From the NCBI GenBank assembly GCA_028715785.1, contig JAQURC010000001.1, forward strand, positions 204,766-268,765: DNA of 64,000 nt, written 5' to 3'. This document shows, piece after piece, positions 1-64,000 of the stretch (positions within the stretch are counted from its first letter, which is position 1; every line of letters begins with the position of its first letter). Source of the stretch: Candidatus Omnitrophota bacterium (GTDB lineage: Bacteria > Omnitrophota > Gorgyraeia > Gygaellales > Profunditerraquicolaceae). The position numbers were made by a program, and so were the translations under genes. The notes beneath the pieces were generated by a model. That model saw only the letters and a list, made by a program, of their open reading frames with translations, was not told the origin of the DNA and did not search any database.

Positions 1-1254
1 AATAATATTTTAAGCGGCGAGTGGGCAAACTCAAAGAACGATTTAAGGAACGTTAAATCCGCAATTGTTTACGAAAGCATCACCGAAGGTCCGCCTATTG
101 GAAAGGAAAGAAGTACGGATGAAATTATCGGCTTATTGAAAGAAACGGGGGCGGATCTCATTTTCCGCGGATTCTGGAGATGGGGCGTAGCCGTCGAATC
201 CCCTCAAGATATCCCGCCGGAGGTTGCCGGTGTGTACGCCGGGCGCATGAAAATCAAGCCGGAGGAGGTTCCTCTTTTGGCCGAAAAAAGCGGATACAAT
301 TACGCGGAGCTCGAGAAAAGAATTTCGGCGATAAAAAAAGAAAACCCCGGGGTAATATTCGTTGGTGCGACCGGAGCGCAACGCGTCAATAGAATTGACA
401 GGAACGATAAGACCGGGAAAATCTACAGCCAAAATGAAACATGGGCAATGGCGCTCGACCCTCGAAAGTGGGACATCCAAAGGAACGGCAAGCCGTTTAC
501 AAAAGAAGAATTCCAGGCGCTGTTTGCCGATTGGCATGGATGGGCGGAATCAGGACAATATGATCCAGGCAAAGTTCAAGCATATTTCCCGGATATTACG
601 AATCCGGATTACCAGGAACTTCTTTTGAGCTGGGCTTATAGGCAAATAGACGCCGGAGCGGATGCCATTTGGATTGATGGCTTGCCGCAGACACCCTTGA
701 TTTATCCCTTTGTAAAAGATGTGAATCATCCCGTTATCAAGGATTTCTATGAAGCCAGCCAGAAAATCATAGACGGAATTCATAAGTATGGACGGGCAAG
801 GGGAAAATATATTTACGTAGGTTCATGGGGGATACCGATTAAGTTTACCGAGGGAATGCCTTATATGCCGCCTAATATTGATTTTGTGACTATATCCCCG
901 GCCGAAAAAGAAATCGAAGAAAAAAATATCAGCCAGAGTTATGAAAAAATCGCGAATATAAGAAAGATATACGGCAATACTCCGGTGTTTGCGTTTATCG
1001 ACTGGGGCATTGACCCGTCGCCAACAACGGTTTTTAGCCAGACATTAAGCAAGGAAGAGCAGGGAGAAATGTTGCGGTTTCTTGATGTGTCATTTGCAAA
1101 AAAAGGCGTTAATTTTATCTATCCGCTCCATGGCGGATACCTCGAACTTAGCGCGAAGAAGCTCGCATTCGGCAAATACAGGAATTACGACAGCCTTGCC
1201 CCCGAGTTCGGCACTTACGAAACGATAAAAGAACTTGCGCAAAAGAAGAAATAA
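1..1254 (+). CDS. hypothetical protein, 5'-partial; the frame is open from window position 1 and the track start at 136 is a TTG
   Basis: No stop codon in frame 1 between positions 1 and 135. The upstream translation looks protein-like. No recognisable catalytic motif. Confidence 0.45.
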   Translation, partial: NNILSGEWANSKNDLRNVKSAIVYESITEGPPIGKERSTDEIIGLLKETGADLIFRGFWRWGVAVESPQDIPPEVAGVYAGRMKIKPEEVPLLAEKSGYNYAELEKRISAIKKENPGVIFVGATGAQRVNRIDRNDKTGKIYSQNETWAMALDPRKWDIQRNGKPFTKEEFQALFADWHGWAESGQYDPGKVQAYFPDITNPDYQELLLSWAYRQIDAGADAIWIDGLPQTPLIYPFVKDVNHPVIKDFYEASQKIIDGIHKYGRARGKYIYVGSWGIPIKFTEGMPYMPPNIDFVTISPAEKEIEEKNISQSYEKIANIRKIYGNTPVFAFIDWGIDPSPTTVFSQTLSKEEQGEMLRFLDVSFAKKGVNFIYPLHGGYLELSAKKLAFGKYRNYDSLAPEFGTYETIKELAQKKK

Positions 1255-1335
1255 GTATTGTGGCCTGCCGTTTATATTCTATTTCTTTTCCGAATAATTC
1301 GTGGTAGAATATAACAAAGCTAAGGAGAATAAACT

Positions 1336-1569
1336 ATGATTATGTCAATCGGATTGACTTTTCCGGGCTCACTGCAGGATGAAAGCATAATTTGTTATAT
1401 CTGTAAAAAATATAATGTTAACTTGAACATTATCGAGGCCTCTTTTTCTATGGATGCCGGATGGGCGATCCTGCAGATAGAAGGGCTTGAGGAAGAAATC
1501 AAAACGGTCTTTACCTACCTGTCGGAAAAAGGCGTAAAAGTACAGCAGATCCAGATAAATAAAAAATAA
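1336..1569 (+). CDS. small hypothetical protein (77 aa)
   Basis: ORF lies directly upstream of dnaX. Shine-Dalgarno-like AAGGAGA about 8 nt upstream. Confidence 0.35.
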   Translation: MIMSIGLTFPGSLQDESIICYICKKYNVNLNIIEASFSMDAGWAILQIEGLEEEIKTVFTYLSEKGVKVQQIQINKK

Positions 1570-1578
1570 TATTCCCCC

Positions 1579-3129
1579 ATGTCTTATACCGTATTTGCCC
1601 TAAAATGGCGCCCGCAGGATTTTGAAAGTATTATCGGGCAAGACCATATCGTCGGCACCTTAAAAAACGCGATCCAAAAAGGCCGCCTTGCCCATGCCTA
1701 TCTTTTTGCCGGGCCAAGAGGAGTGGGCAAAACTTCAACCGCAAGGATCCTGGCCAAAGCGCTTAATTGCAAAGAGGGCCCGACGTTAAAACCCTGCCAA
1801 AAATGCCCTTCATGTTTAGAGATTAATCAGGGCCGCTCCCTGGATGTTATTGAAATTGACGGCGCCTCTAACCGCGGTATCGATGAAATAAGGGCCCTGC
1901 GCGAAAATGTAAAATTCTCTCCCACGCAGGGTAAATATAAAGTTTATATCATTGATGAAGTGCATCAGATAACCCCTGACGGTTTTAATGCACTGCTTAA
2001 AACCCTTGAGGAGCCGCCGGAATTCGTAAAATTCATCTTTGCCACCACCCATCCGCAGAAGGTCATGCCGACGATTATTTCCCGCTGCCAGCGCATGGAT
2101 TTTCGCCGGATCACGGTCATTGAAATTATCGCCCAGCTTGAGAAAATTATCCGTGAAGAAAAAATTACGATCGATAAGGAAGTGCTTTTTGCGATTGCCA
2201 AAAGCAGCGATGGTTCATTGCGGGATGCCGAATCCATTTTGGACCAGCTGGTATCTTTTTCCCGGGGAAACGTATCTTTAAAAGACGCGATTTCTGTTTT
2301 AGGCATGGTTGAACAGGATGTTTTGTTTGAGCTCACCGACAAGATTATCCAAAAAGACCCGGCGGAATCCCTGAAGCTTTTTAACGCGATTATCGACGAT
2401 GGAAAAGACCCCGGCGTGTTCCTGGTTAACCTGATCGAGCATTTCCGCAACCTGATGGTGGCTAAAGTTTCCAAGGCGGATTCAAAATTAGTTGACCTGC
2501 CGCAAGAGGTTTGCGACCGCCTGTTTAAGCAGGGCCAATTACTAAGCCTAGAGGAGATCTTTACCGCTTTTAATATTTTAATCGCTACGCAGGAGATGAC
2601 CCGGCGCCTGGATTCCCAGCGGATACCCCTCGAGATAAGTTTGGTAAGATTGGCGTATAACAAGAGTTTGGAGAGCAAAAAACACGTTGAGTTAAGACCA
2701 GCGACGGTAGTTCCTGAAAAAAAAGAGCAGCCGGTTACGGAAGAGGCGGTCGAAGATGCTCCAACGCAAACTCCGCAGGCGTCAATTTCTTTGGAAAACG
2801 TAAAAAATGTTTGGAATAATATTCTAAATAACCTGGCCAAGATCAAAATGTCGGTATCTACCTATTTGAGCGAAGGGGAGCCGGTTAAGGTGCAGGGTAA
2901 TATGGTAACCGTAGGATTTCCTAAAAGTTGCTCCCTGCATAAAGAATCTTTGGATAGGAAAGAAAATAAGGACCTCATCGAGAAAACCGCCTCTGAATTA
3001 TGCAACGCGGATTTAAGGGTAAATTTTATTTTGACCGCGCAGATGCAGCAGGAAACGGATGCGCGCAGCAATCCTTTTATTAAGTCCGCTATCGAGATGT
3101 TCGGGGGAAGGGTGGTTAAGGAAGGCTAA
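1579..3129 (+). CDS. dnaX: DNA polymerase III subunit gamma/tau
   Basis: Walker A GPRGVGKTS and clamp-loader motifs (DEVH, SRC). dnaX-recR synteny. Confidence 0.9.
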   Translation: MSYTVFALKWRPQDFESIIGQDHIVGTLKNAIQKGRLAHAYLFAGPRGVGKTSTARILAKALNCKEGPTLKPCQKCPSCLEINQGRSLDVIEIDGASNRGIDEIRALRENVKFSPTQGKYKVYIIDEVHQITPDGFNALLKTLEEPPEFVKFIFATTHPQKVMPTIISRCQRMDFRRITVIEIIAQLEKIIREEKITIDKEVLFAIAKSSDGSLRDAESILDQLVSFSRGNVSLKDAISVLGMVEQDVLFELTDKIIQKDPAESLKLFNAIIDDGKDPGVFLVNLIEHFRNLMVAKVSKADSKLVDLPQEVCDRLFKQGQLLSLEEIFTAFNILIATQEMTRRLDSQRIPLEISLVRLAYNKSLESKKHVELRPATVVPEKKEQPVTEEAVEDAPTQTPQASISLENVKNVWNNILNNLAKIKMSVSTYLSEGEPVKVQGNMVTVGFPKSCSLHKESLDRKENKDLIEKTASELCNADLRVNFILTAQMQQETDARSNPFIKSAIEMFGGRVVKEG

Positions 3130-3728
3130 TGGCTAATTATACGGCTTCTATAGAAAAATTAATCGAATCTTTGATCAAGCTGCCCGGCGTTGGCAGGCGC
3201 AGCGCCGAACGTATCGTCGCCCATGTTTTAGGCGCCTCTGGCGATGAAATCAAAATTCTAGCCGAATGTTTGAACAAGGTAAAAGAGAACGTGCGTTCCT
3301 GCCGGATTTGCAATAACTTAAGCGAAGAAGAAACTTGCAAGATTTGCCAGGACTTGAGCCGGCAGAAGGATATTGTCTGCGTGGTGGAAAAACCCAGCGA
3401 TGTTACGGCGATTGAAAAAGCGGGTAATTTCCACGGTCTTTATCACGTTCTGCTTGGTTCGATATCTCCTCTTGAGGGAAGGGGCCCCGGCGACTTAAAG
3501 ATTGAGGGGCTTATCCAGAGGACAAAACAGGGCGGCATTAAAGAAATAATTATCGCTACCGACGCCGATACTGAAGGTGAAACTACCGGTATTTATCTTA
3601 CCAGGTTACTTAAACCATTAGGCGTGCATTTAAGCCGCATCGGATTAGGGATACCGGTGGGTTCAAACCTGGAATACGCTGATGCCACTACCCTTTCGAA
3701 GTCTTTGGAATCTCGCCGCGCAATTTAA
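3129..3728 (+). CDS. recR: recombination protein RecR
   Basis: N-terminal helix-hairpin-helix LPGVGRRSAERI, C4 zinc finger and Toprim domain. Start overlaps the dnaX stop. Confidence 0.9.
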   Translation: MANYTASIEKLIESLIKLPGVGRRSAERIVAHVLGASGDEIKILAECLNKVKENVRSCRICNNLSEEETCKICQDLSRQKDIVCVVEKPSDVTAIEKAGNFHGLYHVLLGSISPLEGRGPGDLKIEGLIQRTKQGGIKEIIIATDADTEGETTGIYLTRLLKPLGVHLSRIGLGIPVGSNLEYADATTLSKSLESRRAI

Positions 3729-3733
3729 TTCTT

Positions 3734-5659
3734 ATGATCAATATCACTAATCTTTCCAAAAATTACGGCGCCAAAATCCTCTTTGAGGATATTTCCCTTA
3801 ACATAAACCAGGGGGAGAAGATCGGCTTGATCGGGCCAAACGGCACAGGCAAGAGTACTTTATTTTCTTTGATCCTGCAAGAGACTGAGCCTTCCAAAGG
3901 AGAGGTCAGGGTAAATAAAGGGGTGCACATCGGCTATCTTCCCCAGGAAGCAAGCTTTAAATCCGACCATACGGTGCTGGCGGAATTAACCGAAGGCGAT
4001 GAGCGGATTATGCGCTTTAAAAAAGAAAAGGAAATACTGGAGTCTAAAAACGAAGCCGGCTCAAAACGTTACGGTGAAGTTTTGCATGAACTGGAAACTT
4101 TGGGTTTTTTTGAACTGGAGCATAAAGCCGAAAAGATCCTTTCGGGATTAGGTTTTAAAGAGAGGGATTTTAACCGCCTGATCGCGCAGATGAGCGGAGG
4201 CTGGCAGATGCGCGCCCTTTTAGCCAAACTGCTCACTTACCATTACGACCTTTTACTTTTGGATGAACCGACCAACTACCTGGATTTAAATGCTGCCTTG
4301 TGGCTTAAAGATTATCTGGCCGGTTTCCGGGGGACTTTTATCATGATTTCCCACGACAGGGCTTTTTTGACCGATGTTACCAACTATACGTTGATTTTGG
4401 AACACGGTTCAATTTTTAAAGTCCAGGGTAATTATGAACATTACGAGGAGATCAAAGCGCAGAAGCGCACGCATTTGCTTAAGCAATCCAAAGAGCAGGA
4501 TAAAAAAATCCAGCAGCTGGAAAAGTTTGTCTCAAGATTCCACGCCCAGCCGAATAAGGCGGCTTCCGTGCGGGCAAAACGGCGGGTTTTGGAAAAGCTG
4601 GAAGATGATAAGATTATTTTGCCTCCTGACCCGCGCCAGAGTATCCACGAATTTATTTTTCCGCAAACCCGCCGCTCAGGGCACAGGATAATCACCCTGG
4701 AAAATATTTCCAAATCTTACGGAGAGATTAAAGTTTATGAAGGCCTGGATTTTGAGATAGTCCAGGGAGAAAAAGCGGTTTTAGCCGGGGAAAACGGCGC
4801 GGGTAAATCCACTTTGCTGAAAATATTGGCGGGAATCGTGGAGATTGACAGCGGAAACAGGATTCTCGGCCATAATGTGGATATTGGTTATTTTTCGCAA
4901 ACCCGCACCGATGTCTTGAATGTTGAAAATACTGTTTTGCAGGAGGCTTATTCGGCGGCACCCGGCTATATGGCCGAAGAGTCGGTCAGGACGATCCTGG
5001 GCGCGTTTTTATTCAGCGGCGATGACGCGGATAAAAAAGTTAAGGTTTTATCCGGCGGAGAGAAGAGCCGGCTTATTTTGGCTAAACTCCTGATTGATCC
5101 TCCGAACTTCCTGCTTTTGGATGAGCCGACCACACACCTGGATGTGGACGCGGTTGACGCTTTAGTGCGGGCGCTAAAAAGTTATGAAGGCACGATTGTT
5201 TTTATCAGCCACGATATTTATTTTGTCAGTTCGGTGGCAAATAATGTTTTTGAAGTTAAAGGCGGCAGGATAAGGAAATTCCCCGGTACATTTGATTATT
5301 ATCTTGAGAAACGCGATACTTTAGTTGATACCGGGGAAGTTAAAAAACCAAAGGCTGTTTCTCATAAACCAGTTGACGAAGCGAAAGAAAAAGCCAAAGA
5401 AGAAGAGCGCCTGCGTAAAGCCGAAGAGAAGAAACGCAAAACCGATAATTCGCTTATCCGCGATAAAATCAATAAACTGCTGAGGAAAAAAGAGGAATTG
5501 GAGCTGGAAAGTTACGCCAAGGCCCGCGCCTTATCCAATCCGCATTTTTACCGCGACGAAGAGACAGCCAAAGAGTATGGCTGCCGGATGAAGGAGATTG
5601 AAAAGCTTATTTTGGAGATTTTAGGCCAGATAAAAGCTCTTGAAAACCAGATTATTTAG
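3734..5659 (+). CDS. ABC-F family ATPase (two tandem ABC domains, no transmembrane region)
   Basis: Two Walker A motifs (GPNGTGKST, GENGAGKST), two LSGG signatures and a lysine/glutamate-rich coiled linker and tail. Confidence 0.85.
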   Translation: MINITNLSKNYGAKILFEDISLNINQGEKIGLIGPNGTGKSTLFSLILQETEPSKGEVRVNKGVHIGYLPQEASFKSDHTVLAELTEGDERIMRFKKEKEILESKNEAGSKRYGEVLHELETLGFFELEHKAEKILSGLGFKERDFNRLIAQMSGGWQMRALLAKLLTYHYDLLLLDEPTNYLDLNAALWLKDYLAGFRGTFIMISHDRAFLTDVTNYTLILEHGSIFKVQGNYEHYEEIKAQKRTHLLKQSKEQDKKIQQLEKFVSRFHAQPNKAASVRAKRRVLEKLEDDKIILPPDPRQSIHEFIFPQTRRSGHRIITLENISKSYGEIKVYEGLDFEIVQGEKAVLAGENGAGKSTLLKILAGIVEIDSGNRILGHNVDIGYFSQTRTDVLNVENTVLQEAYSAAPGYMAEESVRTILGAFLFSGDDADKKVKVLSGGEKSRLILAKLLIDPPNFLLLDEPTTHLDVDAVDALVRALKSYEGTIVFISHDIYFVSSVANNVFEVKGGRIRKFPGTFDYYLEKRDTLVDTGEVKKPKAVSHKPVDEAKEKAKEEERLRKAEEKKRKTDNSLIRDKINKLLRKKEELELESYAKARALSNPHFYRDEETAKEYGCRMKEIEKLILEILGQIKALENQII

Positions 5660-5688
5660 TGTTAAAATGCCAGACAAATTTGGCTTAT

Positions 5689-5764
5689 TCCCCCTTAGCT
5701 CAGTTGGTAGAGCGAGAGACTGTTAATCTCCAGGTCCTAGGTTCGAGTCCTAGAGGGGGAGCCA
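5689..5764 (+). tRNA. tRNA-Asn (anticodon GTT)
   Basis: Cloverleaf with acceptor TCCCCCT/AGGGGGA, anticodon loop CUGUUAA, T-loop GTTCGAGTC and an encoded CCA. Confidence 0.9.
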
Positions 5765-6145
5765 TCTTTACGATTCCGCAAACCTTGAAGGTTAGCGGTT
5801 AACGCCTTACTCTTCGGAGTGAGGCGTTTTTGTTAGCGGAGATCACTCGGTAAAATTTGCTGCAGGGATGGTATATATAAGTCCAAGGCTATGTGGTTGA
5901 TTAATGCGGGGAGGGATTCTAGGGTATTGCCAGTCCTTGGAGTGGTGTCACTTTGCGCCACAGAAGCCTTACCGGGGATCAAGCATATTGTTCCAGACGT
6001 CTGTAATAATCCGGTTGGGAATTATCGGTATCCTAATTTAAGATTACGCTGGCATAGTATGCATTATTTTAAAATTAATTGCCACTAAGAAGAAAAGATG
6101 TATAATAAACAAATAAAGGGGCTACAAAATAAGCAAGGAGAAGAA

Positions 6146-7111
6146 ATGGCGACGTCAGAACAGATTAAGGCTTTGATCCGTTCCCACTACGACGATAATT
6201 CAGAGCAATTCTTTTCGACTGTATTACAGATTGCGGCCCATGAAGCACGCCAGGGGCATGGAGAGTTGGCCCATGAGATTCGCGATCTTGTTGATAAAAC
6301 TAGGAAAGAAAAATCTGAGAAGAATGTTCTGGTTTTCCCTCAGGAACTTAACGGTCTTATTTTTTCTGAAAAACCAGATGTTCCGTTATCAACCCTTGTT
6401 GTTAGTGATCAACTAAAGGTTAGGATTGAAAGAATCATAACTGAATTTCGCCAGCAAAATAAACTTAAAAACCATGGTTTGATTCATCGTAGAAAAATAC
6501 TTTTAGCCGGTGCGCCAGGAACAGGTAAGACTATGACGGCTAAAGTTCTGGCATCAGAATTAAAGCAATTATTACATATTATTCAGATGGACCGTCTTGT
6601 TACAAAATTTATGGGTGAGACTAGCGCAAAACTTAGGCAGATTTTTGATAAAATGTTGGTAATGCCGGGAGTTTATTTATTTGATGAGTTTGATGCTATC
6701 GGTAGCGAAAGAAACTTAGAGAATGATGTTGGTGAAATGCGCAGAGTGTTGAATTCTTTTCTACAGTTTATTGAAAAGGATACGTCAAATAATTTAATTA
6801 TCGCAGCTACAAATAACTTACGTTTACTTGATCGTGCATTGTTTCGAAGATTTGATGATGTTCTTCATTATGGTCTCCCGGAACAAACCTCCCGCTCTAG
6901 ATTAATCATGAATGTTCTAAGTACCTTTCGCGATAAGGATTTTTCTTTAGAAAGAGCTGCTAGGATTGCCGACGGACTTAGTCAAGCCGAAATTGATCAT
7001 GTCTGTAGAGATGCAATAAAGTTAACAATTTTAGACAATAAAGATTTCGTTGCCTCTAATTTATTTGAGAGTCTGTTAAAAGAACGCCGCTCAGCCTGTC
7101 AGAAAAAGTAA
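6146..7111 (+). CDS. AAA+ ATPase (classic AAA clade), ietA-like
   Basis: Walker A GAPGTGKT, Walker B LFDEFD and second region of homology ATNNLRLLDRALFRRFD. A strong RBS AGGAGA precedes the ATG at 6146, and the ORF is also open from 6098. Confidence 0.7.
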   Translation: MATSEQIKALIRSHYDDNSEQFFSTVLQIAAHEARQGHGELAHEIRDLVDKTRKEKSEKNVLVFPQELNGLIFSEKPDVPLSTLVVSDQLKVRIERIITEFRQQNKLKNHGLIHRRKILLAGAPGTGKTMTAKVLASELKQLLHIIQMDRLVTKFMGETSAKLRQIFDKMLVMPGVYLFDEFDAIGSERNLENDVGEMRRVLNSFLQFIEKDTSNNLIIAATNNLRLLDRALFRRFDDVLHYGLPEQTSRSRLIMNVLSTFRDKDFSLERAARIADGLSQAEIDHVCRDAIKLTILDNKDFVASNLFESLLKERRSACQKK

Positions 7112-7123
7112 CAATCATTAGTT

Positions 7124-9601
7124 ATGCCCAATAAAAGATTTCAGCATCTTTTTATTAAAGAAGCTCATACCGCAAAAAATTTTACAAGCACTTCATCCGG
7201 TGGCACTAAGCCACGCATTCCCGTTCGAGAAATAGAAGCCCACAGCCGTTTCCTCCAGGAAAAATTTAACGCCGCATGGACTCAAGCCCAAAATAAGCAG
7301 GCCGTAATACATGCTGCTAGGGAGGGGGTGTATATTGAATTTAAAGGTGATCCCGGGTATGAGTTAGTTACTAAAAGCTTGGAAGATATGCGTTCAAAGA
7401 GGATTCGATTATTAAATGTTCGAACTGAAAAAGAAGGTGAATTGCCAGTTATTTATGCCACTGTATATGTCCCCAATGATAAGAAAAATCATTTTCTAAA
7501 AAAAATTCAAGAGTATGCAGCAGAAAAATTAGAAACAGACCCGCCTAAAAATGCTTCATTGATTAATAGTATAGCAGATATCAGGGAAGCCATTATGGTT
7601 GAGTCATTTTGGCAAGATAAAAAAGAATTAATCCCTTCTACAGATGGCGCCTGGTGTGAGGTCTGGCTGAGTAGCGATAAAGAAGCAGTGCTGCAAAGAT
7701 TTAATGATCTGCTTGTTCGTGAAGAGATTAGGGCAGCCGATGGTTTAATAAAGTTTCCGGAGAGGATGGTGAAATTAATCTTTGTCAATAAAAGACAGCT
7801 AGAACGCCTAACGACATTATCTGATGATATTGCAGAATATCGTTTAGCAAAAGAAACAGCTGCTTTATTGCTAGAAATGGAAAACAAAGATCAAATGGAA
7901 TGGGTTAAAGATTTATTGTCGCGATGCCAAGTTAATCCTAACCCTAATGTTTCTGTTTGTATACTGGATTCTGGTGTAAATAACGGCCACCCGCTGCTTT
8001 CGTTAGTATTAAATAATGATGATTGTCAGGCTGTTGATAATAGTTGGGGGGTAGATGATCATGATGGGCATGGTACCCTTATGGCCGGGTTGTCTGCTTA
8101 TGGCGACTTACTGGCCTGTTTATTTAATAATCAAGCTGTTCGTCTGTACCACTGTCTCGAGTCTGTAAAAATGCTTCCCCCTCCGCCACAGAAAAATGAA
8201 GTAAAGCTCTGGGGGTATATTACCGATCAGGCAGTTAGCAAGGCTGAAATTAAGGCTCCTGAAAGAAAACGCATCGTATGCATGGCCATAACTTCAACTG
8301 ATACTCGAGATCAAGGTCGTCCTAGTTCTTGGTCGGGTCGTATAGATCAGCTCGCAATCGGAGAGGATAACGGAAACAAGAGGCTTTTTATTATATCCGC
8401 GGGGAATATGGATATTGATAGTATATTAAATTATCCTGATGCGCAAGAGATAGAATCTGTTCATGATCCGGCTCAATCATGGAATGCGCTTGTTGTTGGG
8501 GCGTATACCAAATTTGATCAAATAACAGACCGGACTTTTGCAGGTTTTATCCCAGTCGCCAAAGCCGGGGGACTGTCTCCTTTTAGCACAACATCTCAAA
8601 CATGGGAAGGTAAGTGGCCAGTCAAGCCTGATATTGTTATGGAGGGCGGGAACGTAATTCATGACGGCAAGGGATTCTGGGACCATCCAGGGGAAGTTTC
8701 TCTTTTGTCTACTTATCGTGATACGACAAAAAGTCATTTTCGTTTATTTAATATGACAAGCGCTGCAACCGCACAAGCTGCTTGGTTTGCTGCCCAAATT
8801 CAAAATATTTATCCCGATATTTGGCCAGAAACTATTCGAGCTCTTATGGTGCATTCATCGGAGTGGACTGATACTTTAAAAGCTCAATTCTTACCGGCAC
8901 AACCCACAAAAACAGATTATTCTAGGCTTCTGCGTATTTGTGGTTACGGAGTGCCCAATTTAACAAGAGCACTTTACAGCGCAGCAAATAATTTAACACT
9001 TATTGCTCAGTCTGAGCTACAGCCTTATGACAGAGAAGAAGGTGCAAGTAATTACAAAACAAAGGAAATGCATCTTTATGATCTGCCTTGGCCGAAGGAA
9101 GTCCTGCAAGAATTACCGCCAGATATTAAGGTTCAAATGCGTATTACCCTTTCTTACTTTGTAGAACCTGGACCAGGAGAAATTGGATGGAGGGATCGTT
9201 ATCGCTATGCTTCTCATGCGTTACGGTTTGATATAAAGTCTCCCAGCGAAACAAAAGAGCTTTTTCAAAAAAGAATAAATTTGGCAGCCAGAGAAGAGAA
9301 AGAAGGTCATCCTGGCACTCAAGGCGCATCAGATCACTGGACAATCGGGTCTAATGGTAGAGACAAGGGTTCGATACATTCTGATATTTGGGATGGTAAT
9401 GCTGCAGATCTGGCTGAATCGGGCGTAATTGCTGTTTATCCTGTAATCGGTTGGTGGCGCGAAAGAGCTTATCTTGGGAGATGGAACCAGAAATGTAGGT
9501 ATTCAATTATCGTTTCAATAATGACCCCTGAAGAAAAGATAGACATTTACACTCCTGTTGCGCATAAAATTGGTATTGCCGTACCCATTCCTATCAGCTA
9601 A
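7124..9601 (+). CDS. S8 family subtilisin-like serine peptidase (825 aa), ietS-like
   Basis: Catalytic triad motifs in order: ILDSGV (Asp), DGHGTLMAG (His) and MTSAATAQAA (Ser, GTSMA-like). Lies 12 nt after the AAA ATPase gene. Confidence 0.75.
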   Translation: MPNKRFQHLFIKEAHTAKNFTSTSSGGTKPRIPVREIEAHSRFLQEKFNAAWTQAQNKQAVIHAAREGVYIEFKGDPGYELVTKSLEDMRSKRIRLLNVRTEKEGELPVIYATVYVPNDKKNHFLKKIQEYAAEKLETDPPKNASLINSIADIREAIMVESFWQDKKELIPSTDGAWCEVWLSSDKEAVLQRFNDLLVREEIRAADGLIKFPERMVKLIFVNKRQLERLTTLSDDIAEYRLAKETAALLLEMENKDQMEWVKDLLSRCQVNPNPNVSVCILDSGVNNGHPLLSLVLNNDDCQAVDNSWGVDDHDGHGTLMAGLSAYGDLLACLFNNQAVRLYHCLESVKMLPPPPQKNEVKLWGYITDQAVSKAEIKAPERKRIVCMAITSTDTRDQGRPSSWSGRIDQLAIGEDNGNKRLFIISAGNMDIDSILNYPDAQEIESVHDPAQSWNALVVGAYTKFDQITDRTFAGFIPVAKAGGLSPFSTTSQTWEGKWPVKPDIVMEGGNVIHDGKGFWDHPGEVSLLSTYRDTTKSHFRLFNMTSAATAQAAWFAAQIQNIYPDIWPETIRALMVHSSEWTDTLKAQFLPAQPTKTDYSRLLRICGYGVPNLTRALYSAANNLTLIAQSELQPYDREEGASNYKTKEMHLYDLPWPKEVLQELPPDIKVQMRITLSYFVEPGPGEIGWRDRYRYASHALRFDIKSPSETKELFQKRINLAAREEKEGHPGTQGASDHWTIGSNGRDKGSIHSDIWDGNAADLAESGVIAVYPVIGWWRERAYLGRWNQKCRYSIIVSIMTPEEKIDIYTPVAHKIGIAVPIPIS

Positions 9602-9868
9602 TATTTTTTGTATAACATATTGCCAAAGTTATAATTTTGAGGAAGAGGGTGGTACTTTGGGAACGTCCCCGAACCAACTTTAACGGCTAAAGAAAGGATC
9701 GTTATTCGACCAGGCCATTCCTAAGCTTTTGGATGCTATAGGGGGTCAAAACAACCCCCGGGGTGGGTATGGTTTTTTGTTAAGAGTTAAGCAAAAGACC
9801 GTATTGCTTATCGTAGAAAATATCTCTGCAGATTTTGTCGGTTGCGAATGTGTGATACAGGCAGCCTT

Positions 9869-9896
9869 AGCCCTAGTGAAATCTAGGGCTTTTTTC
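9869..9896 (+). terminator. candidate rho-independent terminator inside the island spacer
   Basis: Stem AGCCCTAG/CTAGGGCT with a 6-nt loop, followed by TTTTTT. Confidence 0.4.
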
Positions 9897-10085
9897 TTGT
9901 ACGGACCAGGCAGCATCTTAAGGGAACATTTGAAGCCGGCGAGGGTTTCCGTTGGGGATATGAAATACCTTGATAATTCAAATGGTCAGGTTTAAGATAC
10001 CTTAGATGGAGATTTCAAAAGCTACTGTTAGGGTTATTATTAAAATACAAACTGTCAGGATTATGCTTTTTAAGCTATTGTAGAA

Positions 10086-11423
10086 ATGAAAAAAGACAAA
10101 AAAATAATATTATTAGGACTATCCGCAAAGCGCTTTTTTAGAAAAGTAAGAAGTAGATTAATCAGAAGGATTTATGATGGAGGTAGGGTATCTAAACAAA
10201 AAAGACATAAATATCATATTTCTTCAAGAAAACATTATGCAGAAATAAAAGCTTCAAAACATGGAGGATTAGAATCTATTACAATCAAAATTCCAAAGAA
10301 ATTTTGTTTTATTAAGGATCCCGTTGGTACAAGTAGATTTTTCGAGAGATTAAGAAAAAAATTTCATAAAGGTTTACCTCGCGATATTTTTATAGATCAT
10401 AAATCCACTGAAGAAATTGGCTTAGCTGCCTCTTTTTTATTCGATCAAATCATGAAAGAAGAAGCAAGGTTTTGGGCAGGGAGTAGAATCAAAATAAGGT
10501 TATCCGGAGTGATATCTGACTTTAAGCAAGTCAATAATTTCTTATTATCATTTGGAATTTTGAATGAGTTAGGTATTTCGCATAGGAATTTTGGTAACGA
10601 AAAAGTCGACGTTGACTATGCTGAGAAATATTATACTTTTAAAATGAGCGGTTCGAAAGCGAAACCTCAATTGGCAAGCTTTGCAAGTGTTGGCGTAGTA
10701 GAATATTTTAATACTTGTCTTGAATATAATGGATTCAAAATAGCGGATCCGGCAAGAATTTCACTTGTTGATAGAATGGGAGAGATTATTTGTAACGCAG
10801 AAGAGCACTGTGGGAATGAAAAAGGGGAATGGTTTGCTTTGGGGTGCTACAATAAAGAAACTCATAATTGTAGCTTTGCAATAATTAATTATGGAAAGAC
10901 AATTTATGAGACCTTATCTGATAAAGATTCCACTGCTTCTGATGTAATAGAGAATGTGCAAAAGATTATAGATAGCCATAGACCCTTTTGGCAGAAGATT
11001 TACGGTTTGATGTTTAAGAAAGAGCATGAAGAGCCTACTTGGAGTATTATGGCTCTACAGGATGGCATTAGTTCAAAAAGAACAAATACAGGAAGAGGAC
11101 GAACTAGAGGCCAAGGGATCATGGATGTTTTGAGTTTTATAGAATTGATTAAAGCCGGAAGCAATGGGGCTGAAATTTGCTTGCTATCCGGGCATTCGGC
11201 TGTTAAGATAGATTACAGTTATCCAATAATCGCTAAAGAGGTAGGGTCAGCAAAAGAAAAACGAAGGTTTATTACATTCAATAAGGAAAATGATTTAAAG
11301 ATTCCTCCTGACGGAGATAAGGTATTATTTTTTGACGATAAATTTCAAGGAACAATCTTTACTGGAAGTTTTAAGCTGGACAAAAAATATTTGGAAGAAA
11401 GGTTAAAGCAGGAAAATGGATAA
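10086..11423 (+). CDS. GHKL/histidine-kinase-like ATPase family protein (445 aa); RsbW-like N-box, no histidine kinase dimerisation/H-box seen
   Basis: N-box E-x3-N-A-x2-H in EIICNAEEHCG. Glycine-rich G-box-like segments QDGIS and GRGRTRGQGI. Basic N-terminus. Confidence 0.5.
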   Translation: MKKDKKIILLGLSAKRFFRKVRSRLIRRIYDGGRVSKQKRHKYHISSRKHYAEIKASKHGGLESITIKIPKKFCFIKDPVGTSRFFERLRKKFHKGLPRDIFIDHKSTEEIGLAASFLFDQIMKEEARFWAGSRIKIRLSGVISDFKQVNNFLLSFGILNELGISHRNFGNEKVDVDYAEKYYTFKMSGSKAKPQLASFASVGVVEYFNTCLEYNGFKIADPARISLVDRMGEIICNAEEHCGNEKGEWFALGCYNKETHNCSFAIINYGKTIYETLSDKDSTASDVIENVQKIIDSHRPFWQKIYGLMFKKEHEEPTWSIMALQDGISSKRTNTGRGRTRGQGIMDVLSFIELIKAGSNGAEICLLSGHSAVKIDYSYPIIAKEVGSAKEKRRFITFNKENDLKIPPDGDKVLFFDDKFQGTIFTGSFKLDKKYLEERLKQENG

Positions 11424-11763
11424 GTTAATTAATTTAGCTGATTTTCTCATAGGCAATGAAACTACTTTAGTTGGAAGGGATAATGGGGAAAATGTCTTTG
11501 ATAAGCTTGTTAAGGCAGGCTTAAGTTTCGTTGATCTTGAAAGTAAATTTGATAAAATAATCATTGGTATACCTGATAGAGTAGTCAGCATCAATAAATC
11601 TTTTTTTCTAGGTTTGTTTGAAACCGTCATTGAAAGATTAAAAAAGGGCGGTTTTTATGCAAAATATGATTTTGAAACAAGCGAGCATATTAAAAATAAA
11701 ATTGAAAGTCATGTAGATGCGGCCCTATTAAATGCAAGTCAAAAGGATATCTTAAATGCCTGA
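11416..11763 (+). CDS. small STAS-like protein resembling DUF4325 (115 aa)
   Basis: Pattern L-x-G-R-x-x-G…II-I-G-I-P-D-R-V-V-S-I-N-K-S-F-F-L-G-L-F matches the DUF4325 STAS-like consensus as I recall it. The start overlaps the GHKL gene by 8 nt. Confidence 0.45.
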   Translation: MDKLINLADFLIGNETTLVGRDNGENVFDKLVKAGLSFVDLESKFDKIIIGIPDRVVSINKSFFLGLFETVIERLKKGGFYAKYDFETSEHIKNKIESHVDAALLNASQKDILNA

Positions 11764-12346
11764 TCCTATTGTTAATTCTACAATAGCGCAAAATGCTGTT
11801 GCTGTTTCGGCTGCTGCTTTCAACCCTTCAGCTTTTTGGTCCATGTTGACTCTGGTATTCAACATAGTTCTTAGCATGTTTAATATTCTCTGGTTTCATA
11901 TTAAGCGATCAAACAAAAGAAAATATGAGCTGGAGTTTACATTTTATGAACTTTTAGTAATTAACTCTTCCAAAGATCTGATTGGGTTGTTATCAAAAAT
12001 GAAGAAAGAGTTAAACTCTTTAGCTCTTAAAGCCCGGGGCGGAATTAAAGCCGGATTTTCTAGGAAAGATGTAGAAGAACATATTGAGCACTTAGATCAA
12101 TTTATATTCGAATTACAGGTAAATACTATTCCACTGATTAAAGGATATTCAATGGATCTGGGAAGTAAAATTGATAAGTTAGTCGAAGATTGTCACGATC
12201 AAACGACAGATCTATTTAGCAAATTTGATCGTCAAACTATCCCCGTTGATTTAGAGAATAGGCTATATGGTAGCTTTTCAGTTCTGGAAACTCAATATCT
12301 TGAGCGTATATTTAAAAATATAAAAGAGTATTGTCCCCACTGTTAG
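11756..12346 (+). CDS. single-pass membrane protein with coiled C-terminal domain ending in CPHC (196 aa)
   Basis: Hydrophobic segment FWSMLTLVFNIVLSMFNILWF. Translationally coupled to the upstream gene by an ATGCCTGA overlap. Confidence 0.5.
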   Translation: MPDPIVNSTIAQNAVAVSAAAFNPSAFWSMLTLVFNIVLSMFNILWFHIKRSNKRKYELEFTFYELLVINSSKDLIGLLSKMKKELNSLALKARGGIKAGFSRKDVEEHIEHLDQFIFELQVNTIPLIKGYSMDLGSKIDKLVEDCHDQTTDLFSKFDRQTIPVDLENRLYGSFSVLETQYLERIFKNIKEYCPHC

Positions 12347-12520
12347 AAAATTACTTTGTATCCCAAGCTTGTATTCTAAATATGTTTTTTAAAGTTTCTT
12401 TTTGTCAAAGGCACTAATTGTACAAGTTATGCAAGCACTAAGTTAGCTTCTTCAAATAGTACTTTAATAATACTAAGTTCGGTTTCAAGCTCAATATCCC
12501 TGTTGCGAAATGCGTCATAT

Positions 12521-12536
12521 AGGGGGAGCCAATCTT
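12521..12536 (+). repeat. attR-like direct repeat of the tRNA-Asn 3' end
   Basis: AGGGGGAGCCA(A)TCTT is identical or near-identical to 5754-5769. Confidence 0.5.
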
Positions 12537-12573
12537 CAGAGGGGTTTATTTTTTTTAAGGTATAATTTAATCA

Positions 12574-13149
12574 ATGAAAACCAAGAACGTTTATATTATT
12601 GCCGGCCCAAATGGTTCCGGTAAAACCACGTTCGCAAATGAATTCTTGCCGGAATACGCAAAATGCCAGAATTTTGTCAATGCCGACCTTATTGCACAAG
12701 GCTTATCGCCTTTTTCTCCCCGGGCAGCAGCAATAAAAGCCGGTAGGCTCGTATTAGAGCAGATCCGTAGTTTGGCAGAAAAGAATGTTGATTTTGCATT
12801 CGAGACAACCTTATCTGGTAAATCTTACGTGCGATTGCTAACAAGCTTAAAAAATAAAGGCTACACAATAAATCTTTTCTTTCTTTGGATTCCCAACGCC
12901 GAGTTTGCTTTGGGTCGTATAAAAGACAGGGTAGCCAGTGGCGGACATGATGTACTCGCAGCAGACGTAAAACGAAGATTTAATAGAGGGATATATAATT
13001 TCTTCAAATATTATAAGCCTTTATCCGATACTTGGTTATTATTCAATAACGCAGACGCTATACCTCGCCTAATTGCCAGAGAGAAAGACGGGAAAACGGA
13101 TATTATTGATAAAGAAATGTATGAGAAAATAATAAAATTCACGAGGTGA
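12574..13149 (+). CDS. zeta-toxin-like / AAA_33 P-loop kinase family protein
   Basis: N-terminal P-loop YIIAGPNGSGKTT. Size and motif spacing fit the zeta toxin family. Confidence 0.6.
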   Translation: MKTKNVYIIAGPNGSGKTTFANEFLPEYAKCQNFVNADLIAQGLSPFSPRAAAIKAGRLVLEQIRSLAEKNVDFAFETTLSGKSYVRLLTSLKNKGYTINLFFLWIPNAEFALGRIKDRVASGGHDVLAADVKRRFNRGIYNFFKYYKPLSDTWLLFNNADAIPRLIAREKDGKTDIIDKEMYEKIIKFTR

Positions 13150-13154
13150 ATCTA

Positions 13155-13316
13155 ATGACAAAAAAGACATTACAGTTAAAAGCCATAAAAGCGCTCAAAG
13201 AAGCCGTGCGTAAAGTAGTAGAGGAGCATAAGCACAGCGGTCGGCGTCTTGTTGTGTGGCGTAATGGTAAATTAATGCGGATACCCGCTTCTCAAGTGTT
13301 GCGAAAAGCCAATTAA
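13155..13316 (+). CDS. unannotated 53-aa ORF directly downstream of the kinase (possible antitoxin/partner)
   Basis: ATG lies 6 nt after the kinase stop. Translation is MTKKTLQLKAIKALKEAVRKVVEEHKHSGRRLVVWRNGKLMRIPASQVLRKAN. Below the 60-aa cutoff of the ORF track. Confidence 0.35.
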   Translation: MTKKTLQLKAIKALKEAVRKVVEEHKHSGRRLVVWRNGKLMRIPASQVLRKAN

Positions 13317-13428
13317 ATTAATAAACGATTCGCCATCGCTGGCCGTTTTTTGAATTATTTAAGCCAGCTATAAGCTCTACAGAAAAGTTCGGTAATTTAC
13401 CCCTATCGGGGAGTTTGCTTCGGGAAAG

Positions 13429-13455
13429 CCGAGTATTTTTATACTCGGTTTTTTT
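13429..13455 (+). terminator. rho-independent terminator
   Basis: CCGAGTAT-TTTT-ATACTCGG followed by TTTTTTT. Confidence 0.6.
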
Positions 13456-13571
13456 ATTGCTAAACTCATCTTCTCCAAATATTTGTTGTATAACCTTTTG
13501 CTGGAGTTATAATTATATAAAATGTAGCGCTCTAAAAAACTGTGATGAGATAAACCAAAAACAAGAGAAAC

Positions 13572-13997
13572 ATGGCTTTTAAAGAGAAATTACAAACGGG
13601 GAAATTGGCTGCGGTTTTATCTATATTCCTTATCTTATTTGTTATAGCTTGGCCGCTTTTACATGGCGCCTCGGACGGGAAATTATACCAGTTTCTTGCT
13701 TACGTCATTGATAAGTCGCCTGAGTGCGCGTCTTGTCCGCCGCAGAACGTTTCAGTTTCTAACATAATGAATGCACGGAAAGAAGACCCCTCGGTATTGA
13801 CAATCACAGTGGGCTCTAGCCCGCATATCGGTAAGTTAGTCATAGGGGCGCAATACCGTTTTTATATTAAAATTTATCAAGCATCAAATTCCCTGGAACT
13901 TATTTATTATGAGGAAGCCAACAACCAGCAGCCTATGAATGATTATGCAGCCCAGAGAATCAGCTTTCCAGAGTTTCTCCGAAAATTAGGGAAATAG
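13572..13997 (+). CDS. hypothetical membrane-anchored/secreted protein
   Basis: N-terminal hydrophobic helix, no known motif. Confidence 0.4.
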   Translation: MAFKEKLQTGKLAAVLSIFLILFVIAWPLLHGASDGKLYQFLAYVIDKSPECASCPPQNVSVSNIMNARKEDPSVLTITVGSSPHIGKLVIGAQYRFYIKIYQASNSLELIYYEEANNQQPMNDYAAQRISFPEFLRKLGK

Positions 13998-14082
13998 GGA
14001 GCGGCCCTAGAATATATTACTTGTAATTCCGGGATTTGTGCTAAAATATAGCAAAGAAAAGCTGAATTACAAAGGAGGGAAT

Positions 14083-14421
14083 ATGGAAAAGCTTGCGGTA
14101 TTAATGGCGGTAATATGCCTGATTTTCAGTATCGGCGTATTAGGCTGTGGGCAGCAAAAAGCTTCTTCAGTCAGCGAAGTAATCAAGACGGCAGAAACAA
14201 TGCCGACAGTGAAAGCAAAAGTAGATTATCTTATTGGCCAGGCAAATGCTTTTTATAACTCCAAAGAATATCAGCAGGTAGTGGATATAGCTAATTACAT
14301 CTTATCTAAAGTAGATCGAAACTCCCAGGATGCCAGGAGCCTGTTAGAGAAAGCCAAAACTGCATTAAGCGCTGCCGCAAAGAATGCCGCCTCCGATGTT
14401 ACCAAAGGCCTGGGGTTTTAA
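14083..14421 (+). CDS. small lipoprotein
   Basis: RBS AAAGGAGGGA precedes the ATG. Signal peptide with lipobox LGC. Confidence 0.5.
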   Translation: MEKLAVLMAVICLIFSIGVLGCGQQKASSVSEVIKTAETMPTVKAKVDYLIGQANAFYNSKEYQQVVDIANYILSKVDRNSQDARSLLEKAKTALSAAAKNAASDVTKGLGF

Positions 14422-14574
14422 AGCATGGCCTACCTAAAACTTCAAGAGCAGTTTCAGAAGATTCCCGTTAACTTCTTAAGAATTCATGCGGTTATCCAAA
14501 TTATCATCGGAGTATCGATGGTTGTTTTAAAACGGCGGATATTATAAACCAGTAGTTGAACAAAAGGAGGAGAT

Positions 14575-14742
14575 ATGAAAATAGTAAAAATCATCTTGGC
14601 TATTTTGCTTCCCCCCGTGGCCGCGTTTATACAGGTAGGCCTGACGACTCACTTCTGGGTCAATGTAATACTTTGCCTTTTGTTCTATATTCCGGGGATA
14701 TTGCATGCCTTGTGGCTGGTTTTAACTGATAAGAAGAGTTAA
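14575..14742 (+). CDS. YqaE/Pmp3 family small membrane protein (55 aa)
   Basis: MKIVKIILAILLPPVAAF…YIPGILHALWLV matches the UPF0057 pattern. RBS AAGGAGGAG. Missed by the ORF track because it is under 60 aa. Confidence 0.7.
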   Translation: MKIVKIILAILLPPVAAFIQVGLTTHFWVNVILCLLFYIPGILHALWLVLTDKKS

Positions 14743-14779
14743 GCGCAGTTTATTATTATAAAAGTCAAAAGGAGGCAAG

Positions 14780-15406
14780 ATGAAGAATTATTTAGTTGAG
14801 TTTATCGGTACTTTTTTATTTCTTCTTGTTATCGGACTTTGTGTTATTGAACCGGGGAGTGCCGGAGCAATGGCGCCTTTAGCAATAGGCGCGATATTAA
14901 TGGTAATGGTCTATGCGGGCGGGCACATATCCGGGGGGCATTATAATCCCGCAGTTACCCTTGGCGTTTGGATGCGCGGTAAATGCAAGGCAAAGGACGT
15001 TCCTCTTTATATGCTCGCCCAAGTTTTAGGCGCATCTTTTGCTTCCTTGCTGGCCGTAAAAATAAAAGGCGACAGCTTAATCGTTGCGGCAGCACCTGAT
15101 ACCATTAATGCCTTGTTAGCAGAGTTCATTTTTACTTTTGCGCTGGTTTATGTCGTATTGAATACGGCAACTTCTAAGAAGACAGCGGGCAATTCATATT
15201 ACGGATTAGCGATAGGTTTTACTCTAATGACAGCCGCTTACGCGATAGGCAATATCTCCGGGTGCGCTATTAATCCGGCAGTGGCTATCGGGCTGACCGT
15301 GATGGGATTAAGCAGTTTAAGCAACCTCTGGATTTTTCTTGTGGCTAATTTTGCGGGTGGGGCCTTAGCCGCCGTTATTTTTAAGATTACAGAAGCGCAA
15401 GAATAA
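14780..15406 (+). CDS. MIP family channel (aquaporin)
   Basis: Two NPA motifs (HYNPAVT, INPAVA) and six-TM hydropathy. Confidence 0.85.
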   Translation: MKNYLVEFIGTFLFLLVIGLCVIEPGSAGAMAPLAIGAILMVMVYAGGHISGGHYNPAVTLGVWMRGKCKAKDVPLYMLAQVLGASFASLLAVKIKGDSLIVAAAPDTINALLAEFIFTFALVYVVLNTATSKKTAGNSYYGLAIGFTLMTAAYAIGNISGCAINPAVAIGLTVMGLSSLSNLWIFLVANFAGGALAAVIFKITEAQE

Positions 15407-15438
15407 CTGTGAAATTCGTTCATCAGGGAGGGGTTGAA

Positions 15439-15468
15439 ACGCCGGGTATTTTTTGCCCGGCGTTTTTG
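15439..15468 (+). terminator. rho-independent terminator after the aquaporin gene
   Basis: ACGCCGGG / CCCGGCGT stem followed by TTTTT. Confidence 0.6.
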
Positions 15469-15555
15469 TTTAAAATTCTCCATTAATCAGCAGTATGAGA
15501 AAAACAGTTGCTTTCTGCTTATCTTATGTTATAAAATGAAAAGAAAGGAGTTTAT

Positions 15556-16170
15556 ATGTGCCCCAAGATCAGAATATCGGTTCTGTCTCTATTGATTGTA
15601 GTTACAGCCTTGTCGCTGACAGGTTGTTGCGGGGTTTTCTCCTCGATGCCCTGGTGTCCGGATGTGCCGGAACCCACTGATGCAGAAATTGCGGCCAGGA
15701 TAGAAATTAAAAAGAACCGGGAGCTGGCAGAAGCGGCAGTTTCGGAAATTAAGGAAAAGTTTAAAGGGAAAGAAACAAAAACATCCTACGTTACTGCCAA
15801 GGACCTGTATATTAAAGCTATGAGCGAGAATAATGCCTGGCTGTCGGTACTTGCATCGAGCATAGAGAACAATGAGAATTTGGAAAAAGCGGATTCTTTT
15901 AAAAAACAGTCAAAGATAGCCGCTGATACTGCGGGATCCTTCCTGGCGTATGGAAGAGAGTTATTAATTAGCAAGCCCGGCGCGGAAAAAGCTGTTTTTG
16001 CAACAAAGAGCTTGGCGCTGGCGCCTATCGCTGACTTGATAACAGCGCTTGTGGCCAATGGGATAACTATTTGGAAAGCGAATATGGCTCAGAGAGCCCA
16101 GGCAAGAAGAGACCGGGCAGATAATATCAGGAAAGATTTAAGCTGGAAAACATGGAAACAGATCGAATAG
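15556..16170 (+). CDS. lipoprotein, function unknown
   Basis: Signal peptide with lipobox LTGC. Confidence 0.45.
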   Translation: MCPKIRISVLSLLIVVTALSLTGCCGVFSSMPWCPDVPEPTDAEIAARIEIKKNRELAEAAVSEIKEKFKGKETKTSYVTAKDLYIKAMSENNAWLSVLASSIENNENLEKADSFKKQSKIAADTAGSFLAYGRELLISKPGAEKAVFATKSLALAPIADLITALVANGITIWKANMAQRAQARRDRADNIRKDLSWKTWKQIE

Positions 16171-16234
16171 CGCCTGAAGTTTTCTGCTTTTGACGATATT
16201 GAAGAAGCCAAGGATTGGTTGGTAAAAATATAAT

Positions 16235-16729
16235 ATGCCAGATCCCCAGCGGTTTAAAAAAGCAGGCGGTTATCCGGTTATTTTCTGGTCAGTTTATAAG
16301 AAAAAACCCAAAATACTGTGCATTGTTTTATCTAAAAATTCTAAATCATTTCCAGGTTCCGCCGCTTCTTCCTGCCCGGAAATTAATGTTATTGGCGATC
16401 GGATTGAAAAATTTTTAAACGGAGAGGATGTCCATTTTCCTTTAAACATGCTGCGTCTTGACCTTTGTCCGGTTTTTCAGCGAAGGGTCCTTACCGCCGC
16501 ATATGATATTGCCCGCGGCAGAACCAGCACTTATCAACTTATTGCAAAGCAGCTGGGAAAACCTAATGCCGCCAGGGCCGTTGGGACGGCTTTAGCCGCT
16601 AATCCTTTTCCGTTATTTATCCCCTGTCATCGCGTTATCCGTTCCGACGGCTCACCGGGCGGTTATCTGGGCGGGCCGAAGATGAAACGAGTTTTATTAC
16701 GTAAGGAGGGTAGCTATGAAAAAAATTAG
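16235..16729 (+). CDS. ogt: methylated-DNA-protein-cysteine methyltransferase
   Basis: Active-site PCHRV motif and the C-terminal DNA-binding domain pattern. The true start may be internal. Confidence 0.75.
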   Translation: MPDPQRFKKAGGYPVIFWSVYKKKPKILCIVLSKNSKSFPGSAASSCPEINVIGDRIEKFLNGEDVHFPLNMLRLDLCPVFQRRVLTAAYDIARGRTSTYQLIAKQLGKPNAARAVGTALAANPFPLFIPCHRVIRSDGSPGGYLGGPKMKRVLLRKEGSYEKN

Positions 16730-17663
16730 GAACATATTGATTGTGGCTGTTATCTCCGTTTTTGCCATTGTCATCATTAGGGACCAGGTGATCAAGTCTG
16801 TAATAACGGTTACAGCCACGCAGGTTGTCGGGGCGCCGATCCATATAGACGGATTTTCTCTGGGGATTTTTAAGCAGTCGGTGAGAATATCCGGATTTAA
16901 AATATATAATCCTAAAGGATTTTCCAAGGGCATCCTTGTGGATTTGCCGAAGATCAATGTCCGTTGTGATTTAGGTTCTTTATTTAAGAATAAGCTGCAT
17001 TTGGTAAACGTCGAGGTTGAATTAAAAGAGATAGGCCTTGAGAAAAATAGCGAAGGGAGGTTAAATGTCGACGCCTTGAAAGTGGCAAAACAAGAGCGGG
17101 GCAAGGAGGATAAATCGTCCAAACAGATGCCGATGCGGCTGGATACGGTCAAGCTTGGGATCGGAAGGATTGTTTTAAAAGATTACAGCGCGCAAAAAGA
17201 CCCGGCCGTTAAAGTATACGATATAAATATAAATAAAACTTATAAAAATATTACCAGCGCCCAGCAGTTGGCCGCCCTGATACTGTCTGAGCCGATGAAA
17301 TCAGCCGGAATAGAGGGGGCTAAAATTTACGGAGCCGCGATGTTGGCCGGGGTGGCGGTTTTACCGGTAGCGGTGGCGGCAACCTTTATCGGACGAGACA
17401 GCGTCCAGCATGAATTTATTGCCGGTTTTGATAATGTGTTTGAAACAAGCTCGGTTGTTTTGAAAAAAATGGGCAGGCTTACTAAAGAAGATAAGCCAAA
17501 CGGTATCCTGGGGGCCGAAATTGACTCCGCCCAGGTAGCTTTAAAGATCAGGAAAAAACCCAATAATAAAACCGAAGTGGTAATCTCGGCGAGAAAATAT
17601 CTTCTGCCCAAACCGGAAATAGCAGGCGGGGTTCTTTATAAAATTTCCGAAAAAATAAAATAA
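16716..17663 (+). CDS. hypothetical N-terminally anchored protein
   Basis: N-terminal transmembrane helix. No motif recognised. Confidence 0.4.
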   Translation: MKKIRNILIVAVISVFAIVIIRDQVIKSVITVTATQVVGAPIHIDGFSLGIFKQSVRISGFKIYNPKGFSKGILVDLPKINVRCDLGSLFKNKLHLVNVEVELKEIGLEKNSEGRLNVDALKVAKQERGKEDKSSKQMPMRLDTVKLGIGRIVLKDYSAQKDPAVKVYDININKTYKNITSAQQLAALILSEPMKSAGIEGAKIYGAAMLAGVAVLPVAVAATFIGRDSVQHEFIAGFDNVFETSSVVLKKMGRLTKEDKPNGILGAEIDSAQVALKIRKKPNNKTEVVISARKYLLPKPEIAGGVLYKISEKIK

Positions 17664-17728
17664 GCCGGGCATATATTTATTGAAAAAGAATACGGTATTG
17701 AGGTATAATAGTTTTAACAGGAGATTCT

Positions 17729-18571
17729 ATGCGCACGTTTATTTTGCTATTTCAATGCCATGACCGGAAAGGGATTGTTGCTAAGATCTCGGATTTTATT
17801 TTAAAGCACCAAGGCAATATCGTTACCGCCGATCAGCACAGCACCGACCCGCAGGGCGGGTATTTTTTTATCCGTGTCGAGTTCATTTTAGATCAAGACC
17901 AATATGCCAAAAAAGATTTAATTTCGGCATTTTCTCCTATCGGCAAAGAGTTTGGCGCGGATTGGAATTTTTATGATAAGTCCGAGAGCCTGCGTATGGG
18001 GATATTTGTATCCGAACCCGACCATTGCCTGGTAGACCTGCTGTATTTATGGAACGCCGGGGAATTAAGGGTCAAGATCCCTTTTGTTTTGAGCAATTAT
18101 GAAAAACACCGTAAAGCGGTAACCGGCTGCAATATCCCATTCTATTATGTGCCGGCCAATAAAGATAACCGCCGGGAATCAGAGCTGCTTGCTTACGCGG
18201 CTGGTTCTACGGATTTTTTGGTATTGGCCCGTTACATGCTGGTGCTTTCCCCGGATTTCCTGAAAAAATATAATCAGGATATAATTAATATCCACCACGG
18301 TTTCCTCCCTTTTTTTAAAGGCGCTGACCCTGCCGGCCGGGCGCTTGCTGAAGGGGTAAAGGTCATCGGTTCAACCGCGCATTTTGTAAGTAACCGGCTT
18401 GACGAAGGGCCGATCATCGCCCAGGAGGTTGAGCATGTGTCGCATAAAGACAACCGGGAAGAGCTGATCAGGAAAGGCAGGAATTTAGAGAAAAAGGCGC
18501 TGGCGGCAGCCGTCTCCAGCTATATCGATTACCGCATTATTAAACACGAAAATAAAACCATAGTTTTTTAA
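17729..18571 (+). CDS. purU: formyltetrahydrofolate deformylase
   Basis: ACT domain at the N-terminus, then a formyl-transferase domain with the NIHHGFLP motif. Confidence 0.85.
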   Translation: MRTFILLFQCHDRKGIVAKISDFILKHQGNIVTADQHSTDPQGGYFFIRVEFILDQDQYAKKDLISAFSPIGKEFGADWNFYDKSESLRMGIFVSEPDHCLVDLLYLWNAGELRVKIPFVLSNYEKHRKAVTGCNIPFYYVPANKDNRRESELLAYAAGSTDFLVLARYMLVLSPDFLKKYNQDIINIHHGFLPFFKGADPAGRALAEGVKVIGSTAHFVSNRLDEGPIIAQEVEHVSHKDNREELIRKGRNLEKKALAAAVSSYIDYRIIKHENKTIVF

Positions 18572-18587
18572 TAAAAGGAGGCAGGTT

Positions 18588-18962
18588 ATGGCAAAGTTAT
18601 ACGTAAAGGGTTTTGGGTTTGCCTGCGGTATTGTTGCAGCCGCTCTTACCCTGATAGTAGGCGTGCTAAAGATACTTTTTTATCTGGAATGCGGGTTGAA
18701 TAAGACTATGGCGATGATTTACCTGGACTACCACCCGACGCTCTTTAGCGTAATTTTAAACTCGGTCTGGGGTTTTATTTTCGCATCTTTGATCGGCAGC
18801 GCCATTGCCTGGCTCTATAACCGGATTATCGAGGAGAGCGGTAAAGAAATCCAAGAGAAGATAAAATTAGTCGCCCGCTCCATTTGGGAAAGTAAAGGCA
18901 AGCCGGAAGGCGGCTCGGCTGATGATTGGAGAGAGGCGGAAAAAAGGGTCAAAGGGTTTTGA
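18588..18962 (+). CDS. membrane protein with C-terminal DUF2934-like motif
   Basis: Two transmembrane helices. Tail motif DDWREAEKRV. Confidence 0.4.
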   Translation: MAKLYVKGFGFACGIVAAALTLIVGVLKILFYLECGLNKTMAMIYLDYHPTLFSVILNSVWGFIFASLIGSAIAWLYNRIIEESGKEIQEKIKLVARSIWESKGKPEGGSADDWREAEKRVKGF

Positions 18963-19785
18963 TTCTCTGAATAACAGCATGGATGCTTGATTCCGGGGTA
19001 GAGGCGCCGGCGGTTATGCCTACGTTTTTAGCATTATTTAACCAGGGTTTTTTTATTTCTTTGGCAGAGCTGATCCAGTAGGTGCGGTTATTTAAAGGCT
19101 TGGCGATCTCATAAATTCTTTTGGTATTGGCGCTTGTTTTGGAGCCGATAATAATCATCACATCGTTTTTCAGCGGCATAGTTTTGACTTCCCCTTGCTT
19201 GATCCTGGTGGGATTGCAGATAGTGTTATGAAATTCAACTATCGGTATATACCGGCGCAGCACATCCAGGATCTTCTGCACATTATCCAGGTTTTGAGTT
19301 GATTGCACGACCACCCCCGCCCGCCGGATATGTTTGATTTTTTCTATCGGTATATTTTCAAGTTTATCGATTATAACCGCCTTTGATTTAAGCCCTCCGG
19401 CAATCCCCTGCACTTCATCGTGCCGCTTATCCCCGATGACGATTATCCGGCAGCCGCTATTTTCCAATTTACCGGCGATCGCGTGTATTTCTTTTACCAT
19501 CGGGCAGGTAGCGTCGATGATCGTATAACCTAAATCCAATGCTTTCTTTAATGTTTTATTGGAGCAGCCATGCGCCCGGATGAGCAATGTTTTTCCGGCG
19601 CCCCTGCCAAGCCGGCTGATTTTTTTGATCCCGGCGCGCTGGATCTGCCTGACCACCTCTTCGTTATGCACGATATCACCGAGCATAAATATGGGTTTCT
19701 TGGTTTTTACGGTTTCCAGGGCGATAGTAATTGCCTTCCTTACCCCGAAACAGAATCCCGCTGATTTTGCCAAGTGTATTTTCAT
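18949..19785 (-). CDS. ispH: 4-hydroxy-3-methylbut-2-enyl diphosphate reductase
   Basis: N-terminus MKIHLAKSAGFCFGVRKAI and the conserved Cys ligands. Confidence 0.9.
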   Translation of the reverse strand: MKIHLAKSAGFCFGVRKAITIALETVKTKKPIFMLGDIVHNEEVVRQIQRAGIKKISRLGRGAGKTLLIRAHGCSNKTLKKALDLGYTIIDATCPMVKEIHAIAGKLENSGCRIIVIGDKRHDEVQGIAGGLKSKAVIIDKLENIPIEKIKHIRRAGVVVQSTQNLDNVQKILDVLRRYIPIVEFHNTICNPTRIKQGEVKTMPLKNDVMIIIGSKTSANTKRIYEIAKPLNNRTYWISSAKEIKKPWLNNAKNVGITAGASTPESSIHAVIQRIKTL

Positions 19786-20822
19786 ACTTTAAGGATTTTT
19801 TGGGAAAAATCAACCAGCGCCTGTTTATATCTTTTATCCATTTTTAAGCCGTCAATTTGATTTGCGGCTTTTACGGATAAATATTTTATCTGATTTTGCG
19901 CGTAAGCCAGCGCTCCGGTTTTAACAATAATTTCGCGTATTTTAATAAACCCGCTCTCCTTTACGGATTTTCCCCCCATAATTCTTTTTATCGCCAGCTT
20001 CTCTTTTCTGCCGGATTTAGCGAAGGCATACCAGATAAGCAGGGTTCTTTTCGCTTCTTTAATGTCGGTTATATTCGATTTACCGGTTTCTTTTTCTTCG
20101 CCGAATGTTCCGATTATATCGTCTTTGATCTGGAATGCCCTGCCCAGGAGCATGCCGTAAGAATACAGTTTTTTAATCTGGCTGGTTTTTGCTCCGGCAA
20201 GAGTAGCCCCCATAGCCAGCGGGGAGGCAAAAGTGTAGTTTGCGGTTTTATAGTCATAAATTTTGTAAATATCTTCCCGGGTAACTTTCTCGATGGGCTT
20301 GATTCCCAGCAATAGCTCAATAAATTCTCCGCTGCCTGTGTATAAGGCGGCCCGGATAAGTTTTTCCAGCGCTGCTTCTTTGCGTTTTGGATCCTCTTTG
20401 ACCGCCAAAAAAGCATCCAGGGCCATGGCGTAGATAACATCGCCGGCGACTATGGCTAAATCTTCTCCGCTGAACTTAACTTTTTTATTTCCGGAAAGAT
20501 ATTTCTTTAACCGGGTATGCATCGAGGGTTTGCCGCGGCGCATAGAGGATTTGTCGATAATATCATCATGGACCAGCATGAAGTCATGCAGCAGCTCTAA
20601 GGAGAGGGCGCTGCGGTAAAGGCTCAAAGGATTCTTTTTCGAAAACCCGAGATAGCCGATACAGAATAAGATCGGCCTTACCCTTTTGCCGTCGCGTAAA
20701 ATAAACTCTTTTATGCTTTTAAAAAGTATAGGAGAGAGCTTGTTTAAGGTGTATAATTGGTCTATCGAGCGGGTATAGACACGCAGTTCTTTTTCAATTC
20801 TATTTTTAATTTTCAAAAACAT
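19782..20822 (-). CDS. polyprenyl diphosphate synthase (trans-IPPS family)
   Basis: First DDxxD motif LVHDDIIDKSSMRRGKP and second QIKDDI. Confidence 0.85.
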   Translation of the reverse strand: MFLKIKNRIEKELRVYTRSIDQLYTLNKLSPILFKSIKEFILRDGKRVRPILFCIGYLGFSKKNPLSLYRSALSLELLHDFMLVHDDIIDKSSMRRGKPSMHTRLKKYLSGNKKVKFSGEDLAIVAGDVIYAMALDAFLAVKEDPKRKEAALEKLIRAALYTGSGEFIELLLGIKPIEKVTREDIYKIYDYKTANYTFASPLAMGATLAGAKTSQIKKLYSYGMLLGRAFQIKDDIIGTFGEEKETGKSNITDIKEAKRTLLIWYAFAKSGRKEKLAIKRIMGGKSVKESGFIKIREIIVKTGALAYAQNQIKYLSVKAANQIDGLKMDKRYKQALVDFSQKILKV

Positions 20823-20876
20823 AGGGTTATGTTAACATATAAAATATAGTTGTGCAATTATTTTACCTTTTTTGAT

Positions 20877-22004
20877 ATGAAGAAGGTCATGATTATCGGC
20901 GCCGGTTTTGCCGGCTTAAGCGCGGCAAGAAGGTTATCCGGTCGCGGCTTGGGGCTTAAGGTTACTCTTTTTGACAAAAAAGGATATTCTGATTTCCTGC
21001 CGCTTCTTCCTGACTGCATCGGCAGGGGCATTAACCCCCAATTTCTTATCTGCGATATCGCAAAAATTTGCCGGCAGCTTAAAATAAATTTTATTAAAGA
21101 AGAAGTTGTTTCCGTAGACCTTGAGTCTAAACATGTTTTTATCTCATCAGCCAACTATGTTTATGATTATTTGATTATTGCCAGCGGCAGCCAGACAAAC
21201 TTTTTTTCTAACCAGGCGGCGCAAAATTATGCTTATGCTTTAAACAATACAAATGATGCTAAAAAGATAAATGAGGCGCTTGTTAGCAATAAATTCGAGC
21301 ATTTTATCGTCTGCGGAGGAGGTTACACCGGAGTAGAGGCCGCCGCTAACTTATGGCTGTATTTTAAAAAAGCCGGCTTGGAGAAGAAAATTATTATTGT
21401 TGAACGGGCGCCGTCAATATTAGGGCCCCTGCCGGATTGGATGAAAATTTATGCGCAGGATAATTTAAAGAGTATGGGGATTGAAGTCCTGGCCAATTCG
21501 GTTATCGAAGAGATAGAAGAGGATAAAGTCAGGGTTTCCGCCCGCCCGGTGTTTGAAAAAGCCATGCTTATCTGGGTACCCGGTGTAAGGACCGCCGATT
21601 TCATACAGAATCTGCCGGTTGAAAAGAACCCTCAGGGCAGGATAGTTGTGGACGAGTATTTAAGGGTAAACCCGCGCTGTTTTTGCGCCGGGGATACGGC
21701 TTTTTTCGAAGATAAAAATAATTTTTTAAGAATGGCGGTCCAGTTTGCCATTAACGAAGGCAACCAAGCGGCGGTTAACATAATCAGAAGCATCAAGGGC
21801 CTTGCGCTTGAAAAATTCCGTCCGCTGGATTTAGGTTATATTATTCCCCTGGCCAATAATAAGTCCTGCGGGGAGGTTTTTGGTTTCAAGGCAAAGGGGC
21901 GATTAGCGACGGGGCTGCATTTTATGATGTGTATTTTTCGCCTGCGGGGTTTAAGTAACCGCCGGGGTTTGATCCGTAATCTTTTAAGGCACCCCGCGCT
22001 ATAA
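20877..22004 (+). CDS. FAD-dependent pyridine nucleotide-disulfide oxidoreductase, type II NADH dehydrogenase-like
   Basis: GxGxxG motifs IIGAGFAG and VCGGGYTG. Start chosen at MKKVMIIG. Confidence 0.7.
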   Translation: MKKVMIIGAGFAGLSAARRLSGRGLGLKVTLFDKKGYSDFLPLLPDCIGRGINPQFLICDIAKICRQLKINFIKEEVVSVDLESKHVFISSANYVYDYLIIASGSQTNFFSNQAAQNYAYALNNTNDAKKINEALVSNKFEHFIVCGGGYTGVEAAANLWLYFKKAGLEKKIIIVERAPSILGPLPDWMKIYAQDNLKSMGIEVLANSVIEEIEEDKVRVSARPVFEKAMLIWVPGVRTADFIQNLPVEKNPQGRIVVDEYLRVNPRCFCAGDTAFFEDKNNFLRMAVQFAINEGNQAAVNIIRSIKGLALEKFRPLDLGYIIPLANNKSCGEVFGFKAKGRLATGLHFMMCIFRLRGLSNRRGLIRNLLRHPAL

Positions 22005-22045
22005 GGAATTGCGCGGGTATGCCCTTTTGGGCAAGGAGGTGAAAG

Positions 22046-22435
22046 ATGCTAGACTGGGGAATATTGGTTTTGAGGCTGGGAATAGGGATTATGTTTGTGG
22101 CGCATGGCCTGCAAATGGCTTTTGGATTATTCGGCGGGCCGGGAGTCAGAGGTTTTTCCGGGATGCTTACCAGTTTAGGGTTTTTCCCGGCGATATTCTG
22201 GTCCTACGTTGCCTCATATACGGTGTTAGCCGGGGGGCTATTGCTGATTGCCGGGGTGCAAACCCAGGCGGCCGCGACCCTGCTTTTGGTTTTTATCCTT
22301 ACTGCCGCGATAAAAGTGCATTTAAGTAAAGGATTCTTTTTGTCTAACGGCGGTTTTGAGTATACCTTTGTTATTGCCGCAACCTGCCTTGCCCTTATTT
22401 TATTGGGCCCGGGAAAGTTCACTATTTTCCGTTGA
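22046..22435 (+). CDS. DoxX family membrane protein
   Basis: Four-TM hydropathy and the DoxX-like N-terminus MLDWGILVLRLGIG. Confidence 0.65.
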   Translation: MLDWGILVLRLGIGIMFVAHGLQMAFGLFGGPGVRGFSGMLTSLGFFPAIFWSYVASYTVLAGGLLLIAGVQTQAAATLLLVFILTAAIKVHLSKGFFLSNGGFEYTFVIAATCLALILLGPGKFTIFR

Positions 22436-22466
22436 TTGGCGGATTTATTGTGCTATATTTAATAAC

Positions 22467-23642
22467 ATGCTGAAAATAACGCGGGATTTTTTTATCTTTT
22501 TACTGCTGGCCGCACTATTGCCGGCAAAAATCCTGGCAGCTGATAAACAGGATCTGCCCAGGCTGATTATCTTTCATTCACTTAGCTGCCACCGGTGCGT
22601 TGAGGTAAAGCAGGAGGTAATGCCCGCCCTTGAGAATGAATTTAAGGATAAGCTTATTTTTGAGTACCGTGATATAGGCCAGATCGAGAATTACACGATG
22701 GTTTTGGGCTTGTTGAAGAAGAGCGGCGCCAGCACTTCATTTCAGACTCCGCTTTTTTATTTGGGGGGTAAATTTCTGAGCGCGCAGGGACAGGTTGGAG
22801 ATAATTTACGTAATTTTATTCTGCAAGGTTTGAAGAATATCCAGCCAGCGGCGCAGCCCGCCGGCTTTGATTTAACCGCGCATTTTAAAAGTTTTGTCCC
22901 GGCGGCAATAATTATCGCCGGGCTTGAGGATGGGATAAATCCCTGCGCCTTTACGGTGATTGTATTCTTTATATCTTTTCTTGCCGTGCAGGGTTACCGC
23001 AGGAGAGACCTTATTTTTATCGGTGCGGCGTTTATCTTTGCCGTATTCCTGACCTATTTAGGTATTGGTTTGGGGATTTTTAATTTCTTTTATCATTTTA
23101 AGGGGTTTGGGTTGATCAGCCGCTGGTTTAACCTGATTATCGGGGCTTTGAGCATTTTGTTTGGTATCTTGGCTGTTTATGATTTTATCAAATTTAAGAA
23201 AACCGGCTCTACCGATGAATTAATCTTGCAGCTGCCTAAACCGGTTAAGGAGCGTATCCATAAGGTGATCGGATTTTTTTACCGCAAGAGCCCGGAAGAG
23301 AAAGAGGGCAAATCCTTGCCCGGCGTTGGCAAGCTTGTGCTTAGCGCCCTGATTACCGGATTTTTGGTTTCACTGCTTGAGGCGGTCTGCACCGGCCAGA
23401 TGTATTTACCGACGATATCCTTTGTCTTAAAATCCAGCACCCTTAAACTGCAAGCCTTGGGATATCTTTTGTTGTATAATATCATGTTTGTAATTCCGCT
23501 GATCGTGATTTTAATTCTTGCGCTCTTGGGCACATCCAGCGCGCAGTTTTCTAACTTTCTAAAAAAGCATCTGGGGCTGATAAAAATTCTCATGGCAGTT
23601 TTATTTTTTAGTTTGGGGTTATTCTTAATCTGGAGAGCTTAA
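22467..23642 (+). CDS. thioredoxin-like domain fused to a CcdA/DsbD-family thiol-disulfide transporter
   Basis: Signal peptide, then a CHRC motif, then a multi-TM region with the GINPCAF motif. Confidence 0.6.
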   Translation: MLKITRDFFIFLLLAALLPAKILAADKQDLPRLIIFHSLSCHRCVEVKQEVMPALENEFKDKLIFEYRDIGQIENYTMVLGLLKKSGASTSFQTPLFYLGGKFLSAQGQVGDNLRNFILQGLKNIQPAAQPAGFDLTAHFKSFVPAAIIIAGLEDGINPCAFTVIVFFISFLAVQGYRRRDLIFIGAAFIFAVFLTYLGIGLGIFNFFYHFKGFGLISRWFNLIIGALSILFGILAVYDFIKFKKTGSTDELILQLPKPVKERIHKVIGFFYRKSPEEKEGKSLPGVGKLVLSALITGFLVSLLEAVCTGQMYLPTISFVLKSSTLKLQALGYLLLYNIMFVIPLIVILILALLGTSSAQFSNFLKKHLGLIKILMAVLFFSLGLFLIWRA

Positions 23643-24013
23643 TGCGTAAGATCATAAGTCTATTTTGCTTTAGTTTTTTAATTTTCCAGCTGGCTTGTGC
23701 GGAGAAAGAAGTTATTGATCCTAATCTATGGGATTTTGGCAAGGCCAAACAGGGGCAGGTCTTAAAACACGATTTTCTATTTAAGAATGAGACTAAAAGT
23801 GTTTTAAATATAACCGGCGTAAACACATCCTGCGGATGCACTGCTTCGCAGTCGGACAAGAAATCTTTAAAACCCGGGGAGAGCACGGCGATAAATGTAA
23901 GTTTTAACTCCCATGGCTACCTGGGTGAAGTTAAGCAGTTTATATATGTCAATACCGATAATGCCGATCTGGCAGTAGTCAGATTCACAATTAAAGCTCA
24001 AATAACCAAATAA
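23642..24013 (+). CDS. secreted DUF1573-like protein
   Basis: Signal peptide and a beta-rich segment of about 100 aa. Confidence 0.4.
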   Translation: MRKIISLFCFSFLIFQLACAEKEVIDPNLWDFGKAKQGQVLKHDFLFKNETKSVLNITGVNTSCGCTASQSDKKSLKPGESTAINVSFNSHGYLGEVKQFIYVNTDNADLAVVRFTIKAQITK

Positions 24014-24020
24014 AGAGAGG

Positions 24021-24992
24021 ATGGATAATATGTGGTCATTACAGTTGAGGATGTGGTTATTGGTAACTCTTTTGTTCGGGATTATTTACGCCTTGATCGT
24101 CATCGTCGGAAGAAGTTTTTTGCACGTGGGAGGTTTTAGCTTCTATTTAATTATCTCCCTGGTAATGATGTTTATCCAGTATATGCTGGGGCCCAAGCTT
24201 GTGGAATGGAGTATGCGCGTAAAATACATCAAGCGGGAAGAAAACCCCCGCCTGTTCCAGATGGTGGAATCTTTGAGCGTGCGCGCAAATATTCCTATGC
24301 CCAGGATCGGCATTGCCCAGATCGATATACCCAACGCCTTTGCTTTTGGCCGCTCGATCAGAGATGGCAGGGTATGCGTAACCGCCGGGATTATGAGGTT
24401 GCTCGACGATGAAGAATTAAAGGCGGTGCTTGGGCATGAATTAAGCCACCTGAAGAATCGTGATGTCCTGACGATTACCTTGCTTTCAGTGATCCCGATG
24501 ATTATGTACCGGATTGCCTGGCAGTTTTTATTTTATGGCCGCCGGCGTGATGAGCGGGGCGGCAATACCGTATTGATCGGCCTGGCCGCTTTCTTATTTT
24601 ATTTCCTGACCAATCTTTTGGTACTTTATGCCTCGCGTATCCGGGAGTATTTTGCCGACCGGGGTTCGGTGCTTTTGGGGAACCAACCCAAGGCTTTGGC
24701 TTCCAGCCTTTATAAATTGGCTTACGGGTCAGCAAAATTAAATCCGGAATCTCTAAAACAAACTGAAGGAATGAAGGCTTTCTTCATCAACGACCCGTCT
24801 CGAGGCCGCAAGGAAGTCCTGGAGTTAGCGCAATTGGATCTGGATAAAAGCGGCACGATTGATGCTTCTGAGCTGGATTTACTTAGAAGATCAAGTATAC
24901 GCCTGAATTTAGGGGATAAGATGCTTGAGCTTTTAAGCACGCACCCGAATATGCTTAAGCGTATCAAGAAGCTTTCCGAATATAGGGCATAA
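24021..24992 (+). CDS. htpX: M48 family zinc metalloprotease
   Basis: HELSHLKNRD zinc motif and four transmembrane segments. Confidence 0.8.
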   Translation: MDNMWSLQLRMWLLVTLLFGIIYALIVIVGRSFLHVGGFSFYLIISLVMMFIQYMLGPKLVEWSMRVKYIKREENPRLFQMVESLSVRANIPMPRIGIAQIDIPNAFAFGRSIRDGRVCVTAGIMRLLDDEELKAVLGHELSHLKNRDVLTITLLSVIPMIMYRIAWQFLFYGRRRDERGGNTVLIGLAAFLFYFLTNLLVLYASRIREYFADRGSVLLGNQPKALASSLYKLAYGSAKLNPESLKQTEGMKAFFINDPSRGRKEVLELAQLDLDKSGTIDASELDLLRRSSIRLNLGDKMLELLSTHPNMLKRIKKLSEYRA

Positions 24993-25065
24993 CTCCATCT
25001 GCTTTCCGCAAAAGCTGGAAATTTTATGAAATAGCATATATTATTAGCGGGTGGCAAGCCTTGGG

Positions 25066-25205
25066 CTCGAACAGCATCTCAAAAATTCGAGCGGGCAAGG
25101 TTCCGCCGAAGGCGGAGAGCAAGAATTTTTGCCGAAGCGAAGATTTTCCACGCTGGGGAAAATCGAGCGGTGCTGCGAGAGACAAGGCTTGACAGGACCC
25201 GCGTA
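25066..25205 (+). repeat. structured intergenic repeat, copy A of a three-copy family
   Basis: Shares the core GAGCGGGCA-GGTT…GCCGAAGCG-AG…GCTGGGG…GGTGCTGCGAGA-ACAAGGC with 41703-41840 and 57411-57553. Confidence 0.6.
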
Positions 25206-25293
25206 AAGTATTAAATTTCCCTTTAAAATTTACAGCTTTATCCCTCCATTTTCTTTTGACATAACCCTAAATCTACTATATAATTACTAAACT

Positions 25294-26787
25294 ATGGACA
25301 TTAATGAGATTATTCAGCAAAGAATTGCCAAATTAGGGGCGCTTAAAGCTAAAAATGTGCCTTTATACCCTGCCAATGTGCCTTTACATTTAACTATTGG
25401 TGAGGCCTTGGCTAATTTTGAAGAAGGTAAAAAGGTTACTCTTTGCGGCAGGGTTATGGCTAACCGCGGCCACGGTAAGGTCAATTTTATGGACCTGCGG
25501 GATGCCACCGGCAAGATCCAGCTTTATGTCAAAAGGGATATTATCGGAGAAGAAAAAGCCGCGCTTCTTGAGCAGTTGGATATTGCCGATATCATCAGCG
25601 CAAGTGGAGAGCTTTTTAAAACCCACACCGGTGAATTCACGCTCAAGGTCGAAGATTTTAACATCTTATCCAAGGCCCTGCGGCCTTTACCTGAAAAATG
25701 GCATGGTTTAAAAGACGTTGAACTGCGTTATAGGCAGCGTTACCTGGATTTGCTTTCCAATGAAGAGGTAAAAAAAGTATTTTTGTTGCGGGCAAAGATC
25801 ATCCGGGCTATCCGTAATTTTCTCGACGAGCGAGGTTTCCTGGAGGTTGAGACTCCGATGATGCATGATATCCCGGGGGGCGCCGCCGGAAGGCCTTTTA
25901 AGACCTTCCATAACGAATACGGAATGGATTTATTTTTAAGGATTGCCCCGGAGCTTTATTTAAAACGGCTTCTGGTGGGCGGGCTTGACCGGGTCTATGA
26001 GATTAACCGCTCTTTTCGCAATGAAGGCGTATCCACGCGGCATAATCCGGAGTTTACGATGCTGGAGGTTTATCAGGCCTACACTGATTGCGAAGGGATG
26101 ATCAATTTAACGCAGGATTTAATTTGCCATATCGCCAAAGAGGTTTTAGGCAAAGAGGAGCTGGTTTATCAGGGTAAGATCCTTAGCCTCAAAGTTCCCT
26201 GGGCCCGGCAGTCATTCGCCCAATTGGTTAAGGATAAGTTTGGAATAGAGCCGCAAGATGATGCGGCTAAAATGCTTAATAAATTACAGGCAAAGGGATA
26301 TGCTTCGGATAAGGACCGCCTGAGCCGCTCTCAAATAAATAAAATTGTTGAGGACGCCCTGGAGCAGGAGCTGCAAGCCAATCCGGTTTTCATTACGGAT
26401 TATTTTACCAGCCTTTGTCCTTTGGCCAAGGTTAATAAAGATAACCCGTTGATTTCAGAGAGGTTTGAGCTCTACGTCGCGGGGATGGAGATTGCCAATG
26501 CTTATTCTGAGTTGAATGACCCCTTGGAACAGCGCCGGCGTTTTGAAGAAGAGATTAATGACCTTGCATCCGAAGAAAATAAGTTAGAGAATAATGGTTT
26601 GGCTTCCAATAGCCAAAGCCAGAAAAACGTGGATAATGATTATCTTTTAGCCTTAGAGCACGGTATGCCTCCGGCAGGAGGATTGGGCATCGGCATTGAC
26701 CGGCTGCTGATGTTATTTACGGACCAGGCCTCAATCAGGGATGTAATTTTATTTCCTTTGCTGCGGCCGGTGGAAGAGGTAATATGA
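25294..26787 (+). CDS. lysS: lysine-tRNA ligase (class II)
   Basis: Class II aaRS motifs, OB-fold N-domain and GGLGIGIDRL motif 3. Confidence 0.9.
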   Translation: MDINEIIQQRIAKLGALKAKNVPLYPANVPLHLTIGEALANFEEGKKVTLCGRVMANRGHGKVNFMDLRDATGKIQLYVKRDIIGEEKAALLEQLDIADIISASGELFKTHTGEFTLKVEDFNILSKALRPLPEKWHGLKDVELRYRQRYLDLLSNEEVKKVFLLRAKIIRAIRNFLDERGFLEVETPMMHDIPGGAAGRPFKTFHNEYGMDLFLRIAPELYLKRLLVGGLDRVYEINRSFRNEGVSTRHNPEFTMLEVYQAYTDCEGMINLTQDLICHIAKEVLGKEELVYQGKILSLKVPWARQSFAQLVKDKFGIEPQDDAAKMLNKLQAKGYASDKDRLSRSQINKIVEDALEQELQANPVFITDYFTSLCPLAKVNKDNPLISERFELYVAGMEIANAYSELNDPLEQRRRFEEEINDLASEENKLENNGLASNSQSQKNVDNDYLLALEHGMPPAGGLGIGIDRLLMLFTDQASIRDVILFPLLRPVEEVI

Positions 26788-27995
26788 TTTCAGAATTATG
26801 GCTTAGCCAAAGATATTTAAGGGCAGGCAAAAAAGAAAAAATTATCTCCATCACCGCCCTGATTTCGATGGTCGGTATCGGTATCGGAGTGATGGTATTA
26901 ATTGTGGTTATCTCGGTAATGAGCGGATTTGACCGGTTCCTGGAGGATAAAATGGTCGGCACCAATGCCCACCTTTCGCTTGAGTTTCAAGGCGGGTCAA
27001 AGGATCCCTACCGGGTAATCGATAAGTTAAAAACTTTTTCTTATGTCAAAGGCGCCGCTCCTTTTATTAGCGGCCAAGCCCTGGTAAAAAGCGGGAAATC
27101 TATTTTCGGGGTAGAGGTGCGCGGCATAGACCCGAAATCGCAGGCAGAGATATCCAAGATCAATGAGTATTTAAAACTAGGCAGCTATAATTTGACAGGC
27201 AATGAGGTGGCCGTAGGAGAGGAGTTGTCTTTGCGCCTGAATCTGGCTATCGGCGATAGTATCAGCCTGATCTCTCCGGTTACTTTGGCCAAAACCGATT
27301 TTAATATCAAAGGTATTTTTAACAGCGGGATGTATCTTTATGATTCCGGCCTGATTTTAACCAGTATTAAAGGGGCGCAGGATTTTTATAAAATTCCCGA
27401 TACGGTAAGCGGGATCGCCATCAAAGTAGATAATATTTATAAAGTAGAGGATGTAAAGGAGAAGCTGTATCGGGACTTAAAAGGTTTTGGGGCTTACCAG
27501 GCGCGCACCTGGATAGATGCGAACAGGAATTTCCTGGAGGCTTTAAAGCTTGAGAAAATAGTTATGTTTATCGTAGTGACGATGACGACCGTGGTTGCCG
27601 CGTTCGGTATTGTGGGCACCCTGATTATGTCGGTGATGAGCAGGATAAAGGATATCGGGATTCTGCGTTCGGTCGGAGCCAAAACCAAAAGTATCCTGCA
27701 GATTTTTGTTTTTCAGGGTATGGCCATCGGCTTAAGCGGTATTTTGCTGGGGTTGGCCGCAGGGGTATCTTTGGCGTTTTCGTTAGACAAAGTCGTGGAT
27801 ATAATCTCCCGGATTATCGGCAGGAGCCTGATTCCGCAGGATATTTATTATTTTAACCGTATCCCGGTCAATATCAACAGCGCGGATATCAGCTTGATCG
27901 TAATCTGTGCCCTGGTCATAACTTTACTTGCCAGTATTTATCCGGCATATTACGCCACCAGGATAATTCCCAGCGAGGCGGTCCGGCATGAATAA
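26784..27995 (+). CDS. lipoprotein-releasing system permease (LolC/E family, FtsX-like)
   Basis: MacB-like periplasmic domain between TM1 and TM2. Paired with lolD. Confidence 0.8.
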   Translation: MISELWLSQRYLRAGKKEKIISITALISMVGIGIGVMVLIVVISVMSGFDRFLEDKMVGTNAHLSLEFQGGSKDPYRVIDKLKTFSYVKGAAPFISGQALVKSGKSIFGVEVRGIDPKSQAEISKINEYLKLGSYNLTGNEVAVGEELSLRLNLAIGDSISLISPVTLAKTDFNIKGIFNSGMYLYDSGLILTSIKGAQDFYKIPDTVSGIAIKVDNIYKVEDVKEKLYRDLKGFGAYQARTWIDANRNFLEALKLEKIVMFIVVTMTTVVAAFGIVGTLIMSVMSRIKDIGILRSVGAKTKSILQIFVFQGMAIGLSGILLGLAAGVSLAFSLDKVVDIISRIIGRSLIPQDIYYFNRIPVNINSADISLIVICALVITLLASIYPAYYATRIIPSEAVRHE

Positions 27996-28671
27996 CAAGG
28001 AGATGCTTAAGGCCAGTTCGATTTGTAAAAGTTACCGTGATATTACCAGCAACCTCGAAGTATTAAGGAATATAAATTTTAGCGTAGCCGAGGGGGAATT
28101 CCTGGCGATCCAGGGGCCCTCGGGAGCGGGAAAATCAACACTCCTGCATATTTTAGGGGGTTTGGATAACCCAACCGCGGGTAAAGTTTATTTTGAAGGA
28201 AACAGTGTCTATGGCTTAAATGAAGACGAGCTGGCGGGTTTCCGTAACCGCAAAGTTGGTTTTGTTTTTCAGTTTTTTCATTTGTTACCGGAGCTAAACG
28301 CCCTGGAAAATGTTTTACTGCCCGGCATTTTAAAATCGTGGTGGGAAAGGAAAAAAAGCCAAGCTGCCGCCGCGGAACTTTTAGAAAGATTGGGTTTAGG
28401 GCAAAGGCTTACGCACCGGCCGCCCGCTCTGTCCGGCGGAGAGCAGCAGAGGGTGGCGATCGCCCGGGCATTAATCAATAAGCCGCGCCTTTTGCTTTGC
28501 GATGAACCGACGGGTAATTTAGATTCAGAGAACGGAAAAAATATCCTGCGGCTTTTAATCGACCTTAACCGTAACGAGAAAATAACGATTGTCATGGTTA
28601 CTCATGATAAGGAGATTGCTATCGGGGCAAGCAGGGTCATCCATCTGAAAGACGGAGTCATTTTACATTAG
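27988..28671 (+). CDS. lolD: lipoprotein-releasing system ATP-binding protein
   Basis: Walker A GPSGAGKST, LSGGEQQR signature and Walker B LLLCDEPTGNLD. Confidence 0.85.
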   Translation: MNNKEMLKASSICKSYRDITSNLEVLRNINFSVAEGEFLAIQGPSGAGKSTLLHILGGLDNPTAGKVYFEGNSVYGLNEDELAGFRNRKVGFVFQFFHLLPELNALENVLLPGILKSWWERKKSQAAAAELLERLGLGQRLTHRPPALSGGEQQRVAIARALINKPRLLLCDEPTGNLDSENGKNILRLLIDLNRNEKITIVMVTHDKEIAIGASRVIHLKDGVILH

Positions 28672-28676
28672 TTCCC

Positions 28677-28750
28677 GTCATTGCGAGCCACGTAGTGGCG
28701 AAGCAATCTCGATTTGGATTGCTTCGTCGCCTACGGCTCCTCGCAATGAC
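28677..28750 (+). repeat. 74-nt imperfect palindrome (hairpin) between lolD and ilvE
   Basis: GTCATTGCGAGCC…GAAGCAATC / GATTGCTTC…GCTCCTCGCAATGAC. Confidence 0.5.
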
Positions 28751-28770
28751 ACCTTATATGAGAGGAGAAA

Positions 28771-29643
28771 TTGATGAAAATTTATATCAACGGTAAATTT
28801 TATGAAAAAGAAAACGCCAAAATTTCTGTGTTTGATCACGGCCTGCTTTATGGCGACGGAGTTTTTGAAGGCATCCGTTCTTATGACCGCCGCGTGTTCA
28901 AATTGAAAGAGCATATCGACCGGCTTTTTGAATCTGCCCAAAGTATTATGCTCAAGATCCCTTTGACCAAAGAGCAGATGATCAAGGCCGTAGTGGGTAC
29001 GCTTAAGGCCAATAAATTAGCCGATGCCTATATCCGCCTGGTGGTTACCCGCGGGGAAGGTGACTTAGGGCTTGACCCGCGTAAATGCTATAAAGGGGCA
29101 ACGATTATTATTATCGCCGATAAGATTGCTTTATATCCACAGAAGCTTTATCAAGATGGTTTAAGTATTGTTACCGTGCCGACGGTGCGCAACCTGCCTG
29201 AAGCGCTTAATCCCCAGATCAAGTCCTTGAATTATTTAAATAATATCCTGGCCAAAATCGAAGCCGGCAATGCCGGATGCGATGAAGCGATCATGCTGGA
29301 TTCTTTAGGTTATGTGGCCGAGTGCACCGGGGACAATATCTTTGTGGCCAAAGGCGGGCATCTTTACACGCCGCCGCAATGCATGGGCACTTTACGCGGG
29401 ATCACCCGCGATTCAATTTTAGAGATCGCCCGCAAGAACAAGATTGCCGCGCACGAGCATGTAATTACCCGCCATGAAGTTTATATTTCCGACGAGTGTT
29501 TCCTTACCGGGACTGCCGCCGAGGTTATTCCGGTGGTCAAGGTGGATGGCCGGGTTATCGGCCGGGGCAAGCCGGGCGTCCTTACGTTTACGCTAATGAA
29601 AAAATTTAAAGAGTTGACCGCTAAAGACGGAGTAAAATATTAA
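28771..29643 (+). CDS. ilvE: class IV aminotransferase (branched-chain amino acid aminotransferase)
   Basis: N-terminus SVFDHGLLYGDGVFEGIRSY, typical of the fold-type IV BCAT/DAAT family. Confidence 0.7.
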   Translation: MMKIYINGKFYEKENAKISVFDHGLLYGDGVFEGIRSYDRRVFKLKEHIDRLFESAQSIMLKIPLTKEQMIKAVVGTLKANKLADAYIRLVVTRGEGDLGLDPRKCYKGATIIIIADKIALYPQKLYQDGLSIVTVPTVRNLPEALNPQIKSLNYLNNILAKIEAGNAGCDEAIMLDSLGYVAECTGDNIFVAKGGHLYTPPQCMGTLRGITRDSILEIARKNKIAAHEHVITRHEVYISDECFLTGTAAEVIPVVKVDGRVIGRGKPGVLTFTLMKKFKELTAKDGVKY

Positions 29644-29644
29644 T

Positions 29645-30163
29645 ATGCTTTGTGATATCTGCGGAAAAAATCCGGCAACCGTGCACTTGACCGAAATTAT
29701 CGATGACCAGATGAATGAGCTGCATTTATGCGAAGAGTGCGCCAGGACCAAGAGCGCGGCCATGGAGCAGCAGTTTGGTTTAAGCGACCTTTTGGCCGGG
29801 ATGGTTGATTTTCAGAAACCCTCTGCTAAAGAAGAGGAATTGGTTAATATTAAATGCTCCAGCTGCGGCCTAAGCTACGCGGATTTTAAGAAGATCGGAA
29901 GGCTTGGCTGCGGTGAGTGTTATGATGTTTTTCGCAAGTACCTGGCGCCTTTGTTAAAACGTATACACGGCTCAAACCAGCATGTCGGTAAAAGCCCTTT
30001 AAAAATAAAAACCACCGTTACCAGGGTTACTAAAAAAAAGATCGATCTTGCGGAATTAAAAGAGCAGCTGCAAAAAGCAATCCAGAAAGAGGCTTTTGAA
30101 GAAGCGGCGCGCCTGCGCGACCAGATAAAAGAAATAGAAAGTAAAAAAGGAAAAGAAGGTTAA
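29645..30163 (+). CDS. mcsA: protein-arginine kinase activator McsA (zinc fingers + UvrB/C motif)
   Basis: CxxC pairs (CDICG, CEEC, CSSCG, CGEC) and a C-terminal UVR motif EEAARLRDQI. Confidence 0.7.
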   Translation: MLCDICGKNPATVHLTEIIDDQMNELHLCEECARTKSAAMEQQFGLSDLLAGMVDFQKPSAKEEELVNIKCSSCGLSYADFKKIGRLGCGECYDVFRKYLAPLLKRIHGSNQHVGKSPLKIKTTVTRVTKKKIDLAELKEQLQKAIQKEAFEEAARLRDQIKEIESKKGKEG

Positions 30164-30164
30164 T

Positions 30165-31217
30165 ATGCAGATCAATGATTTGATCAACCACACCAGCGAA
30201 TGGCTTAAAGGCACGGGCCCGAATTCGGATGTTGTTATTTCCAGCCGGATCCGGCTGGCCAGAAACCTCACTAAACTTCCTTTCCCTCATTGGGCCAGTA
30301 AGGCGCAATTGAATGAAGTGATGGATAAAGCCAGCCAGGCGATGCTAAAGATCGAGCCGCTTAAAAAATCCACGCTCTTTATGCTGGCGAATTTAGACAG
30401 CATCGATAAACAGTTTTTGGTGGAAAGGCACCTGATGTCTATCGAGCATACCCAGAAGACCGAGCAGAAGGCGGTATTGGTCAATGATGAAGAAAACATC
30501 GCGGTAATGATCAACGAAGAGGACCATTTACGCATGCAGCTGATGCAGTCGGGGTTTAATCTTTTTGAGGCCTGGAATATTATTAACGGTATCGACGATG
30601 CTTTGGCCAAGCTTTTGGATTACGCCTACCTGCCGGATTTTGGTTATCTTACCGCCTGTCCCACAAATACCGGCACCGGCATGCGCGGCTCGGTGATGCT
30701 GCATCTGCCGGCATTGGTGATGAGCCGGCAGATCGAGCGGGTACTGGCGGCAATCGCCAAATTAAGCTTTACAACGCGCGGCCTTTACGGCGAAGGCACG
30801 CAGGCCAGCGGCAATTTTTTCCAGATCTCCAACCAGGTTTCTTTGGGGCACAGTGAAAACGAGATCATTGAGAACCTTAACAGCCTGATCCGCCAGATCA
30901 TCGAGCAGGAAACGCAGACCCGGGAGATCATGATCTCTAAAAGTAAAGACGTTTTAGAGGACAGGATTAACCGTTCCTTAGGTATTTTAAAAAGCGCCCG
31001 GATCATTACCAGCCAGGAGACGATTGAATTGTTATCGATGGTGCGGCTGGGAAGCGACCTGGGCATGATTAAGGATATTGACCGGCTGACGATCAATGAA
31101 CTTTTTATTATCACCCAGCCGGCGCATCTGCAGAAATTGCAAAATAAAAAACTTTCTTCGCCGGAAAGGGATTTGGCCAGGGCGGAATTGATTCGCAAGA
31201 AACTTAATTTGTTATAG
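30165..31217 (+). CDS. mcsB: protein arginine kinase (ATP:guanido phosphotransferase)
   Basis: Phosphagen-kinase active-site motif CPTNTGTGMR. Confidence 0.85.
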   Translation: MQINDLINHTSEWLKGTGPNSDVVISSRIRLARNLTKLPFPHWASKAQLNEVMDKASQAMLKIEPLKKSTLFMLANLDSIDKQFLVERHLMSIEHTQKTEQKAVLVNDEENIAVMINEEDHLRMQLMQSGFNLFEAWNIINGIDDALAKLLDYAYLPDFGYLTACPTNTGTGMRGSVMLHLPALVMSRQIERVLAAIAKLSFTTRGLYGEGTQASGNFFQISNQVSLGHSENEIIENLNSLIRQIIEQETQTREIMISKSKDVLEDRINRSLGILKSARIITSQETIELLSMVRLGSDLGMIKDIDRLTINELFIITQPAHLQKLQNKKLSSPERDLARAELIRKKLNLL

Positions 31218-31272
31218 GGATGCATTATTTAGACGTTAGAATTAACTCTGTCGATTTTTATTAATTATCAAT

Positions 31273-31306
31273 TACGGTAGGGGAGGTTTAAACCTCCCCT
31301 ACCGTA
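31273..31306 (+). promoter_or_regulatory. perfect 34-nt palindrome upstream of clpC (operator or attenuator hairpin)
   Basis: TACGGTAGGGGAGGTTT|AAACCTCCCCTACCGTA, 28 nt before the clpC start. Confidence 0.4.
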
Positions 31307-31333
31307 GAAAATCGTTATCTAGAAGGAGAAACT

Positions 31334-33754
31334 ATGTTTAATCGTTTTACGGAGAGAGCAAGAAAAGTAATTATTTTAGCAAAAGAAGAGGCCAGGCGTT
31401 TTAACCACGATTATATCGGCACCGAGCATATATTGTTGGGGTTAGTCCGGGAAGGTGAAGGTGTGGCGGCTGCGGTATTGCAGAAGCTGGATGTTTCACT
31501 TGAAAATATCCGGCTTGAGATAGAAAAGCTGGTGCAGCCCGGGCCCACCACCCAGATTATCGGCGATATTCCTTTTACTCCCCGCGCTAAAAAAGCTTTA
31601 GAGCTGGCCGCCGAAGAAGCCCGTTCCCTGGGGCATAATTATATCGGCACCGAACACCTTCTTCTGGGGCTTATCCGCGAAGGTGAAGGTATTGCCTCGC
31701 AGGTATTGTTAAATTTAGGCATGGATTTAAATTCTGTGCGTAATGAAGTGATGGGGCTTTTAGGGTCTTCTTTACCGGGCTCCGGCGCAGGAGGCGCTCA
31801 GGCGGCAAAATCAAAGACCCCTGCCCTGGATGCTTTTGGCCGCGACCTTACGGCGCTGGCCAGGGAGAATAAATTGGATCCGGTAATTAACCGCAAACAG
31901 GAAATTGAGCGGGTAGTCCAGATTTTAAGCCGGCGCACCAAGAATAACCCCGTGCTTTTGGGTGAGGCCGGGGTAGGAAAAACCGCGATTGTCGAGGGTT
32001 TGGCCCAGTTGATTATCGCCGGTAATATTCCCGAAGTTTTAAGAGGAAAGCGCCTGGTGGTTTTGGATTTGGCGCTGATGGTTGCCGGGACCAAATACCG
32101 CGGGCAGTTTGAAGAAAGAATTAAGGCGATTATGGAGGAGATCAAACGTTCGCAGGATATAATTATTTTTATCGATGAGCTGCACACCCTGGTGGGAGCC
32201 GGAGCCGCTGAAGGGGCAATCGATGCCTCCAATATTATGAAGCCGGCGCTTTCCCGCGGAGAGATGCAGTGTATCGGGGCAACCACCGTCGATGAATACC
32301 GTAAATATATCGAAAAAGACGCGGCTTTAGAGCGCCGTTTTCAGACGATCATGGTCGAGCCTCCGACCGTGGAGCAAACCATTGAGATTTTAAAAGGCCT
32401 GCGCGATAAATACGAAGCGCATCACCGGGTTACTTTTAAAGACGAGTCTCTGGAGGCCGCCGCTAAATTAAGCGACCGTTATATTTCCGGAAGGTTTATG
32501 CCGGATAAAGCCATTGATTTAATCGATGAAGCCGGTTCACGGGCGCGCTTAAATGTTTTAATTGTCCCGGACAATATAAAAAAGATCGAAGCCGATGTTG
32601 AATCTTTAAGAAAAGAGAAAGAGTCTTACATCAAGAGCCAGGATTTTGAAAAAGCCGCTTCTCTGCGGGACCAGGAGCGCATGGCCCGCCAGGAGCTGGA
32701 AAAATTAAATAAAGAGTGGAGCCAGGCGAAAGATAAAATGCGTCCGGAAGTCACTGCCGAAGATATCGCTAAAATCCTGGCGCAGTGGACAGGGATCCCG
32801 ATTTTCAGGCTAGAGGAAAAAGAAAGCGAAAAACTGCTCAAGATCGAAGAAGAGCTGCATAAGCGGGTAGTCGGACAGAACGAAGCTATCGAAGCTATCG
32901 CCCACGCGGTGAGGCGCTCGCGCGCCGGGATCAAAGACCCCAAGCGGCCAATCGGTTCATTTATATTTTTGGGCCCTACCGGGGTCGGTAAAACCCTGCT
33001 TGCCCGGGCGCTGGCGGAATTTATGTTCGGCGACGAAGACGCTCTCTTGCAGTTGGATATGTCGGAGTATATGGAGAAGTTTAATGTTTCCCGCCTGATC
33101 GGGGCTCCTCCGGGATACGTCGGTTATGAAGAGGGCGGCCAGCTTACCGAACGTGTCCGCCGCCGGCCTTACGCGGTCATACTTCTGGATGAGATTGAAA
33201 AAGCGCATCCGGATGTTTTTAATTTACTGCTGCAGGTTTTTGAAGAAGGCAGGCTTACCGACAGCTTCGGCCGCAAAGTCGATTTTAAGAATACGATCAT
33301 CATTATGACCTCCAACGTGGGAGCGGAATTGATCCGCAAGACCGGCTCGTTGGGGTTTAGGACGCAGAAGGAGGAAGGCACTTATCAGGATATGAAGGAT
33401 AAATTGCTTGAATCCGTCAAGCATGCTTTTAAGCCGGAGTTCTTAAACCGTATCGATGATATTATTGTTTTCAGGCAGTTAGCCAAAGAGGAGCTCTCGC
33501 AGATCATCGATATCGAGATCGGTTATGTCATCCAGCGCCTGAAGGACCAGAAGATAACTTTAGAGGTCAGCAGGGAGGCCAAGGATCTTTTAATCGAAAA
33601 AGGATTTGATCCGGTTTTTGGCGCCCGGCCCTTAAAGAGGACCATCCAGAGGTTCCTGGAAGACCCGTTGGCAGGGGAGATCATCTCTAAAAAATATAAG
33701 GAGGGCTCTTCGATTAAAGTAACGCGCAAAAATGAAGAGCTTGTTTTTGAATAA
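31334..33754 (+). CDS. clpC: ATP-dependent Clp protease ATP-binding subunit ClpC
   Basis: Two Clp-N repeats, two AAA modules (GEAGVGKT, GPTGVGKT) and a UVR motif between them. Confidence 0.9.
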   Translation: MFNRFTERARKVIILAKEEARRFNHDYIGTEHILLGLVREGEGVAAAVLQKLDVSLENIRLEIEKLVQPGPTTQIIGDIPFTPRAKKALELAAEEARSLGHNYIGTEHLLLGLIREGEGIASQVLLNLGMDLNSVRNEVMGLLGSSLPGSGAGGAQAAKSKTPALDAFGRDLTALARENKLDPVINRKQEIERVVQILSRRTKNNPVLLGEAGVGKTAIVEGLAQLIIAGNIPEVLRGKRLVVLDLALMVAGTKYRGQFEERIKAIMEEIKRSQDIIIFIDELHTLVGAGAAEGAIDASNIMKPALSRGEMQCIGATTVDEYRKYIEKDAALERRFQTIMVEPPTVEQTIEILKGLRDKYEAHHRVTFKDESLEAAAKLSDRYISGRFMPDKAIDLIDEAGSRARLNVLIVPDNIKKIEADVESLRKEKESYIKSQDFEKAASLRDQERMARQELEKLNKEWSQAKDKMRPEVTAEDIAKILAQWTGIPIFRLEEKESEKLLKIEEELHKRVVGQNEAIEAIAHAVRRSRAGIKDPKRPIGSFIFLGPTGVGKTLLARALAEFMFGDEDALLQLDMSEYMEKFNVSRLIGAPPGYVGYEEGGQLTERVRRRPYAVILLDEIEKAHPDVFNLLLQVFEEGRLTDSFGRKVDFKNTIIIMTSNVGAELIRKTGSLGFRTQKEEGTYQDMKDKLLESVKHAFKPEFLNRIDDIIVFRQLAKEELSQIIDIEIGYVIQRLKDQKITLEVSREAKDLLIEKGFDPVFGARPLKRTIQRFLEDPLAGEIISKKYKEGSSIKVTRKNEELVFE

Positions 33755-34539
33755 TGCTTACGTTATTTTTCATTGACCTGGGCCGCAGGATAATTACTTT
33801 TATGTATTTCTGCGGCGGCTTAGCCAATTTAACCGCGCAAACCGTGTATTTGACGCTTAAGCCTCCGTATAAATACGGCCATATAATCGAACAATCCAAT
33901 AAAGCCGGTTATGAAAGTTTCCCGATTGTTTCGGTGGTTGCTTTGTTTATCGGTTTTATCTTTGCTTTGCAGTCAGCGTATTTTATGCAGCGCCTGGGCT
34001 CGGAGATGTATATTGCCAGCCTTGTAGCTTTGGCGATCGTGCGCGAATTAGGCCCGGTGATTACGGCGCTGGTAGTTGCCGGCAGGGTCGGGGCGTCCCA
34101 TACCGCCGAGCTTGGTTCCATGCAGGTTACCGAGCAGATCGACGCCTTGGAAACTTTAGCGGCTAACCCCGTGAAATACCTGGTAGTCCCGCGCTTTGTG
34201 TCTCTAAGCCTGATGCTTCCCATCCTTACCTTGTATGCCGACATTATCGGCATACTGGGCGGTTACCTTATCTGCGTCCTGAAACTGGGGATTACCAGCA
34301 GTATGTATATGCATATAACCTTTACCGCGCTGTTCTATAAAGATTTGTTCACCGGGTTATTCAAGTCCTTGATCTTTGGAATGATTATCGCTTTGGTAAG
34401 CTGCTATGAAGGTTTTAACGTCGAAGGCGGGGCCGAAGGGGTCGGTAAGGCGACGATGCGTTCGGTAGTCGTTACTTTTCTCATGATCATCGCCGCTGAC
34501 TGTATCTTTACCGCGCTTTTTTATTTTATTTTTCCTTAA
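33754..34539 (+). CDS. mlaE: ABC transporter permease MlaE family
   Basis: YrbE-type five-TM permease. Followed by the ATPase and an MCE-domain protein. Confidence 0.75.
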   Translation: MLTLFFIDLGRRIITFMYFCGGLANLTAQTVYLTLKPPYKYGHIIEQSNKAGYESFPIVSVVALFIGFIFALQSAYFMQRLGSEMYIASLVALAIVRELGPVITALVVAGRVGASHTAELGSMQVTEQIDALETLAANPVKYLVVPRFVSLSLMLPILTLYADIIGILGGYLICVLKLGITSSMYMHITFTALFYKDLFTGLFKSLIFGMIIALVSCYEGFNVEGGAEGVGKATMRSVVVTFLMIIAADCIFTALFYFIFP

Positions 34540-34541
34540 AA

Positions 34542-35309
34542 ATGATCGAGATAGAAAACTTAACCAAGAGGTTCGGCACCAACTTAGTTTTGGACCGGCT
34601 GAATTTAAAGGTGCCCACCGGCCAGACCTGCGTAATTATCGGCAGGAGCGGCTGCGGGAAATCGGTTTTACTCAAACATATCGTCGGGTTATTAAAACCG
34701 GACAGAGGCAGGGTTTTGGTTAACGGCAAAGAGGTGGCTGGCTTAAAAGAATTAGAATTAAACGCCCTGCGCTCTAAAATCAGCATGGTATTTCAGGGCG
34801 GAGCGCTTTTTGATTCGATGAATGTCGCTGAAAATGTCGGTTTTGGTTTATTTGAGCATACGCGTATCAGCCAGAAAGAAATCCTGGAGCGCGTGGAGGA
34901 ATCTTTATCTTTAGTGGACCTGGGCGGGATCGGTAACCTTATGCCTTCGGAGTTAAGCGGAGGGATGAAGAAACGCGTGGCCCTGGCGCGGGCGATTTGC
35001 ATCAAGCCTGAAATTATTCTCTATGATGAGCCGACTACGGGAGTCGATCCGATTACCGCCGACAGCATTAACCGGCTTATCCGCTCGCTCCATGATAAAT
35101 TAAAAGTCACTTCCTTTGTGGTTACTCATGATATGCGCAGCGCCTACCACATCGCCGACCAGATTGCTATGCTGTATAAAGGAAAAATAATTTTAGAAGG
35201 GACGCCTGAACAGATCCAGCATACTCAAGACCCGGTAGTGCACCAGTTTATTAACGGGCTCTCCAAGGGGCCGATAACCGAAGCAATCGATACTTTTAAG
35301 GAGGCTTAA
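34542..35309 (+). CDS. mlaF: ABC transporter ATP-binding protein MlaF family
   Basis: Walker A GRSGCGKS, LSGGMKKR signature and Walker B ILYDEPTTGVD. Confidence 0.8.
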   Translation: MIEIENLTKRFGTNLVLDRLNLKVPTGQTCVIIGRSGCGKSVLLKHIVGLLKPDRGRVLVNGKEVAGLKELELNALRSKISMVFQGGALFDSMNVAENVGFGLFEHTRISQKEILERVEESLSLVDLGGIGNLMPSELSGGMKKRVALARAICIKPEIILYDEPTTGVDPITADSINRLIRSLHDKLKVTSFVVTHDMRSAYHIADQIAMLYKGKIILEGTPEQIQHTQDPVVHQFINGLSKGPITEAIDTFKEA

Positions 35310-35924
35310 ATGATATTCGGAAAAACCAAATTAGAGCTAAAGGTGGGCATTTTTGTTTTTATAGGCCTGGTAATCTTAGTTACTTTTATATTATCGATTG
35401 GCGGATTTAAAACCTGGAGTTCCGGATACCGGATCAATGTCAATTTTAATTTTGTTAACGGCGTGAAAGTCGGAGCGCCGGTGCGTTTTGCCGGAGTCGA
35501 TGTGGGGGAGGTAAAAAGGATTAAGCTGGAATTTGTCCCCGGGGAAAGCCGTTCAAATGTGTGCCTGGTAATTTGGGTCAGAGATATTATCAAGATCCCG
35601 GCTGATTCCACGGTTTGGGTAAATACCCTGGGGTTGTTGGGGGAAAAATATGTGGAGATAATACCCGGTAAAGATTATGCCAACCCGGTTAAAGAAAATG
35701 GGGCCATGGCCGGAATTGATCCCTTGCCGATACATACGATATTCAATGAGGCTGAAAATATAATGCGCAACCTGGATGAGGGCCTGGCCCAGATCAGGAA
35801 TAAAGAGGGCACATTGGGCAAGCTTATTTACGACGACAAGCTCTATAAAGAACTGGATGCCATGGTTACCGATGTGCGCAAGAATCCCTGGAAGTTATTT
35901 TTCAGGACTAAAGAAAAGAAATAA
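35310..35924 (+). CDS. mlaD: MCE-domain protein MlaD family
   Basis: N-terminal TM helix followed by an MCE domain (GAPVRFAGVDVGEV). Confidence 0.75.
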   Translation: MIFGKTKLELKVGIFVFIGLVILVTFILSIGGFKTWSSGYRINVNFNFVNGVKVGAPVRFAGVDVGEVKRIKLEFVPGESRSNVCLVIWVRDIIKIPADSTVWVNTLGLLGEKYVEIIPGKDYANPVKENGAMAGIDPLPIHTIFNEAENIMRNLDEGLAQIRNKEGTLGKLIYDDKLYKELDAMVTDVRKNPWKLFFRTKEKK

Positions 35925-37318
35925 TGAAAACAAAATCGGTTTTTAGCTGTTCAAATTGCGGGTATCAATCGCCCAAATGGCTGGGTAAGTGCCCGGATTG
36001 CAACAGCTGGAATTCTTTTAACGAAGAAGATTATGCTGTCCCCGCATCCGGGACCAAAGAAAGGGTCTCTTTGTATAAAGAGGGGCCGGTACTTTTAAGG
36101 GATGTGGTGGCTAAGGATGAAGACAGGTTAAAGACTAATATTGTCGAACTGGACCGGGTTTTAGGCGGCGGGATTGTCAAGGGCTCGGTGATTTTAATCG
36201 GCGGTGACCCCGGAGTAGGCAAGTCTACTATTTCTTTGCAGGTTTCTAACCACCTGACTAAACAGGGCCTGGGCGTGCTTTATGTCAGCGGCGAAGAAAG
36301 CGTGGCCCAGACTAAATTACGCGCCCGGCGTTTGGGTGAATCCGGCGCGGATAATCTTTATATCGTCAATCAAACGGACTTATCCTTAATTGTCGAATAC
36401 ATCAAAAAATTAAAACCCCAGGTTGTCATCATCGATTCCATCCAGGTTATTTTTGATTCCGGGATCAGCTCTTCTCCCGGCAGTGTCAGCCAGGTAAGAG
36501 AGTGCGCCGGGATCCTGACGCAATTAGCCAAAACTACCGCAACCTCGATTTTTATCATCGGCCATGTTACCAAAGAAGGTACCCTGGCCGGGCCGCGGGT
36601 TTTAGAGCATATCGTGGACACGGTGCTTTATTTTGAAGGGGACCGTTTCGCCATCTACAGGATATTGCGCGCGGTGAAAAACAGGTTTGGCTCAACCAAT
36701 GAAATCGGCGTATTTGAAATGGGGGCGCAGGGTTTGGCGGAAGTAAAGAACCCGTCGGAGATATTCCTTTCGGAGCGGCCCAGCGATGTTTCCGGCACAA
36801 TTGTGACTTCGATTTTGGAAGGGACGCGGCCGCTTTTGGTTGAGATCCAGTCATTGGTTTCAAGAAGCAGTTTCGGCTATGCCCGCAGGCGGGCGCAGGG
36901 TTTTGATTTTAACCGTCTTTCTTTGCTGGTTGCGGTGTTAGAAAAACGGATGGGGCTGGCCCTTGAAGCGGAAGATATATTTGTGAATGTTGCAGGAGGC
37001 ATAAAAATCGAAGACCCGGCGGCGGATCTAGCGGTTTGCGCTGTGATCGCTTCAAGTTTCCGGGAGCAGGTGGTCTTGCCGCGGGCGGTAGTTTTAGGAG
37101 AAGTGGGGTTAAGCGGGGAGATTAGAAGTATTTCGCAGGTACTCACGCGGATCAATGAAGCGGAAAAGCTGGGTTTTAAGCATTGCGTATTACCCAAAAA
37201 CAGCATCAAGAATATTAGACTTAAAACCTCGGATATGGAAATTATTCCCGTTTCTACTTTAAAGGAAGCTTTAGATACTATCTTAGGATCATTTGTGGGC
37301 AAGGAGGCAAAGAAATGA
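35924..37318 (+). CDS. radA: DNA repair protein RadA/Sms
   Basis: C4 zinc finger [18 protein letters not shown], RecA-like Walker [15 protein letters not shown] motif and a Lon-like C-terminal domain. Confidence 0.9.
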
Positions 37319-38295
37319 ATTTATTATTAGCGCGGCTTTTATTTATTTTAGGCAGTATGGCGATTGGCTATCAGACGGTGGTGATTAACGGTTCCGGTTT
37401 AATCGGTTTGGTCGTCGGCGCTTTAGTGGCATTGGTAATGATTGCCGCCGAAGCAGGGTTGCGTAAAGTTTCGGTAAGCGGCCTGTCCAGCGCGGTATTT
37501 GGGTTGATCTTAGGGTTGATCATGGCCAAGCTGGTCGGAGATGCTTTTAGTATTGCCCCTATCGATCCGGTTGCGCTTTCCAGGATCAGGGTGGGGCTGA
37601 CTTTGGTTTTTTGCTACCTGGGCATGGTCATGGCCCTGCGCGGAAAAGATGAATTTAATATCATCATCCCTTACGTGCGCCTGCGCCGGCAGGACCAGTC
37701 GCAGGACGTGGTGCTTTTGGATACCAGCGTGATTATCGACGGCAGGATCGTGGACCTTTGTAAAACCCGTTTTTTAGGGGGCAAAATCATCATCCCGAAA
37801 TTCGTGCTTCGGGAATTACAGCAGATCGCCGATTCTACCGATCCGATCAAGCGCCAGCGGGGCAGGCGGGGGCTGGAGATACTAAATGCGATCCAAAATG
37901 AACCGGGCATGGATATTACGATTCATGAACAAGATTTTACCGAGACCACCGAGGTGGACGCAAAGCTGGTATTGCTGGCCAAGCTGCTGGAAGCCAAGAT
38001 CCTTACCGTTGATTTTAATTTAAACCGCGTCGCCAGTATCCAGGGGATCAAGGTTTTAAATATCAATGAACTGGCCAACGCTTTAAAACCCGTGGTTTTT
38101 CCCGGGGAAGAGATGCGGATCAAGTTGATTAAAGAAGGTAAAGAGCATAACCAGGCGGTGGGCTACCTTGATGACGGCACGATGGTGGTAGTTGAGGATG
38201 CCCGCAGGTTGCTCGGCCAGGATGTTAAAGTTGTGGTCACCTCAGTCCTGCAAACTCAGGCCGGCAGGATGATCTTTACAAAAATAGAAAAATAA
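37315..38295 (+). CDS. PIN and TRAM domain membrane protein (YacL-like)
   Basis: N-terminal TM helices, a PIN-like region [14 protein letters not shown] and a C-terminal TRAM-like beta domain. Position after radA as in Bacillus. Confidence 0.7.
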
Positions 38296-38972
38296 TGCTT
38301 AGCGCGATTGTTCTGGCCGCGGGGCAGGGCAGGCGGCTTAATGCTTTGGTACCGAAGCCTTTAGTAAAAATTGGCAATTTGCCGGCAATAGTTTATTCTC
38401 TTGGGGTTTTAAACAGGCATCCGGATATTGATGAAATTATCGTGGTGGTTAGCGCAAGCAATCAGCAAGCAATCAGCAATGTCCTAAAGAAATATTCTTT
38501 TAAAAAAATAAAAGCTTTTGTTTTGGGCGGGGCGCGCCGGCAGGATTCGGTAGCTAATGGCTTAAAAGTTGTCAGCGTAAAGAGCGATTGGGTACTGATC
38601 CATGATTCGGCCCGGCCGTTTATTGAGCGTGAATTGATTGGTAAGGTTATCGTTGCCGCCAAAAAAACCGGCGCGGCTATATTAGGGGTACCGGTGAAAG
38701 CAACGATTAAAAGCGTCAAAGCGGGCTCGTTGGTTGATAAAACCGTGGACAGGGTTAATCTCTGGGAGATCCAGACTCCGCAAGTTTTTAAAAAAGAGCT
38801 TATTGTTGAAGCTTATAAAAAATATTCCCGAGGCGATGTTACGGATGACGCTTCTTTGGTGGAGAAATTGGGAAAAAAAGTTCAGGTTGTTTTAGGCAGT
38901 GATGAAAATATCAAAATTACTACTAGCGTTGACCTATTGTTTGCCGGAGAGATTGCCAGGAGGCATTGGTGA
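38295..38972 (+). CDS. ispD: 2-C-methyl-D-erythritol 4-phosphate cytidylyltransferase
   Basis: N-terminus AIVLAAGQGRRL. ispD-ispF adjacency. Confidence 0.85.
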   Translation: MLSAIVLAAGQGRRLNALVPKPLVKIGNLPAIVYSLGVLNRHPDIDEIIVVVSASNQQAISNVLKKYSFKKIKAFVLGGARRQDSVANGLKVVSVKSDWVLIHDSARPFIERELIGKVIVAAKKTGAAILGVPVKATIKSVKAGSLVDKTVDRVNLWEIQTPQVFKKELIVEAYKKYSRGDVTDDASLVEKLGKKVQVVLGSDENIKITTSVDLLFAGEIARRHW

Positions 38973-39460
38973 TGCAATTTAAAGTCGGGATAGGTTATGA
39001 TATCCATCGATTGATCGCGGGCAGGCCGTTATTTTTAGGGGCGGTAGAGATCCCCTATATTAAGGGCCTCTTGGGGCATTCCGACGGTGACGCCTTGATC
39101 CACGCGCTTTGCGACGCTTTGCTAGGAGCTTTAGGGCTGGGGGATATCGGCGAACATTTTCCGGATACGGATCCTAAATATCAGGGTATTGCCAGCAGCA
39201 AGCTACTCCAAGCCGTCAAGGGGTTAGTGGATAAGAGCGGTTATCAAATCAATAACCTGGATGTCGTCATTATCGCCCAGGAGCCTAAGCTGGTGCCGTT
39301 TAAGCAACAGATGAAAGAAAATATTTCTTCACTTCTTGGCATCGGCCAGGAAGTTTTAAACATCAAAGCAAAAACAAATGAAGGGCTGGACGCGGTAGGA
39401 AATCGGGAGGCAATCGCCTGTTACGCGGCAGCTTCTTTGGTTAAGGGGGGCGTAAAATGA
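38966..39460 (+). CDS. ispF: 2-C-methyl-D-erythritol 2,4-cyclodiphosphate synthase
   Basis: IGYDIHRL and HSDGD zinc-binding motifs. Confidence 0.9.
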
Positions 39461-40146
39461 TGATTTCTTTGATTATAAATATATTGATTTTAATAGCGGT
39501 GCTTTATTTAATTAAGTTTATGCTTATTTCCGTGATTTTTTACGCCGATATCAGGGCGGCGCAAAAAAGGGATCCGGCGGCAAAAAGTTTTATGGAGATA
39601 ATCTTGCTTTATCCCGGGCTGCACGCTTTAATTTATTATCGGCTGGCGCATTGTTTATATCAAACGCATTTATTTTTTCTGGCGCGCCTTTTATCCCAGA
39701 TTGCCCGGTTTTCTACCGGTATTGAAATCCATCCGGGGGCCAAAATCGGCAAACGGTTTTTTATCGACCATGGCTTAGGCGTGGTGATTGGGGAGACCGC
39801 GATTGTCGGAGATGATGTTTTGCTTTACCAGGGTACAACCTTGGGCGGGACTGGAATCGTTAAGGGAAAACGCCATCCTACTGTCGGCAATAATGTGGTG
39901 ATCGGAGCCGGCGCCAAAGTTTTAGGTAATATTACCATCGGAGATAATTCTTATATCGGGGCAAACGCGGTGGTGGTCAAAGATGTTCCGCCAAATTCCA
40001 CGGTTGTGGGTGTTCCCGGAAGGATTACCAAACAGGACGGCAAAAAAATGGATATTAGCCTGGACCATGTGCATATACTGGACCCGATCATGCAGTCGAT
40101 CGAAGAGCTGGAAGAGAGAATGAAGAGATTGGAAAAGAAACTATAA
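39457..40146 (+). CDS. cysE: serine O-acetyltransferase
   Basis: Left-handed beta-helix hexapeptide repeats and the SAT-type motif [14 protein letters not shown]. Confidence 0.8.
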
Positions 40147-40269
40147 ATCTTGTGTAATGTGTAAAGCGGGCGTAACGAAAGTTATGTGTAACGAAAAAAA
40201 GATCCTACATTACACAATCAATCATTACACCGACATTACACGTTACACATTTAACGTTACACGAATTTT
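40147..40269 (+). promoter_or_regulatory. dyad array of GTGTAA(C) / TTACAC half-sites between cysE and cysS
   Basis: Three GTGTAA plus one GTAAC on the left (40152-40192). Five TTACAC on the right (40210-40261). The two sets are reverse complements. Confidence 0.4.
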
Positions 40270-41682
40270 ATGCCTATTTTCATATATAATTCCCTCACAA
40301 GAAAAAAAGAAGAATTTGTCCCCTTAAAGCCAAAAGAGATTAAGATGTATGTCTGCGGCCCTACGGTTTATGATCAGCCGCATATTGGGCATGCCCGTAG
40401 CGCATATATCTTTGATGTGATCAGAAAGCATTTAATATACAGAGGATACAAGGTTAAATTTGTCAGGAATGTAACTGATGTCGATGATAAGATTATCGAT
40501 AAGGCGCAAAAAGAATTTAAGGGAGAGGACCTAAACGCAGCGGTTAAAAAGGTTTCTACCAAATACCTGGACATTTATCATGAAGATATGAAAAGCTTAG
40601 GCATCCTTGATCCGGACGTTGAACCCAGGGCAACCGAGTATGTCAGCCAAGAAAATCCTTTAATGCAGAAATTTATCGGCCAGCTTATTAATAAGGGCTG
40701 CGCTTATGTTTCTGAAGGCGATGTGTATTTTGATATCAAAAAAGCAAAGGATTATGGTAAATTATCTAACCAGGCGATAGAAAAAATGGAAGCAGGGGCA
40801 AGGATTGGCCTGGGTGAAAAAAAGAGAGACCCGCTTGATTTTGCTTTATGGAAGGCAGCTAAATCCGGAGAGCCTGCCTGGGACAGCCCCTGGGGAAAAG
40901 GCAGGCCTGGTTGGCATATCGAGTGCTCCGTAATGAGTTCGGATATCTTAGGGGATGAATTTGATATCCACGGCGGCGGCCTGGATCTTATTTTTCCTCA
41001 CCATGAAAACGAAATTGCCCAATCTGAAGCTGCGGGTAATAAATTTGCCCGCTACTGGATACATCACGGTTTACTTACTATTAATGGTCAGAAAATGGCT
41101 AAATCTTTAGGTAATTTTATTACCATAAAGGATTTTCTGGGTGAATATAAAGACGCAGATATTTTAAAATTATTCTTTTTATCCACGCATTATTTACATC
41201 CTATAGATTATAACGATAAAAAAATCGAAGAAATAAAACAAGCGCTGGACAGGATTTTAAATTTTTCCTGGAAAGCTCGTGATATATCTTATTTTGGAGC
41301 TTCTGTTAGTAATGAGATCGAAGAAATTAATGTAATCAAGAATGAGTTTGTGGAAGCCATGGATGACAATTTTAATACGCCACAAGCCATATCTTGTATA
41401 TTTAATCTAGTAAATTTGGCTTATAAAAATATGGATAACGCTGTTTTTGTTAAAACAGCTGAATACGCCTTAGTAGAATTTTCCACAATCCTAGGCCTTT
41501 CACCTGCAAAATTACAACTTCTTAACGTAGATTACGAAATTGAGTCTAAGATTCTTGAAAGAAATAAGGCGCGTAAAGAAAGGAATTTTGCTTTAGCAGA
41601 TAAGATAAGAAAAGAATTGGAAGGAAAAGGGGTCATATTAGAAGACAAGAATGATAAAACAATCTGGCGTAGAAAATTGTAG
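40270..41682 (+). CDS. cysS: cysteine-tRNA ligase
   Basis: HIGH motif as HIGHARS, KMSKS motif as KMAKS and zinc-binding cysteines. Confidence 0.9.
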   Translation: MPIFIYNSLTRKKEEFVPLKPKEIKMYVCGPTVYDQPHIGHARSAYIFDVIRKHLIYRGYKVKFVRNVTDVDDKIIDKAQKEFKGEDLNAAVKKVSTKYLDIYHEDMKSLGILDPDVEPRATEYVSQENPLMQKFIGQLINKGCAYVSEGDVYFDIKKAKDYGKLSNQAIEKMEAGARIGLGEKKRDPLDFALWKAAKSGEPAWDSPWGKGRPGWHIECSVMSSDILGDEFDIHGGGLDLIFPHHENEIAQSEAAGNKFARYWIHHGLLTINGQKMAKSLGNFITIKDFLGEYKDADILKLFFLSTHYLHPIDYNDKKIEEIKQALDRILNFSWKARDISYFGASVSNEIEEINVIKNEFVEAMDDNFNTPQAISCIFNLVNLAYKNMDNAVFVKTAEYALVEFSTILGLSPAKLQLLNVDYEIESKILERNKARKERNFALADKIRKELEGKGVILEDKNDKTIWRRKL

Positions 41683-41702
41683 TGCCTGACTTGGTTTGTT
41701 TC

Positions 41703-41840
41703 GGAGCGCACGTGAGAATTTTGCGCGGGCACGGTTGCCCTTGATAAATGTCTCGGCAGAGCGCAAAATTCTGGCCGAGCGAAGATTTTCCACTCTGGGG
41801 AAAATCGAGCGGTGCGCGGAGAAACAAAACAAGGCAGACG
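41703..41840 (+). repeat. structured intergenic repeat, copy B
   Basis: Core conserved with copies A and C. Left stem GCGCA…TGCGC, where copy A has GCTCGAA…TTCGAGC. Confidence 0.6.
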
Positions 41841-41859
41841 CTGGAGGGAAGATTGAGAT

Positions 41860-42468
41860 ATGAAAGGTAAATTCATTACATTCGAAGGGTCGGAGGGCTG
41901 CGGCAAAAGCACGCAGTCAAAGATGCTTTTTAGCCACCTTAAATCCAAAGGTTTAAGGGTTACCTATCTGCGCGAGCCCGGCGGCGTAAAGGTAAGCGAG
42001 ATCATTAGAAAAATCCTGCTTGATTCCAAAAATAAAATATCTCCTTTAGCCGAAACCTTGCTTTATATGGCGGCCCGCGCCCAGGTGGTTGAAGAAATTA
42101 TTAAACCCGCGCTTATCGCCGGGAAAATTGTTGTCTGCGACCGGTTCATGGATTCGACGATTGCTTATCAGGGTTATGGTTTAGGCATCGATATAAAACT
42201 GATTAAATCAATCGGTAATTTTGCCACCCAAGGCATAGCGCCGGATTTGACTATTTTTTTAGACCTGCCGGTTAAAAGCGGGCTGAAATACCGGCATAAT
42301 TGCAAAGATCGTATCGAGCAGCGCTCGGTTAGTTATCATGAAAAAGTAAGGAAAGGGTATCTGGCGCTGGCTAAAGGCCAGCCGCAAAGGATAAAAATCG
42401 TCAAGGTCCAGGAAGATAAATTTAAGACGCAAGAGAAGATCAGGGAGATCGTCAATGCGCTTTGCTGA
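41860..42468 (+). CDS. tmk: thymidylate kinase
   Basis: P-loop FEGSEGCGKST and a DRF/Y motif. Confidence 0.85.
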   Translation: MKGKFITFEGSEGCGKSTQSKMLFSHLKSKGLRVTYLREPGGVKVSEIIRKILLDSKNKISPLAETLLYMAARAQVVEEIIKPALIAGKIVVCDRFMDSTIAYQGYGLGIDIKLIKSIGNFATQGIAPDLTIFLDLPVKSGLKYRHNCKDRIEQRSVSYHEKVRKGYLALAKGQPQRIKIVKVQEDKFKTQEKIREIVNALC

Positions 42469-43414
42469 TATTTTAGGGCACCAAAAACCTTTAGCGATAA
42501 TCAACGCTTATATCCAAGGCTCCGGTTTTTCCGGAGGATTTATTTTTAGCGGGCCGGAGGGGATCGGCAAGCGGATGGTCGCTAAAATGGTTGCCCAAAA
42601 ATTAAACTGTACGGCTCAAACTGATAAACCCTGCGGCCTCTGCGATTCATGCCGCAAGATCGAAAATTCAGGGCATCCGGATTTGCATATTATCGAAAAC
42701 GGCGAAGCGCAAATAAAGATCGAAGATATCCGCGGTATTTTGCGGGAGGCAAGTTTTAAGCCGTATGAAGGGGCAATGAAGGTTTTTATTATCGATAACG
42801 CCCATAAACTTAATACCGAATCAGCCAATTCTTTACTGAAAATACTGGAGGAGCCTCCTAAGAGCACGTTGATTATTTTAATCACCCATAAACCGCAGAA
42901 TATTATCAAGACCGTGCTTAGCCGCTGCAAGGTGGTCAAGTTTGCTCCTTTGGTCAGGGCAGAACTTGAGGATTTTTTGATTAAAGATCATTCCCTGGAT
43001 AAACTTAGCGCGCATTTTCTTGCTTATTATGCCGAAGGCAGATTAGGTCTGGCCTTGAAACTCAAGGATTCTTTGCAATTGCAGGAGAAAAACAAAATAT
43101 TTAATTCCTTTGTGCTTTCCGCAAAACCCCTTGATCGTAACTTGATGGGGCAAACTAAAGAGCAGTTGCGTTTTTCCTTGAATATTCTTGCTTCCTGGTT
43201 CAGGGACCTGTATCTGCTTAAGGCGGGCTTGCCGGATAAAGAAATAATCCATCTAGACCGCCGGGAGGATTTATTAAAATTAATTCCTAAATTTTCATTT
43301 AAAGAACTTGATAATATTATGGCAGCTATTTCAGAGAGCACCCTGTATTTGGAAAGAAATATCAACAGCAAATTACTTTTGCACAACTTAGGAGCGCAAC
43401 TATGGAAGGCATGA
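42455..43414 (+). CDS. holB: DNA polymerase III subunit delta'
   Basis: Degenerate Walker A GPEGIGK, a zinc module CGLCDSC and the SRC motif. Confidence 0.8.
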   Translation: MRFADILGHQKPLAIINAYIQGSGFSGGFIFSGPEGIGKRMVAKMVAQKLNCTAQTDKPCGLCDSCRKIENSGHPDLHIIENGEAQIKIEDIRGILREASFKPYEGAMKVFIIDNAHKLNTESANSLLKILEEPPKSTLIILITHKPQNIIKTVLSRCKVVKFAPLVRAELEDFLIKDHSLDKLSAHFLAYYAEGRLGLALKLKDSLQLQEKNKIFNSFVLSAKPLDRNLMGQTKEQLRFSLNILASWFRDLYLLKAGLPDKEIIHLDRREDLLKLIPKFSFKELDNIMAAISESTLYLERNINSKLLLHNLGAQLWKA

Positions 43415-44214
43415 TTTTAGTCCAACTCAGGAATTCCGGCCTGGTCCAGCTTTATCATGCCGGGAATTTAATTTTAAAAGCCGGGGATTGCGTGATTGTC
43501 GAGTGCGACCGGGGCCTAGACTATGGAAGCGTTGTTTTACCGGGGCATGCCCGTTGCTGCGCCGTCGAAGAAGGCGGCGCAAAAGAGCCGCCGAAAAAAA
43601 TAATCCGCCTGGCCAGGGAAAGCGACCTCAAGCAGATTGAAGATAACACCATTAAAGCCAAAGAAGCGTATAGCGTTTGCGAAAAAAAGATACTGGAACA
43701 TAAATTGGAGATGAAGCTGGTGAAGGCGGAGTATTCCTTTGACCGCTCCAAAATTTTATTTTACTTTACTTCCGACGGCAGGGTGGATTTCCGTAACTTG
43801 GTCAAGGACCTGGCGAAAATGTTTAAGGCGCGCATCGAATTAAGGCAGATCGGGGTCAGGGATGAAGCCCGGCTTTTTGGCGGATACGGCTCATGCGGCC
43901 GCGAGCTTTGCTGCAAAAAATTCCTCAAAGATTTTGAGCCGGTAACCATCAAGATGGCCAAAGAAGAAGGGCTGCCGTTAAACCCTCCCAAAATTTCGGG
44001 CTTATGCGGCCGGCTGATGTGCTGCCTTTCCTATGAATATGAAACCTACAAGCTGCTTTCAAAAGGCCTGCCGCACGAAGGAGAGCATGTAACTACCCCC
44101 CAGGGCAAAGGCAAGGTTGTCAGCATTAATGTTTTTAAGCGGGTAGTCGGCGTAGAGCTTGAAGAAGGCGGTTATCTTGAAGTAAGCTATAAAGAAAAAG
44201 AGCATGGCAAATAA
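43402..44214 (+). CDS. PSP1 domain protein (RicT/YaaT-like)
   Basis: PSP1 C-terminal domain and cysteine cluster CGRELCC…CGRLMCC. Follows holB as in Bacillus. Confidence 0.75.
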   Translation: MEGMILVQLRNSGLVQLYHAGNLILKAGDCVIVECDRGLDYGSVVLPGHARCCAVEEGGAKEPPKKIIRLARESDLKQIEDNTIKAKEAYSVCEKKILEHKLEMKLVKAEYSFDRSKILFYFTSDGRVDFRNLVKDLAKMFKARIELRQIGVRDEARLFGGYGSCGRELCCKKFLKDFEPVTIKMAKEEGLPLNPPKISGLCGRLMCCLSYEYETYKLLSKGLPHEGEHVTTPQGKGKVVSINVFKRVVGVELEEGGYLEVSYKEKEHGK

Positions 44215-45739
44215 ATTTTATATTACCACTCCTATTTATTATGTGAATGCTTCTCCGCACATCGGCCATTCATACACTAATATTGCCGCAGATACCCTGG
44301 CCCGCTATAACCGCAATATCCTGGGAAAAGAAAATGTCTGGTTTCTTACCGGAACCGATGAACACGGACAGAAGATCAAAAAAGCAGCGGATGAGGCCAA
44401 ACTTGCCCCGATCGAATTCGTCGATAAAGTAGTGATCCAGTTCAGGGATTTGTGGAAGAAGCTTGAGATATCCAACGATGACTTTATCCGCACAACCCAG
44501 GACAGGCATATTAAATTCGTGCAAAAGTCGCTTCAGATCGTCTATGATAAAGGGGATATTTACGAGGGTAAATACGAAGGCTGGTATTGCACTCCCTGTG
44601 AAACATTCTGGCCGCTTTCGCAGATTACCGATAATCTTTGCCCGGACTGCCACCGCCCGCTTGAGAAGATCAGCGAAACTAATTTTTTCTTTAAGTTATC
44701 AAAATACCAGGACTGGCTGATTAAATATATTAAAGATACCGATAAGAATCCCGAACGGATCCATTATATTCAGCCGGTCTCCAGAAGGAACGAGGTTTTA
44801 GGGTTTTTAGAGAATAATAAATTAGAGGATCTTTGTATATCCCGGCCGGTTGAGCGGCTAAGTTGGGGAATCCCCCTGCCGTTTAGCCCAAAGCATGTTA
44901 CCTATGTCTGGTTTGACGCCCTGATTAATTATATCAGCGCCGTCGGCGAATTTGACAGCCAGAATATCTATCGCTCCGACTGGTGGGATAAGGATGTTAA
45001 GGTGGTGCAGCTTTTGGGTAAAGATATTTTAAGGCATCATGCGATTTACTGGCCGATTATGCTGGAGGCTTTGGGGATCAGGCAGCCGGATACGATTTTT
45101 GCCCATGGCTGGTGGATGATCAATGAAGACAAGATGTCCAAATCGCGCGGCAATGTGGTTAATCCGGTGGAGATGGTCGATAAATTCGGCATTGATGTCT
45201 ACCGGTATTTTCTTTTGCGCGATGTGCCGTTTGGTTTAGACGGGAACTTTTCCGAAGAGGCGATAATCAAGAGATTTAACGGTGACCTGGCCAATGACCT
45301 GGGCAATCTTATTTATCGCACGCTGACGATGGTTGAAAAATACTACGCGGGTAAAATCCCGGATTTGGATATTGAGAATACCATTTATGATCAGAGCGGG
45401 GAGGTGATAAAAGAAAAATTGGCAGGTTTGTCAAAGGAAGTTTCTCTGCCACTTAGCTGGGGAAATGATTTTAGTCTGGCCCTTGAAAAAATTTGGGAGC
45501 TAATCGGCATCACCAATAAATATGTTGAGCAGACCAAGCCCTGGAATTTAGTTAAAGAAGAAAAAGATGAAGAGCTCAAGAGGTTTATTTATTTATTGGT
45601 TTACGCGATTCGAAAGATCGGCCGCCAAATCGCTCCGTTTATGCCAAAGACCGCGGAGTCGATTATTCTGCAGTTAGGCGGCGCGGAGATTAAAAAAGGC
45701 GCCCCATTATTTCCGCGCATTGAAATTAAAAAGAAATAA
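44204..45739 (+). CDS. metG: methionine-tRNA ligase (short form)
   Basis: HIGH motif as HIGHSYT, KMSKS motif and a CxxC…CxxC zinc knuckle. Confidence 0.9.
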   Translation: MANKFYITTPIYYVNASPHIGHSYTNIAADTLARYNRNILGKENVWFLTGTDEHGQKIKKAADEAKLAPIEFVDKVVIQFRDLWKKLEISNDDFIRTTQDRHIKFVQKSLQIVYDKGDIYEGKYEGWYCTPCETFWPLSQITDNLCPDCHRPLEKISETNFFFKLSKYQDWLIKYIKDTDKNPERIHYIQPVSRRNEVLGFLENNKLEDLCISRPVERLSWGIPLPFSPKHVTYVWFDALINYISAVGEFDSQNIYRSDWWDKDVKVVQLLGKDILRHHAIYWPIMLEALGIRQPDTIFAHGWWMINEDKMSKSRGNVVNPVEMVDKFGIDVYRYFLLRDVPFGLDGNFSEEAIIKRFNGDLANDLGNLIYRTLTMVEKYYAGKIPDLDIENTIYDQSGEVIKEKLAGLSKEVSLPLSWGNDFSLALEKIWELIGITNKYVEQTKPWNLVKEEKDEELKRFIYLLVYAIRKIGRQIAPFMPKTAESIILQLGGAEIKKGAPLFPRIEIKKK

Positions 45740-45750
45740 GTTCTGTTTTT

Positions 45751-46512
45751 ATGTTAATTGACACGCATTGCCATCTTGATTTTCCTCCCTTTGACCCGGA
45801 TCGCGACGCGGTTATCCAGCGGGCAAAAGCAATGGGGATCGCTTATTTTATCAATATTGGTTCAACGTTAGAATCTTCAACTGCTTCCTGCGCATTGGCG
45901 CAGAAGTATGGGGAGGTTTATGCCAGTGTGGGAGTGCATCCGCATGATGCCGATACTTTTAACTCGCAGGCAGAGGATAAATTAAAAAGTTTAGCGCAAA
46001 AGAATAAGGTAATTGCCATCGGAGAAACCGGCTTGGATTATTACCGCAACTTATCCAGCCAGGATAATCAAAAACAGGCATTTATCAAACAGATTGAGTT
46101 AGCCAAAGATTTAAAGCTGCCGCTGGTGATCCACTGCCGGCAGGCGGAGAAGGACACACTGCAAATTTTAAAAACCGCGCTGCCGCTTCGGGCAGTGGTG
46201 CACTGTTTTTCCGGCGATGAAAATTTTCTGCGAGAATGTTTAGGCGCAGGATTTTTTATTTCTTTTACTTGCAATATTACTTATAAAAAAGCTCAAGGCC
46301 TACGAGATATGGTTAGGTTGGTTCCGCTTGATCGGTTAATGCTTGAGACTGACGCGCCGTATTTATCGCCGGAAGGTTTCCGGGGAAAACGCAACGAGCC
46401 GCTTCAGATAAAATTACTGGCAGAAGAGGTCAGCCGGCTCAAGGGGGCCAGTTTTGCCGAAATCGCGGAGAAAACTACCCAAAATGCAAAGGAATTCTTT
46501 AAATTACCATGA
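45751..46512 (+). CDS. tatD: TatD family metal-dependent hydrolase
   Basis: N-terminus MLIDTHCHLD and downstream His/Asp metal ligands. Confidence 0.85.
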   Translation: MLIDTHCHLDFPPFDPDRDAVIQRAKAMGIAYFINIGSTLESSTASCALAQKYGEVYASVGVHPHDADTFNSQAEDKLKSLAQKNKVIAIGETGLDYYRNLSSQDNQKQAFIKQIELAKDLKLPLVIHCRQAEKDTLQILKTALPLRAVVHCFSGDENFLRECLGAGFFISFTCNITYKKAQGLRDMVRLVPLDRLMLETDAPYLSPEGFRGKRNEPLQIKLLAEEVSRLKGASFAEIAEKTTQNAKEFFKLP

Positions 46513-47684
46513 GAATAAAAGGGGACGGTTCTATCAGACGGTTTTATGAAGAAGAGAACCGTCCCCTTTATTCTAAAGTTTCCGTGGTTAAATGCGCCGG
46601 TTATGAACCGGCAGGCGTTGAGCTGGCGGTAAGGAATACAGTTAATCTCTTGGGCGGGATTACTAATTTTATTAAACCCGGCTCACGCGTATTGGTCAAG
46701 CCTAATCTTTTGATGTCTAAAGGGCCGGAGTGCGCTATTACCACTCATCCCGAAGTAGTCAGGGCGGTCATTCATATATTAAAGGAAATAAACTGCCAGG
46801 TTATTGCCGGCGACGGCCCGAGCGTCTGGGGTAAGTATATTGAAAATGTGGACCAGGTATATGATCTAACCGGCATAAGAAAAGTTTGCCGGGAGGAGGA
46901 TGTGCGCCTGGTTACTTTTGATAAACGCAGGATGCGCGCAAAATTTCCGCTGACAACCTGGCTTGATGAATGCGATCATTTGATCAGCCTGCCTAAATTT
47001 AAAACCCATGAGTTTACTTTGCTTACCGGAGCAATCAAGAATCTTTTTGGCCTGGTCTCCGGAACTTACAAAACCGAGCTGCATAAGGATTATTTTGAGC
47101 CGCCTGAATTTGCCAAGATCCTGGTGGATATATATCAGGAGGCCAGGCCCGCCCTGACGATTATCGACGGGATATTAGCCATGGAAGGGGATGGCCCGGC
47201 AACCAGCGGAAAACTTCGTGCGCTTGGCCTTTTATTAGGCGGTGCGGATTGCGTGGCTCTGGATACGGTGATGGCCAAAATTATGGGGATTAGCAATCAG
47301 GAGGTTTTAGCGACAAAAGAGGCAGCCCGGCGCGGCTTAGGGGAAAATCAGCTTAGCCGGATCAAGATCGAGGGAGAGGATATTGATAAATTAAATATCC
47401 GGCCGTTTATCCTTCCGGTAAATTCGGTAAAAATAAATAAGCTGCCGCTGGCGGTTAAAAAGATACTTAAAAGCCTGATCAGGTATTATCCTTATTGCCT
47501 GGATCCAAAATGCATCCACTGCGGCCGCTGCGTTAAAGTTTGCCCGCGCCAGTGTATTCGTCTTTCCGCCCGCATTCATTTTGATTATAAAAAATGTATT
47601 GCCTGTTTCTGCTGCCAGGAGAGCTGTCCGGAAGCAGCCATCGGCGTAAAGAAGAGTATCCTGGCTAAAATTATAGGACTATAA
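46509..47684 (+). CDS. DUF362 domain protein with C-terminal 4Fe-4S ferredoxin domain; N-terminus uncertain because a REP hairpin occupies codons 4-20
   Basis: DUF362 consensus begins near SKVSVVKC. Two CxxCxxCxxxCP clusters. Alternative GTG start near 46577. Confidence 0.55.
   Translation: MRIKGDGSIRRFYEEENRPLYSKVSVVKCAGYEPAGVELAVRNTVNLLGGITNFIKPGSRVLVKPNLLMSKGPECAITTHPEVVRAVIHILKEINCQVIAGDGPSVWGKYIENVDQVYDLTGIRKVCREEDVRLVTFDKRRMRAKFPLTTWLDECDHLISLPKFKTHEFTLLTGAIKNLFGLVSGTYKTELHKDYFEPPEFAKILVDIYQEARPALTIIDGILAMEGDGPATSGKLRALGLLLGGADCVALDTVMAKIMGISNQEVLATKEAARRGLGENQLSRIKIEGEDIDKLNIRPFILPVNSVKINKLPLAVKKILKSLIRYYPYCLDPKCIHCGRCVKVCPRQCIRLSARIHFDYKKCIACFCCQESCPEAAIGVKKSILAKIIGL
46521..46566 (+). 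repeat. REP-like palindrome (variant copy)
   Basis: GGGGACGGTTCTATC…AGAACCGTCCCC. Arms identical to the REPs flanking the transposase at 51960. Confidence 0.6.
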
Positions 47685-48739
47685 TGTATATCCGCACAAT
47701 AGACTGGAAGAATAATAAAATCAGGTTGATCGATCAAACCAAGCTACCGCGCAAGTTGGCTTATCTTGATATTGATAACTTAAAAAATTTATGGCAGGCA
47801 ATAAAAATAATGCAGGTGCGCGGTGCTCCGGCATTGGGGGCAGCTGCCGGTTTGGGAATGTACTTAGGAATCAAAGATTATCCGGGCTCTGACTGGTCGG
47901 GATTTAGCCGCAGGTTGAATAAAGCGGCTGGATATATCGCCAGTTCCCGCCCGACAGCCAGGAATTTATTCTGGGGTATTGAAAGGATTTGCCGGATTGC
48001 TGAAAATAATAAAAAGCAGCTAATCCCTAAGATTAAAAAAATTATTCTTTCCGAAGCCAAAAAGATTATGCGGGAGGATATGGTTTCCTGCCGTAAAATC
48101 GGCGCCTGTGGGGCAAAGTTACTTAAAGATAGCAGCACGGTTTTGACAATCTGTAATGCCGGAATACTGGCGACCATTGATTATGGCACCGCTTTGGGAG
48201 TAATTTACCGGGCTAAGGAAGAGGGCAAGAAAATAAAAGTTTTTTCCTGTGAAACGCGGCCTTTATTGCAGGGGGCGCGTTTGTCCGTCTGGGAATTGCA
48301 TCAGAAAGGCGTGGATGTGACGATGATCGCCGATAATACCGCAGCCTGGCTTATGCGTAACGGAGAGATCGACGCGGTGATTGCCGGCGCAGACCGGATT
48401 GCCGCCAACGGGGATTCCGCCAATAAGATCGGCACTTTGAATCTGGCGATCCTATGTAAATACCACAAGATACCTTTTTATATCGCAGCGCCCAAGAGCA
48501 CATTTGATTTAAAGATAAAAAATGGCCATAGTATTGAGATTGAAATGCGCAAAGCAGAAGAGGTGAGTAAAATTTTACTGAAGAAAGATATTGCTCCGTT
48601 TGGGGTTAAGGTATTAAATCCTGCTTTTGACGTTACGCCCCACCAGTTAATCAGCGCGCTGATCACGGATAGAGGAGTTATTCGGCGGCCTTATTTTAAA
48701 AATATCAGGAAAATTTTGGAGAGAGAAAAATGCGTTTAA
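47684..48739 (+). CDS. mtnA: S-methyl-5-thioribose-1-phosphate isomerase (eIF-2B alpha/beta/delta family)
   Basis: Family motifs RGAPALG and AGADRIAANGD. Confidence 0.8.
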   Translation: MYIRTIDWKNNKIRLIDQTKLPRKLAYLDIDNLKNLWQAIKIMQVRGAPALGAAAGLGMYLGIKDYPGSDWSGFSRRLNKAAGYIASSRPTARNLFWGIERICRIAENNKKQLIPKIKKIILSEAKKIMREDMVSCRKIGACGAKLLKDSSTVLTICNAGILATIDYGTALGVIYRAKEEGKKIKVFSCETRPLLQGARLSVWELHQKGVDVTMIADNTAAWLMRNGEIDAVIAGADRIAANGDSANKIGTLNLAILCKYHKIPFYIAAPKSTFDLKIKNGHSIEIEMRKAEEVSKILLKKDIAPFGVKVLNPAFDVTPHQLISALITDRGVIRRPYFKNIRKILEREKCV

Positions 48740-49626
48740 AAGAGATTGGCGAATTTGGGTTAATTAAGAGGTTCCAAAAGAAAATCAAGACCGACTCTTC
48801 GGTGGTTGCAGGCAGCGGAGATGATTGCGCGGTCTTAAAATTAGATAAGAATAAATACCAATTATTCACCACTGATATGATCGTTGAGGGGGTAGATTTT
48901 AGAAAAAATGATAATCTGGAGCTTGTGGGAAGAAAGGCTTTGGCTATTTCAATCAGCGATATTGCCGCCTGCGCCGGCCTGCCCAGACATGCGGTAGTCT
49001 CCCTTGGCCTGCACAAAAATATGCAAGTTGACCAGATTGACCTGTTGGCCCGGGGTTTATGCGATCTGGCAAAAAAATTCAAGATCAATATTGTCGGAGG
49101 CGACATCAGCGCGGCGGATAAATTGATCATTAATGTCAGTATGCTGGGTGAGGTTGAAAAAAATAAGCTCTGCCTGCGCCGCGGCGCCAAGGTTGGCGAT
49201 ATAATTATGGTTACCGGTGAATTTGGGGGATCAATCAAAGGAAAGCATTTGAAATTTACCCCCCGCCTGAAAGAGGCGCGTTTTCTGGCGGATAATTTTA
49301 AAATTAACGCGATGATCGATGTTTCCGACGGGTTAATCCAGGATTTGGGGCACATTTTAGAGCAGAGCGCGGTAGGGGCGGTTTTGTATGAAAGCCTTAT
49401 TCCGCTAAGCGCGGCGGCAGAGGGCGTTACGGATGCGCTTTGTTCAGGCGAGGAGTTTGAATTGCTTTTTACCGCATCCAGGGATTGGGTCAATAAAATT
49501 ATCAAGAGCTCCAAATATCATTTTAAAGTTATCGGTGAAATCATGCCGGAAGCGTTTGGCTTAAGGTTGATTGACCTTAACAATAAATATTCTAAACTTA
49601 AACCTCAAGGCTACCGGCATTTCTAA
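48730..49626 (+). CDS. thiL: thiamine-monophosphate kinase
   Basis: AIR-synthase-related fold. N-terminus EFGLIKRF…GDDCAVL. Confidence 0.8.
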   Translation: MRLKEIGEFGLIKRFQKKIKTDSSVVAGSGDDCAVLKLDKNKYQLFTTDMIVEGVDFRKNDNLELVGRKALAISISDIAACAGLPRHAVVSLGLHKNMQVDQIDLLARGLCDLAKKFKINIVGGDISAADKLIINVSMLGEVEKNKLCLRRGAKVGDIIMVTGEFGGSIKGKHLKFTPRLKEARFLADNFKINAMIDVSDGLIQDLGHILEQSAVGAVLYESLIPLSAAAEGVTDALCSGEEFELLFTASRDWVNKIIKSSKYHFKVIGEIMPEAFGLRLIDLNNKYSKLKPQGYRHF

Positions 49627-50094
49627 ATGGAAGAATTATCTACTTCAGTTAGTCAAACATTAAAAATAGGCAGGAAGCTGGCGCGTAATCTTACCGGAGG
49701 CGAGATCATTCTTTTATCCGGTTCACTAGGCGCAGGAAAGACGGTTTTAGCCAAAGGGATCGCGCAGGGCCTGGGGATTAATAAGGATAATGTGATCAGC
49801 CCGACCTTTGTTTTGTTACGTGTGCACCAAGGCAAACATTTACTGCAGCATTTTGACCTTTACCGTGTTGGAACCATCGAGGATATTTTTAGTTTAGGGT
49901 ATGAAGAGTATTTTTACTCGCAAGCGGTGACGATTATTGAATGGCCCGAACGGTTAAAATTCCTCTTGCCAAAGGAATTTTTAAAGATTAAGCTATTGAC
50001 AAAGGCCAAGAATAAAAGGCTGCTTAAATTCAGCGCTAAAGGCAGAAGACATAAAGGATTATTGGAAAAAATCCATGAAGATACTCGGCATTGA
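49627..50094 (+). CDS. tsaE: tRNA t6A biosynthesis ATPase TsaE
   Basis: P-loop GSLGAGKT. Size is right. Confidence 0.8.
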   Translation: MEELSTSVSQTLKIGRKLARNLTGGEIILLSGSLGAGKTVLAKGIAQGLGINKDNVISPTFVLLRVHQGKHLLQHFDLYRVGTIEDIFSLGYEEYFYSQAVTIIEWPERLKFLLPKEFLKIKLLTKAKNKRLLKFSAKGRRHKGLLEKIHEDTRH

Positions 50095-50752
50095 TACGAC
50101 GACCAAAAACCTTTGCCTGGGGGTTTATGCCGGCGGTAAGCTCTACGAATATAATCTTGAGGTAGGCAGGAGCCTTTCGGAATTACTGGCTCCGACGATC
50201 CAGAGGGTGGTTGCGGCGGCAGGGTTAAAAATAGCGGATATCGATTATTTTGCCTGCGGCCTGGGCCCAGGGTCTTTTACCGGCATGCGTATCGGCCTGG
50301 CCACGATCAAAGGATTAAGCCTGGTCAGAAATAAACCGGTTATCGGCATATCTTCGCTGGATATCTTAGCCGGCAATGTCGGGCCGACAGAGCGGCCGAT
50401 TGTTACCGCTCTTGATGCCAGAAGGGGGCTTATTTACTGCAGCTCTTATAAATATGAGAGGGGATCGCTAAAACGTAAAAGCCCGTATTCTCTTTTAAGT
50501 TTAGATGAATTTTTAAAAAGATTCCGCGCTGCCAAGCCGGTAATTTTAGGAGACGCTTTAGCCTTATATGGAAACAGAATATCAACCGGCATAAAAGGCG
50601 CGGCTGTTTTGGACAAGGATTATTGGGGTTTGAAGGCGCATAATCTTATGGAGTTGGCCCTGGTAAAAATCAAGGCCAGGCAATTTACTTCGGCGCTGAA
50701 TGTAAAACCAATTTATTTATATCCCAAAGAATGCCAGATAAAGACAAAATAG
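50075..50752 (+). CDS. tsaB: tRNA t6A biosynthesis protein TsaB
   Basis: N-terminus MKILGIDTTT. Inactive Kae1/YeaZ family. Confidence 0.8.
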   Translation: MKILGIDTTTKNLCLGVYAGGKLYEYNLEVGRSLSELLAPTIQRVVAAAGLKIADIDYFACGLGPGSFTGMRIGLATIKGLSLVRNKPVIGISSLDILAGNVGPTERPIVTALDARRGLIYCSSYKYERGSLKRKSPYSLLSLDEFLKRFRAAKPVILGDALALYGNRISTGIKGAAVLDKDYWGLKAHNLMELALVKIKARQFTSALNVKPIYLYPKECQIKTK

Positions 50753-51852
50753 GTTACCGGCCCACCTGGGCAGAGGTCAACCTGAATAATTTAGAACATA
50801 ATTTCAAAGAGGTTAAAGCTCTCCTTGAGCCCCGGACAAAAATCCTGGTTACCGTAAAAGCCGATGCTTACGGCCATGGGTTGGTCCCCGTCGCCAAGAG
50901 ATTGTCCGCCTGCGGCGCGGATTATTTAGGGGTTGCTTCTATTGATGAAGGGATAAAATTAAGAAAGGCAGGCATAAAAACACCCGTCTTGCTCCTTGGC
51001 CTGATCCTGAAAAAAGATATCCGGCCGCTTTTTACCTATTGCTTTACTCCGACGGTTTGCGATCAAGAAATGGCTTCTGCCATTGACACTATGGCCGCTA
51101 AGCTAAAAAAGAAAATAAGCTTACATATAAAAGTGGATACCGGCATGGGCAGGATCGGAGTTTTGCCTGATGGCGCGTTTAAATTAGCCAAAGATATACA
51201 TAAGCTTAAGCACGTCAGGATTGAAGGTATTTTTACGCATTTTGCCTTTGCGGATCTTGACCGCAAGTTTACCGATTATCAAGTCAATTTATTTGAGAAG
51301 CTGGTGGGTGATTTAAAGAAAAGCGGTATCGTTATCCCCCTGGTGCACGCCGCTAACAGCATCGGCTTGATCGACTACAAAGACAGCCATTTTACCATGG
51401 TCAGGCCGGGTCTGGTCATCTATGGCTTGTATCCTAAAGAGCGGCTGCGCATAAAATTAAAACCCGTTTTAAGTTTAAAGACCCGGATTATTTTTATTAA
51501 ACGTGTCCCCGCAGGCACCGGCATAAGTTACGGCCGCACTTATATAACTAAACGGCCAAGCCGCATTGTTACTTTGCCTATTGGTTACGGCGACGGTTAT
51601 CCGCGCAACCTTTCCAATTTAGCCTGGCTTTTGATCGGAGGCAGGAGATTCCGCGTCGCCGGCCGGATTTGTATGGATCAGATCATGGTTGATATCGGCA
51701 ATTTCAGGCCGAAGGTCGGCGATGAAGTTGTCTTAATCGGAGAGCAGGGCAGGCAGAAAATTACCGTTGAAGAGCTTGCTGAATTATCCGGCACCATTCC
51801 TTATGAGATTGTCTGCGGTTTAGGCAGCCGCATCCCCCGAATTTATAAATAA
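50731..51852 (+). CDS. alr: alanine racemase
   Basis: PLP-binding lysine motif VTVKADAYGHG. Confidence 0.85.
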   Translation: MPDKDKIGYRPTWAEVNLNNLEHNFKEVKALLEPRTKILVTVKADAYGHGLVPVAKRLSACGADYLGVASIDEGIKLRKAGIKTPVLLLGLILKKDIRPLFTYCFTPTVCDQEMASAIDTMAAKLKKKISLHIKVDTGMGRIGVLPDGAFKLAKDIHKLKHVRIEGIFTHFAFADLDRKFTDYQVNLFEKLVGDLKKSGIVIPLVHAANSIGLIDYKDSHFTMVRPGLVIYGLYPKERLRIKLKPVLSLKTRIIFIKRVPAGTGISYGRTYITKRPSRIVTLPIGYGDGYPRNLSNLAWLLIGGRRFRVAGRICMDQIMVDIGNFRPKVGDEVVLIGEQGRQKITVEELAELSGTIPYEIVCGLGSRIPRIYK

Positions 51853-51853
51853 A

Positions 51854-51899
51854 GGGGACGGTTCTATCTTTCAAAAAAACGCTTGATAGAACCGTCCCC
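51854..51899 (+). repeat. REP palindrome (left flank of the transposase)
   Basis: GGGGACGGTTCTATCTTTCAAAAAAACGCTTGATAGAACCGTCCCC, a perfect 15-bp stem. Confidence 0.7.
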
Positions 51900-51959
51900 T
51901 CTTTATTTTAGTTAGATTCTCTCTTCTTTTGCGTCAATTGTAGTAAAAGGAGGGTTTTT

Positions 51960-52514
51960 ATGCCTAGGGCTAAACGGATAATTCCAGAAAATTCGGCTTT
52001 ACATGTTATCAGTAGGGGCAACAACCAAAATATTATATTCCATAGTGATAATGATAAACTACGCTACTATACGCTATTACGAAGCCTAAAAGAGGAGAAT
52101 AAAATCGATATTTTTCATTATTGCTTGATGAATACCCATATTCATATCATTTTAAATCTTAATCCAGATAGTGCTTTATCAAGATTCATGAAGCAGTTAA
52201 ATTTGACTTACTTTCATTATTACCGAAAAAAGTATGGTTATTTTGGCCATTTTTGGCAGGACAGATTTAAGAGTAATATTATCGATACGGATTCGTACCT
52301 GTTGCAATGTGGTAAATATATTGAACTTAATCCTGTCCGCGCAGGTATGGTGAATTACCCAGGAGAGTATTCATTTTCGAGTTATAATTATTATGCCAAT
52401 AATAAACCGGATGAGCTTATTACTTTAAGCCCGGCATATCTTGGATTATCAGATTCTGCTAAAATAAGACAAGAGCAATATGTTAATTTTGTGGTTGATA
52501 GCAATATAATATAA
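51960..52514 (+). CDS. REP-associated tyrosine transposase (IS200/IS605-like Y1 HuH transposase)
   Basis: HuH motif NTHIHII and C-terminal YIELNPVRAGMV, typical of these transposases. Flanked by identical REPs. Confidence 0.8.
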   Translation: MPRAKRIIPENSALHVISRGNNQNIIFHSDNDKLRYYTLLRSLKEENKIDIFHYCLMNTHIHIILNLNPDSALSRFMKQLNLTYFHYYRKKYGYFGHFWQDRFKSNIIDTDSYLLQCGKYIELNPVRAGMVNYPGEYSFSSYNYYANNKPDELITLSPAYLGLSDSAKIRQEQYVNFVVDSNII

Positions 52515-52520
52515 AATCTA

Positions 52521-52566
52521 GGGGACGGTTCTATCTTTCAAAAAAACGCTTGATAGAACCGTCCCC
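52521..52566 (+). repeat. REP palindrome (right flank of the transposase), identical to 51854-51899
   Basis: Same 46-nt sequence in direct orientation. Confidence 0.7.
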
Positions 52567-52575
52567 TACCTAGAT

Positions 52576-53676
52576 TTAAGGGAGTTTGGCGATAAGATAG
52601 AGGCTGGTGGATAAGACGATCATGTGGCTTAATGAGGCGGATAAAGCGGGCATAAGCAACCCGGATTTTCCCAGCGCCAGGCACACGGCATCCAGGACAT
52701 AGTAAAAAAATCCCACCATAATCGATACTCCGATAGCCGACATTCCCGTGGCGCGTTTACGCATCATCAGCGAAAAAGGGATCCCCAGAAATATGATTAT
52801 TACGCTTGTAAACGGCGAACTAAACCGCTGGTAAAGGTCCACCTTTAAATTCCGGATGATCCCCGTTGCCCCGCTCTTGGAAAGCCTCCAGATATAATTC
52901 TGCATCTGGCGTATATTCATCTGTTCCGGCTTTTGCCTTAAGGACGCGATGTCCTGCGGAGTTTCCGGTATGCTCATGATTTCTTCTTCCATGTAAATCG
53001 GCTCATCGATTACCTGCCCGTTCTGGTCAAAACTATAAGTGATCGTCTGGAAAAACCTCCACAGCCCGTCCTGATAGACGCCCTTGGAAGCAATAATTTT
53101 TTGGGTCAGGTTCTGGTGCTGGTCATGCTCGAGGATAGTGATCCCTTCCATGGTTTTGGTGCCAAGTGAAAATTTATTGATGAAAAATAACCTGTTCCTT
53201 AATCCGTACATCGAAAGGTTGGTGATCGTTTCGGCTGTTGCGGGTTTATTTTTTATTGCGTCTTCTTCTATCTGGGTTTTGATCTTTTGATTTTCAACCA
53301 AAGAAGGAGGGACTAACCTGTCGCTTACCCAGAATACCGCCAGGCTGATTAGTAAACCAAAAATCAGAGCGTCTCTGGCAATCTCAAATATACTCAAGCC
53401 GCTTGAACGCATGGCAATTATTTCATTATTATGATTGAGCCTGCCGAAGGTATAGACCGTGCTTAACAGGCAGGCAAAGGGAGAGACTTGTACGAATATT
53501 ATCGGAAGATATGATAAATAATAGCGGACCAAAAGCGCTAAAGTTGCCCGGTGTTTCAATATCTCGTCTAAATTTGAAAGCAGGTCAATAACAATATAAA
53601 GAAAGAGGAAAACAAAAAGACAGGAAAAAAATATGGTGACGATCGATTTTAAGATATAGCGGTCTAAGATGCGCAT
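52576..53676 (-). CDS. lptG: LPS export permease LptG (YjgP/YjgQ family)
   Basis: Six-TM permease with a periplasmic beta-jellyroll insert. Paired with an upstream paralog. Confidence 0.7.
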   Translation of the reverse strand: MRILDRYILKSIVTIFFSCLFVFLFLYIVIDLLSNLDEILKHRATLALLVRYYLSYLPIIFVQVSPFACLLSTVYTFGRLNHNNEIIAMRSSGLSIFEIARDALIFGLLISLAVFWVSDRLVPPSLVENQKIKTQIEEDAIKNKPATAETITNLSMYGLRNRLFFINKFSLGTKTMEGITILEHDQHQNLTQKIIASKGVYQDGLWRFFQTITYSFDQNGQVIDEPIYMEEEIMSIPETPQDIASLRQKPEQMNIRQMQNYIWRLSKSGATGIIRNLKVDLYQRFSSPFTSVIIIFLGIPFSLMMRKRATGMSAIGVSIMVGFFYYVLDAVCLALGKSGLLMPALSASLSHMIVLSTSLYLIAKLP

Positions 53677-54767
53677 AGTTTATAGGTTAAGTAGCCTCCA
53701 ACTCCGGCAAATATAATATTTGGGATCCAGCAGGCAAGGGTGGCGGGAATGGCCCCTTCGATGGCCATTGCCACCAGGCCTATATACAAGGGATAATAGC
53801 AGATGATAATCAGCACGGCAATCCCGATGTTAATGGTTTTTTCGCGCCGGCGCGTAATGATCCCCAGCGATGAACCCAGGAGCATAAACACAAAACAGGA
53901 AAATGCCAAAGCCAGCTTTTCATGTATCTTGGTAATCAGGGGGGCAGGGCTTATCCCTTCGTTTTTTAATTTTTTCGCCTCTTTCTTTAATTCCCGAATG
54001 GTCATTTCTTTGTATTTTTTATCCACAACCTTATCCTGCATCTGGGCCATATCCAGGTTCATAAAATAAGTGCGGAAATTAAGCTTATAAAAGTTAGTGG
54101 GGTTTTCCGGGTCCGGTTCATCGCTTGTTCCGTCGATGAGTTTTAATTTTATGGCGTTTTTTCCTGGAATGGTGATAAATTCCCCGGCGCGGGCGACAAT
54201 CGTGCGCGTGGGCTTGTCTTCGCCTTGCGGTTCATAAATGCGGATGTTGTTGAGCCGGTTCTTTTTCTGGTCCACATGATAGATGAAAAGGACGTATTTC
54301 TGGAAGGAGTCGATAAATACCCCTTCTTCGAATGCCGCGGTAGGATTTTTTATCCCCATTTCCTGCAGGACCCTGCGGTAAGCAAAATGCGCGTAAGAGG
54401 CCGCCTGATCGTTAAAAACCGCCAGCGCCAAACTTAAAGCCAGGCCGATGGTCAATAAGGGGAGGATCAATTTAAACAAATTTATTCCGCTTGCCCGTAT
54501 TGCGATCACTTCGTTATCTCCGGATAACCTGCCAAAAGCAAGCAGTATCGCCACCAGTATCGATATGGGCAGGGTATAGGTAACGATATAAGGAGTAAGA
54601 TAGATAAAAATCTGCACCACGCTGAAGATGTCCACTCCTTTATTGATGACTAAATCGGCAATGCGTTTTAAATTGCCGATCAATACCATCAGGAAAGTTA
54701 ATGTTCCAAGGCATAGAAGCAGGGGCCCGATAAATTCCTTCAAAATATAATTACGCAGTATTTTCAT
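53664..54767 (-). CDS. lptF: LPS export permease LptF (YjgP/YjgQ family)
   Basis: Paralog of the previous gene, overlapping it by 13 nt. Confidence 0.7.
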   Translation of the reverse strand: MKILRNYILKEFIGPLLLCLGTLTFLMVLIGNLKRIADLVINKGVDIFSVVQIFIYLTPYIVTYTLPISILVAILLAFGRLSGDNEVIAIRASGINLFKLILPLLTIGLALSLALAVFNDQAASYAHFAYRRVLQEMGIKNPTAAFEEGVFIDSFQKYVLFIYHVDQKKNRLNNIRIYEPQGEDKPTRTIVARAGEFITIPGKNAIKLKLIDGTSDEPDPENPTNFYKLNFRTYFMNLDMAQMQDKVVDKKYKEMTIRELKKEAKKLKNEGISPAPLITKIHEKLALAFSCFVFMLLGSSLGIITRRREKTINIGIAVLIIICYYPLYIGLVAMAIEGAIPATLACWIPNIIFAGVGGYLTYKLCAS

Positions 54768-54768
54768 T

Positions 54769-55494
54769 TTAGTTGGCTAAAGTCATTAAAAGGACTATCT
54801 TGGCTCCGGCTTCCTTTAAACTTTTAGCTGCTTCGTTTGAGGTGGCCCCGGTAGTCAATACGTCGTCGATAAGCAGTAAGTTTTTGTCTTTAATCAGCTG
54901 CGGTTTGGTAACCAGAAAGCTTTTCTCTACATTGCGCATGCGCTCCTGCGGAGTTAGCTCCGTTTGAGTCCTGGTCGGTTTATTGCGGATCAACCCGTCA
55001 GTTAATACCTCTTTATCAAATTCCCTGCCTATCTGCCGGCTTAAAATTTCGGCCTGGTTGAATTCCCTTTCTCTTTGCCGGCTTTTATGCAGCGGTACCG
55101 GGACGATGAAATCAAGATGTTCAATCGGTAAATTATAATCCCGGATAAAAGTATTTATAATCGAGCCCAAGGGCTCACCCAGATAATCTTTGCCGCCATA
55201 TTTAAATTCATGGATCAATTTTTTTATCGCGCCCGTATATAGGCAGGGGCTGAATGCCCGGTCAAAATAGAATTTTACGTTTGAACAGCTTGCGCAGGCG
55301 TTTTTCTCGATTGCTTTGGCGTCCAGGTGCCTGCCGCATGAGGCGCAGAAAGGAGGCAGGTTCTTTTCGACCTTGTCCCAGCAAGCGGGGCAGACTAAAT
55401 CCCGCTCTTTGGCTGCTTCGATCCTGTTTTTACAAACCAGGCAGTAGTTTGGATAAATTAAATCCTTTAATCCTTTAAGCAGGCCGGACAACAT
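54769..55494 (-). CDS. ComF family protein (zinc ribbon + phosphoribosyltransferase domain)
   Basis: CLVC…CPAC and CASC…CASC ribbons. PRTase motif LLIDDVLTTGAT. Start placed at MLSGLL, but the ORF is open to 55677. Confidence 0.65.
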   Translation of the reverse strand: MLSGLLKGLKDLIYPNYCLVCKNRIEAAKERDLVCPACWDKVEKNLPPFCASCGRHLDAKAIEKNACASCSNVKFYFDRAFSPCLYTGAIKKLIHEFKYGGKDYLGEPLGSIINTFIRDYNLPIEHLDFIVPVPLHKSRQREREFNQAEILSRQIGREFDKEVLTDGLIRNKPTRTQTELTPQERMRNVEKSFLVTKPQLIKDKNLLLIDDVLTTGATSNEAAKSLKEAGAKIVLLMTLAN

Positions 55495-55570
55495 AAAGAT
55501 ATAATAACAATGAAAACCGGCTTTGTCAAAGTAATTGACAGCCGGCTGTATCGAGAGTAGAATTATTGTC

Positions 55571-56131
55571 ATGAAAAAGACAAACCCCGCGGAATTAAAG
55601 GAAAAATTATTTAAATTGTTGAATAAAGATGCCCTGAAAAGAGGTAAATTCGTGCTTTCTTCGGGTAAGGAAAGCAATTATTATCTTGACGGCCGGGTAA
55701 TTACCCTGACTCCGGAAGGCGCGTATCTGGCTGCCGGAATTATCCTGGATATGATTAAAGATGAAGCTGTGGATGCTATCGGCGGCCCGACTTTGGGGGC
55801 TGATCCTATTGCGGGGGCGCTGGCTGTTTTAAGCTATATAAATAAACAGCCGATTAAGTGTTTCATTGTGCGCAAACAGGCCAAAGAGCATGGGACGCAG
55901 AGGCAGGTTGAAGGGCCGGAGCTAAAAAAAGGCGATCGGGTAATTCTTATCGATGACGTGGCGACCAGCGGCAAAGCAATCCTGGAGGCTAAACAGGCAT
56001 TGGATAAAATCGGGGTAATCGCCGGGAAGGCAATCGTAATTGTCGATCGCGACCAGGGGGCTGTTGAAAATTTAGCCAAAGCGGGTTTAAAGTTGGAGTC
56101 AATCTTTCAAATCGCCGATTTTGGCCTCTAA
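55571..56131 (+). CDS. pyrE: orotate phosphoribosyltransferase
   Basis: PRPP-binding motif VILIDDVATSG. Confidence 0.8.
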   Translation: MKKTNPAELKEKLFKLLNKDALKRGKFVLSSGKESNYYLDGRVITLTPEGAYLAAGIILDMIKDEAVDAIGGPTLGADPIAGALAVLSYINKQPIKCFIVRKQAKEHGTQRQVEGPELKKGDRVILIDDVATSGKAILEAKQALDKIGVIAGKAIVIVDRDQGAVENLAKAGLKLESIFQIADFGL

Positions 56132-56139
56132 ATATTTCC

Positions 56140-57384
56140 GTGGAAAAAATAAAAATCGTAGTAGTCGGCGCAGGGCCATCGGGGATGATGGCGGCAATCC
56201 GGGCGGCAGCTCTTGGCCGGGAGGTAACCCTGCTTGAAAAAAAGAGCACCCTGGGCAACAAACTCCTTTTAAGCGGCAAGGGCCGCTGCAATCTCACCAA
56301 TACCGAAGATCTTCAGGATTTCCTCAAGCGTTTTTCTAAAGGCGGCGATTTCTTAAGGGATGCTTTTAAAAAGTTCTTTCATTCGCAGTTGATTGCTTTT
56401 TTTGAAGAGCGCGGCTTAAAACTAAAAGTTGAGCGCCAGATGCGCGTCTTCCCTCAAAGCGACCGGTCTTCCGGCGTCCTGGATATATTAAAAAAAGAAT
56501 TGGAAAAACTTGGCGTAAAGATTATTTGCAAGAGCCAGGTTATTGATTTGCTGGTTAAAGACGGGAAAGTCCGGGGGGTACGTTTAGAGGATGAAAAAAT
56601 TATTACCGCTGATCGGATAATTTTAGCCGGCGGAGGGGCAAGTTACAGTCTTACCGGTTCCGACGCATCAGCAATAAATATCGCTAAAAAATCCGGCCAT
56701 ACCGTTGTGCCTTTGCGGGCAGGTTTGGTTGCTTTGGATGTAAAACAAAGTTACCCTAAAAGATTGGAAGGTTTAACCCTGCGTAATATCCGGCTTGAGT
56801 TTTCCGGCGGCAAAACGCAGATTATTTCCGAGGTTGGGGAATTAGTTTTTAGCTCAACCGGGATATCCGGGCCGCTGGTGATTACTTTAAGCGGCAGGGT
56901 GATCGATTTGCTGGCGGCAGGCAAAAAAGTTTACGTGGATATAGATTTAAAGCCGGCGTTATCTATCGAACAACTGGATGGCCGCCTGCTTAGGGAGTTT
57001 AAAGCTAATTCTAAAAAAATTATCCAGAATACGCTTAAAGAATTATTGCCCCTGCGTTTGATTAAAGTTTTTATGGATACCACGGGAATCGCTCCGCTTA
57101 CAAAATGCAGCCAGATTACTCAAGAGCAAAGGCAAAAGATAATTTCTTTACTCAAAAGTTTCCGAATGGAGATTTCCGGGCCGCGGCCCCTTGAAGAAGC
57201 TATGGTTACTCGCGGCGGAGTCAGCTTAAAGGAGATAAATCCGCGCAGCATGGAATCGCGCCTGATCAAGGGCCTGTATTTTTGCGGGGAGATGATCGAT
57301 GTGGACGCCGATACCGGCGGATTTAACCTTCAGGCGGCTTTCTCGACGGGATATTTGGCCGGAGAAAATGCAGCATCAAGTTAA
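56140..57384 (+). CDS. HI0933/BaiN-like FAD-dependent flavoprotein
   Basis: Dinucleotide motif VVGAGPSGMMAA. Family length about 410 aa. Confidence 0.7.
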   Translation: MEKIKIVVVGAGPSGMMAAIRAAALGREVTLLEKKSTLGNKLLLSGKGRCNLTNTEDLQDFLKRFSKGGDFLRDAFKKFFHSQLIAFFEERGLKLKVERQMRVFPQSDRSSGVLDILKKELEKLGVKIICKSQVIDLLVKDGKVRGVRLEDEKIITADRIILAGGGASYSLTGSDASAINIAKKSGHTVVPLRAGLVALDVKQSYPKRLEGLTLRNIRLEFSGGKTQIISEVGELVFSSTGISGPLVITLSGRVIDLLAAGKKVYVDIDLKPALSIEQLDGRLLREFKANSKKIIQNTLKELLPLRLIKVFMDTTGIAPLTKCSQITQEQRQKIISLLKSFRMEISGPRPLEEAMVTRGGVSLKEINPRSMESRLIKGLYFCGEMIDVDADTGGFNLQAAFSTGYLAGENAASS

Positions 57385-57410
57385 AGTTATATTTACGGGT
57401 GACGAGACTT

Positions 57411-57553
57411 GATTCGAGCAGCATCTCAAAAATTTGAGCGGGCATGGTTGCCCACAATAAATGTTTCGGCAGAGCGAAAATTTTTGCCGAAGCGCAGCGA
57501 GCCACGCTGGGGCGAGCAAGCGGTGCTGCGAGAACAAGGCTCGGCAGGACCCG
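57411..57553 (+). repeat. structured intergenic repeat, copy C
   Basis: Left half matches copy A almost exactly. Middle matches copy B. Confidence 0.6.
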
Positions 57554-57565
57554 TAAATAATATAT

Positions 57566-58915
57566 ATGATGAGCAAAATTTACTTAGCCTCTAAATCCAA
57601 AGCCAGGAAGAAGCTGTTAGAGAAATTCGGCCTGAAGTTTAAAGTCCTTTCCTCTAAAATTAAAGAGAATGACCGGCGCGGAAATTTATCCTACGCGCAA
57701 TTAGTTAAAAATAACGCGCGCGACAAGGCCAGAGAAGTTGCCGGCAGGGTAAAAGAGGGTATTATTATTGCCGCCGATACGATCTGCGTGCAGGATGGGA
57801 AAATATTCGGCAAGCCCAAAAACATACGCGTTGCCCGGATTATGCTTAAGAAATTATCGAGTGCGCCGCAATGGCTTTATACCGGCCTGGCAGTTATAAA
57901 AAAAGATAAGGGCAAAGATCGAATCGCCATTGACTATGAGAAAACAAAAGTTTATATGGATCAATTAAGCGATAGAGAGATCAATAATTATTTCAAGCAG
58001 GTTTCTCCTTTGGATAAAGCGGGGAGTTTTGACATTCAAGGCAAGGGGGCATTTTTTATCAAGAAGATAGACGGTTGTTTCTATAATGTCGTCGGCCTGC
58101 CTTTGCGGAAACTTTATCGTATTTTTCAGAAACTGGGGGTGTTGTCTTTAATTTGTTTTGCCTGGGCGCTCTCCGGCTGTTCCACCGAGTATAATCTTGC
58201 CACCAAACAGGAGGAAAAATATTACTACAGCACGGATAAGGAAGTAGCTATGGGCCAGGCGATCAACCGCCAGGTGGAGAAGGAATTAAAATTTTCCAAC
58301 GACCCTTTACAGAAGAAACGCGTAGAGGATATCGGCAAAAAAATAGCCGCGGTAAGCGACAGGAAAGAGATCGATTACTATTTTCAGGTTTTGGATGATG
58401 ATACGGTAAATGCCGTTTCTTTGCCCGGAGGCTATGTCTATGTCAACAGCGGATTATTGGATAAGGTTTCCAGCGATGATGAACTGGCCTGCGTTTTGGC
58501 GCACGAGGTAGGCCATATCGTCGCCCGGCACAGTATCAAAAAACTCCAGGCAATGCAAAGTTATTCCATATTAAGATTGTTAGTGGCTGTAACTCCTGCT
58601 CCCGGAACAGGGGAAGTAGGCTCTGCCGCGGATGCCGCTTTTTTGCAATTTCTTCTGGGTTACAGCCGCGAGGATGAGCTGCTGGCGGACCAATTGGGTG
58701 CCCGCTACGCTAAATTGGCAGGTTATGACCCGCACGGCATGATCACTTTTCTGACCAGGCTGCAGGATATAAACCGCAGGATGCCGCTTAAGGAGCGTTC
58801 CTATTTTAAAACCCACCCCTATGTGCCTGACAGGATCAGGGTAGTTAAGCAGGAACTGGGGGAGCAAATCAGCTTCGGGGATTATATCAACATTGAACAA
58901 GAAACTCACAAATAA
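57566..58915 (+). CDS. maf: Maf nucleotide pyrophosphatase (residues 1-191) joined in frame to a lipoprotein M48 zinc peptidase (from GTG 58139)
   Basis: Maf N-terminus IYLASKSKARKKLL. Then signal peptide VLSLICFAWALSGC and the HEVGHIVARH motif. No stop codon lies between them. Confidence 0.6.
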   Translation: MMSKIYLASKSKARKKLLEKFGLKFKVLSSKIKENDRRGNLSYAQLVKNNARDKAREVAGRVKEGIIIAADTICVQDGKIFGKPKNIRVARIMLKKLSSAPQWLYTGLAVIKKDKGKDRIAIDYEKTKVYMDQLSDREINNYFKQVSPLDKAGSFDIQGKGAFFIKKIDGCFYNVVGLPLRKLYRIFQKLGVLSLICFAWALSGCSTEYNLATKQEEKYYYSTDKEVAMGQAINRQVEKELKFSNDPLQKKRVEDIGKKIAAVSDRKEIDYYFQVLDDDTVNAVSLPGGYVYVNSGLLDKVSSDDELACVLAHEVGHIVARHSIKKLQAMQSYSILRLLVAVTPAPGTGEVGSAADAAFLQFLLGYSREDELLADQLGARYAKLAGYDPHGMITFLTRLQDINRRMPLKERSYFKTHPYVPDRIRVVKQELGEQISFGDYINIEQETHK

Positions 58916-60026
58916 AATATTTTATTTTTTAGCGGCAATTTTGTTAACCTTTTCCAGTTTGTTGGCCGCGGAGAATCGGCCTAAAGGAAATATGAATAAT
59001 AAATCAGCAGATTTAAGTAAAGCCAATTTCGATAATCCGTTTGGAGTTTTAGAGTTCCTGCATTGGAACCATTCTTGGAACAACTATAAATATTCCGGTG
59101 ATCGTGATTTGGAGAAAACTGTTTCCTTGATGCAGGAGGCCGGGGTTGGCTGGGTAAGATTGGATTTTCTGTGGGGGGATATTGAAGCGCAAGAGGGTAA
59201 GTTTGATTTTTCCAGATACGATAACATCGTTAAATTACTCAAAGGTAAAGGAATCAATATCTTGGGTATTTTGCATTACAGTACAAGTTGGGCTTCTTCC
59301 TGCGGAGAATGGAATTGCCCGCCCAAAGATAATAAAATATTCGTCAATTACGCGGGCAAAGTTATACAGCGCTATAAGGAGCAGGTTAAATACTGGGAGG
59401 TTTGGAATGAGCCGGATTCTGCTATCTACTGGAAACAACAGGACAGCCTTAATTCCTATTGCGGCCTGCTAAAAGAAGTGTATCTGGCGGCTAAAAAAAT
59501 AGATCCGGATTGTAAGATCCTAAACGGCGGTATTGCCAATGGGCCGGCCAGCATCAATCACCTTTATGACAATGGGGCCAAAGATTATTTTGATATATTA
59601 AACCTGCATTTTTTCGAAAGCCCTTTACATGGCAAAGGCGGCATAAAAGGTTTAGCCGGTTATTTTAACCTTGCCCATAAGATAATGCTGCGCAACGGGG
59701 ATACCAAGAAGAAAATCTGGGTAACTGAAATCGGTTGTCCCGGGGTAAAGTTGGGATTAAAGGCGGATAATTGGTGGATGGGTAAAAATCCTGATGAACG
59801 CCAGCAAGCCCAATGGGTAAAAGACGTGTATACTGAACTATTAAAAGATCCCCGGGTGGAGAAAATTTTTTGGGCTTTTTTCCGGGACACTAAAAATCAC
59901 TGGAAAAATGGGGTAGATTATTTTGGTTTAGTGCGCTGGGATTATTCCCGCAAACCCTCTTTTAAAGCCTATCGAGAGTGCCGCCGGAAATGGAAGGACA
60001 AAGTCATGAAGCTTAGGGGTAAATAA
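58893..60026 (+). CDS. secreted glycoside hydrolase (TIM-barrel clan GH-A, GH5/GH39-like)
   Basis: Signal peptide. Acid/base motif WEVWNEPD and nucleophile context VTEIGCP. Confidence 0.55.
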   Translation: MNKKLTNKIFYFLAAILLTFSSLLAAENRPKGNMNNKSADLSKANFDNPFGVLEFLHWNHSWNNYKYSGDRDLEKTVSLMQEAGVGWVRLDFLWGDIEAQEGKFDFSRYDNIVKLLKGKGINILGILHYSTSWASSCGEWNCPPKDNKIFVNYAGKVIQRYKEQVKYWEVWNEPDSAIYWKQQDSLNSYCGLLKEVYLAAKKIDPDCKILNGGIANGPASINHLYDNGAKDYFDILNLHFFESPLHGKGGIKGLAGYFNLAHKIMLRNGDTKKKIWVTEIGCPGVKLGLKADNWWMGKNPDERQQAQWVKDVYTELLKDPRVEKIFWAFFRDTKNHWKNGVDYFGLVRWDYSRKPSFKAYRECRRKWKDKVMKLRGK

Positions 60027-60088
60027 GTGTTTTTCCTCTGAGAAATACTTAAAAGGTGATTTGTCGGATAAGCTGCACACTCCAAAAT

Positions 60089-60616
60089 TCAGGCTTTTTT
60101 GTTTTCATCGTAAGTACGAAATCCGATTATCCTCTTCTCCTTTACCGGGGGTAGTTCCAGTAATTGCTTTATAGCCTGGAAAACTATTACAAATTGCTTA
60201 TCGTATTTTTTCTCCATTTCTTCAATCTTATGTTTAAGATCTCTGTTAGTTAAAAGCATGCGCCTTAATTGGGTAAAAGCCCGCATAATTTGGATATTTA
60301 CCATAATAGCCCGGTTACTGTTTAATACACCCGATAACATGGCTATCCCTTGCTCTGTAAAGGCATAGGGCAAGACGGTTGAATGCTTCATAGAATCGAA
60401 CCGGTCGCAAATTGCGACTAGTTCATCTTTTTCTTTTTTGGTCAATTGAAGCATAAAATCTTCCGGGAACCGTTTAATGTTACGTTTTACCTGTTCGTTC
60501 AATCTTTTTGTCGTTACCTCATACAATTGCGCCAGGTCTCTATCCAACATCACTTTTTTACCCCTTACTACAAAAATCTTACTGGTTATTACTTCTATAG
60601 AAATTAATTCAGGCAT
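60089..60616 (-). CDS. ORF6N/KilA-N-like domain protein (phage antirepressor-type)
   Basis: N-terminus MPELISIEVITSKIFVVRGKKVMLDRDLAQLYEV is typical of the ORF6N domain. Confidence 0.6.
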   Translation of the reverse strand: MPELISIEVITSKIFVVRGKKVMLDRDLAQLYEVTTKRLNEQVKRNIKRFPEDFMLQLTKKEKDELVAICDRFDSMKHSTVLPYAFTEQGIAMLSGVLNSNRAIMVNIQIMRAFTQLRRMLLTNRDLKHKIEEMEKKYDKQFVIVFQAIKQLLELPPVKEKRIIGFRTYDENKKA

Positions 60617-60851
60617 ATTTTATCTCTCCTTTCTACCGCAATAGACGGCTCGAATGGTAAAATCTAACATAAAATCTTTTTCTTCAATAGGAATTTTGTT
60701 AGGTTTTAGGCCCTAAAAAAAGGAATTCGGCATGAGGCAATACCGGATTTTTTATTGCAGTAACTTGCGGAATATGGGGGGGAGTTGATTGGTACATTCA
60801 ATTTCGCTTAATGTCTATTTTGAGTGAATGGGAGGAGAGAGATATTAATAA

Positions 60852-60935
60852 ATGGTGCGGGAGGAGGGAGTTGAACCCTCAAGGGTTGCCCCACACGCTT
60901 CTGAGACGTGCGCGTCTGCCATTCCGCCACCCCCG
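60852..60935 (-). tRNA. tRNA-Leu (anticodon CAG), type II with long variable arm
   Basis: Acceptor GCGGGGG, anticodon loop CUCAGAA, long variable arm and an encoded CCA. Confidence 0.85.
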
Positions 60936-61060
60936 CAAAAATCAGATTAAGTATATCTTAGCGCAATACTCCTGTCAATTAGTTATCAATTCCGGTTATA
61001 AATGAATTGCGGCAAGGATTTTTTGCTGTTATAATAATAATTTACTAAAGAGGAGAAATA

Positions 61061-62017
61061 GTGTTTTTGGAGCATTTTAAAATCACCGGACTTGCCATGG
61101 CCCAGATATTCATTTTGGGGGCTTTGGGTTATTATTTGGTCAGGAAAAATATGCTTTCCCACCCCGGGCTTGACGCTTTAAGCCGCCTGGTGATCCAGGT
61201 TATTTTCCCGGCTATGATCTTTACCCAGCTGCTGCAGAATTTCAGCTTCAGCCTTTATCCGAATTGGTGGATTTTCCCGCTGGTCAGCCTGGCGATTACC
61301 GCTTCCGGCCTGCTGGTAGGTTTATTTTTACTTAAGCTTATAAAGTTAAAAAACCATAAACTGCAGTTTTTAAGCCTGGCGGGTTTTCAGAATTCCGGAT
61401 ACCTGCCTTTGGCGATGGTGGCCGCCATATTTTCCGGCCAGGAGCTGAACAATATTTTTATTTATATATTCCTGTTCCTGTTGGGTTTTGATCTAGTGGC
61501 CTGGTCGCTGGGAATATACCTGCTTACTTACGATAAAGAGGCAAAGTTTAAACTGCGGCATATTTTCAGCCCTCCGGTAATCGCGAATTTATCGACCCTT
61601 GCGCTTATAGCGCTGGGGTTAAATAAATTCATACCGGCGGTCATATTTAAACCTGTCCAGATGATCGGTAACTGCACCCTGCCTTTGGCCTTGATTGTCG
61701 TCGGAGGAAACGTTGCTTTAGCGCGCCTGAAGAATATCGATAAAAAGGCGGTTTCCTTTTTTCTCTTAGGCAAGTTGATTATTCTGCCGCTGTTAGGCAT
61801 GTGGATTGTGCTGAAGCTGGGCCTGCCGCAATTATTTGGTTTTTTAATCGTCATGCAGTTAGCCATGCCCTCGGCAACCTCTTTATCGGTGATTATCCGC
61901 CATTATAACCGGGAAGACGCTTTGATCAGCCAGGGGGTATTTTTTAGCCACATCATCAGCTTAGTTACGATACCGTTATTTTTAGGTTTATATTTATCGC
62001 TGGTTGTGCTAAAATGA
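61061..62017 (+). CDS. AEC family (auxin efflux carrier-like) transporter
   Basis: Ten-TM hydropathy with an internal repeat. Typical length. Confidence 0.7.
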   Translation: MFLEHFKITGLAMAQIFILGALGYYLVRKNMLSHPGLDALSRLVIQVIFPAMIFTQLLQNFSFSLYPNWWIFPLVSLAITASGLLVGLFLLKLIKLKNHKLQFLSLAGFQNSGYLPLAMVAAIFSGQELNNIFIYIFLFLLGFDLVAWSLGIYLLTYDKEAKFKLRHIFSPPVIANLSTLALIALGLNKFIPAVIFKPVQMIGNCTLPLALIVVGGNVALARLKNIDKKAVSFFLLGKLIILPLLGMWIVLKLGLPQLFGFLIVMQLAMPSATSLSVIIRHYNREDALISQGVFFSHIISLVTIPLFLGLYLSLVVLK

Positions 62018-62469
62018 GTAAAATTATCATAACTAACCGCAAGGCTTATAGGGATTATGAAGTCTTAGAATCCGTAGAGAGCGGTATTGAGCTTAAGGGG
62101 TCGGAAGTAAAATCCCTGCGCGCCGGCAAAATTAATTTAGACGACAGTTTTGCCCGCTCTGAAAAAGAAGAGATTTTTTTATACAACGCCCATATCAGCC
62201 ATTACACCGAGGCTAGTTACCTAAACGTTGACCCGGACCGGCCGCGTAAGCTTCTTTTACATAAGAATCAAATCCAAAGAATTACCGGCAAGCTTACCCA
62301 AAAAGGCCTGACCTTAATTCCGTTAAAAATTTATTTTAATGACCGGGGTTTTGTTAAAGTGGAATTGGCGCTTTGTAAAGGCAAAAAACTTTACGATAAG
62401 CGCGAAAGTATCAAGCGCAGGGAAACGGATCGTGAAATGCGCCGGGCGGTAAAGAGTAAAAGAAAATAA
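62014..62469 (+). CDS. smpB: SsrA-binding protein
   Basis: N-terminus NRKAYRDYEV…GIELKGSEVKSLR and a basic C-terminal tail. Confidence 0.9.
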   Translation: MSKIIITNRKAYRDYEVLESVESGIELKGSEVKSLRAGKINLDDSFARSEKEEIFLYNAHISHYTEASYLNVDPDRPRKLLLHKNQIQRITGKLTQKGLTLIPLKIYFNDRGFVKVELALCKGKKLYDKRESIKRRETDREMRRAVKSKRK

Positions 62470-62474
62470 ATAGG

Positions 62475-62885
62475 GGGGGTGAAAGGGTTCGACTTAAGAT
62501 ATGTCGGATAAAAGCAGCATGCCGCGGACGCATGGTTAGCCGCGTTAATAACCCGTGCACAATATAAACGCAAACACAAACACGCAAGTGTTCAATCGCT
62601 TAGCGCCAAAAACAGCAATGTTTTTAGCGCCTGTAGCGGGCGTACCAGCCTTCGGACTTCATTAAGTCCGAAGCCTCTAACCGTCTACGCCTACGGGACG
62701 GATTAGGGCCTTAGTAGGATAGCTCCGGTGGTTGCCTTTGAAGCCGGAGCGAAATTTAAAAGGCTGCTCCTTGCAAATCCTGCCATGTAGAAGTTGCAAG
62801 GTTAAGATAAATTACAAGGCTAAGCATGTAGCGGCTTTTATTTGATTACTTAAGGACGGCGGTCCGATTCCGCCCACCTCCACCA
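62475..62885 (+). ncRNA. ssrA: transfer-messenger RNA (tmRNA)
   Basis: 5' GGGGGTGAAAGGGTTCGAC pairs with the 3' CACCTCC-A-CCA end, including a G3:U wobble. T-arm GGCGGTCCGATTCCGCC. Lies directly after smpB. Confidence 0.85.
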
Positions 62886-62892
62886 TAAAATT

Positions 62893-63987
62893 ATGAAAGT
62901 GGATAAATCTTTAAAATTATTTTTTCTTTCTATCTCCCTGGTTCTCTTAATCAGTGGCTGCGTTAGCGTTCCAACCGGAGAAAATATCGCTGCTTATTCT
63001 ATCGGCGGAAAAACCTATTATCCTTTAATCAGCCTATGCGATCTGCGCCATATCCCGATGCAGTATGAGCCGCTTTTGCGCACGGTTTATTTGAGCAGTA
63101 ACAATAAGTCCGTGAATTTGCGGGTAGGGGATAGCCTGATTTTAGTTAATGATAACATCATGCATTTAAATTCTCCCGTGGATGTTTATCAAGGCACGAT
63201 TGTGGTGCCGAGGCAGTTTAAAGAAGAGGTTTTTGATGTATTGTTTAAACCGGCCGCCGCGGCGCTTCGCCGCCGCGGAGCGGGTAGAATAAAATTAGCC
63301 AGAGTTGTTATCGACGCCGGCCACGGAGGCAATGATCCCGGAGCCATCGGCAGAAGCGGCTTAAGGGAAAAAGATATAAATTTAGATATCGCCAAAAGAT
63401 TAAGCAGCCTTTTGAAAGAGGAAGGCGTGCAGACAGCCCTCACCCGTTCAACGGATAGGTTTATCCCCCTTTCCAGCCGGGTGAGCATTGCCAATAGATC
63501 CGGGGCGGATTTATTTATCAGCGTTCATTCTAACGCCGCGCGTTCGCGTTCTTTAAGCGGCTTTGAAGTTTATTATGTTGCCCCCAGCGTCAGTGACGCC
63601 AAACGCGCCGCCCTTACCGCAAGGAGCGCTTCATTAAATTTAAAGGACGCTGCCTTTGCCAGCAGCTCCCAGGATTTAAGGACAATTGTCTGGGATATGA
63701 TTTATGCCAATAGCCGGGCTGAATCTATAGCGCTCTCTCATTCTCTATGCAGGATCATGGATTCCTGTATTGACGCTAATATTTTGGGAGTAAAAAATGC
63801 CCGTTTCCAGGTGTTAAAAGGGATCAGGATGCCGGGCATATTGATTGAGGTGGGTTTTGTTTCGAATCTGAACGAAGAAAGATTATTAAGGACCGCCGCG
63901 TATCGCCAAAAATTAGCCGAAGGCATAGTGGAAGGCCTGAGGGATTATTCACAGGATATGGCATTAGTGGAGGAATCGAGAAGATGA
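62893..63987 (+). CDS. N-acetylmuramoyl-L-alanine amidase (Amidase_3) with N-terminal AMIN-like domain
   Basis: Lipoprotein signal LISGC. Amidase_3 motif VVIDAGHGGNDPGAIG. Confidence 0.8.
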   Translation: MKVDKSLKLFFLSISLVLLISGCVSVPTGENIAAYSIGGKTYYPLISLCDLRHIPMQYEPLLRTVYLSSNNKSVNLRVGDSLILVNDNIMHLNSPVDVYQGTIVVPRQFKEEVFDVLFKPAAAALRRRGAGRIKLARVVIDAGHGGNDPGAIGRSGLREKDINLDIAKRLSSLLKEEGVQTALTRSTDRFIPLSSRVSIANRSGADLFISVHSNAARSRSLSGFEVYYVAPSVSDAKRAALTARSASLNLKDAAFASSSQDLRTIVWDMIYANSRAESIALSHSLCRIMDSCIDANILGVKNARFQVLKGIRMPGILIEVGFVSNLNEERLLRTAAYRQKLAEGIVEGLRDYSQDMALVEESRR

Positions 63988-64000
63988 GCTCAATCGGTAT

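Follow-up and report, generated by a model that had tools for sequence, protein, structure and literature searches.

The window, a 64-kb stretch of Omnitrophota DNA, contains a tRNA-Asn(GTT) gene that is intact to its last position (5764) and is followed by foreign sequence from 5765 onward. The gene order dnaX-recR-abcF-tRNA-Asn is kept in ~156 relatives. Loci and contigs compared with the window are cited by L-numbers (L110, L174 and so on) where they need to be told apart. From the tRNA to the first conserved genes of the right flank, we distinguished the following features.

5689-5764, plus strand: tRNA-Asn(GTT), the putative integration target (ARAGORN and Rfam)
5754-5764, plus strand: core copy 1 (attL core), apparently 16 nt originally, with one A lost in the window
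5755-5871, minus strand: what is left of a large serine recombinase (LSR) gene, the last ~40 codons at its 3' end, interrupted by an in-frame stop and a 1-nt deletion; the remainder of the gene is deleted
5765-5800, plus strand: left arm P', containing ACGATTCCGCAA, which would form a dyad with the right arm
5801-5828, plus strand: G+C-rich hairpin and T run, the tRNA terminator, inside the recombinase remnant
6079-6106, plus strand: promoter-like site matching 11 of 12 consensus positions and overlapping the ietA start codon at 6098
6098-7111, plus strand: ietA, AAA+ ATPase with Walker A motif GAPGTGKT at residue 138 (PADLOC IetA, 3e-68, full length)
7124-9601, plus strand: ietS, S8 subtilase-type protease (PADLOC IetS, 4e-30; Pfam Peptidase_S8, 7e-64)
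9608-9635, plus strand: lineage-consensus promoter, TTGTATAAC-N11-GTTATAAT
9688-9769, plus strand: conserved leader segment of ~80 nt, 76% identical to the start of L174
9869-9890, plus strand: terminator-like hairpin in the kinase-operon leader, a possible attenuator or sRNA end
10086-11423, plus strand: gene A, 445 aa, N-terminal helices, STAS domain and SpoIIAB/RsbW-type GHKL serine kinase
11416-11763, plus strand: gene B, 115 aa, small STAS-fold protein, the presumed kinase substrate and antitoxin
11756-12346, plus strand: gene C, 196 aa, one transmembrane segment (~26-49) and a helical domain, the presumed effector
12438-12531, plus strand: conserved right end of the element (83% identity with L174 over ~95 nt)
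12502-12520, plus strand: P arm, GTTGCGAAATGCGTCATAT, part of the conserved right end
12521-12531, plus strand: core copy 2, part of the conserved right end
12532-12553, plus strand: B' arm, ATCTTCAGAGGGGTTTATTTTT, like the native trailer after the intact tRNA-Asn of L113
12574-13316, plus strand: zeta-toxin-like P-loop kinase of 191 aa with an overlapping partner of 56 aa, outside the element and inside the variable region
13572-16170, plus strand: rest of the variable region, with unknown proteins of 141 and 127 aa, a MIP channel and a 204-aa protein
16235-17663, plus strand: mgmt and an asmA-like gene, the first conserved genes of the right flank

The 11-nt end of tRNA-Asn, AGGGGGAGCCA, has just two exact occurrences in the 64-kb window, both on one strand: 5754-5764 and 12521-12531. 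When extended, the two copies read GTCCTAGAGGGGGAGCCA and GTCATATAGGGGGAGCCA, identical at 16 of 18 positions, and an 18-mer with at most 3 mismatches was found twice in none of 100 shuffles. The initial annotation had placed the distal copy, with its trailing TCTT, at 12521-12536; the 11 nt are indeed exact and TCTT follows both copies, but one extra A (12532) shifts it in the second. L110 shows that an A was lost from the first copy, so that the original block of identity comprised 16 nt, AGGGGGAGCCAATCTT. Downstream of the gene and on its strand, fragments of tRNA 3' ends are over-represented: 9 in 321 kb, compared with 4 upstream (in 609 kb) and 2 for the opposite strand.

The sequence between the repeats differs from its surroundings in composition. 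Windowed GC is 0.32-0.38 in the interval against about 0.45 in the flanks, and the GC3 of its five genes, in order, is 0.31, 0.32, 0.27, 0.23 and 0.29, compared with a background of 0.506±0.059 (n=50 genes; z -3.2 to -4.7 for the five). The compositional change coincides with the repeat; the zeta-like gene, next after the element, is intermediate (GC3 0.38) and the genes beyond it are near-native. The impression of an AT-rich interval is thus borne out by both windowed GC and GC3, in which the interval is clearly unlike its flanks.

The 333-nt leader (5765-6097), which had been described as noncoding, holds the LSR gene remnant (5755-5871) on its minus strand. A tblastn search of the window with residues 448-487 of the LSR of L110 gave 67.5% identity over 40 residues (E 7e-10), interrupted by a stop and a frameshift, and ~81 nt of the window (5765-5844) are 95% identical to the 3' end of that LSR gene. 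By homology, an LSR gene on the minus strand adjoins tRNA-Asn in at least 25 related Omnitrophota, and the relatives' reading frames finish within the tRNA complement (for example, ...WLPL*). Pfam identified Resolvase and Recombinase domains in the LSRs of three relatives (L012, L002 and L056) and Zn_ribbon_recom in two of the three; this full domain set is absent from the window, which retains the C-terminal tail only. The interval has no intact recombinase of its own, and local profiles detected none elsewhere in the 64-kb window; a tyrosine-integrase profile, built locally from five such enzymes, had no match in the window and a single one (L042) in the ~156 related loci. The earlier statement that neither a tyrosine nor a serine recombinase is present therefore holds for intact genes but not for the serine-type remnant. 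Taken together, the sequence data support an LSR, not a tyrosine integrase, as the recombinase that was lost, and since nearly the whole gene has been deleted, the island would now be immobile on its own. The 3' ends of tRNA genes are the usual target of tyrosine integrases rather than serine integrases; the initial reading of the locus as bearing the known signature of an integrated element is right about integration, but the recombinase appears to be of the serine type and not the tyrosine integrase that this signature usually implies.

The right end of the element is conserved across species. L174 (MAG STB_82, another Omnitrophota) shares with the window the three-gene cassette (76% identity over 2.3 kb) and the right end; the similarity covers 9688-9769, where the L174 contig starts, and 10071-12532, and it ends at ...GAGCCA. 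A 30-nt motif from this end (12502-12531) was found only downstream of tRNA-Asn, on the same strand, at 5 independent loci, and the sequence that follows the core is identical to the native L113 trailer at 20 of 22 positions. TTGCGAAATGCGT and ACGATTCCGCAA lie 5-6 nt either side of the core as putative imperfect dyad arms, with modest significance (arm match alone, p ~0.025). In the arrangement that we propose, attL would consist of the tRNA and the element's P' arm; attR (12502-12553) would join the P arm of the element and the core to the native tRNA trailer, displaced from its gene. The reconstructed attP would be 12495-12531 joined to 5765-5800, the reconstructed attB would be the tRNA-Asn 3' end followed by ATCTTCAGAGGGG..., and recombination would have taken place inside the 16-nt ancestral core. 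An intact element, as judged from relatives, would have its LSR gene next to the tRNA and transcribed toward it, the last codons running into the tRNA complement. None of the contigs compared has both an L110-type LSR and the P-arm end, no attR was found within 10 kb of the loci of other LSR-bearing relatives, neither att arm motif was found in IMG/VR, and an exact search of metagenomes with the junction sequence gave no match. The P-arm motif is also present in L002, L007 and L015, where the tRNA-proximal sequences are of other types, which could reflect an exchange of arms or the nesting of insertions.

None of the ~156 related loci carries the window's genes downstream of tRNA-Asn, and hence none carries them there without the repeat. 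In L095 and L105, tRNA-Asn is followed directly by mgmt (start 8-13 nt after the tRNA), with asmA next in one of them; this adjacency makes the region from 5765 to ~16234 variable, beyond the repeat. The genes at 13572-16170 are missing from these empty-site relatives and have near-native composition, and the zeta-like pair occupies other loci in relatives. The same slot holds CBASS, restriction-modification, AbiE, DRT, Gabija, Shedu or HEPN-MNT genes in relatives. The element would thus sit next to the tRNA at one edge of a longer, hypervariable hotspot, whose defence and toxin-antitoxin cargo is quite different in relatives; the element itself (5765-12531) is embedded in a variable region reaching ~16.2 kb, longer than the island as first outlined. 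The search turned up no genome of the same species with an empty site, a metagenome search for abcF relatives yielded no same-species contig, and look-ups of the exact abcF and zeta-like proteins returned no record. Because the closest relatives share only 91% abcF identity, we infer precise insertion from cross-species comparison.

The first cargo of the island is a predicted IetA/IetS ATPase-protease anti-phage pair, and the AAA ATPase and S8 protease labels given to these genes were both correct. As in IetAS, the gene for a large S8 protease comes directly after that for an AAA+ ATPase, with the Walker A motif and the Asp-His-Ser triad intact (D282, H316 and S546 in IetS, with the SAGN oxyanion motif at 425). 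Scores against the NCBIfam equivalogs fall far under the cut-offs (196 versus 510 bits for IetA, 52 versus 900 for IetS), which suggests a distant member of the system from an uncultured phylum. IetAS was reportedly described as an anti-phage system by Gao et al. in 2020, and is named 'IteA/IteS' in NCBIfam.

The 484-nt spacer that follows (9602-10085), passed over as simply noncoding, is not featureless: it contains the consensus promoter, the conserved ~80-nt stretch and the terminator-like hairpin. Transcription of the kinase operon probably starts from the promoter at 9608-9635 and passes first through a leader of ~450 nt. Rfam searches of the leader and spacers at gathering and permissive thresholds returned no family, and small open reading frames at 5891-6088 in the leader and at 9729-9995 in the spacer matched no family. 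A 37-nt repeat at 9600 and 13478 was considered as a cassette junction or att site and rejected, being the lineage consensus promoter, which occurs in many unrelated places.

The second cargo, genes A, B and C, had been labelled as a GHKL ATPase, a STAS-like protein and a membrane protein; all three labels were right, the first being more than was noted, a STAS-GHKL fusion, and the last having a single transmembrane segment. Pfam, PADLOC, NCBIfam and PDB sequence searches with the three proteins gave no match. The folds of A and B are predicted with high confidence; among solved structures they come nearest to SpoIIAB and RsbW, which are anti-sigma kinases, and to the STAS proteins that antagonise these. 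Gene A has an N box (E233, N237 and H241) and a G box (G342xG344); in gene B, a serine (S62) lies at the N-terminal end of the helix spanning 61-83, and another helix (90-114) makes up the C-terminus. The kinase motifs and S62 are invariant. Gene C is fast-evolving: a search with the window protein retrieved three proteins, an identical one and two close Omnitrophota relatives. The kinase family counts ~1,170 representatives at 50% clustering; they range from Omnitrophota to Enterobacterales, are carried by plasmids, prophages and islands, and have a patchy distribution across phyla. The order A-B-C is kept in 16 of 16 distinct contexts examined, including plasmids (Pantoea and Spirosoma among the carriers), a provirus and a prophage beside its integrase. 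Elsewhere the neighbours of the cassette are restriction-modification genes or integrases, IetAS is absent, and no sigma factor lies in or beside any of the 16 cassettes. On this comparative evidence, A-B-C looks like an undescribed, self-contained three-gene module with its own promoter, resembling a new relative of VapKSC, a kinase-regulated toxin-antitoxin and anti-phage system (Chambers et al., EMBO J 2026; PMC13373217).

Considering all of the above, we think it likely that 5765-12531 is a decayed, LSR-integrated element at the 3' end of tRNA-Asn, carrying IetAS and a VapKSC-analogous module. The initial proposal of a site-specific element, made from the tRNA 3' end and the distal repeat, gains from the native-type tRNA trailer after the right repeat. 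Of the two states then suggested, decayed or mobilised in trans, decay agrees with the ~40-codon LSR remnant, the intact LSR at this position in relatives and the identity of the distal repeat with a conserved element end.

The island could have a more composite history. A tandem of two acquisitions, an older LSR left end that perhaps brought IetAS and a separate unit of cassette and P arm from ~9.6 kb to 12531, strikes us as rather improbable. It would fit the sharing of the window by L174 only from 9688 onward, where that contig begins, the cassette's own consensus promoter and occurrence without IetAS elsewhere, and the lower GC3 of the cassette genes (0.23-0.29, against 0.31-0.32 for IetAS); however, no tRNA-like or arm-like scar is visible in 9602-10085, and the P' and P arms look like dyad partners, as would be expected for one attP. 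Such a tandem would in any case be compatible with a decayed LSR element and alter its history only.

As for the cassette, the VapKSC analogy suggests how it might work. Kinase A would be switched on by an infection or damage signal and would phosphorylate S62 of the STAS protein B; phosphorylated B would release the membrane protein C, and this single-pass protein, once freed, would damage the membrane and abort the infection. We put forward tentatively, as a joint claim that we hold at somewhat below even confidence, that A-B-C is the first example of a widespread and so far undescribed family of systems, of the abortive-infection or toxin-antitoxin type, that are gated by phosphorylation, and that the relatives harbour an LSR lineage that targets a tRNA 3' end and has reading frames ending in the tRNA complement. 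In such a family, a CapK/VapK-type kinase would sense infection or DNA damage, and a membrane toxin would replace the PIN nuclease. It is unlikely that the cassette is instead a partner-switching signalling module of the RsbW/RsbV or CapK/CapS kind that regulates a membrane process or gene expression. The nearest solved folds (SpoIIAB, RsbW and STAS antagonists) would suit that role, as would the regulation of transcription by CapK and CapS (PMC13373217), but the cassette has neither a sigma factor nor a DNA-binding domain (B, at 115 aa, lacks a wHTH), it is always a self-contained trio on mobile DNA beside restriction-modification genes or integrases, the very fast evolution of gene C is typical of conflict systems, and the family is patchy across phyla.

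We also weighed the locus without any site-specific element, that is, with the segment from tRNA-Asn to mgmt acting as a defence-island slot swapped by homologous recombination in its flanks and the repeat being incidental. Variability past the repeat to ~16.2 kb relative to L095 and L105, unrelated defence cargo in the relatives' slot and the many MAG contigs that break right after abcF and the tRNA all accord with such swapping. It is nonetheless very unlikely as the whole explanation, given a recombinase remnant exactly at the tRNA with intact LSRs there in at least 25 relatives, a 30-nt right-end motif that crosses species and lies only downstream of tRNA-Asn, and an L174 homology that stops at the core, with native trailer beyond and a compositional boundary at the repeat. 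Exchange through the flanks may contribute to the turnover of the slot as a whole. The least probable reading, a still-mobile island of the tyrosine-integrase or integrase-less mobilisable type moved in trans by an integrase elsewhere in the genome, could appeal to the tRNA 3' end and direct repeat as the classic signature of tyrosine integrases, to a 189-aa ORF with a Phage_integrase domain ~4 kb after tRNA-Asn in L042 and to an integrase-less 3.7-kb island with a perfect 26-nt bounding repeat in L015, but the remnant in the window is of the serine type, tyrosine integrases occur in 1 of ~156 loci versus LSRs in at least 25, local profiles show no integrase or LSR in the rest of the 64-kb window, and the core copies have diverged (2 of 18 mismatched, with a 1-nt deletion in the left copy), a divergence that speaks for decay and against present mobility.

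Taken alone, a tRNA-linked defence island in decay is nothing out of the ordinary. If the kinase-STAS switch is a portable trigger for different toxins, the principle of immunity through a phosphorylation-gated antitoxin would be extended. Judging from gene homology, the Omnitrophota tRNA-Asn hotspot is served mainly by predicted LSRs, encoded opposite the tRNA and overlapping it. LSRs with a defined, short and conserved attB are sought for genome engineering, and a tRNA-targeting clade with reconstructable arms would be a useful addition; these elements also show the workings of mobile elements in a phylum without cultured genetics.

Compared with known LSR elements (phiC31, Bxb1 and the SCCmec Ccr type), the enzyme at the edge of the relatives' elements has the same Resolvase, Recombinase and zinc-ribbon architecture, the att identity is short and the reconstructed attP has putative imperfect dyad arms around its core. 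Unlike in those elements, a tRNA gene is targeted at its 3' end, the recombinase frame crosses attL into the tRNA complement, and in the window the enzyme gene is almost wholly deleted. With tyrosine-integrase islands (P4-like elements, PAIs and the SSV type), the island shares the tRNA 3' end, the direct repeat, foreign composition and defence cargo, but the recombinase family is a different one, none is intact, and the island sits within a longer multi-module hotspot.

The A-B-C cassette differs from SpoIIAB/RsbW partner switching in having no cognate sigma factor. It resembles CapK-CapS, transcriptional regulators of immune operons (PMC13373217), in its kinase, composed of an N-terminal extension, STAS and GHKL, and in a STAS partner with a conserved serine, but gene B (a STAS fold and one helix) lacks the wHTH DNA-binding domain of CapS, and gene C and the element end follow in place of a CBASS, Bub or Thoeris operon. 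The ssDNA-contacting aromatic of the VapK/CapK kinases (F54 in VapK) has no obvious counterpart in gene A.

From VapKSC, the cassette is set apart by its third gene, a single-pass membrane protein with a helical domain and not the VapC PIN nuclease, by a longer kinase (A has 445 aa, including an additional helical region at the N-terminus, and VapK has 302 aa) and by a gene B without a sequence-level match to VapS. Profile comparisons by hhalign against the single VapK and VapS sequences were not significant (E 0.078 for A against VapK). An HMM of the wider family, searched against a two-sequence target set, matched CapK residues 127-274 with 18 bits (E 1e-7) and VapK with 10 bits (E 2.5e-5); for scale, CapK and VapK themselves reach only E 0.005 in BLASTP. 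The likeness to VapKSC is a matter of organisation and motifs: the same three-gene order of STAS-GHKL kinase, ~115-aa STAS protein and effector; an invariant serine at the start of STAS helix 2 (S48 in VapS, S62 in gene B); a C-terminal helix (94-116 in VapS, 90-114 in gene B); an N box EIxxNxxEHS and a C-terminal F-x-G-T-I...D-x-K-Y common to both kinases; and a location near other defence genes, on mobile DNA.

We resolved how the island is built, found its recombinase remnant, mapped its two junctions, and established what its cargo is and how it folds. The initial annotation had described an integrase-less, AT-rich island inserted at the 3' end of tRNA-Asn, and this observation is confirmed, with its interpretation supported and sharpened. 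The source MAG carries NCBI locus tags PHP73_01175 to PHP73_01185, and the contig here spans 303 kb. All five of its gene labels (AAA ATPase, S8 protease, GHKL, STAS-like and membrane protein) were right.

Features of the tRNA-Asn locus in the window
5689-5764, tRNA-Asn(GTT), detected by ARAGORN and Rfam
6098-7111, ietA; PADLOC IetA 3e-68; Walker A GAPGTGKT
7124-9601, ietS; PADLOC IetS 4e-30; Pfam Peptidase_S8 7e-64; D282, H316, S546
10086-11423, gene A, STAS-GHKL kinase
11416-11763, gene B, small STAS protein
11756-12346, gene C, single-pass membrane protein
12502-12520, P arm of the right end, GTTGCGAAATGCGTCATA, followed by the core (repeated tRNA end)
12574-13316, zeta-toxin-like P-loop kinase (191 aa) and 56-aa partner, whose GTG start overlaps the kinase stop

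The 11-nt tRNA end AGGGGGAGCCA is present only twice in the 64-kb window, on the same strand at 5754-5764 and 12521-12531. When lengthened beyond this exact match the copies are alike at 16 of 18 nt, and an 18-mer with ≤3 mismatches was duplicated in 0 of 100 shuffles. Windowed GC falls to 0.32-0.38 in the interval versus ~0.45 outside, and GC3 is 0.31 for ietA, 0.32 for ietS and 0.27, 0.23 and 0.29 for genes A, B and C, against a background of 0.506±0.059 (50 genes). The compositional boundary coincides with the repeat, because the GC3 outliers stop there, the gene right after the second copy being intermediate (0.38) and farther genes near-native.

With the ABC-F gene (abcF) beside the tRNA as query, related loci were retrieved from genomes and metagenomes (160 loci, about 156 distinct, nearly all Candidatus Omnitrophota; fetched loci are designated by L-numbers). 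The closest share 91% ABC-F protein identity, and the comparison is therefore not a same-species one. The order dnaX-recR-abcF-tRNA-Asn is kept throughout, and none of the window genes in 6098-16170 was present downstream of tRNA-Asn in any relative. In L095 and L105, mgmt begins 8-13 nt past the tRNA, followed in L095 by asmA; the counterparts of these genes start at 16235 in the window, and 5765-16234 is extra DNA relative to both loci. The annotated interval is the tRNA-proximal, compositionally foreign portion of this DNA. The window mgmt (methylguanine methyltransferase, 16235-16729) encodes 164 aa, of which residues 81-159 form the conserved domain, and the L095/L105 version only ~100 aa; the N-terminal extension may have been gained along with the upstream insertions. 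In the more distant relatives among the Omnitrophota, a 200-290-nt insertion interrupts tRNA-Asn(GTT) in the anticodon region, and ARAGORN misses the gene (L039 12068-12373, L049 7825-8127, L050 11985-12277, L052 7534-7854, L057 11975-12277 and L079 11988-12348). Rfam calls the insertion a group I intron in 6 of 6 loci tested (RF00028, 61-75 bits); the window tRNA-Asn is uninterrupted.

A tyrosine-integrase profile gave almost no matches in the window and the relatives' loci. A Pfam census of the relatives' ORFs returned proteins with Resolvase, Recombinase and zinc-ribbon domains. Iterated searches with these showed that at least 25 relatives have a large serine recombinase (LSR) gene immediately next to tRNA-Asn on the minus strand; the same searches found none in the window. 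The LSR reading frames cross the element boundary into the tRNA complement (L110 9506-10969(-), L106 12012-13694(-), L131, L034, L042, L137, L003, L130, L117 and others), ending ...WLPL*, ...WLPLEDSNLGPGG* or ...MAPPLGLEPRTWRLTVSRSTN* in at least three registers, so that the C-terminus of the enzyme is encoded by the opposite strand of the tRNA gene. The first 81 nt past the tRNA in the window are 95% identical to L110 (Ga0265297_10011288), far above expectation for noncoding DNA, the abcF proteins of the two being 84% identical, and the matching stretch in L110 codes for the LSR C-terminus. By tblastn, residues 448-487 of the L110 LSR align to window 5871-5755 (67.5% identity, E 7e-10) with one stop and a 1-nt deletion. 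Because of this alignment, the 333-nt leader (5765-6097), previously taken as noncoding, holds the final ~40 codons of a serine recombinase gene that is otherwise deleted, and this remnant beside the tRNA is direct evidence for the decayed island that had been offered as one option. We infer that an LSR element inserted itself at the 3' end of tRNA-Asn and that its recombinase was lost afterwards. A tRNA is an unusual target for a serine recombinase.

On the right, the second copy of the repeat forms part of a 30-nt motif, (ACC)RGTTGCGAAATGCGTCATATAGGGGGAG, which among all fetched loci is confined to same-strand positions downstream of tRNA-Asn (window, L002/L092, L007, L015 and L174). The window sequence after the core, ATCTTCAGAGGGGTTTATTTTT, matches the trailer of the intact tRNA-Asn in L113, ATCTTCAGAAGGGCTTATTTTT. 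L174, a contig of another Omnitrophota MAG, shares the three-gene cassette, at 76% nucleotide identity across window 10071-12348, and a further 95 nt like window 12438-12532 (83%), the match stopping exactly after ...GAGCCA, beyond which lie a different hairpin trailer and mscL. Judging from its sequence, the window right end fits the attR that would be expected, with element arm, core and host sequence. Since the left junction of L110 reads GGGGGAGCCAATCTTTACG, the ancestral identity block is 16 nt, AGGGGGAGCCAATCTT, and one A has since disappeared from the left copy in the window. When the right and left arms are joined, the reconstructed attP has an imperfect dyad, TTGCGAAATGCGT / ACGATTCCGCAA, 5-6 nt each side of the core; the arm match alone has p ~0.025, and the symmetric placement adds to that. 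In this LSR-element model, which was pieced together from separate loci, a precise empty site would read ...GAGTCCTAGAGGGGGAGCCAATCTTCAGAGGGGTTTATT and the excised circle would carry ...GCGTCATATAGGGGGAGCCA(A)TCTTTACGATTCC. The P-arm motif also lies behind other tRNA-proximal sequence types (L002, L007 and L015).

The slot after tRNA-Asn is a defence-island hotspot. A PADLOC census of 146 ORFs past tRNA-Asn in 27 relatives found a CBASS cyclase and phospholipase, type II restriction-modification, AbiEii, DRT reverse transcriptase, GajB, SduA and MADS components, and HEPN-MNT pairs also occupy the slot. Across the relatives, fragments of the tRNA 3' end are enriched on the same strand downstream, with 9 in 321 kb; the upstream side has 4 in 609 kb, and the opposite strand 2. 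In one of these cases, L015, a perfect direct repeat of 26 nt, CGAGTCCTAGAGGGGGAGTTTTAAAC, encloses a 3.7-kb island (12041-15754) that carries a nucleotidyltransferase-HEPN (HEPN-MNT) pair and a GIY-YIG/RAMA protein, no recombinase, and the P-arm motif inside, at 14910. Contigs of many MAGs (L001, L006, L009, L017, L021, L032, L043 and others) stop less than a few hundred bases past abcF/tRNA-Asn, which suggests assembly breaks at a strain-variable hotspot. In other loci the tRNA-Asn gene or a fragment is inverted relative to abcF (L008 12097-12172(-), L062, L074, L107 14607-14682(-), L016 5865-5878(-)), suggesting recombinase-mediated inversions at the site. The zeta-like pair recurs at ~60% identity in other places: it lies ahead of dnaX in L003, L057 and L140, and in L063 it follows abcF in inverted orientation. 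The pair thus behaves as a mobile two-gene, toxin-antitoxin-like cassette. Elsewhere in the window, the tag peptide predicted for the tmRNA (62475-62885), ANTNTQVFNRLAPKTAMFLAPVAGVPAFGLH, is unusually long.

The first two cargo genes are a distant IetAS, as both proteins lie far under the NCBIfam equivalog cut-offs. The remaining three, which encode proteins of 445 aa (A), 115 aa (B) and 196 aa (C), each overlap the start of the next gene, and Pfam, PADLOC, NCBIfam and PDB sequence searches with them gave no match. Among 5.8 billion clusters A has only ~60 close relatives, dispersed across phyla, and B ~120; the search with the window C gave three proteins in all (an identical one and two close Omnitrophota relatives), indicating that C evolves fast. 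A profile of A recovered 1,166 representatives at E ≤ 1e-3, mostly ~440 aa, and the order and sizes of A-B-C were kept in 16 of 16 distinct contexts examined.

Genomic contexts of the A-B-C cassette
L081, L082: Treponema-like contigs
L083, L084: metagenome contig, housekeeping genes alongside
L085, L086: Omnitrophota MAG, XerC-like integrase adjoining
L087: island with MmeI-type restriction-modification and integrase
L088: adjoining an AAA_13 ATPase
L089: integrative element
L090: prophage end, own integrase alongside
L171: IMG/VR provirus
L172, L173: Pantoea (pAR8b_C) and Spirosoma plasmids
L174-L179: further MAG and read assemblies, one beside a SacI-like endonuclease and Vsr

In A, E233, N237, H241 and G342xG344 are invariant. 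C, including its distant plasmid versions, combines a single transmembrane segment with a helical domain. A recurrent motif, AAATATTT-TTGTATAAC-N11-GTTATAAT (window 9600-9636 and 13478-13514; L002 11631, L055 12171, L107 15961, L062 and others), contains TTGTAT, which resembles a -35 box, and a perfect TATAAT; its upstream part is rich in A/T, and there is a dyad within it. The motif precedes many unrelated genes of the lineage and looks like the strong consensus promoter of these Omnitrophota. The kinase operon leader, ~450 nt from promoter to kinase gene (9636-10085), contains an 80-nt stretch (9688-9769) conserved in L174 and, at 9869-9890, a terminator-like hairpin; the fold z-score of 9640-9897 is -2.9. 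Rfam matched the leader to no known RNA family, and it may act as an attenuator or yield a small RNA.

Two related systems, CapK-CapS and VapKSC, were described by Chambers et al. (EMBO J 2026, PMC13373217). CapK (HTH-STAS-GHKL) is paired with CapS, and VapKSC is a three-gene anti-phage system of a STAS-GHKL kinase (VapK), a 116-aa STAS protein phosphorylated at S48 and bearing a toxin-inhibiting C-terminal helix (VapS) and a PIN toxin (VapC); in their model ssDNA activates the kinase, as demonstrated directly for CapK and deduced for VapK (PMC13373217). With VapK, VapS and CapK sequences taken from the supplementary files of that paper, hhalign gave no significant match of the A and B profiles to the single VapK/VapS sequences. 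In a two-target set, a wider-family HMM matched CapK at residues 127-274 (18 bits, E 1e-7), and two collinear segments of VapK were also matched (E 2.5e-5); for scale, BLASTP of CapK against VapK gives E 0.005. A transmembrane version is not mentioned in PMC13373217, and a search of the literature available to us found none. By analogy, an infection or damage signal would lead kinase A to phosphorylate B at S62, and phosphorylated B would release the membrane protein C, so that the cell would be killed or arrested. The serine context of B, SINKS62FFLG, is like that of VapS, MFAS48PFFNY, whereas the third gene lacks a PIN domain, which sets the cassette apart from VapKSC at that component. The cassette thus appears to work like VapKSC in its first two components but is not a sequence-level member; it is a variation on a kind of system that was described only very recently.

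Follow-up and report, generated by a model that had tools for sequence, protein, structure and literature searches.

What is a closely spaced AAA+ ATPase and S8 subtilase gene pair doing on the chromosome of a bacterium from the candidate phylum Omnitrophota, and does it belong to ietAS, a family that includes plasmid-stabilising toxin-antitoxin systems as well as systems that protect against phages? The pair lies in a 64,000-nucleotide stretch of the 303-kb contig JAQURC010000001.1 (the window, whose coordinates are used throughout), and an earlier note made from its letters had described two open reading frames (ORFs) of 337 and 825 aa with the gene content of ietAS. Both ORFs are present: ietA (6098–7111 as the longest ORF) comes first and is followed, after a spacer of 12 nt, by ietS (7124–9601). 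Both genes are on the plus strand, as are the protein motifs, tRNA gene, repeats, hairpins and promoter match located below. No obvious Shine-Dalgarno sequence precedes ietS.

The product of the first gene, IetA, is a putative antitoxin with the features of a single-ring, classic-clade AAA+ ATPase. It matches the Pfam AAA family (PF00004, E=7e-29), and the closest proteins of solved structure are p97/VCP D2, Cdc48 and AFG2 (E about 1e-46), in agreement with the clade proposed previously. The ATPase motifs that had been quoted were all located, comprising Walker A (GAPGTGKT, 6509–6532, aa 138–145), Walker B (LFDEFD, 6677–6694, aa 194–199) and the Arg-finger region (ALFRRFD, 6836–6856, aa 247–253), and a pore loop is found at 6602–6619 (TKFMGE). 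Walker A and Walker B, the pore-loop sequence KFMGE, RRFD and the sensor-1 Asn show little or no variation across 37 IetA homologues. While the ATPase ORF can be read from 6098 as originally described, we consider that the real gene probably starts at 6146 and encodes 321 aa (6146–7111). This is because the ATG at 6098 with which the long ORF opens falls within the strongest sigma-70-like promoter match of the region (TTGCCA-16-TATAAT, 6079–6106; 11/12 in a consensus scan, and a pattern match only), GGAG lies 6 nt upstream of the ATG at 6146, alignments with pTiC58 IetA and with most of 75 homologues begin at residue 17 of the window IetA, and the IetA genes of the closest relatives are called at 323 aa.

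The second gene encodes IetS, an 825-aa S8 subtilase and the putative toxin of the pair. Its catalytic domain (aa 275–609, 7946–8950) is the sole match in a Pfam search of the protein (Peptidase_S8, PF00082, E=7.4e-64), which returned no Inhibitor_I9 propeptide. The catalytic residues D282 (7967–7969, in motif ILDSGV), H316 (8069–8071, in motif DGHGTLMAG) and S546 (8759–8761, in motif MTSAATAQAA) lie in the motifs that the earlier reading had quoted, and together with the oxyanion residue N428 (8405–8407) they are invariant among 61 IetS homologues. IetS has no signal peptide, and hydrophobic runs within its first 60 aa are at most three residues long; lacking a hydrophobic N-terminal segment, it is predicted to reside in the cytoplasm. 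The roughly 270 N-terminal and 200 C-terminal residues noted beyond the S8 core correspond to 274 and 216 residues without a Pfam match.

Structures for both extensions, whose prediction had been recommended, were modelled with AF2, the full IetS model having a mean pLDDT of only 73. The N-terminal region (aa 1–272, 7124–7939), delineated from AF2 models, weak Foldseek matches and alignments, is modelled as a long helix followed by two beta-alpha-beta-beta-alpha-beta (ferredoxin-like) modules, and alignments show that it is conserved family-wide, pTiC58 IetS included. When searched alone with Foldseek, it resembles tandem ACT domains, with weak matches (TM 0.2–0.3). The C-terminal region (aa 610–825, 8951–9598), delineated from PADLOC IetS profiles, the pTiC58 alignment, the AF2 model and Foldseek, is predicted to be mostly beta and sits where kexin, furin and Tk-SP have a P-domain or beta-jelly-roll. 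The best whole-model Foldseek matches are pro-subtilisins and kexin-like convertases (ProN-Tk-SP 3afg, EpiP, PCSK9 and Kex2/furin; E=1e-13 to 1e-7), which, like IetS, have an S8 core placed between an alpha/beta module at the N-terminus and a beta domain at the C-terminus. However, the TM-scores of these matches are low (0.3–0.45), and IetS differs in having neither a signal peptide nor a Pfam I9 domain and in its far longer, two-module N-terminal region. Since we found no sequence relative of IetS in the PDB and Foldseek returned only generic subtilases for its model, no mechanism can be transferred from solved structures.

The ietAS assignment itself was borne out by the profile search that had been suggested as a check. 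With PADLOC, IetA matched PDLC02196 (E=3.2e-68, 229 bits; residues 18–333 against positions 2–325 of 374) and IetS matched PDLC02198 (E=3.6e-30, 102.6 bits; residues 184–813 against positions 169–776 of 795). These are also the best models for the founder pair from the Agrobacterium Ti plasmid pTiC58, which scores similarly (239 bits for IetA and 85.6 bits for IetS). In BLASTP comparisons, the window IetA aligns end to end with pTiC58 IetA (WP_012655016.1; 47% identity, E=8e-99) and the window IetS aligns over residues 2–816 with pTiC58 IetS (WP_010974867.1; 38% identity, E=1e-174), N- and C-terminal extensions included. The two pairs also share gene order and a short spacer, and their products measure 328 and 836 aa in pTiC58 against 321 or 337 and 825 aa in the window. 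With HMM E-values down to 1e-68 and a founder BLASTP E-value of 1e-174, we judge the sequence features of the pair to be far beyond chance. The settings of the two differ, in that the window pair is chromosomal and located on a tRNA-Asn islet of an Omnitrophota bacterium, whereas the pTiC58 pair resides on a conjugative plasmid of an alphaproteobacterium.

Scores against the NCBIfam equivalogs IteA (NF042959) and IteS (NF042956) fall well below their cut-offs, at 196 bits versus 510 for IetA (E=1e-57) and 52 bits versus 900 for IetS (E=3e-14). The IteS match spans residues 185–634 of IetS and leaves the first 184 and last 191 residues unmatched, and in the NCBIfam ranking for IetA the families PAN, CdvC, CDC48 and FtsH come next. 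The pairs from pTiC58 and from Klebsiella/E. coli and Alteromonas plasmids are likewise below the IteA and IteS cut-offs. As the window pair and the founder both miss these cut-offs, we place the former in a pTiC58-like branch of ietAS, outside the narrow anti-phage group named by NCBI. There is no SNF2-family helicase gene beside the pair, which is flanked upstream by a tRNA gene and a terminator-like hairpin and downstream by ORFs without a Pfam domain. We regard the locus as a bona fide two-gene ietAS module, a clear and ordinary new example of a known family that in itself will not surprise a specialist.

Within this family, the founder is pTiC58 ietAS, a toxin-antitoxin system (Yamamoto et al. 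2009, cited by PMC13069673 and PMC5006074). IetS has been described as the toxin and IetA as its antitoxin (PMC13069673). The S026/S025 pair of Salmonella Genomic Island 1 (SGI1), or SgiAT, is a tested toxin-antitoxin pair characterised as a stabilisation system, whose proteins show 50% identity to IetA and 36% to IetS (PMC5006074). This divergence is about that of the window pair (47% and 38%), each being measured against the founder. SgiAT further resembles the window locus in that an integrated mobile island carries an ATPase antitoxin together with an S8 toxin, the corresponding roles in the window being putative. These closest tested relatives, pTiC58 and SGI1, were assayed as stabilisation toxin-antitoxin systems.

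Anti-phage activity has been tested for ietAS of the type described by Gao et al. 2020, which is the type that NCBIfam IteA and IteS represent, and for the systems of B. cereus m1293 and E. coli ECOR52. These are likewise two-gene systems of an AAA+ ATPase and an S8 protease; however, the window pair scores far below the IteA and IteS cut-offs, and the published anti-phage tests therefore concern more distant relatives. In the B. cereus system, which defends by abortive infection, SPbeta YosG is the trigger (bioRxiv 10.1101/2022.08.27.505566). Protease activity is required for ietAS defence, and mutated ietA resisted cloning (PMC13069673). The ietHAS system (Liu-DS4) contains IetA and IetS components like those of the window but differs in having a helicase gene, of the SNF2/DrmD-like type, which is essential to it along with protease activity (PMC13069673). 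Toxicity of IetS with neutralisation by IetA is known only for pTiC58, SGI1 and ietHAS (PMC13069673 and PMC5006074).

Turning to the setting of the pair, the suggestion that it lies on a tRNA-associated island proved correct. A low-GC islet (5765–12531, 6.8 kb; GC 0.38 versus 0.45 in the flanks) begins directly after a tRNA-Asn gene (GTT, 5689–5764; ARAGORN, and Rfam RF00005 at 68 bits). A repeat search identified the 18-mer at the 3' end of this tRNA as the attL-like left boundary (5747–5764) and a degenerate direct copy (16/18) as the attR-like right boundary (12514–12531); no second match to the 18-mer was obtained in 100 shuffles. The ietAS pair has a GC content of 0.38–0.41 compared with 0.45 for the genome, and there is no integrase on the islet. 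We interpret the islet as a small, horizontally acquired, integrase-less element at tRNA-Asn. SGI1, by contrast, is mobilisable, has an integrase and measures 43 kb. A consensus scan placed a terminator-like hairpin with a 12-bp stem and T run after the tRNA (5801–5828; a pattern match only) and a second one 268 nt past the ietS stop codon (9869–9890), which likely marks the end of the ietAS transcript. An 88-aa ORF at 9729–9995 was rejected as a gene, since it holds the second hairpin and has no family match. An Rfam scan in and around the pair found the tRNA and no other RNA element.

The claim that the neighbouring genes are defence-like held only weakly: an unannotated three-gene cassette downstream (445/115/196 aa) and a gene for a zeta-toxin-like kinase are its neighbours, the genes upstream are dnaX, recR and an ABC-F gene, and no recognisable defence system was found within the islet. 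Exact-pattern scans of JGI metagenomes for an empty islet site gave no match, and no record was returned when RecR, ABC-F and zeta-like proteins from the flanks were looked up by exact sequence; these negatives say little, as the source organism is probably absent from that collection or gene starts were called differently.

It could be asked whether such an islet is decaying and its ietAS unexpressed or non-functional. The lack of an integrase, the degenerate right repeat and the lack of an obvious Shine-Dalgarno sequence before ietS are all compatible with a remnant, but we consider this very unlikely, given that both ORFs are full length relative to their homologues, that the catalytic and nucleotide-binding residues are all intact, that promoter-like and terminator-like sites flank the pair, and that an intact toxin gene would be unlikely to persist without a working antitoxin.

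Related loci show how consistently the two genes travel together. Among those with room upstream to be counted, which span more than 20 phyla, all 75 have ietA directly upstream of ietS and in the same orientation, and the order is the same on pTiC58 and on plasmids of Klebsiella, E. coli and Alteromonas. Homologues at 57–72% identity are spread across many phyla, with a patchy distribution that is incongruent with phylogeny. Homologues are carried by 476 plasmids, 331 of which are conjugative. Phages seldom carry them (2 of 50,697 phage records). About a fifth of the relatives (15/80), one of them from Desulfosarcina cetonica, are embedded in type I R-M operons, eight of the 80 in the arrangement hsdM-hsdS-ietA-ietS-hsdR, and of the closest two relatives one (L093) adjoins BREX and the other (L091) adjoins HsdR, AbiEii and Fic genes. 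Clustering of neighbours across the 80 loci recovered type I R-M genes (15 loci), integrases (6 loci) and nothing else as recurrent, and a conserved third gene in the module was accordingly rejected. Linkage of ietAS to the downstream three-gene cassette was also rejected because the cassette is present in none of the 80 related loci. The repeated placement of clade relatives in R-M operons and beside BREX, AbiEii and Fic genes is a pattern typical of defence cargo.

These observations bear on two other functions that could be proposed for the pair. One is that of a housekeeping two-component ATP-dependent protease for protein quality control, with IetA as the unfoldase partner. In its pore loop and Arg fingers IetA does resemble AAA+ unfoldases that thread their substrates, and the solved proteins nearest to it are Cdc48/p97, PAN and FtsH. 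Yet a conserved protease with its chaperone, which the earlier note had named as the finding that would speak against ietAS, is contradicted by the patchy distribution across phyla, by the low GC of the pair and the tRNA repeat bounding its islet, by homologues on plasmids and in R-M and BREX loci, and by the toxicity of relatives when the ATPase is missing, and we regard it as extremely improbable. The other is that of a pure addiction module, stabilising the islet, a former plasmid or an integrative element by post-segregational killing and having no anti-phage role. The characterisation of the pTiC58 founder and SgiAT as stabilisation systems, the position of the window pair in their branch and outside the NCBIfam anti-phage equivalogs, and the abundance of homologues on plasmids, many of them conjugative, would all be expected under this explanation. 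It is nonetheless unlikely in our view, as relatives from the same clade repeatedly lie inside type I R-M operons and beside BREX, AbiEii and Fic genes, more distant ietAS systems protect against phages, and stabilisation and defence are not mutually exclusive.

We therefore favour, with considerable confidence, a model in which a pTiC58-branch ietAS on an acquired islet encodes an IetS toxin restrained by IetA, with a phage cue leading to abortive infection and with addiction to the element as a further effect. IetS would be a cytoplasmic subtilisin-like protease toxin with its Asp/His/Asn/Ser set intact, and IetA a one-ring Cdc48-D2-like AAA+ antitoxin whose Walker A and B motifs, pore loop and Arg fingers are all intact. 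In uninfected cells, IetA would keep IetS harmless in an ATP-dependent manner; IetS would be released or activated by a cue of phage origin or when the element is lost, and would then cleave cellular and/or phage proteins and halt growth. Speculatively, IetA may restrain IetS through its N-terminal helical domain and pore loops, which would engage the tandem ferredoxin-like region of IetS, and the trigger may interfere with this hold on the IetS N-terminal region. That IetS is toxic and is neutralised by IetA, that defence needs protease activity, and that infection is aborted in response to a phage protein are inferred from relatives, and a role of the pair in phage defence is suggested by context, through close relatives that adjoin R-M, BREX and AbiEii genes.

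The position of ietAS within some R-M operons invites comparison with the anticodon nuclease PrrC, whose gene in the E. coli prr locus lies in the order hsdM-hsdS-prrC-hsdR. As ietAS is found at this position, flanked by hsdS and hsdR, in 8/80 relatives, a back-up suicide role comparable to that of PrrC is suggested for these copies, although the PrrC effector is an RNase whereas ietAS comprises a protease and an ATPase, and the window locus has no R-M genes. A bolder proposal, which we hold to be rather improbable, is that the N-terminal tandem ferredoxin/ACT-like region of the IetS clade is a sensor of a ligand or phage protein that gates the protease. Under this proposal ietAS would be a guard module; where it takes the place of prrC in type I R-M operons it would fire once restriction is disabled, and in the Omnitrophota bacterium it would stand alone. 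If true, a sensor-gated IetS would represent a new sensing logic for protease-based abortive infection.

Returning to the favoured model of an IetA-restrained IetS toxin, the locus provides a clean, intact example of ietAS from a poorly studied candidate phylum. It also offers handles for mutagenesis, namely the pore loop of IetA, its N-terminal helix with the sequence pattern ALQxAAxEAxxGH, and the N-terminal double module and C-terminal beta domain of IetS. As the pTiC58-like branch to which it belongs is large, spans many phyla, is strictly two-gene and is found repeatedly within type I R-M and BREX loci, the case is strengthened that the ietAS known from plasmid stabilisation as toxin-antitoxin systems and the ietAS known from phage defence are the same kind of module.

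Both open reading frames (ORFs) proposed in the earlier note were found on the forward strand, at 6098-7111 for ietA and 7124-9601 for ietS, co-directional and 12 nt apart, and a sequence check located all of the quoted motifs where they had been placed. The longest ietA ORF encodes 337 aa with a Pfam AAA domain (PF00004, E=7e-29), and its best solved relatives are the p97/VCP D2 ring, Cdc48 and AFG2 (E ~1e-46), in agreement with its description as a classic-clade ATPase; after IteA, NCBIfam ranks PAN, CdvC, CDC48 and FtsH. The 825-aa ietS product contains a Peptidase_S8 domain (PF00082, E=7e-64) at residues 275-609, with 274 residues before it and 216 after it that Pfam does not assign, close to the roughly 270 and 200 claimed. 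The ietA ORF stands, with a revised start. The ATG at 6098 is overlapped by the best promoter-like site in the region (TTGCCA-16-TATAAT, 6079-6106), and a GGAG stands ahead of the ATG at 6146. In alignments, IetA of pTiC58 and the majority of 75 homologues match only from residue 17 onwards, and the closest relatives' ietA genes are called at 323 aa. The true gene is therefore probably 6146-7111.

The assignment of the pair to ietAS was supported by HMM searches and by alignment to the founder pair. The PADLOC model for IetA (PDLC02196) matched over nearly its full length (E=3.2e-68) and that for IetS (PDLC02198) over residues 184-813 (E=3.6e-30), with five more PADLOC IetS models also matching the protease. 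On the same models the window pair scored 229 and 102.6 bits and the founder 239 and 85.6, so the window pair is as good a fit to these profiles as its namesake. The founder pair, located on the Agrobacterium Ti plasmid pTiC58 (NC_003065.3, 97873-101373; WP_012655016.1 and WP_010974867.1), is identified as the IetA/IetS toxin-antitoxin pair in PMC5006074 and PMC13069673. Window IetA is 47% identical to its founder end to end (E=8e-99), and window IetS 38% identical over residues 2-816, both extensions included (E=1e-174). S026/S025 of SGI1, a working toxin-antitoxin system, has diverged from IetA and IetS to a similar degree (50% and 36% identity). The window pair missed the NCBIfam IteA/IteS equivalog cut-offs (196 versus 510 bits and 52 versus 900), as did the pTiC58, Klebsiella/E. 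coli and Alteromonas plasmid pairs, so the pTiC58-like branch is distinct from the narrow group named anti-phage by NCBI. Judged by sequence, the locus is a further member of the already known ietAS family.

A one-genome-per-species scan yielded at least 572 confirmed loci, from which the best 80, spread over more than 20 phyla, were retained. Among these, ietA lies directly upstream of ietS on the same strand in 75, and the contig ends immediately upstream of ietS in the other five. Residues D282, H316, N428 and S546 are invariant across 61 IetS sequences, and 37 IetA sequences show little or no variation in the Walker A motif, KFMGE pore loop, Walker B (FDEFDAIG), VGEMRRVL stretch, sensor-1 Asn, RRFD and the N-terminal helix ALQxAAxEAxxGH. 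With these motifs intact in the window pair, decay to an inactive remnant is improbable. The best 120 of 2444 protein matches, all full-length and 57-72% identical, are scattered over Omnitrophota, Desulfofundulus, Syntrophomonas, Actinomycetota, Chloroflexi, Planctomycetota and Deltaproteobacteria, which indicates horizontal spread; an identical protein is on record for a Candidatus Omnitrophica MAG, on a contig of 303 kb. A tblastn search of plasmids returned 476 records with a homologue, the Agrobacterium Ti plasmid among them, and in 380 the match was full-length; the ATPase gene sits just upstream in all three loci inspected closely and is annotated there in several further listed matches. 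Only 2 of 50,697 phage records hold a homologue.

We clustered the neighbours of the pair in the best 80 of the at least 572 loci and scanned the nearest ones with PADLOC and Pfam. Type I restriction-modification genes surround the pair in 15 of the 80, and integrases adjoin it in six. Eight loci (L010, L011, L014, L032, L037, L041, L063 and L084) share the single-strand order hsdM-hsdS-ietA-ietS-hsdR, so that ietAS takes the hsdS-hsdR slot of the type I operon, the slot that prrC occupies in the E. coli prr locus. The two relatives closest in IetS (71-72% identity) are both in defence settings, one directly downstream of a BREX cluster encoding a PglX-like methylase, PglZ and BrxL (L093, 1-6755) and the other on an island that also carries HsdR, AbiEii and Fic genes (L091, 130-3231 and 16403-18484). 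Such surroundings are the usual signature of defence cargo. The earlier note had named a housekeeping protease with its chaperone as the case against ietAS; the distribution of the pair and the restriction-modification, BREX, AbiEii and Fic settings of its relatives contradict this, making it very improbable.

Within the window, dnaX, recR, an ABC-F gene and tRNA-Asn lie upstream of the pair. The 3'-terminal 18 nt of this tRNA gene (5747-5764) are repeated with 2 mismatches at 12514-12531, a second match seen in none of 100 shuffles, and GC drops from 0.45 to 0.38 over 5765-12531. The repeat and the GC drop define the tRNA-associated island proposed earlier as an attL/attR-like islet of 6.8 kb, on which no integrase was found. 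An independent Logan contig of 6781 bp (L001, from run SRR22315506) reproduces 5740-12520 exactly and ends no more than 7 nt from the two repeat copies, and exact-protein look-ups gave no record for the proteins encoded by the flanking recR, ABC-F and zeta-like genes; these data are consistent with, and short of proof for, a discrete and variable unit.

A terminator-like hairpin (9869-9890) parts ietAS from three overlapping forward-strand genes (10086-12346; 445, 115 and 196 aa; GC 0.33). An 88-aa TTG-start ORF (9729-9995, forward) holds this hairpin, has no family match and is more probably ietS 3' untranslated region than a gene. Just beyond the right boundary, a forward-strand gene (12574-13149) encodes a zeta-toxin-like P-loop kinase (Pfam Zeta_toxin, E=5e-10). 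The claim of other defence-like genes nearby is weakly supported within the window, because the cassette proteins have no Pfam, PADLOC or NCBIfam match and the zeta-like gene is outside the islet. The 445-aa protein has just 61 relatives, all unnamed, among 5.8 billion proteins, and the same set of three genes (about 440, 120 and 190 aa) turns up again in unrelated genomic contexts (L087/L088, from an uncultured Treponema, and L089/L090). We regard the cassette as a candidate mobile module, uncharacterised and possibly with a role in defence. A 53-aa ORF (13155-13316, forward) starts 5 nt after the kinase gene, and the two are a possible toxin-antitoxin pair.

A 37-nt direct repeat (9600-9636 and 13478-13514, 84% identity) holds the palindrome TTATAAC-N12-GTTATAA and a promoter-like TTGTAT-16-TATAAT; one copy begins in the ietS stop codon and the other lies outside the islet, upstream of a 141-aa ORF at 13572. 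It could act as an operator or promoter, or be what is left of a second insertion. Farther along, a tmRNA gene (62475-62885, forward; Rfam 176 bits) has an unusually long tag by ARAGORN, ANTNTQVFNRLAPKTAMFLAPVAGVPAFGLH, without the usual -LAA end, which may reflect an error in calling the resume codon or a trait peculiar to the lineage.

PDB sequence and Foldseek searches found no structure of IetS or IetA. The AF2 model of IetS (mean pLDDT 73, pTM 0.70) best matched ProN-Tk-SP, EpiP, PCSK9, Kex2/furin and unprocessed pro-subtilisin E (E 1e-13 to 1e-7, with low TM-scores), subtilases in which an N-propeptide is kept and/or a C-terminal beta domain is present. In a separate model of residues 1-272 (pLDDT 76), a long helix precedes two beta-alpha-beta-beta-alpha-beta modules, whose weak best matches are the tandem ACT domains of SerB2, aspartate kinase and the AHAS regulatory subunit (E from 6e-5, TM 0.2-0.3). 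The region is thus modelled as a double ferredoxin-like module, with a possible regulatory or inhibitory role. As window IetS lacks a hydrophobic N-terminal segment, it is predicted to be cytoplasmic.

In relatives, IetS is the toxin and IetA the antitoxin; defence needs protease activity, and cloning of mutated ietA was not achieved (PMC13069673). The system of B. cereus m1293 works through abortive infection, with the SPbeta protein YosG alone setting off its toxicity (bioRxiv 10.1101/2022.08.27.505566), and E. coli ECOR52 ietAS gives limited protection alone and synergy with Zorya II. By analogy, we infer that the window pair works in the same way: an ATP-dependent ring of IetA, equipped with pore loops, would restrain cytoplasmic IetS until a signal from a phage, or the element's loss, released it, and the freed protease would arrest the cell through proteolysis. 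Action of IetA on the N-terminal module of IetS is speculation. A pure addiction module would be compatible with this reading, and we regard it as rather unlikely. Past phylogenetic breadth the window copy adds little; the mildly novel points belong to the clade, namely the recurrence in the hsdS-hsdR slot and the conserved N-terminal region with its predicted double module.

Follow-up and report, generated by a model that had tools for sequence, protein, structure and literature searches.

A kinase-STAS-membrane protein cassette in a low-GC tRNA island of an Omnitrophota bacterium, a candidate membrane-acting relative of the CapK/VapK systems

The first description of kinase-STAS pairs of the CapKS and VapKSC kind dates from 2026 and covers two outputs, namely a PIN toxin and a transcriptional repressor (PMC13373217). 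In VapKSC, the STAS-GHKL kinase VapK phosphorylates the STAS antitoxin VapS, freeing the PIN toxin VapC (Chambers et al., EMBO J 2026, PMC13373217); this system protects against a phage and lies near defense genes in 36% of cases, and its authors stress that the line between defense and stress response is blurred (PMC13373217). In CapK-CapS, an HTH-STAS-GHKL kinase and a STAS-wHTH repressor control CBASS, Bub, and Thoeris operons, and in both CapK and VapK phosphorylation of the STAS serine is activated by ssDNA, with a conserved aromatic residue (W68 in CapK, F54 in VapK) located in the STAS-GHKL groove (PMC13373217). Here we describe a three-gene cassette that probably represents a so far undescribed branch, acting on the membrane, of this new class of kinase-controlled toxin-antitoxin or phage-defense modules.

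The cassette is located in a 64,000-nucleotide stretch of an Omnitrophota genome (hereafter, the window) and consists of three intact ORFs on the + strand, as are all the features discussed within it: gene 1 (10086-11423; 445 aa), a CapK/VapK-like STAS-GHKL serine-kinase homolog, gene 2 (11416-11763; 115 aa), apparently a divergent DUF4325-type STAS-like protein in the position of VapS and CapS, and gene 3 (11756-12346; 196 aa), a single-pass membrane protein with a predicted helical cytoplasmic domain. The original prediction had pointed to three overlapping ORFs of these lengths, and direct reading of the sequence confirms overlaps of 8 nt at both junctions, ATGGATAA and ATGCCTGA; the three genes are translationally coupled. 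The cassette is poor in GC (33% vs 44%) and shares a low-GC island with a tRNA-Asn gene (5689-5764); directly upstream of it is an IetA-IetS defense pair (6098-9601, + strand; PADLOC, 3.2e-68 for IetA and 3.6e-30 for IetS), so that the predicted placement in a tRNA island beside an ietAS-like pair was correct as well. A terminator-like hairpin with a T-run between ietS and gene 1 (9869-9900, + strand), which comes from a consensus scan and is a pattern match only, would set the cassette apart from the IetAS unit. The candidate sigma-70-like promoter upstream of gene 1 (TTGATA-17-TAAGAT, 9970-9998, + strand) is weak, with 9/12 matches, and promoter-like sites show no enrichment over shuffled sequences. 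Neither the cassette nor its spacers contain a match to Rfam.

Three parts can be discerned in the gene 1 protein. Residues 1-58 (10086-10259) form a basic helical extension with 21 K/R vs 3 D/E, in line with the very basic N-terminus noticed originally; its family consensus is KRFxRxxRSxLKxKL, it occupies the position held by the HTH in CapK, and it could mediate contact with nucleic acid or with the membrane. It is followed by a STAS-like domain (residues ~60-195, 10263-10670) with conserved IP70, H105, S116, and D120, and by a kinase domain of the GHKL (Bergerat) type (residues ~196-440, 10671-11405), whose ATP lid is enlarged. The arrangement, with a STAS domain directly N-terminal to the kinase domain, is that of the CapK/VapK-type kinases. 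The absence of a GHKL fold had been named as an outcome that would speak against the original prediction; the Bergerat alpha/beta sandwich is present. A histidine kinase can be ruled out for gene 1, since the model shows no DHp/H-box domain, in agreement with the earlier remark that the H-box and the dimerization domain are missing. The suggested search with HATPase_c profiles was less telling: the window protein matched neither HATPase_c nor HATPase_c_2 of Pfam at E-values up to 10, but HATPase_c_2 was hit below threshold by 7 of the 48 close homologs (best E=0.0024). Searches of PDB sequences with profiles of the whole protein and of its STAS part produced chance or coiled-coil matches only. 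The possibility that the STAS part of gene 1 and gene 2 are recent paralogs was dismissed, given that hhalign finds no similarity between them.

The nucleotide-binding motifs combine strict conservation with one conspicuous departure. The predicted N-box EIICNAEEHCG (residues 233-243, 10782-10814) has the GHKL pattern E-x3-N-x3-[HD] and aligns with SELIGN218VRDHS of CapK and WEIYANSFEHS of VapK; its residues E233, N237, and H241 are invariant or nearly so in 101 sequences. Glycine-rich, G-box-like segments had been noted originally. The segment QDGISS was rejected as the G1 box since it belongs to the ATP lid; FAIINYGKTI (residues 264-273, 10875-10904), with IINYGKTI as its core, is the G1 box, in a register set by alignment to VVDFGVGI of VapK (D190) and VISDSGLGI of CapK (SDSGLG motif). 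It departs from the canonical D-x-G-x-G (N268-Y-G270-K-T272), with Asn268 in place of the adenine-binding Asp, which is retained at the equivalent position of CapK and VapK. Asn occupies this position in 46 of the 48 close homologs, and among 53 distant ones there are 41 with Asn, 7 with Asp, and 3 with Ser. The lid motif IMALQDGISSKR together with the G2 box RTRGQGIMD (11046-11126) has its counterparts in WACQSGNTT...PRGLGL of VapK and HALKNGGLS...ARGLGL of CapK; Q325, G327, S329, R341, G342, and G344 are invariant or near-invariant among gene 1 homologs, and R341-G342-Q-G344 of the G2 box is invariant.

Profile comparisons support the relationship suggested by these motifs. The family phrog_3364 is matched by VapK (3.6e-38), CapK (1.5e-12), window gene 1 (8.8e-10), and, over the full length, by a prophage homolog from locus L028 (1.9e-11). 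In hhalign comparisons, a profile of 101 gene 1 sequences matched CapK with E=1.3e-5 (probability 80%, 219 columns) and VapK with E=2e-3 over 286 collinear columns, with a score above those of 30/30 shuffles; the lid motif ALQxG[IV]S and the G2 motif RGxG are common to the gene 1 family and CapK/VapK. On the VapK side, a metagenome scan recovered a single locus, too few for a VapK family profile, and tblastn of VapK against plasmids yielded 2 matches. Gene 1 is a remote homolog of CapK and VapK, with similarity at the BLAST level absent. The sequence alignment assigned no gene 1 residue as the counterpart of the groove aromatic (CapK W68, VapK F54). The resemblance to RsbW/SpoIIAB-type serine kinases that was proposed at the outset is upheld by the SpoIIAB-like GHKL domain; the strongest resemblance of gene 1 is to anti-sigma factor kinases, which act by sequestration and phosphorylation.

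The assignment of gene 2 is less direct. It was thought to fit the DUF4325 STAS-like pattern, and this holds for its distant orthologs but not for the window protein itself: neither window gene 2 nor 23 close homologs match Pfam DUF4325 (PF14213; gathering score, 23 bits), whereas gene 2 orthologs from distant trios score 23.2 (L010), 23.1 (L022), 21.5 (L026), 20.1 (L028), 14.4 (L027), and 12.7 (L019) bits, two of them at the threshold. DUF4325 is the only family that recurs among the ortholog matches; window gene 2 is linked to the L022 ortholog by hhalign with E=2.9e-12, and VapS is a strong member of DUF4325 (62.7 bits, 2.7e-17). Judging from this chain of matches, gene 2 appears to be a divergent DUF4325-type STAS-like protein of the same kind as VapS. 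In direct hhalign comparisons, the gene 2 profile had no significant match to VapS or CapS, and against PDB sequences, among which is the VapS entry 9Z7O, it produced chance or coiled-coil matches only; a Foldseek search of the PDB with the gene 2 model found no match in a fold library that predates the release of 9Z7O. Ser62 (SINKS62FFLG, codon at 11599-11601) is invariant in the close set (24/24) and across loci (20/20). It starts the long helix 61-83 that follows strand 47-51, which by motif and secondary structure is the place of SpoIIAA S58, CapS S54, and VapS S48. By analogy with these proteins, Ser62 is a candidate phospho-acceptor that may be phosphorylated by gene 1, and gene 2 is a candidate kinase substrate and antitoxin.

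Gene 3 is the fastest-evolving member of the trio, with a mean identity of 22% and just one residue conserved at ≥90%. The predicted single TM helix was recovered by hydropathy analysis (residues 26-49, 11831-11902), and a TM segment is found in gene 3 of 20/20 loci. The basic stretch KRSNKRK directly follows the helix, which, by the positive-inside rule, implies an N-out/C-in orientation. A sequence search returned 3 matches only, and no relatives were found in Pfam, PADLOC, PHROG, or PDB; in particular, neither a PIN nuclease domain nor any other Pfam domain was detected. The CPHC tail to which attention had been drawn does form the C-terminal end of the window protein, but it is confined to the closest relatives; because it is missing beyond them, the idea that it has a redox or zinc function in the family was discarded. 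From its place in the operon, analogous to that of VapC, gene 3 can be considered a candidate effector or toxin.

The gene 1 family comprises at least 1296 clusters at 50% identity, none of them named, from Omnitrophota, Ignavibacteriota, Spirochaetota, Myxococcota, Bacteroidota, and Gammaproteobacteria; it is missing from Pfam, NCBIfam, and PADLOC, and its annotations are only hypothetical. None of the three window genes has a direct match in these three databases, and PADLOC-DB v2.0 has no match for the trios of the window, Pantoea, Spirosoma, or Providencia. When homologous neighborhoods were collected, as had been proposed, the kinase-STAS-membrane protein layout turned out to be kept in 20/20 distinct loci, with overlaps or short gaps, and in all 20 gene 1 is directly followed by the gene for a STAS-like protein with the conserved Ser. 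Because the same layout recurs in all these loci with unrelated flanks, and with gene 1 identity down to ~25%, the trio represents more than a chance association. Strong, PADLOC-confirmed defense neighbors occur within a few kb in 5 of the 15 annotated contexts, and about 4 of the 15 have no obvious defense or mobile-element neighbors. The defense genes seen next to the trios include IetAS, MmeI-type RM with PDC-S19, PDC-S06, ThsB with a type II REase, and type I RM. The module also occurs in integrative elements. Among the mobile copies, one lies in a prophage, in the moron position after holin and endolysin, one is on a Pantoea plasmid between two recombinases, and one is carried as main cargo by a mobilizable Providencia plasmid of 6.8 kb. 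A Pantoea trio on pAR8b_C has the accessions WP_116585177-79. Prophage carriage is known only through L028 and the PHROG matches; searches for relatives of gene 1 in GenBank phages (by tblastn) and in IMG/VR (by a pattern scan) came up empty, and complete E. coli genomes contain no DNA match to the cassette. A sigma-factor operon context, which had been named as evidence against a defense role, was not encountered: the window cassette and the annotated neighborhoods of 14 other loci contain neither a sigma factor nor a PP2C phosphatase, and because neither is linked to it, the trio is not a sigma-factor partner-switch operon. Nor does a DNA-binding protein or other target gene travel with the trio in any locus. 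On balance, we favor, with moderate confidence, the view that the three genes make up a module that is complete in itself and moves horizontally.

Taken with the analogy to VapKSC, the evidence tips us, if only somewhat beyond an even chance, toward a CapK/VapK kinase and STAS-substrate module with a membrane protein in the effector position of VapC. Under this scheme, the gene 2 protein would bind to the cytoplasmic domain of gene 3 in the resting cell and hold gene 3 inactive. An infection or stress cue, perhaps single-stranded nucleic acid that attaches to the STAS-GHKL groove or to the basic N-terminus, would switch on the gene 1 kinase, which would phosphorylate Ser62 and thus cause the gene 2-gene 3 complex to dissociate. 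The freed gene 3 protein would then oligomerize and damage or depolarize the membrane, with arrest or death of the cell (abortive infection) or a penalty for loss of the element (addiction) as the outcome. A broader generalization, that the trios form an unnamed, widespread anti-phage or addiction family in which a CapK-like kinase with a remodeled pocket frees a single-pass membrane toxin through phosphorylation of a DUF4325 antitoxin, is more tentative, and we place it slightly short of an even chance.

Other functional readings have to be weighed against this scheme. Conceivably, the trio is a partner switch that is anchored in the membrane and whose output is the kinase: gene 3 would be not a toxin but a membrane sensor or anchor, responding, for example, when the envelope is perturbed or phage DNA enters, gene 2 would be a pseudo-substrate inhibitor, and the freed kinase would phosphorylate host or phage proteins or sequester a target, as SpoIIAB does with sigma-F. 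The rapid evolution of gene 3 is what would be expected of a sensor facing variable invaders, and both the affinity of gene 1 to anti-sigma factor kinases and the near-invariant Ser116 at the start of a helix in its STAS domain, which is lacking in CapK/VapK and hints at extra intramolecular regulation, fit this reading. We nevertheless regard it as unlikely, considering that no candidate target (sigma factor, DNA-binding protein, PP2C, or other) accompanies the trio and that in the characterized relatives the STAS protein, as the substrate, carries the output, with the third gene acting as effector (PMC13373217).

It is less likely still that the same kinase-gated toxin-antitoxin wiring owes its selection to the maintenance of plasmids or islands, or to a response to DNA damage, so that the trio would be a stabilization (addiction) or stress-response module of mobile elements rather than a dedicated anti-phage system. 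The Providencia and Pantoea plasmid copies and several chromosomal copies without defense neighbors are compatible with such a role, as is the blurred boundary stressed for VapKSC (PMC13373217); the confirmed defense neighbors in a third of the annotated contexts, the prophage copy in the moron position, and the phage protection conferred by VapKSC (PMC13373217) weigh on the other side, and both roles can coexist. The Asn at the G1 position raises a further question. Replacement of Asp by Asn at this adenine contact is the classical ATP-binding-null mutation in Hsp90, GyrB, and MutL, and gene 1, where Asn prevails, might be a pseudokinase or bind a different ligand, controlling genes 2 and 3 by binding alone or with another nucleotide. 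Yet Asp, Asn, and Ser are all capable of hydrogen-bonding a purine, and the invariance of the catalytic, Mg-binding E233 and N237 and of the G2 box in the 101 sequences, along with that of Ser62 in the 20 loci, is hard to explain without phosphotransfer; we consider this reading improbable, the most so of those discussed here.

If the preferred reading, in which phosphorylation of gene 2 releases gene 3, holds, the cassette adds a new defense or addiction system for annotation pipelines, extends a modularity principle for phosphorylation-gated antitoxins, and provides a natural experiment on the role of Asp in the GHKL G1 box, with cultivable test cases on the plasmids of Pantoea agglomerans, Providencia vermicola, and Spirosoma linguale. 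Should the family-wide generalization prove true as well, the trios would be the first kinase-STAS branch with a membrane effector, and their kinase would stand out by its enlarged lid, by a nucleotide pocket remodeled through Asn in place of the G1 Asp, and possibly by self-regulation through S116 in its own STAS domain.

According to the original claim, the cassette matches no described system. PADLOC does not recognize it; the closest known systems are VapKSC and CapKS, to whose outputs the cassette suggests adding a membrane protein as a third. With VapKSC, it shares an operon of three genes, in which the kinase comes first, a small STAS protein second, and the effector last; a kinase that contains a STAS and a SpoIIAB-like GHKL domain and matches phrog_3364; a STAS protein of ~115 aa, apparently DUF4325-type in the cassette, that has a helix at its C-terminus and a conserved Ser starting helix 2; and frequent proximity to defense genes (36% as published, PMC13373217, vs 5/15 here). 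It differs in that the third gene encodes a single-pass membrane protein instead of a PIN nuclease; gene 1, which is only remotely similar to VapK, exceeds it by ~140 aa, has the basic helix at its N-terminus and ~45 aa more in the lid, and carries Asn for the G1 Asp; and gene 2 belongs to PHROG 37359 whereas VapS belongs to 9989, and the gene 2 profile does not align to VapS. CapK, the best profile match of gene 1, has the same three-part plan (N-terminal module, STAS, GHKL), the lid motif AL[QK]xGxS, and a STAS substrate encoded directly after the kinase gene. However, the basic N-terminal helix of gene 1 contains no recognizable HTH, gene 2 does not have the wHTH DNA-binding domain of CapS and therefore is not a transcriptional repressor, and what follows downstream is not an immune operon of several genes but a single gene for a small membrane protein. 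Unlike SpoIIAB-SpoIIAA and RsbW-RsbV, the trio comes without a sigma factor or PP2C phosphatase, its kinase has a STAS-like domain of its own, and the cassette is mobile and found in defense-island contexts. Small membrane effectors are familiar from abortive-infection and toxin-antitoxin systems, among them the TM effectors of CBASS, Thoeris, and Detocs variants and RexB. The cassette likewise has as its putative output a small membrane protein, which would collapse the membrane once released or activated. By sequence and by profile, gene 3 is not detectably related to any of these effectors, and the proposed trigger is a different one, serine phosphorylation of a STAS antitoxin.

Gene 1 (10086–11423, 445 aa, kinase-like), gene 2 (11416–11763, 115 aa, STAS-like) and gene 3 (11756–12346, 196 aa, a membrane protein) are three plus-strand open reading frames, exactly as originally predicted, and both 8-nt overlaps between them (ATGGATAA and ATGCCTGA) were read directly from the sequence. 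The GC content of the cassette is 33.3% vs 44.2% for the whole window. The low-GC stretch that holds it starts at a tRNA-Asn gene (5689–5764), and PADLOC identified IetA (3.2e-68) and IetS (3.6e-30) directly upstream in the same stretch, in agreement with the proposed location in a tRNA island beside an ietAS-like pair. Between ietS and gene 1 lies a spacer of 484 nt (9602–10085) with a terminator-like hairpin (9869–9890) and a weak promoter-like site (9970–9998), so that the trio is probably a transcription unit of its own. A second GC-rich hairpin-like stretch lies near 9740–9775, and no Rfam family matched the spacer above noise (MicX, E=0.94). The region directly 3' of the cassette (12574–13316, plus strand) encodes a 191-aa zeta-toxin-like P-loop protein (Pfam Zeta_toxin, 4.9e-10), and the end of this gene overlaps a 56-aa ORF by 4 nt; these two genes, which belong to the same low-GC island (40% GC), possibly form a toxin-antitoxin pair. 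Unrelated to the cassette, tRNA-Leu(CAG) and tmRNA genes are located near the far end of the window (60853–60936 and 62475–62885, respectively).

The same trio recurs in each of the 20 distinct loci that had enough sequence: downstream of gene 1 come a gene for a 105–128-aa protein and then one for a 181–225-aa transmembrane (TM) protein, and neighboring genes either overlap or are separated by no more than 49 nt. This layout is kept even beside gene 1 relatives at only ~25% identity, and the flanks differ in every locus; the three genes form an obligate, mobile unit. The collection of such neighborhoods, suggested as a check in the original prediction, revealed the following defense or mobile genes: in addition to IetAS in the window, the neighbors include MmeI-type RM, PDC-S19 (1.6e-127) and an integrase (locus L001), PDC-S06 (8.8e-256; L009), ThsB (4e-69), a type II REase (1.5e-132) and an IS element (L026), type I RM (HsdR, 1e-207; L027), an integrase, an excisionase and a relaxase-like element (L008), and a transposase (L005); in L028, the trio directly follows a prophage holin and endolysin. 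Four contexts (L003, L010, L019, and L020) contain no obvious defense or mobile genes. In L026 (435–1429), the ThsB-TIR protein is paired with a PDC-M50A protein. The trio is also found on plasmids of cultured bacteria, namely, Pantoea agglomerans pAR8b_C, where two tyrosine recombinases flank it, Spirosoma linguale pSLIN01 (Slin_6671–6673), and a 6.8 kb MOBQ plasmid of Providencia vermicola (L023, NZ_CP145939.1), where it is the main cargo. In the Providencia record, the kinase gene spans the origin of the record and is unannotated, the 116-aa and 186-aa genes alone being listed, and a 193-aa “tRNA modification GTPase” is convergent to the trio. In the most divergent locus, L010 (gene 1 homolog P0061, 24% identity), an additional gene (131–1279; 382 aa, no Pfam domain) overlaps the kinase gene at its start, which suggests a four-gene variant of the cassette.

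None of the three window proteins produced a match in Pfam, NCBIfam or PADLOC at E≤0.1, and the gene 1 profile matched no PDB sequence. A word-index search retrieved 61 homologs of gene 1, every one annotated as hypothetical; one of them, from a Candidatus Omnitrophica MAG, is 100% identical. A profile built from 48 sequences yielded, in a full HMM search, 1296 clusters (50% identity) at E≤1e-3 and 544 at E≤1e-30, with nearly all matches full-length (420–480 aa). With the help of a secondary-structure map, gene 1 is divided into basic helices (residues 1–58; 21 K/R vs 3 D/E, the very basic N-terminus that had been anticipated), a STAS-like beta-alpha domain (~60–195) and a GHKL kinase domain (~196–440) with a lid of ~70 residues. 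Across 101 homologs (48 close and 53 distant), the predicted N-box (E233, N237, H241) is conserved, along with G270, the lid motif L324-Q325-x-G327-[IV]-S329, the G2 box R341-G342-x-G344, S368-G369, N399 and G422, and, in the STAS part, P70, S116 and D120. The GHKL assignment of gene 1 stands, amended by a STAS domain of its own; as for the proposed HATPase_c check, the window protein has no Pfam match, and HATPase_c_2, the RsbW/SpoIIAB-type family, is the sole Pfam family that recurs, below threshold, in 7 of 48 homologs.

By profile comparison, gene 1 is demonstrably a remote homolog of CapK and VapK, the kinases of the kinase-STAS systems described by Chambers et al. (EMBO J 2026, PMC13373217), from the supplement of which the CapK, VapK and VapS sequences were taken. 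All three proteins match phrog_3364 (VapK, 3.6e-38; CapK, 1.5e-12; gene 1, 8.8e-10), as does, over its full length, the L028 homolog (1.9e-11). In hhalign comparisons with the 101-sequence profile, CapK aligned across STAS and GHKL (219 columns, E=1.3e-5, 80% probability), and VapK aligned collinearly over 286 columns with a score of 29.7, above all 30 shuffles (maximum 26.4). The near-invariant Ser116 and Asp120 (A-S-x-x-[FM]-D; window 10422–10448, residues 113–121) are at the start of the second helix of the STAS-like domain; Ser116, which is replaced by Gly in CapK and has no Ser counterpart in VapK, might serve in intramolecular regulation or as a site of autophosphorylation.

The G1 box of gene 1, IINYGKTI (window 10875–10904, residues 264–273), was placed in register by alignment with VapK VVDFGVGI and CapK VISDSGLGI. 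Asn268 occupies the site of the GHKL adenine-binding Asp, which is retained in CapK and VapK, whereas the gene 1 family mostly has Asn (46 of 48 close homologs; among the 53 distant ones, Asn in 41, Asp in 7 and Ser in 3). In Hsp90, GyrB and MutL mutants, Asp-to-Asn at this adenine-contact site abolishes ATP binding; therefore, kinase competence of gene 1 is not to be presumed, and Asn268 prompts an alternative reading of gene 1 as a pseudokinase or a user of an altered nucleotide. The invariance of all other catalytic residues argues for a competent kinase.

Gene 2 contains ten residues that are invariant in 24 close homologs (G20, R21, G24, E25, P53, N60, S62, F64, L65, G66), and S62 is kept in 20 of 20 loci. 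In the AF2 model (pLDDT 91.8), S62 begins a long helix (61–83) after a strand (47–51), at the position of the phospho-serine of SpoIIAA, CapS and VapS. The only family recurrently matched by gene 2 orthologs from more distant trios is DUF4325, with two at or above the 23-bit cut-off (L010, 23.2 bits; L022, Slin_6672, 23.1 bits) and others below it (L026, 21.5 bits; L028, 20.1 bits; L027, E=0.031; L019, E=0.11). Window gene 2 aligned with Slin_6672 at 97.6% probability (hhalign, E=2.9e-12), which links it transitively to this family as a probable, divergent DUF4325-type STAS-like protein; the predicted DUF4325 pattern is seen in the distant orthologs, the window protein itself having no Pfam match.

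Gene 3 is the least conserved component (mean identity 22%, with D148 alone conserved at ≥90%); a sequence search produced just 3 matches, and no relatives were found in Pfam, PADLOC, PHROGs or PDB sequences. In all 20 versions, a hydrophobic helix close to the N-terminus precedes basic residues and a ~140-residue helical region; by the positive-inside rule, the orientation would be N-out/C-in. The TM helix of the original prediction is general, but the CPHC tail is confined to the nearest relatives (CPHC in L012, CPNC in L001, CPQH in L013). A marginal PADLOC match of residues 7–58 to PDC-M50A (E=0.021) is probably due to TM composition only.

The original prediction was made without knowledge of any system of this composition; a related one is now published. 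When CapK, an HTH-STAS-GHKL kinase switched on by ssDNA, phosphorylates CapS (STAS-wHTH) at a conserved serine, repression of the immune operons downstream is lifted; the three-gene VapKSC operon, which protects against phage Bas42, encodes VapK (STAS-GHKL, 302 aa), VapS (116 aa, STAS plus a C-terminal helix, S48) and the PIN toxin VapC, which is set free by phosphorylated VapS (PMC13373217). Among the STAS partners, the gene 2 profile gave no significant alignment with VapS or CapS, gene 2 belongs to PHROG 37359 vs 9989 for VapS, and VapS itself strongly matches DUF4325 (2.7e-17). The third components differ, a PIN toxin in VapKSC and a membrane protein here; no membrane effector for kinase-STAS systems is mentioned in PMC13373217 or was found elsewhere in the literature searched. 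Streptococcus phage Javan172 (L025, MK448860.1, 3058–4336) has a kinase-STAS pair that lacks an obvious effector: flanked by the genes for the prophage repressor and the integrase are those for a VapK-like “ATPase-like protein” (307 aa, phrog_3364, 1.2e-36) and a VapS-like protein of 114 aa (phrog_9989), and the sole ORF after them is a non-hydrophobic one of 39 aa. In the published gene table of Francisella phage vB_FhiM_KIRK (PMC7924643), Fhv_0046–0048, located between the cI repressor and the integrase, are a 293-aa hypothetical protein, a 112-aa DUF4325 protein and a 125-aa TM protein; going by this table, they may be a second, VapK-sized kinase-STAS-membrane trio.

Overall, the original interpretation is supported, with the amendments concerning the STAS domain of gene 1, the published relative and the CPHC tail. 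The best-supported reading is a predicted toxin-antitoxin or abortive-infection module of the VapKSC kind, gated by the kinase and with the membrane protein in place of the PIN toxin. The gene 2 protein would bind and silence the gene 3 protein; upon a cue, perhaps ssDNA, the gene 1 kinase would phosphorylate S62 of gene 2, and the gene 3 protein would then damage the membrane. The roles might instead be reversed, gene 3 being a sensor or anchor and the kinase the output, or the cassette might be an addiction or stress module rather than a defense system. The cassette, the function of which is a prediction, belongs to a large, unnamed sister family of the CapK/VapK systems, with a new third component.
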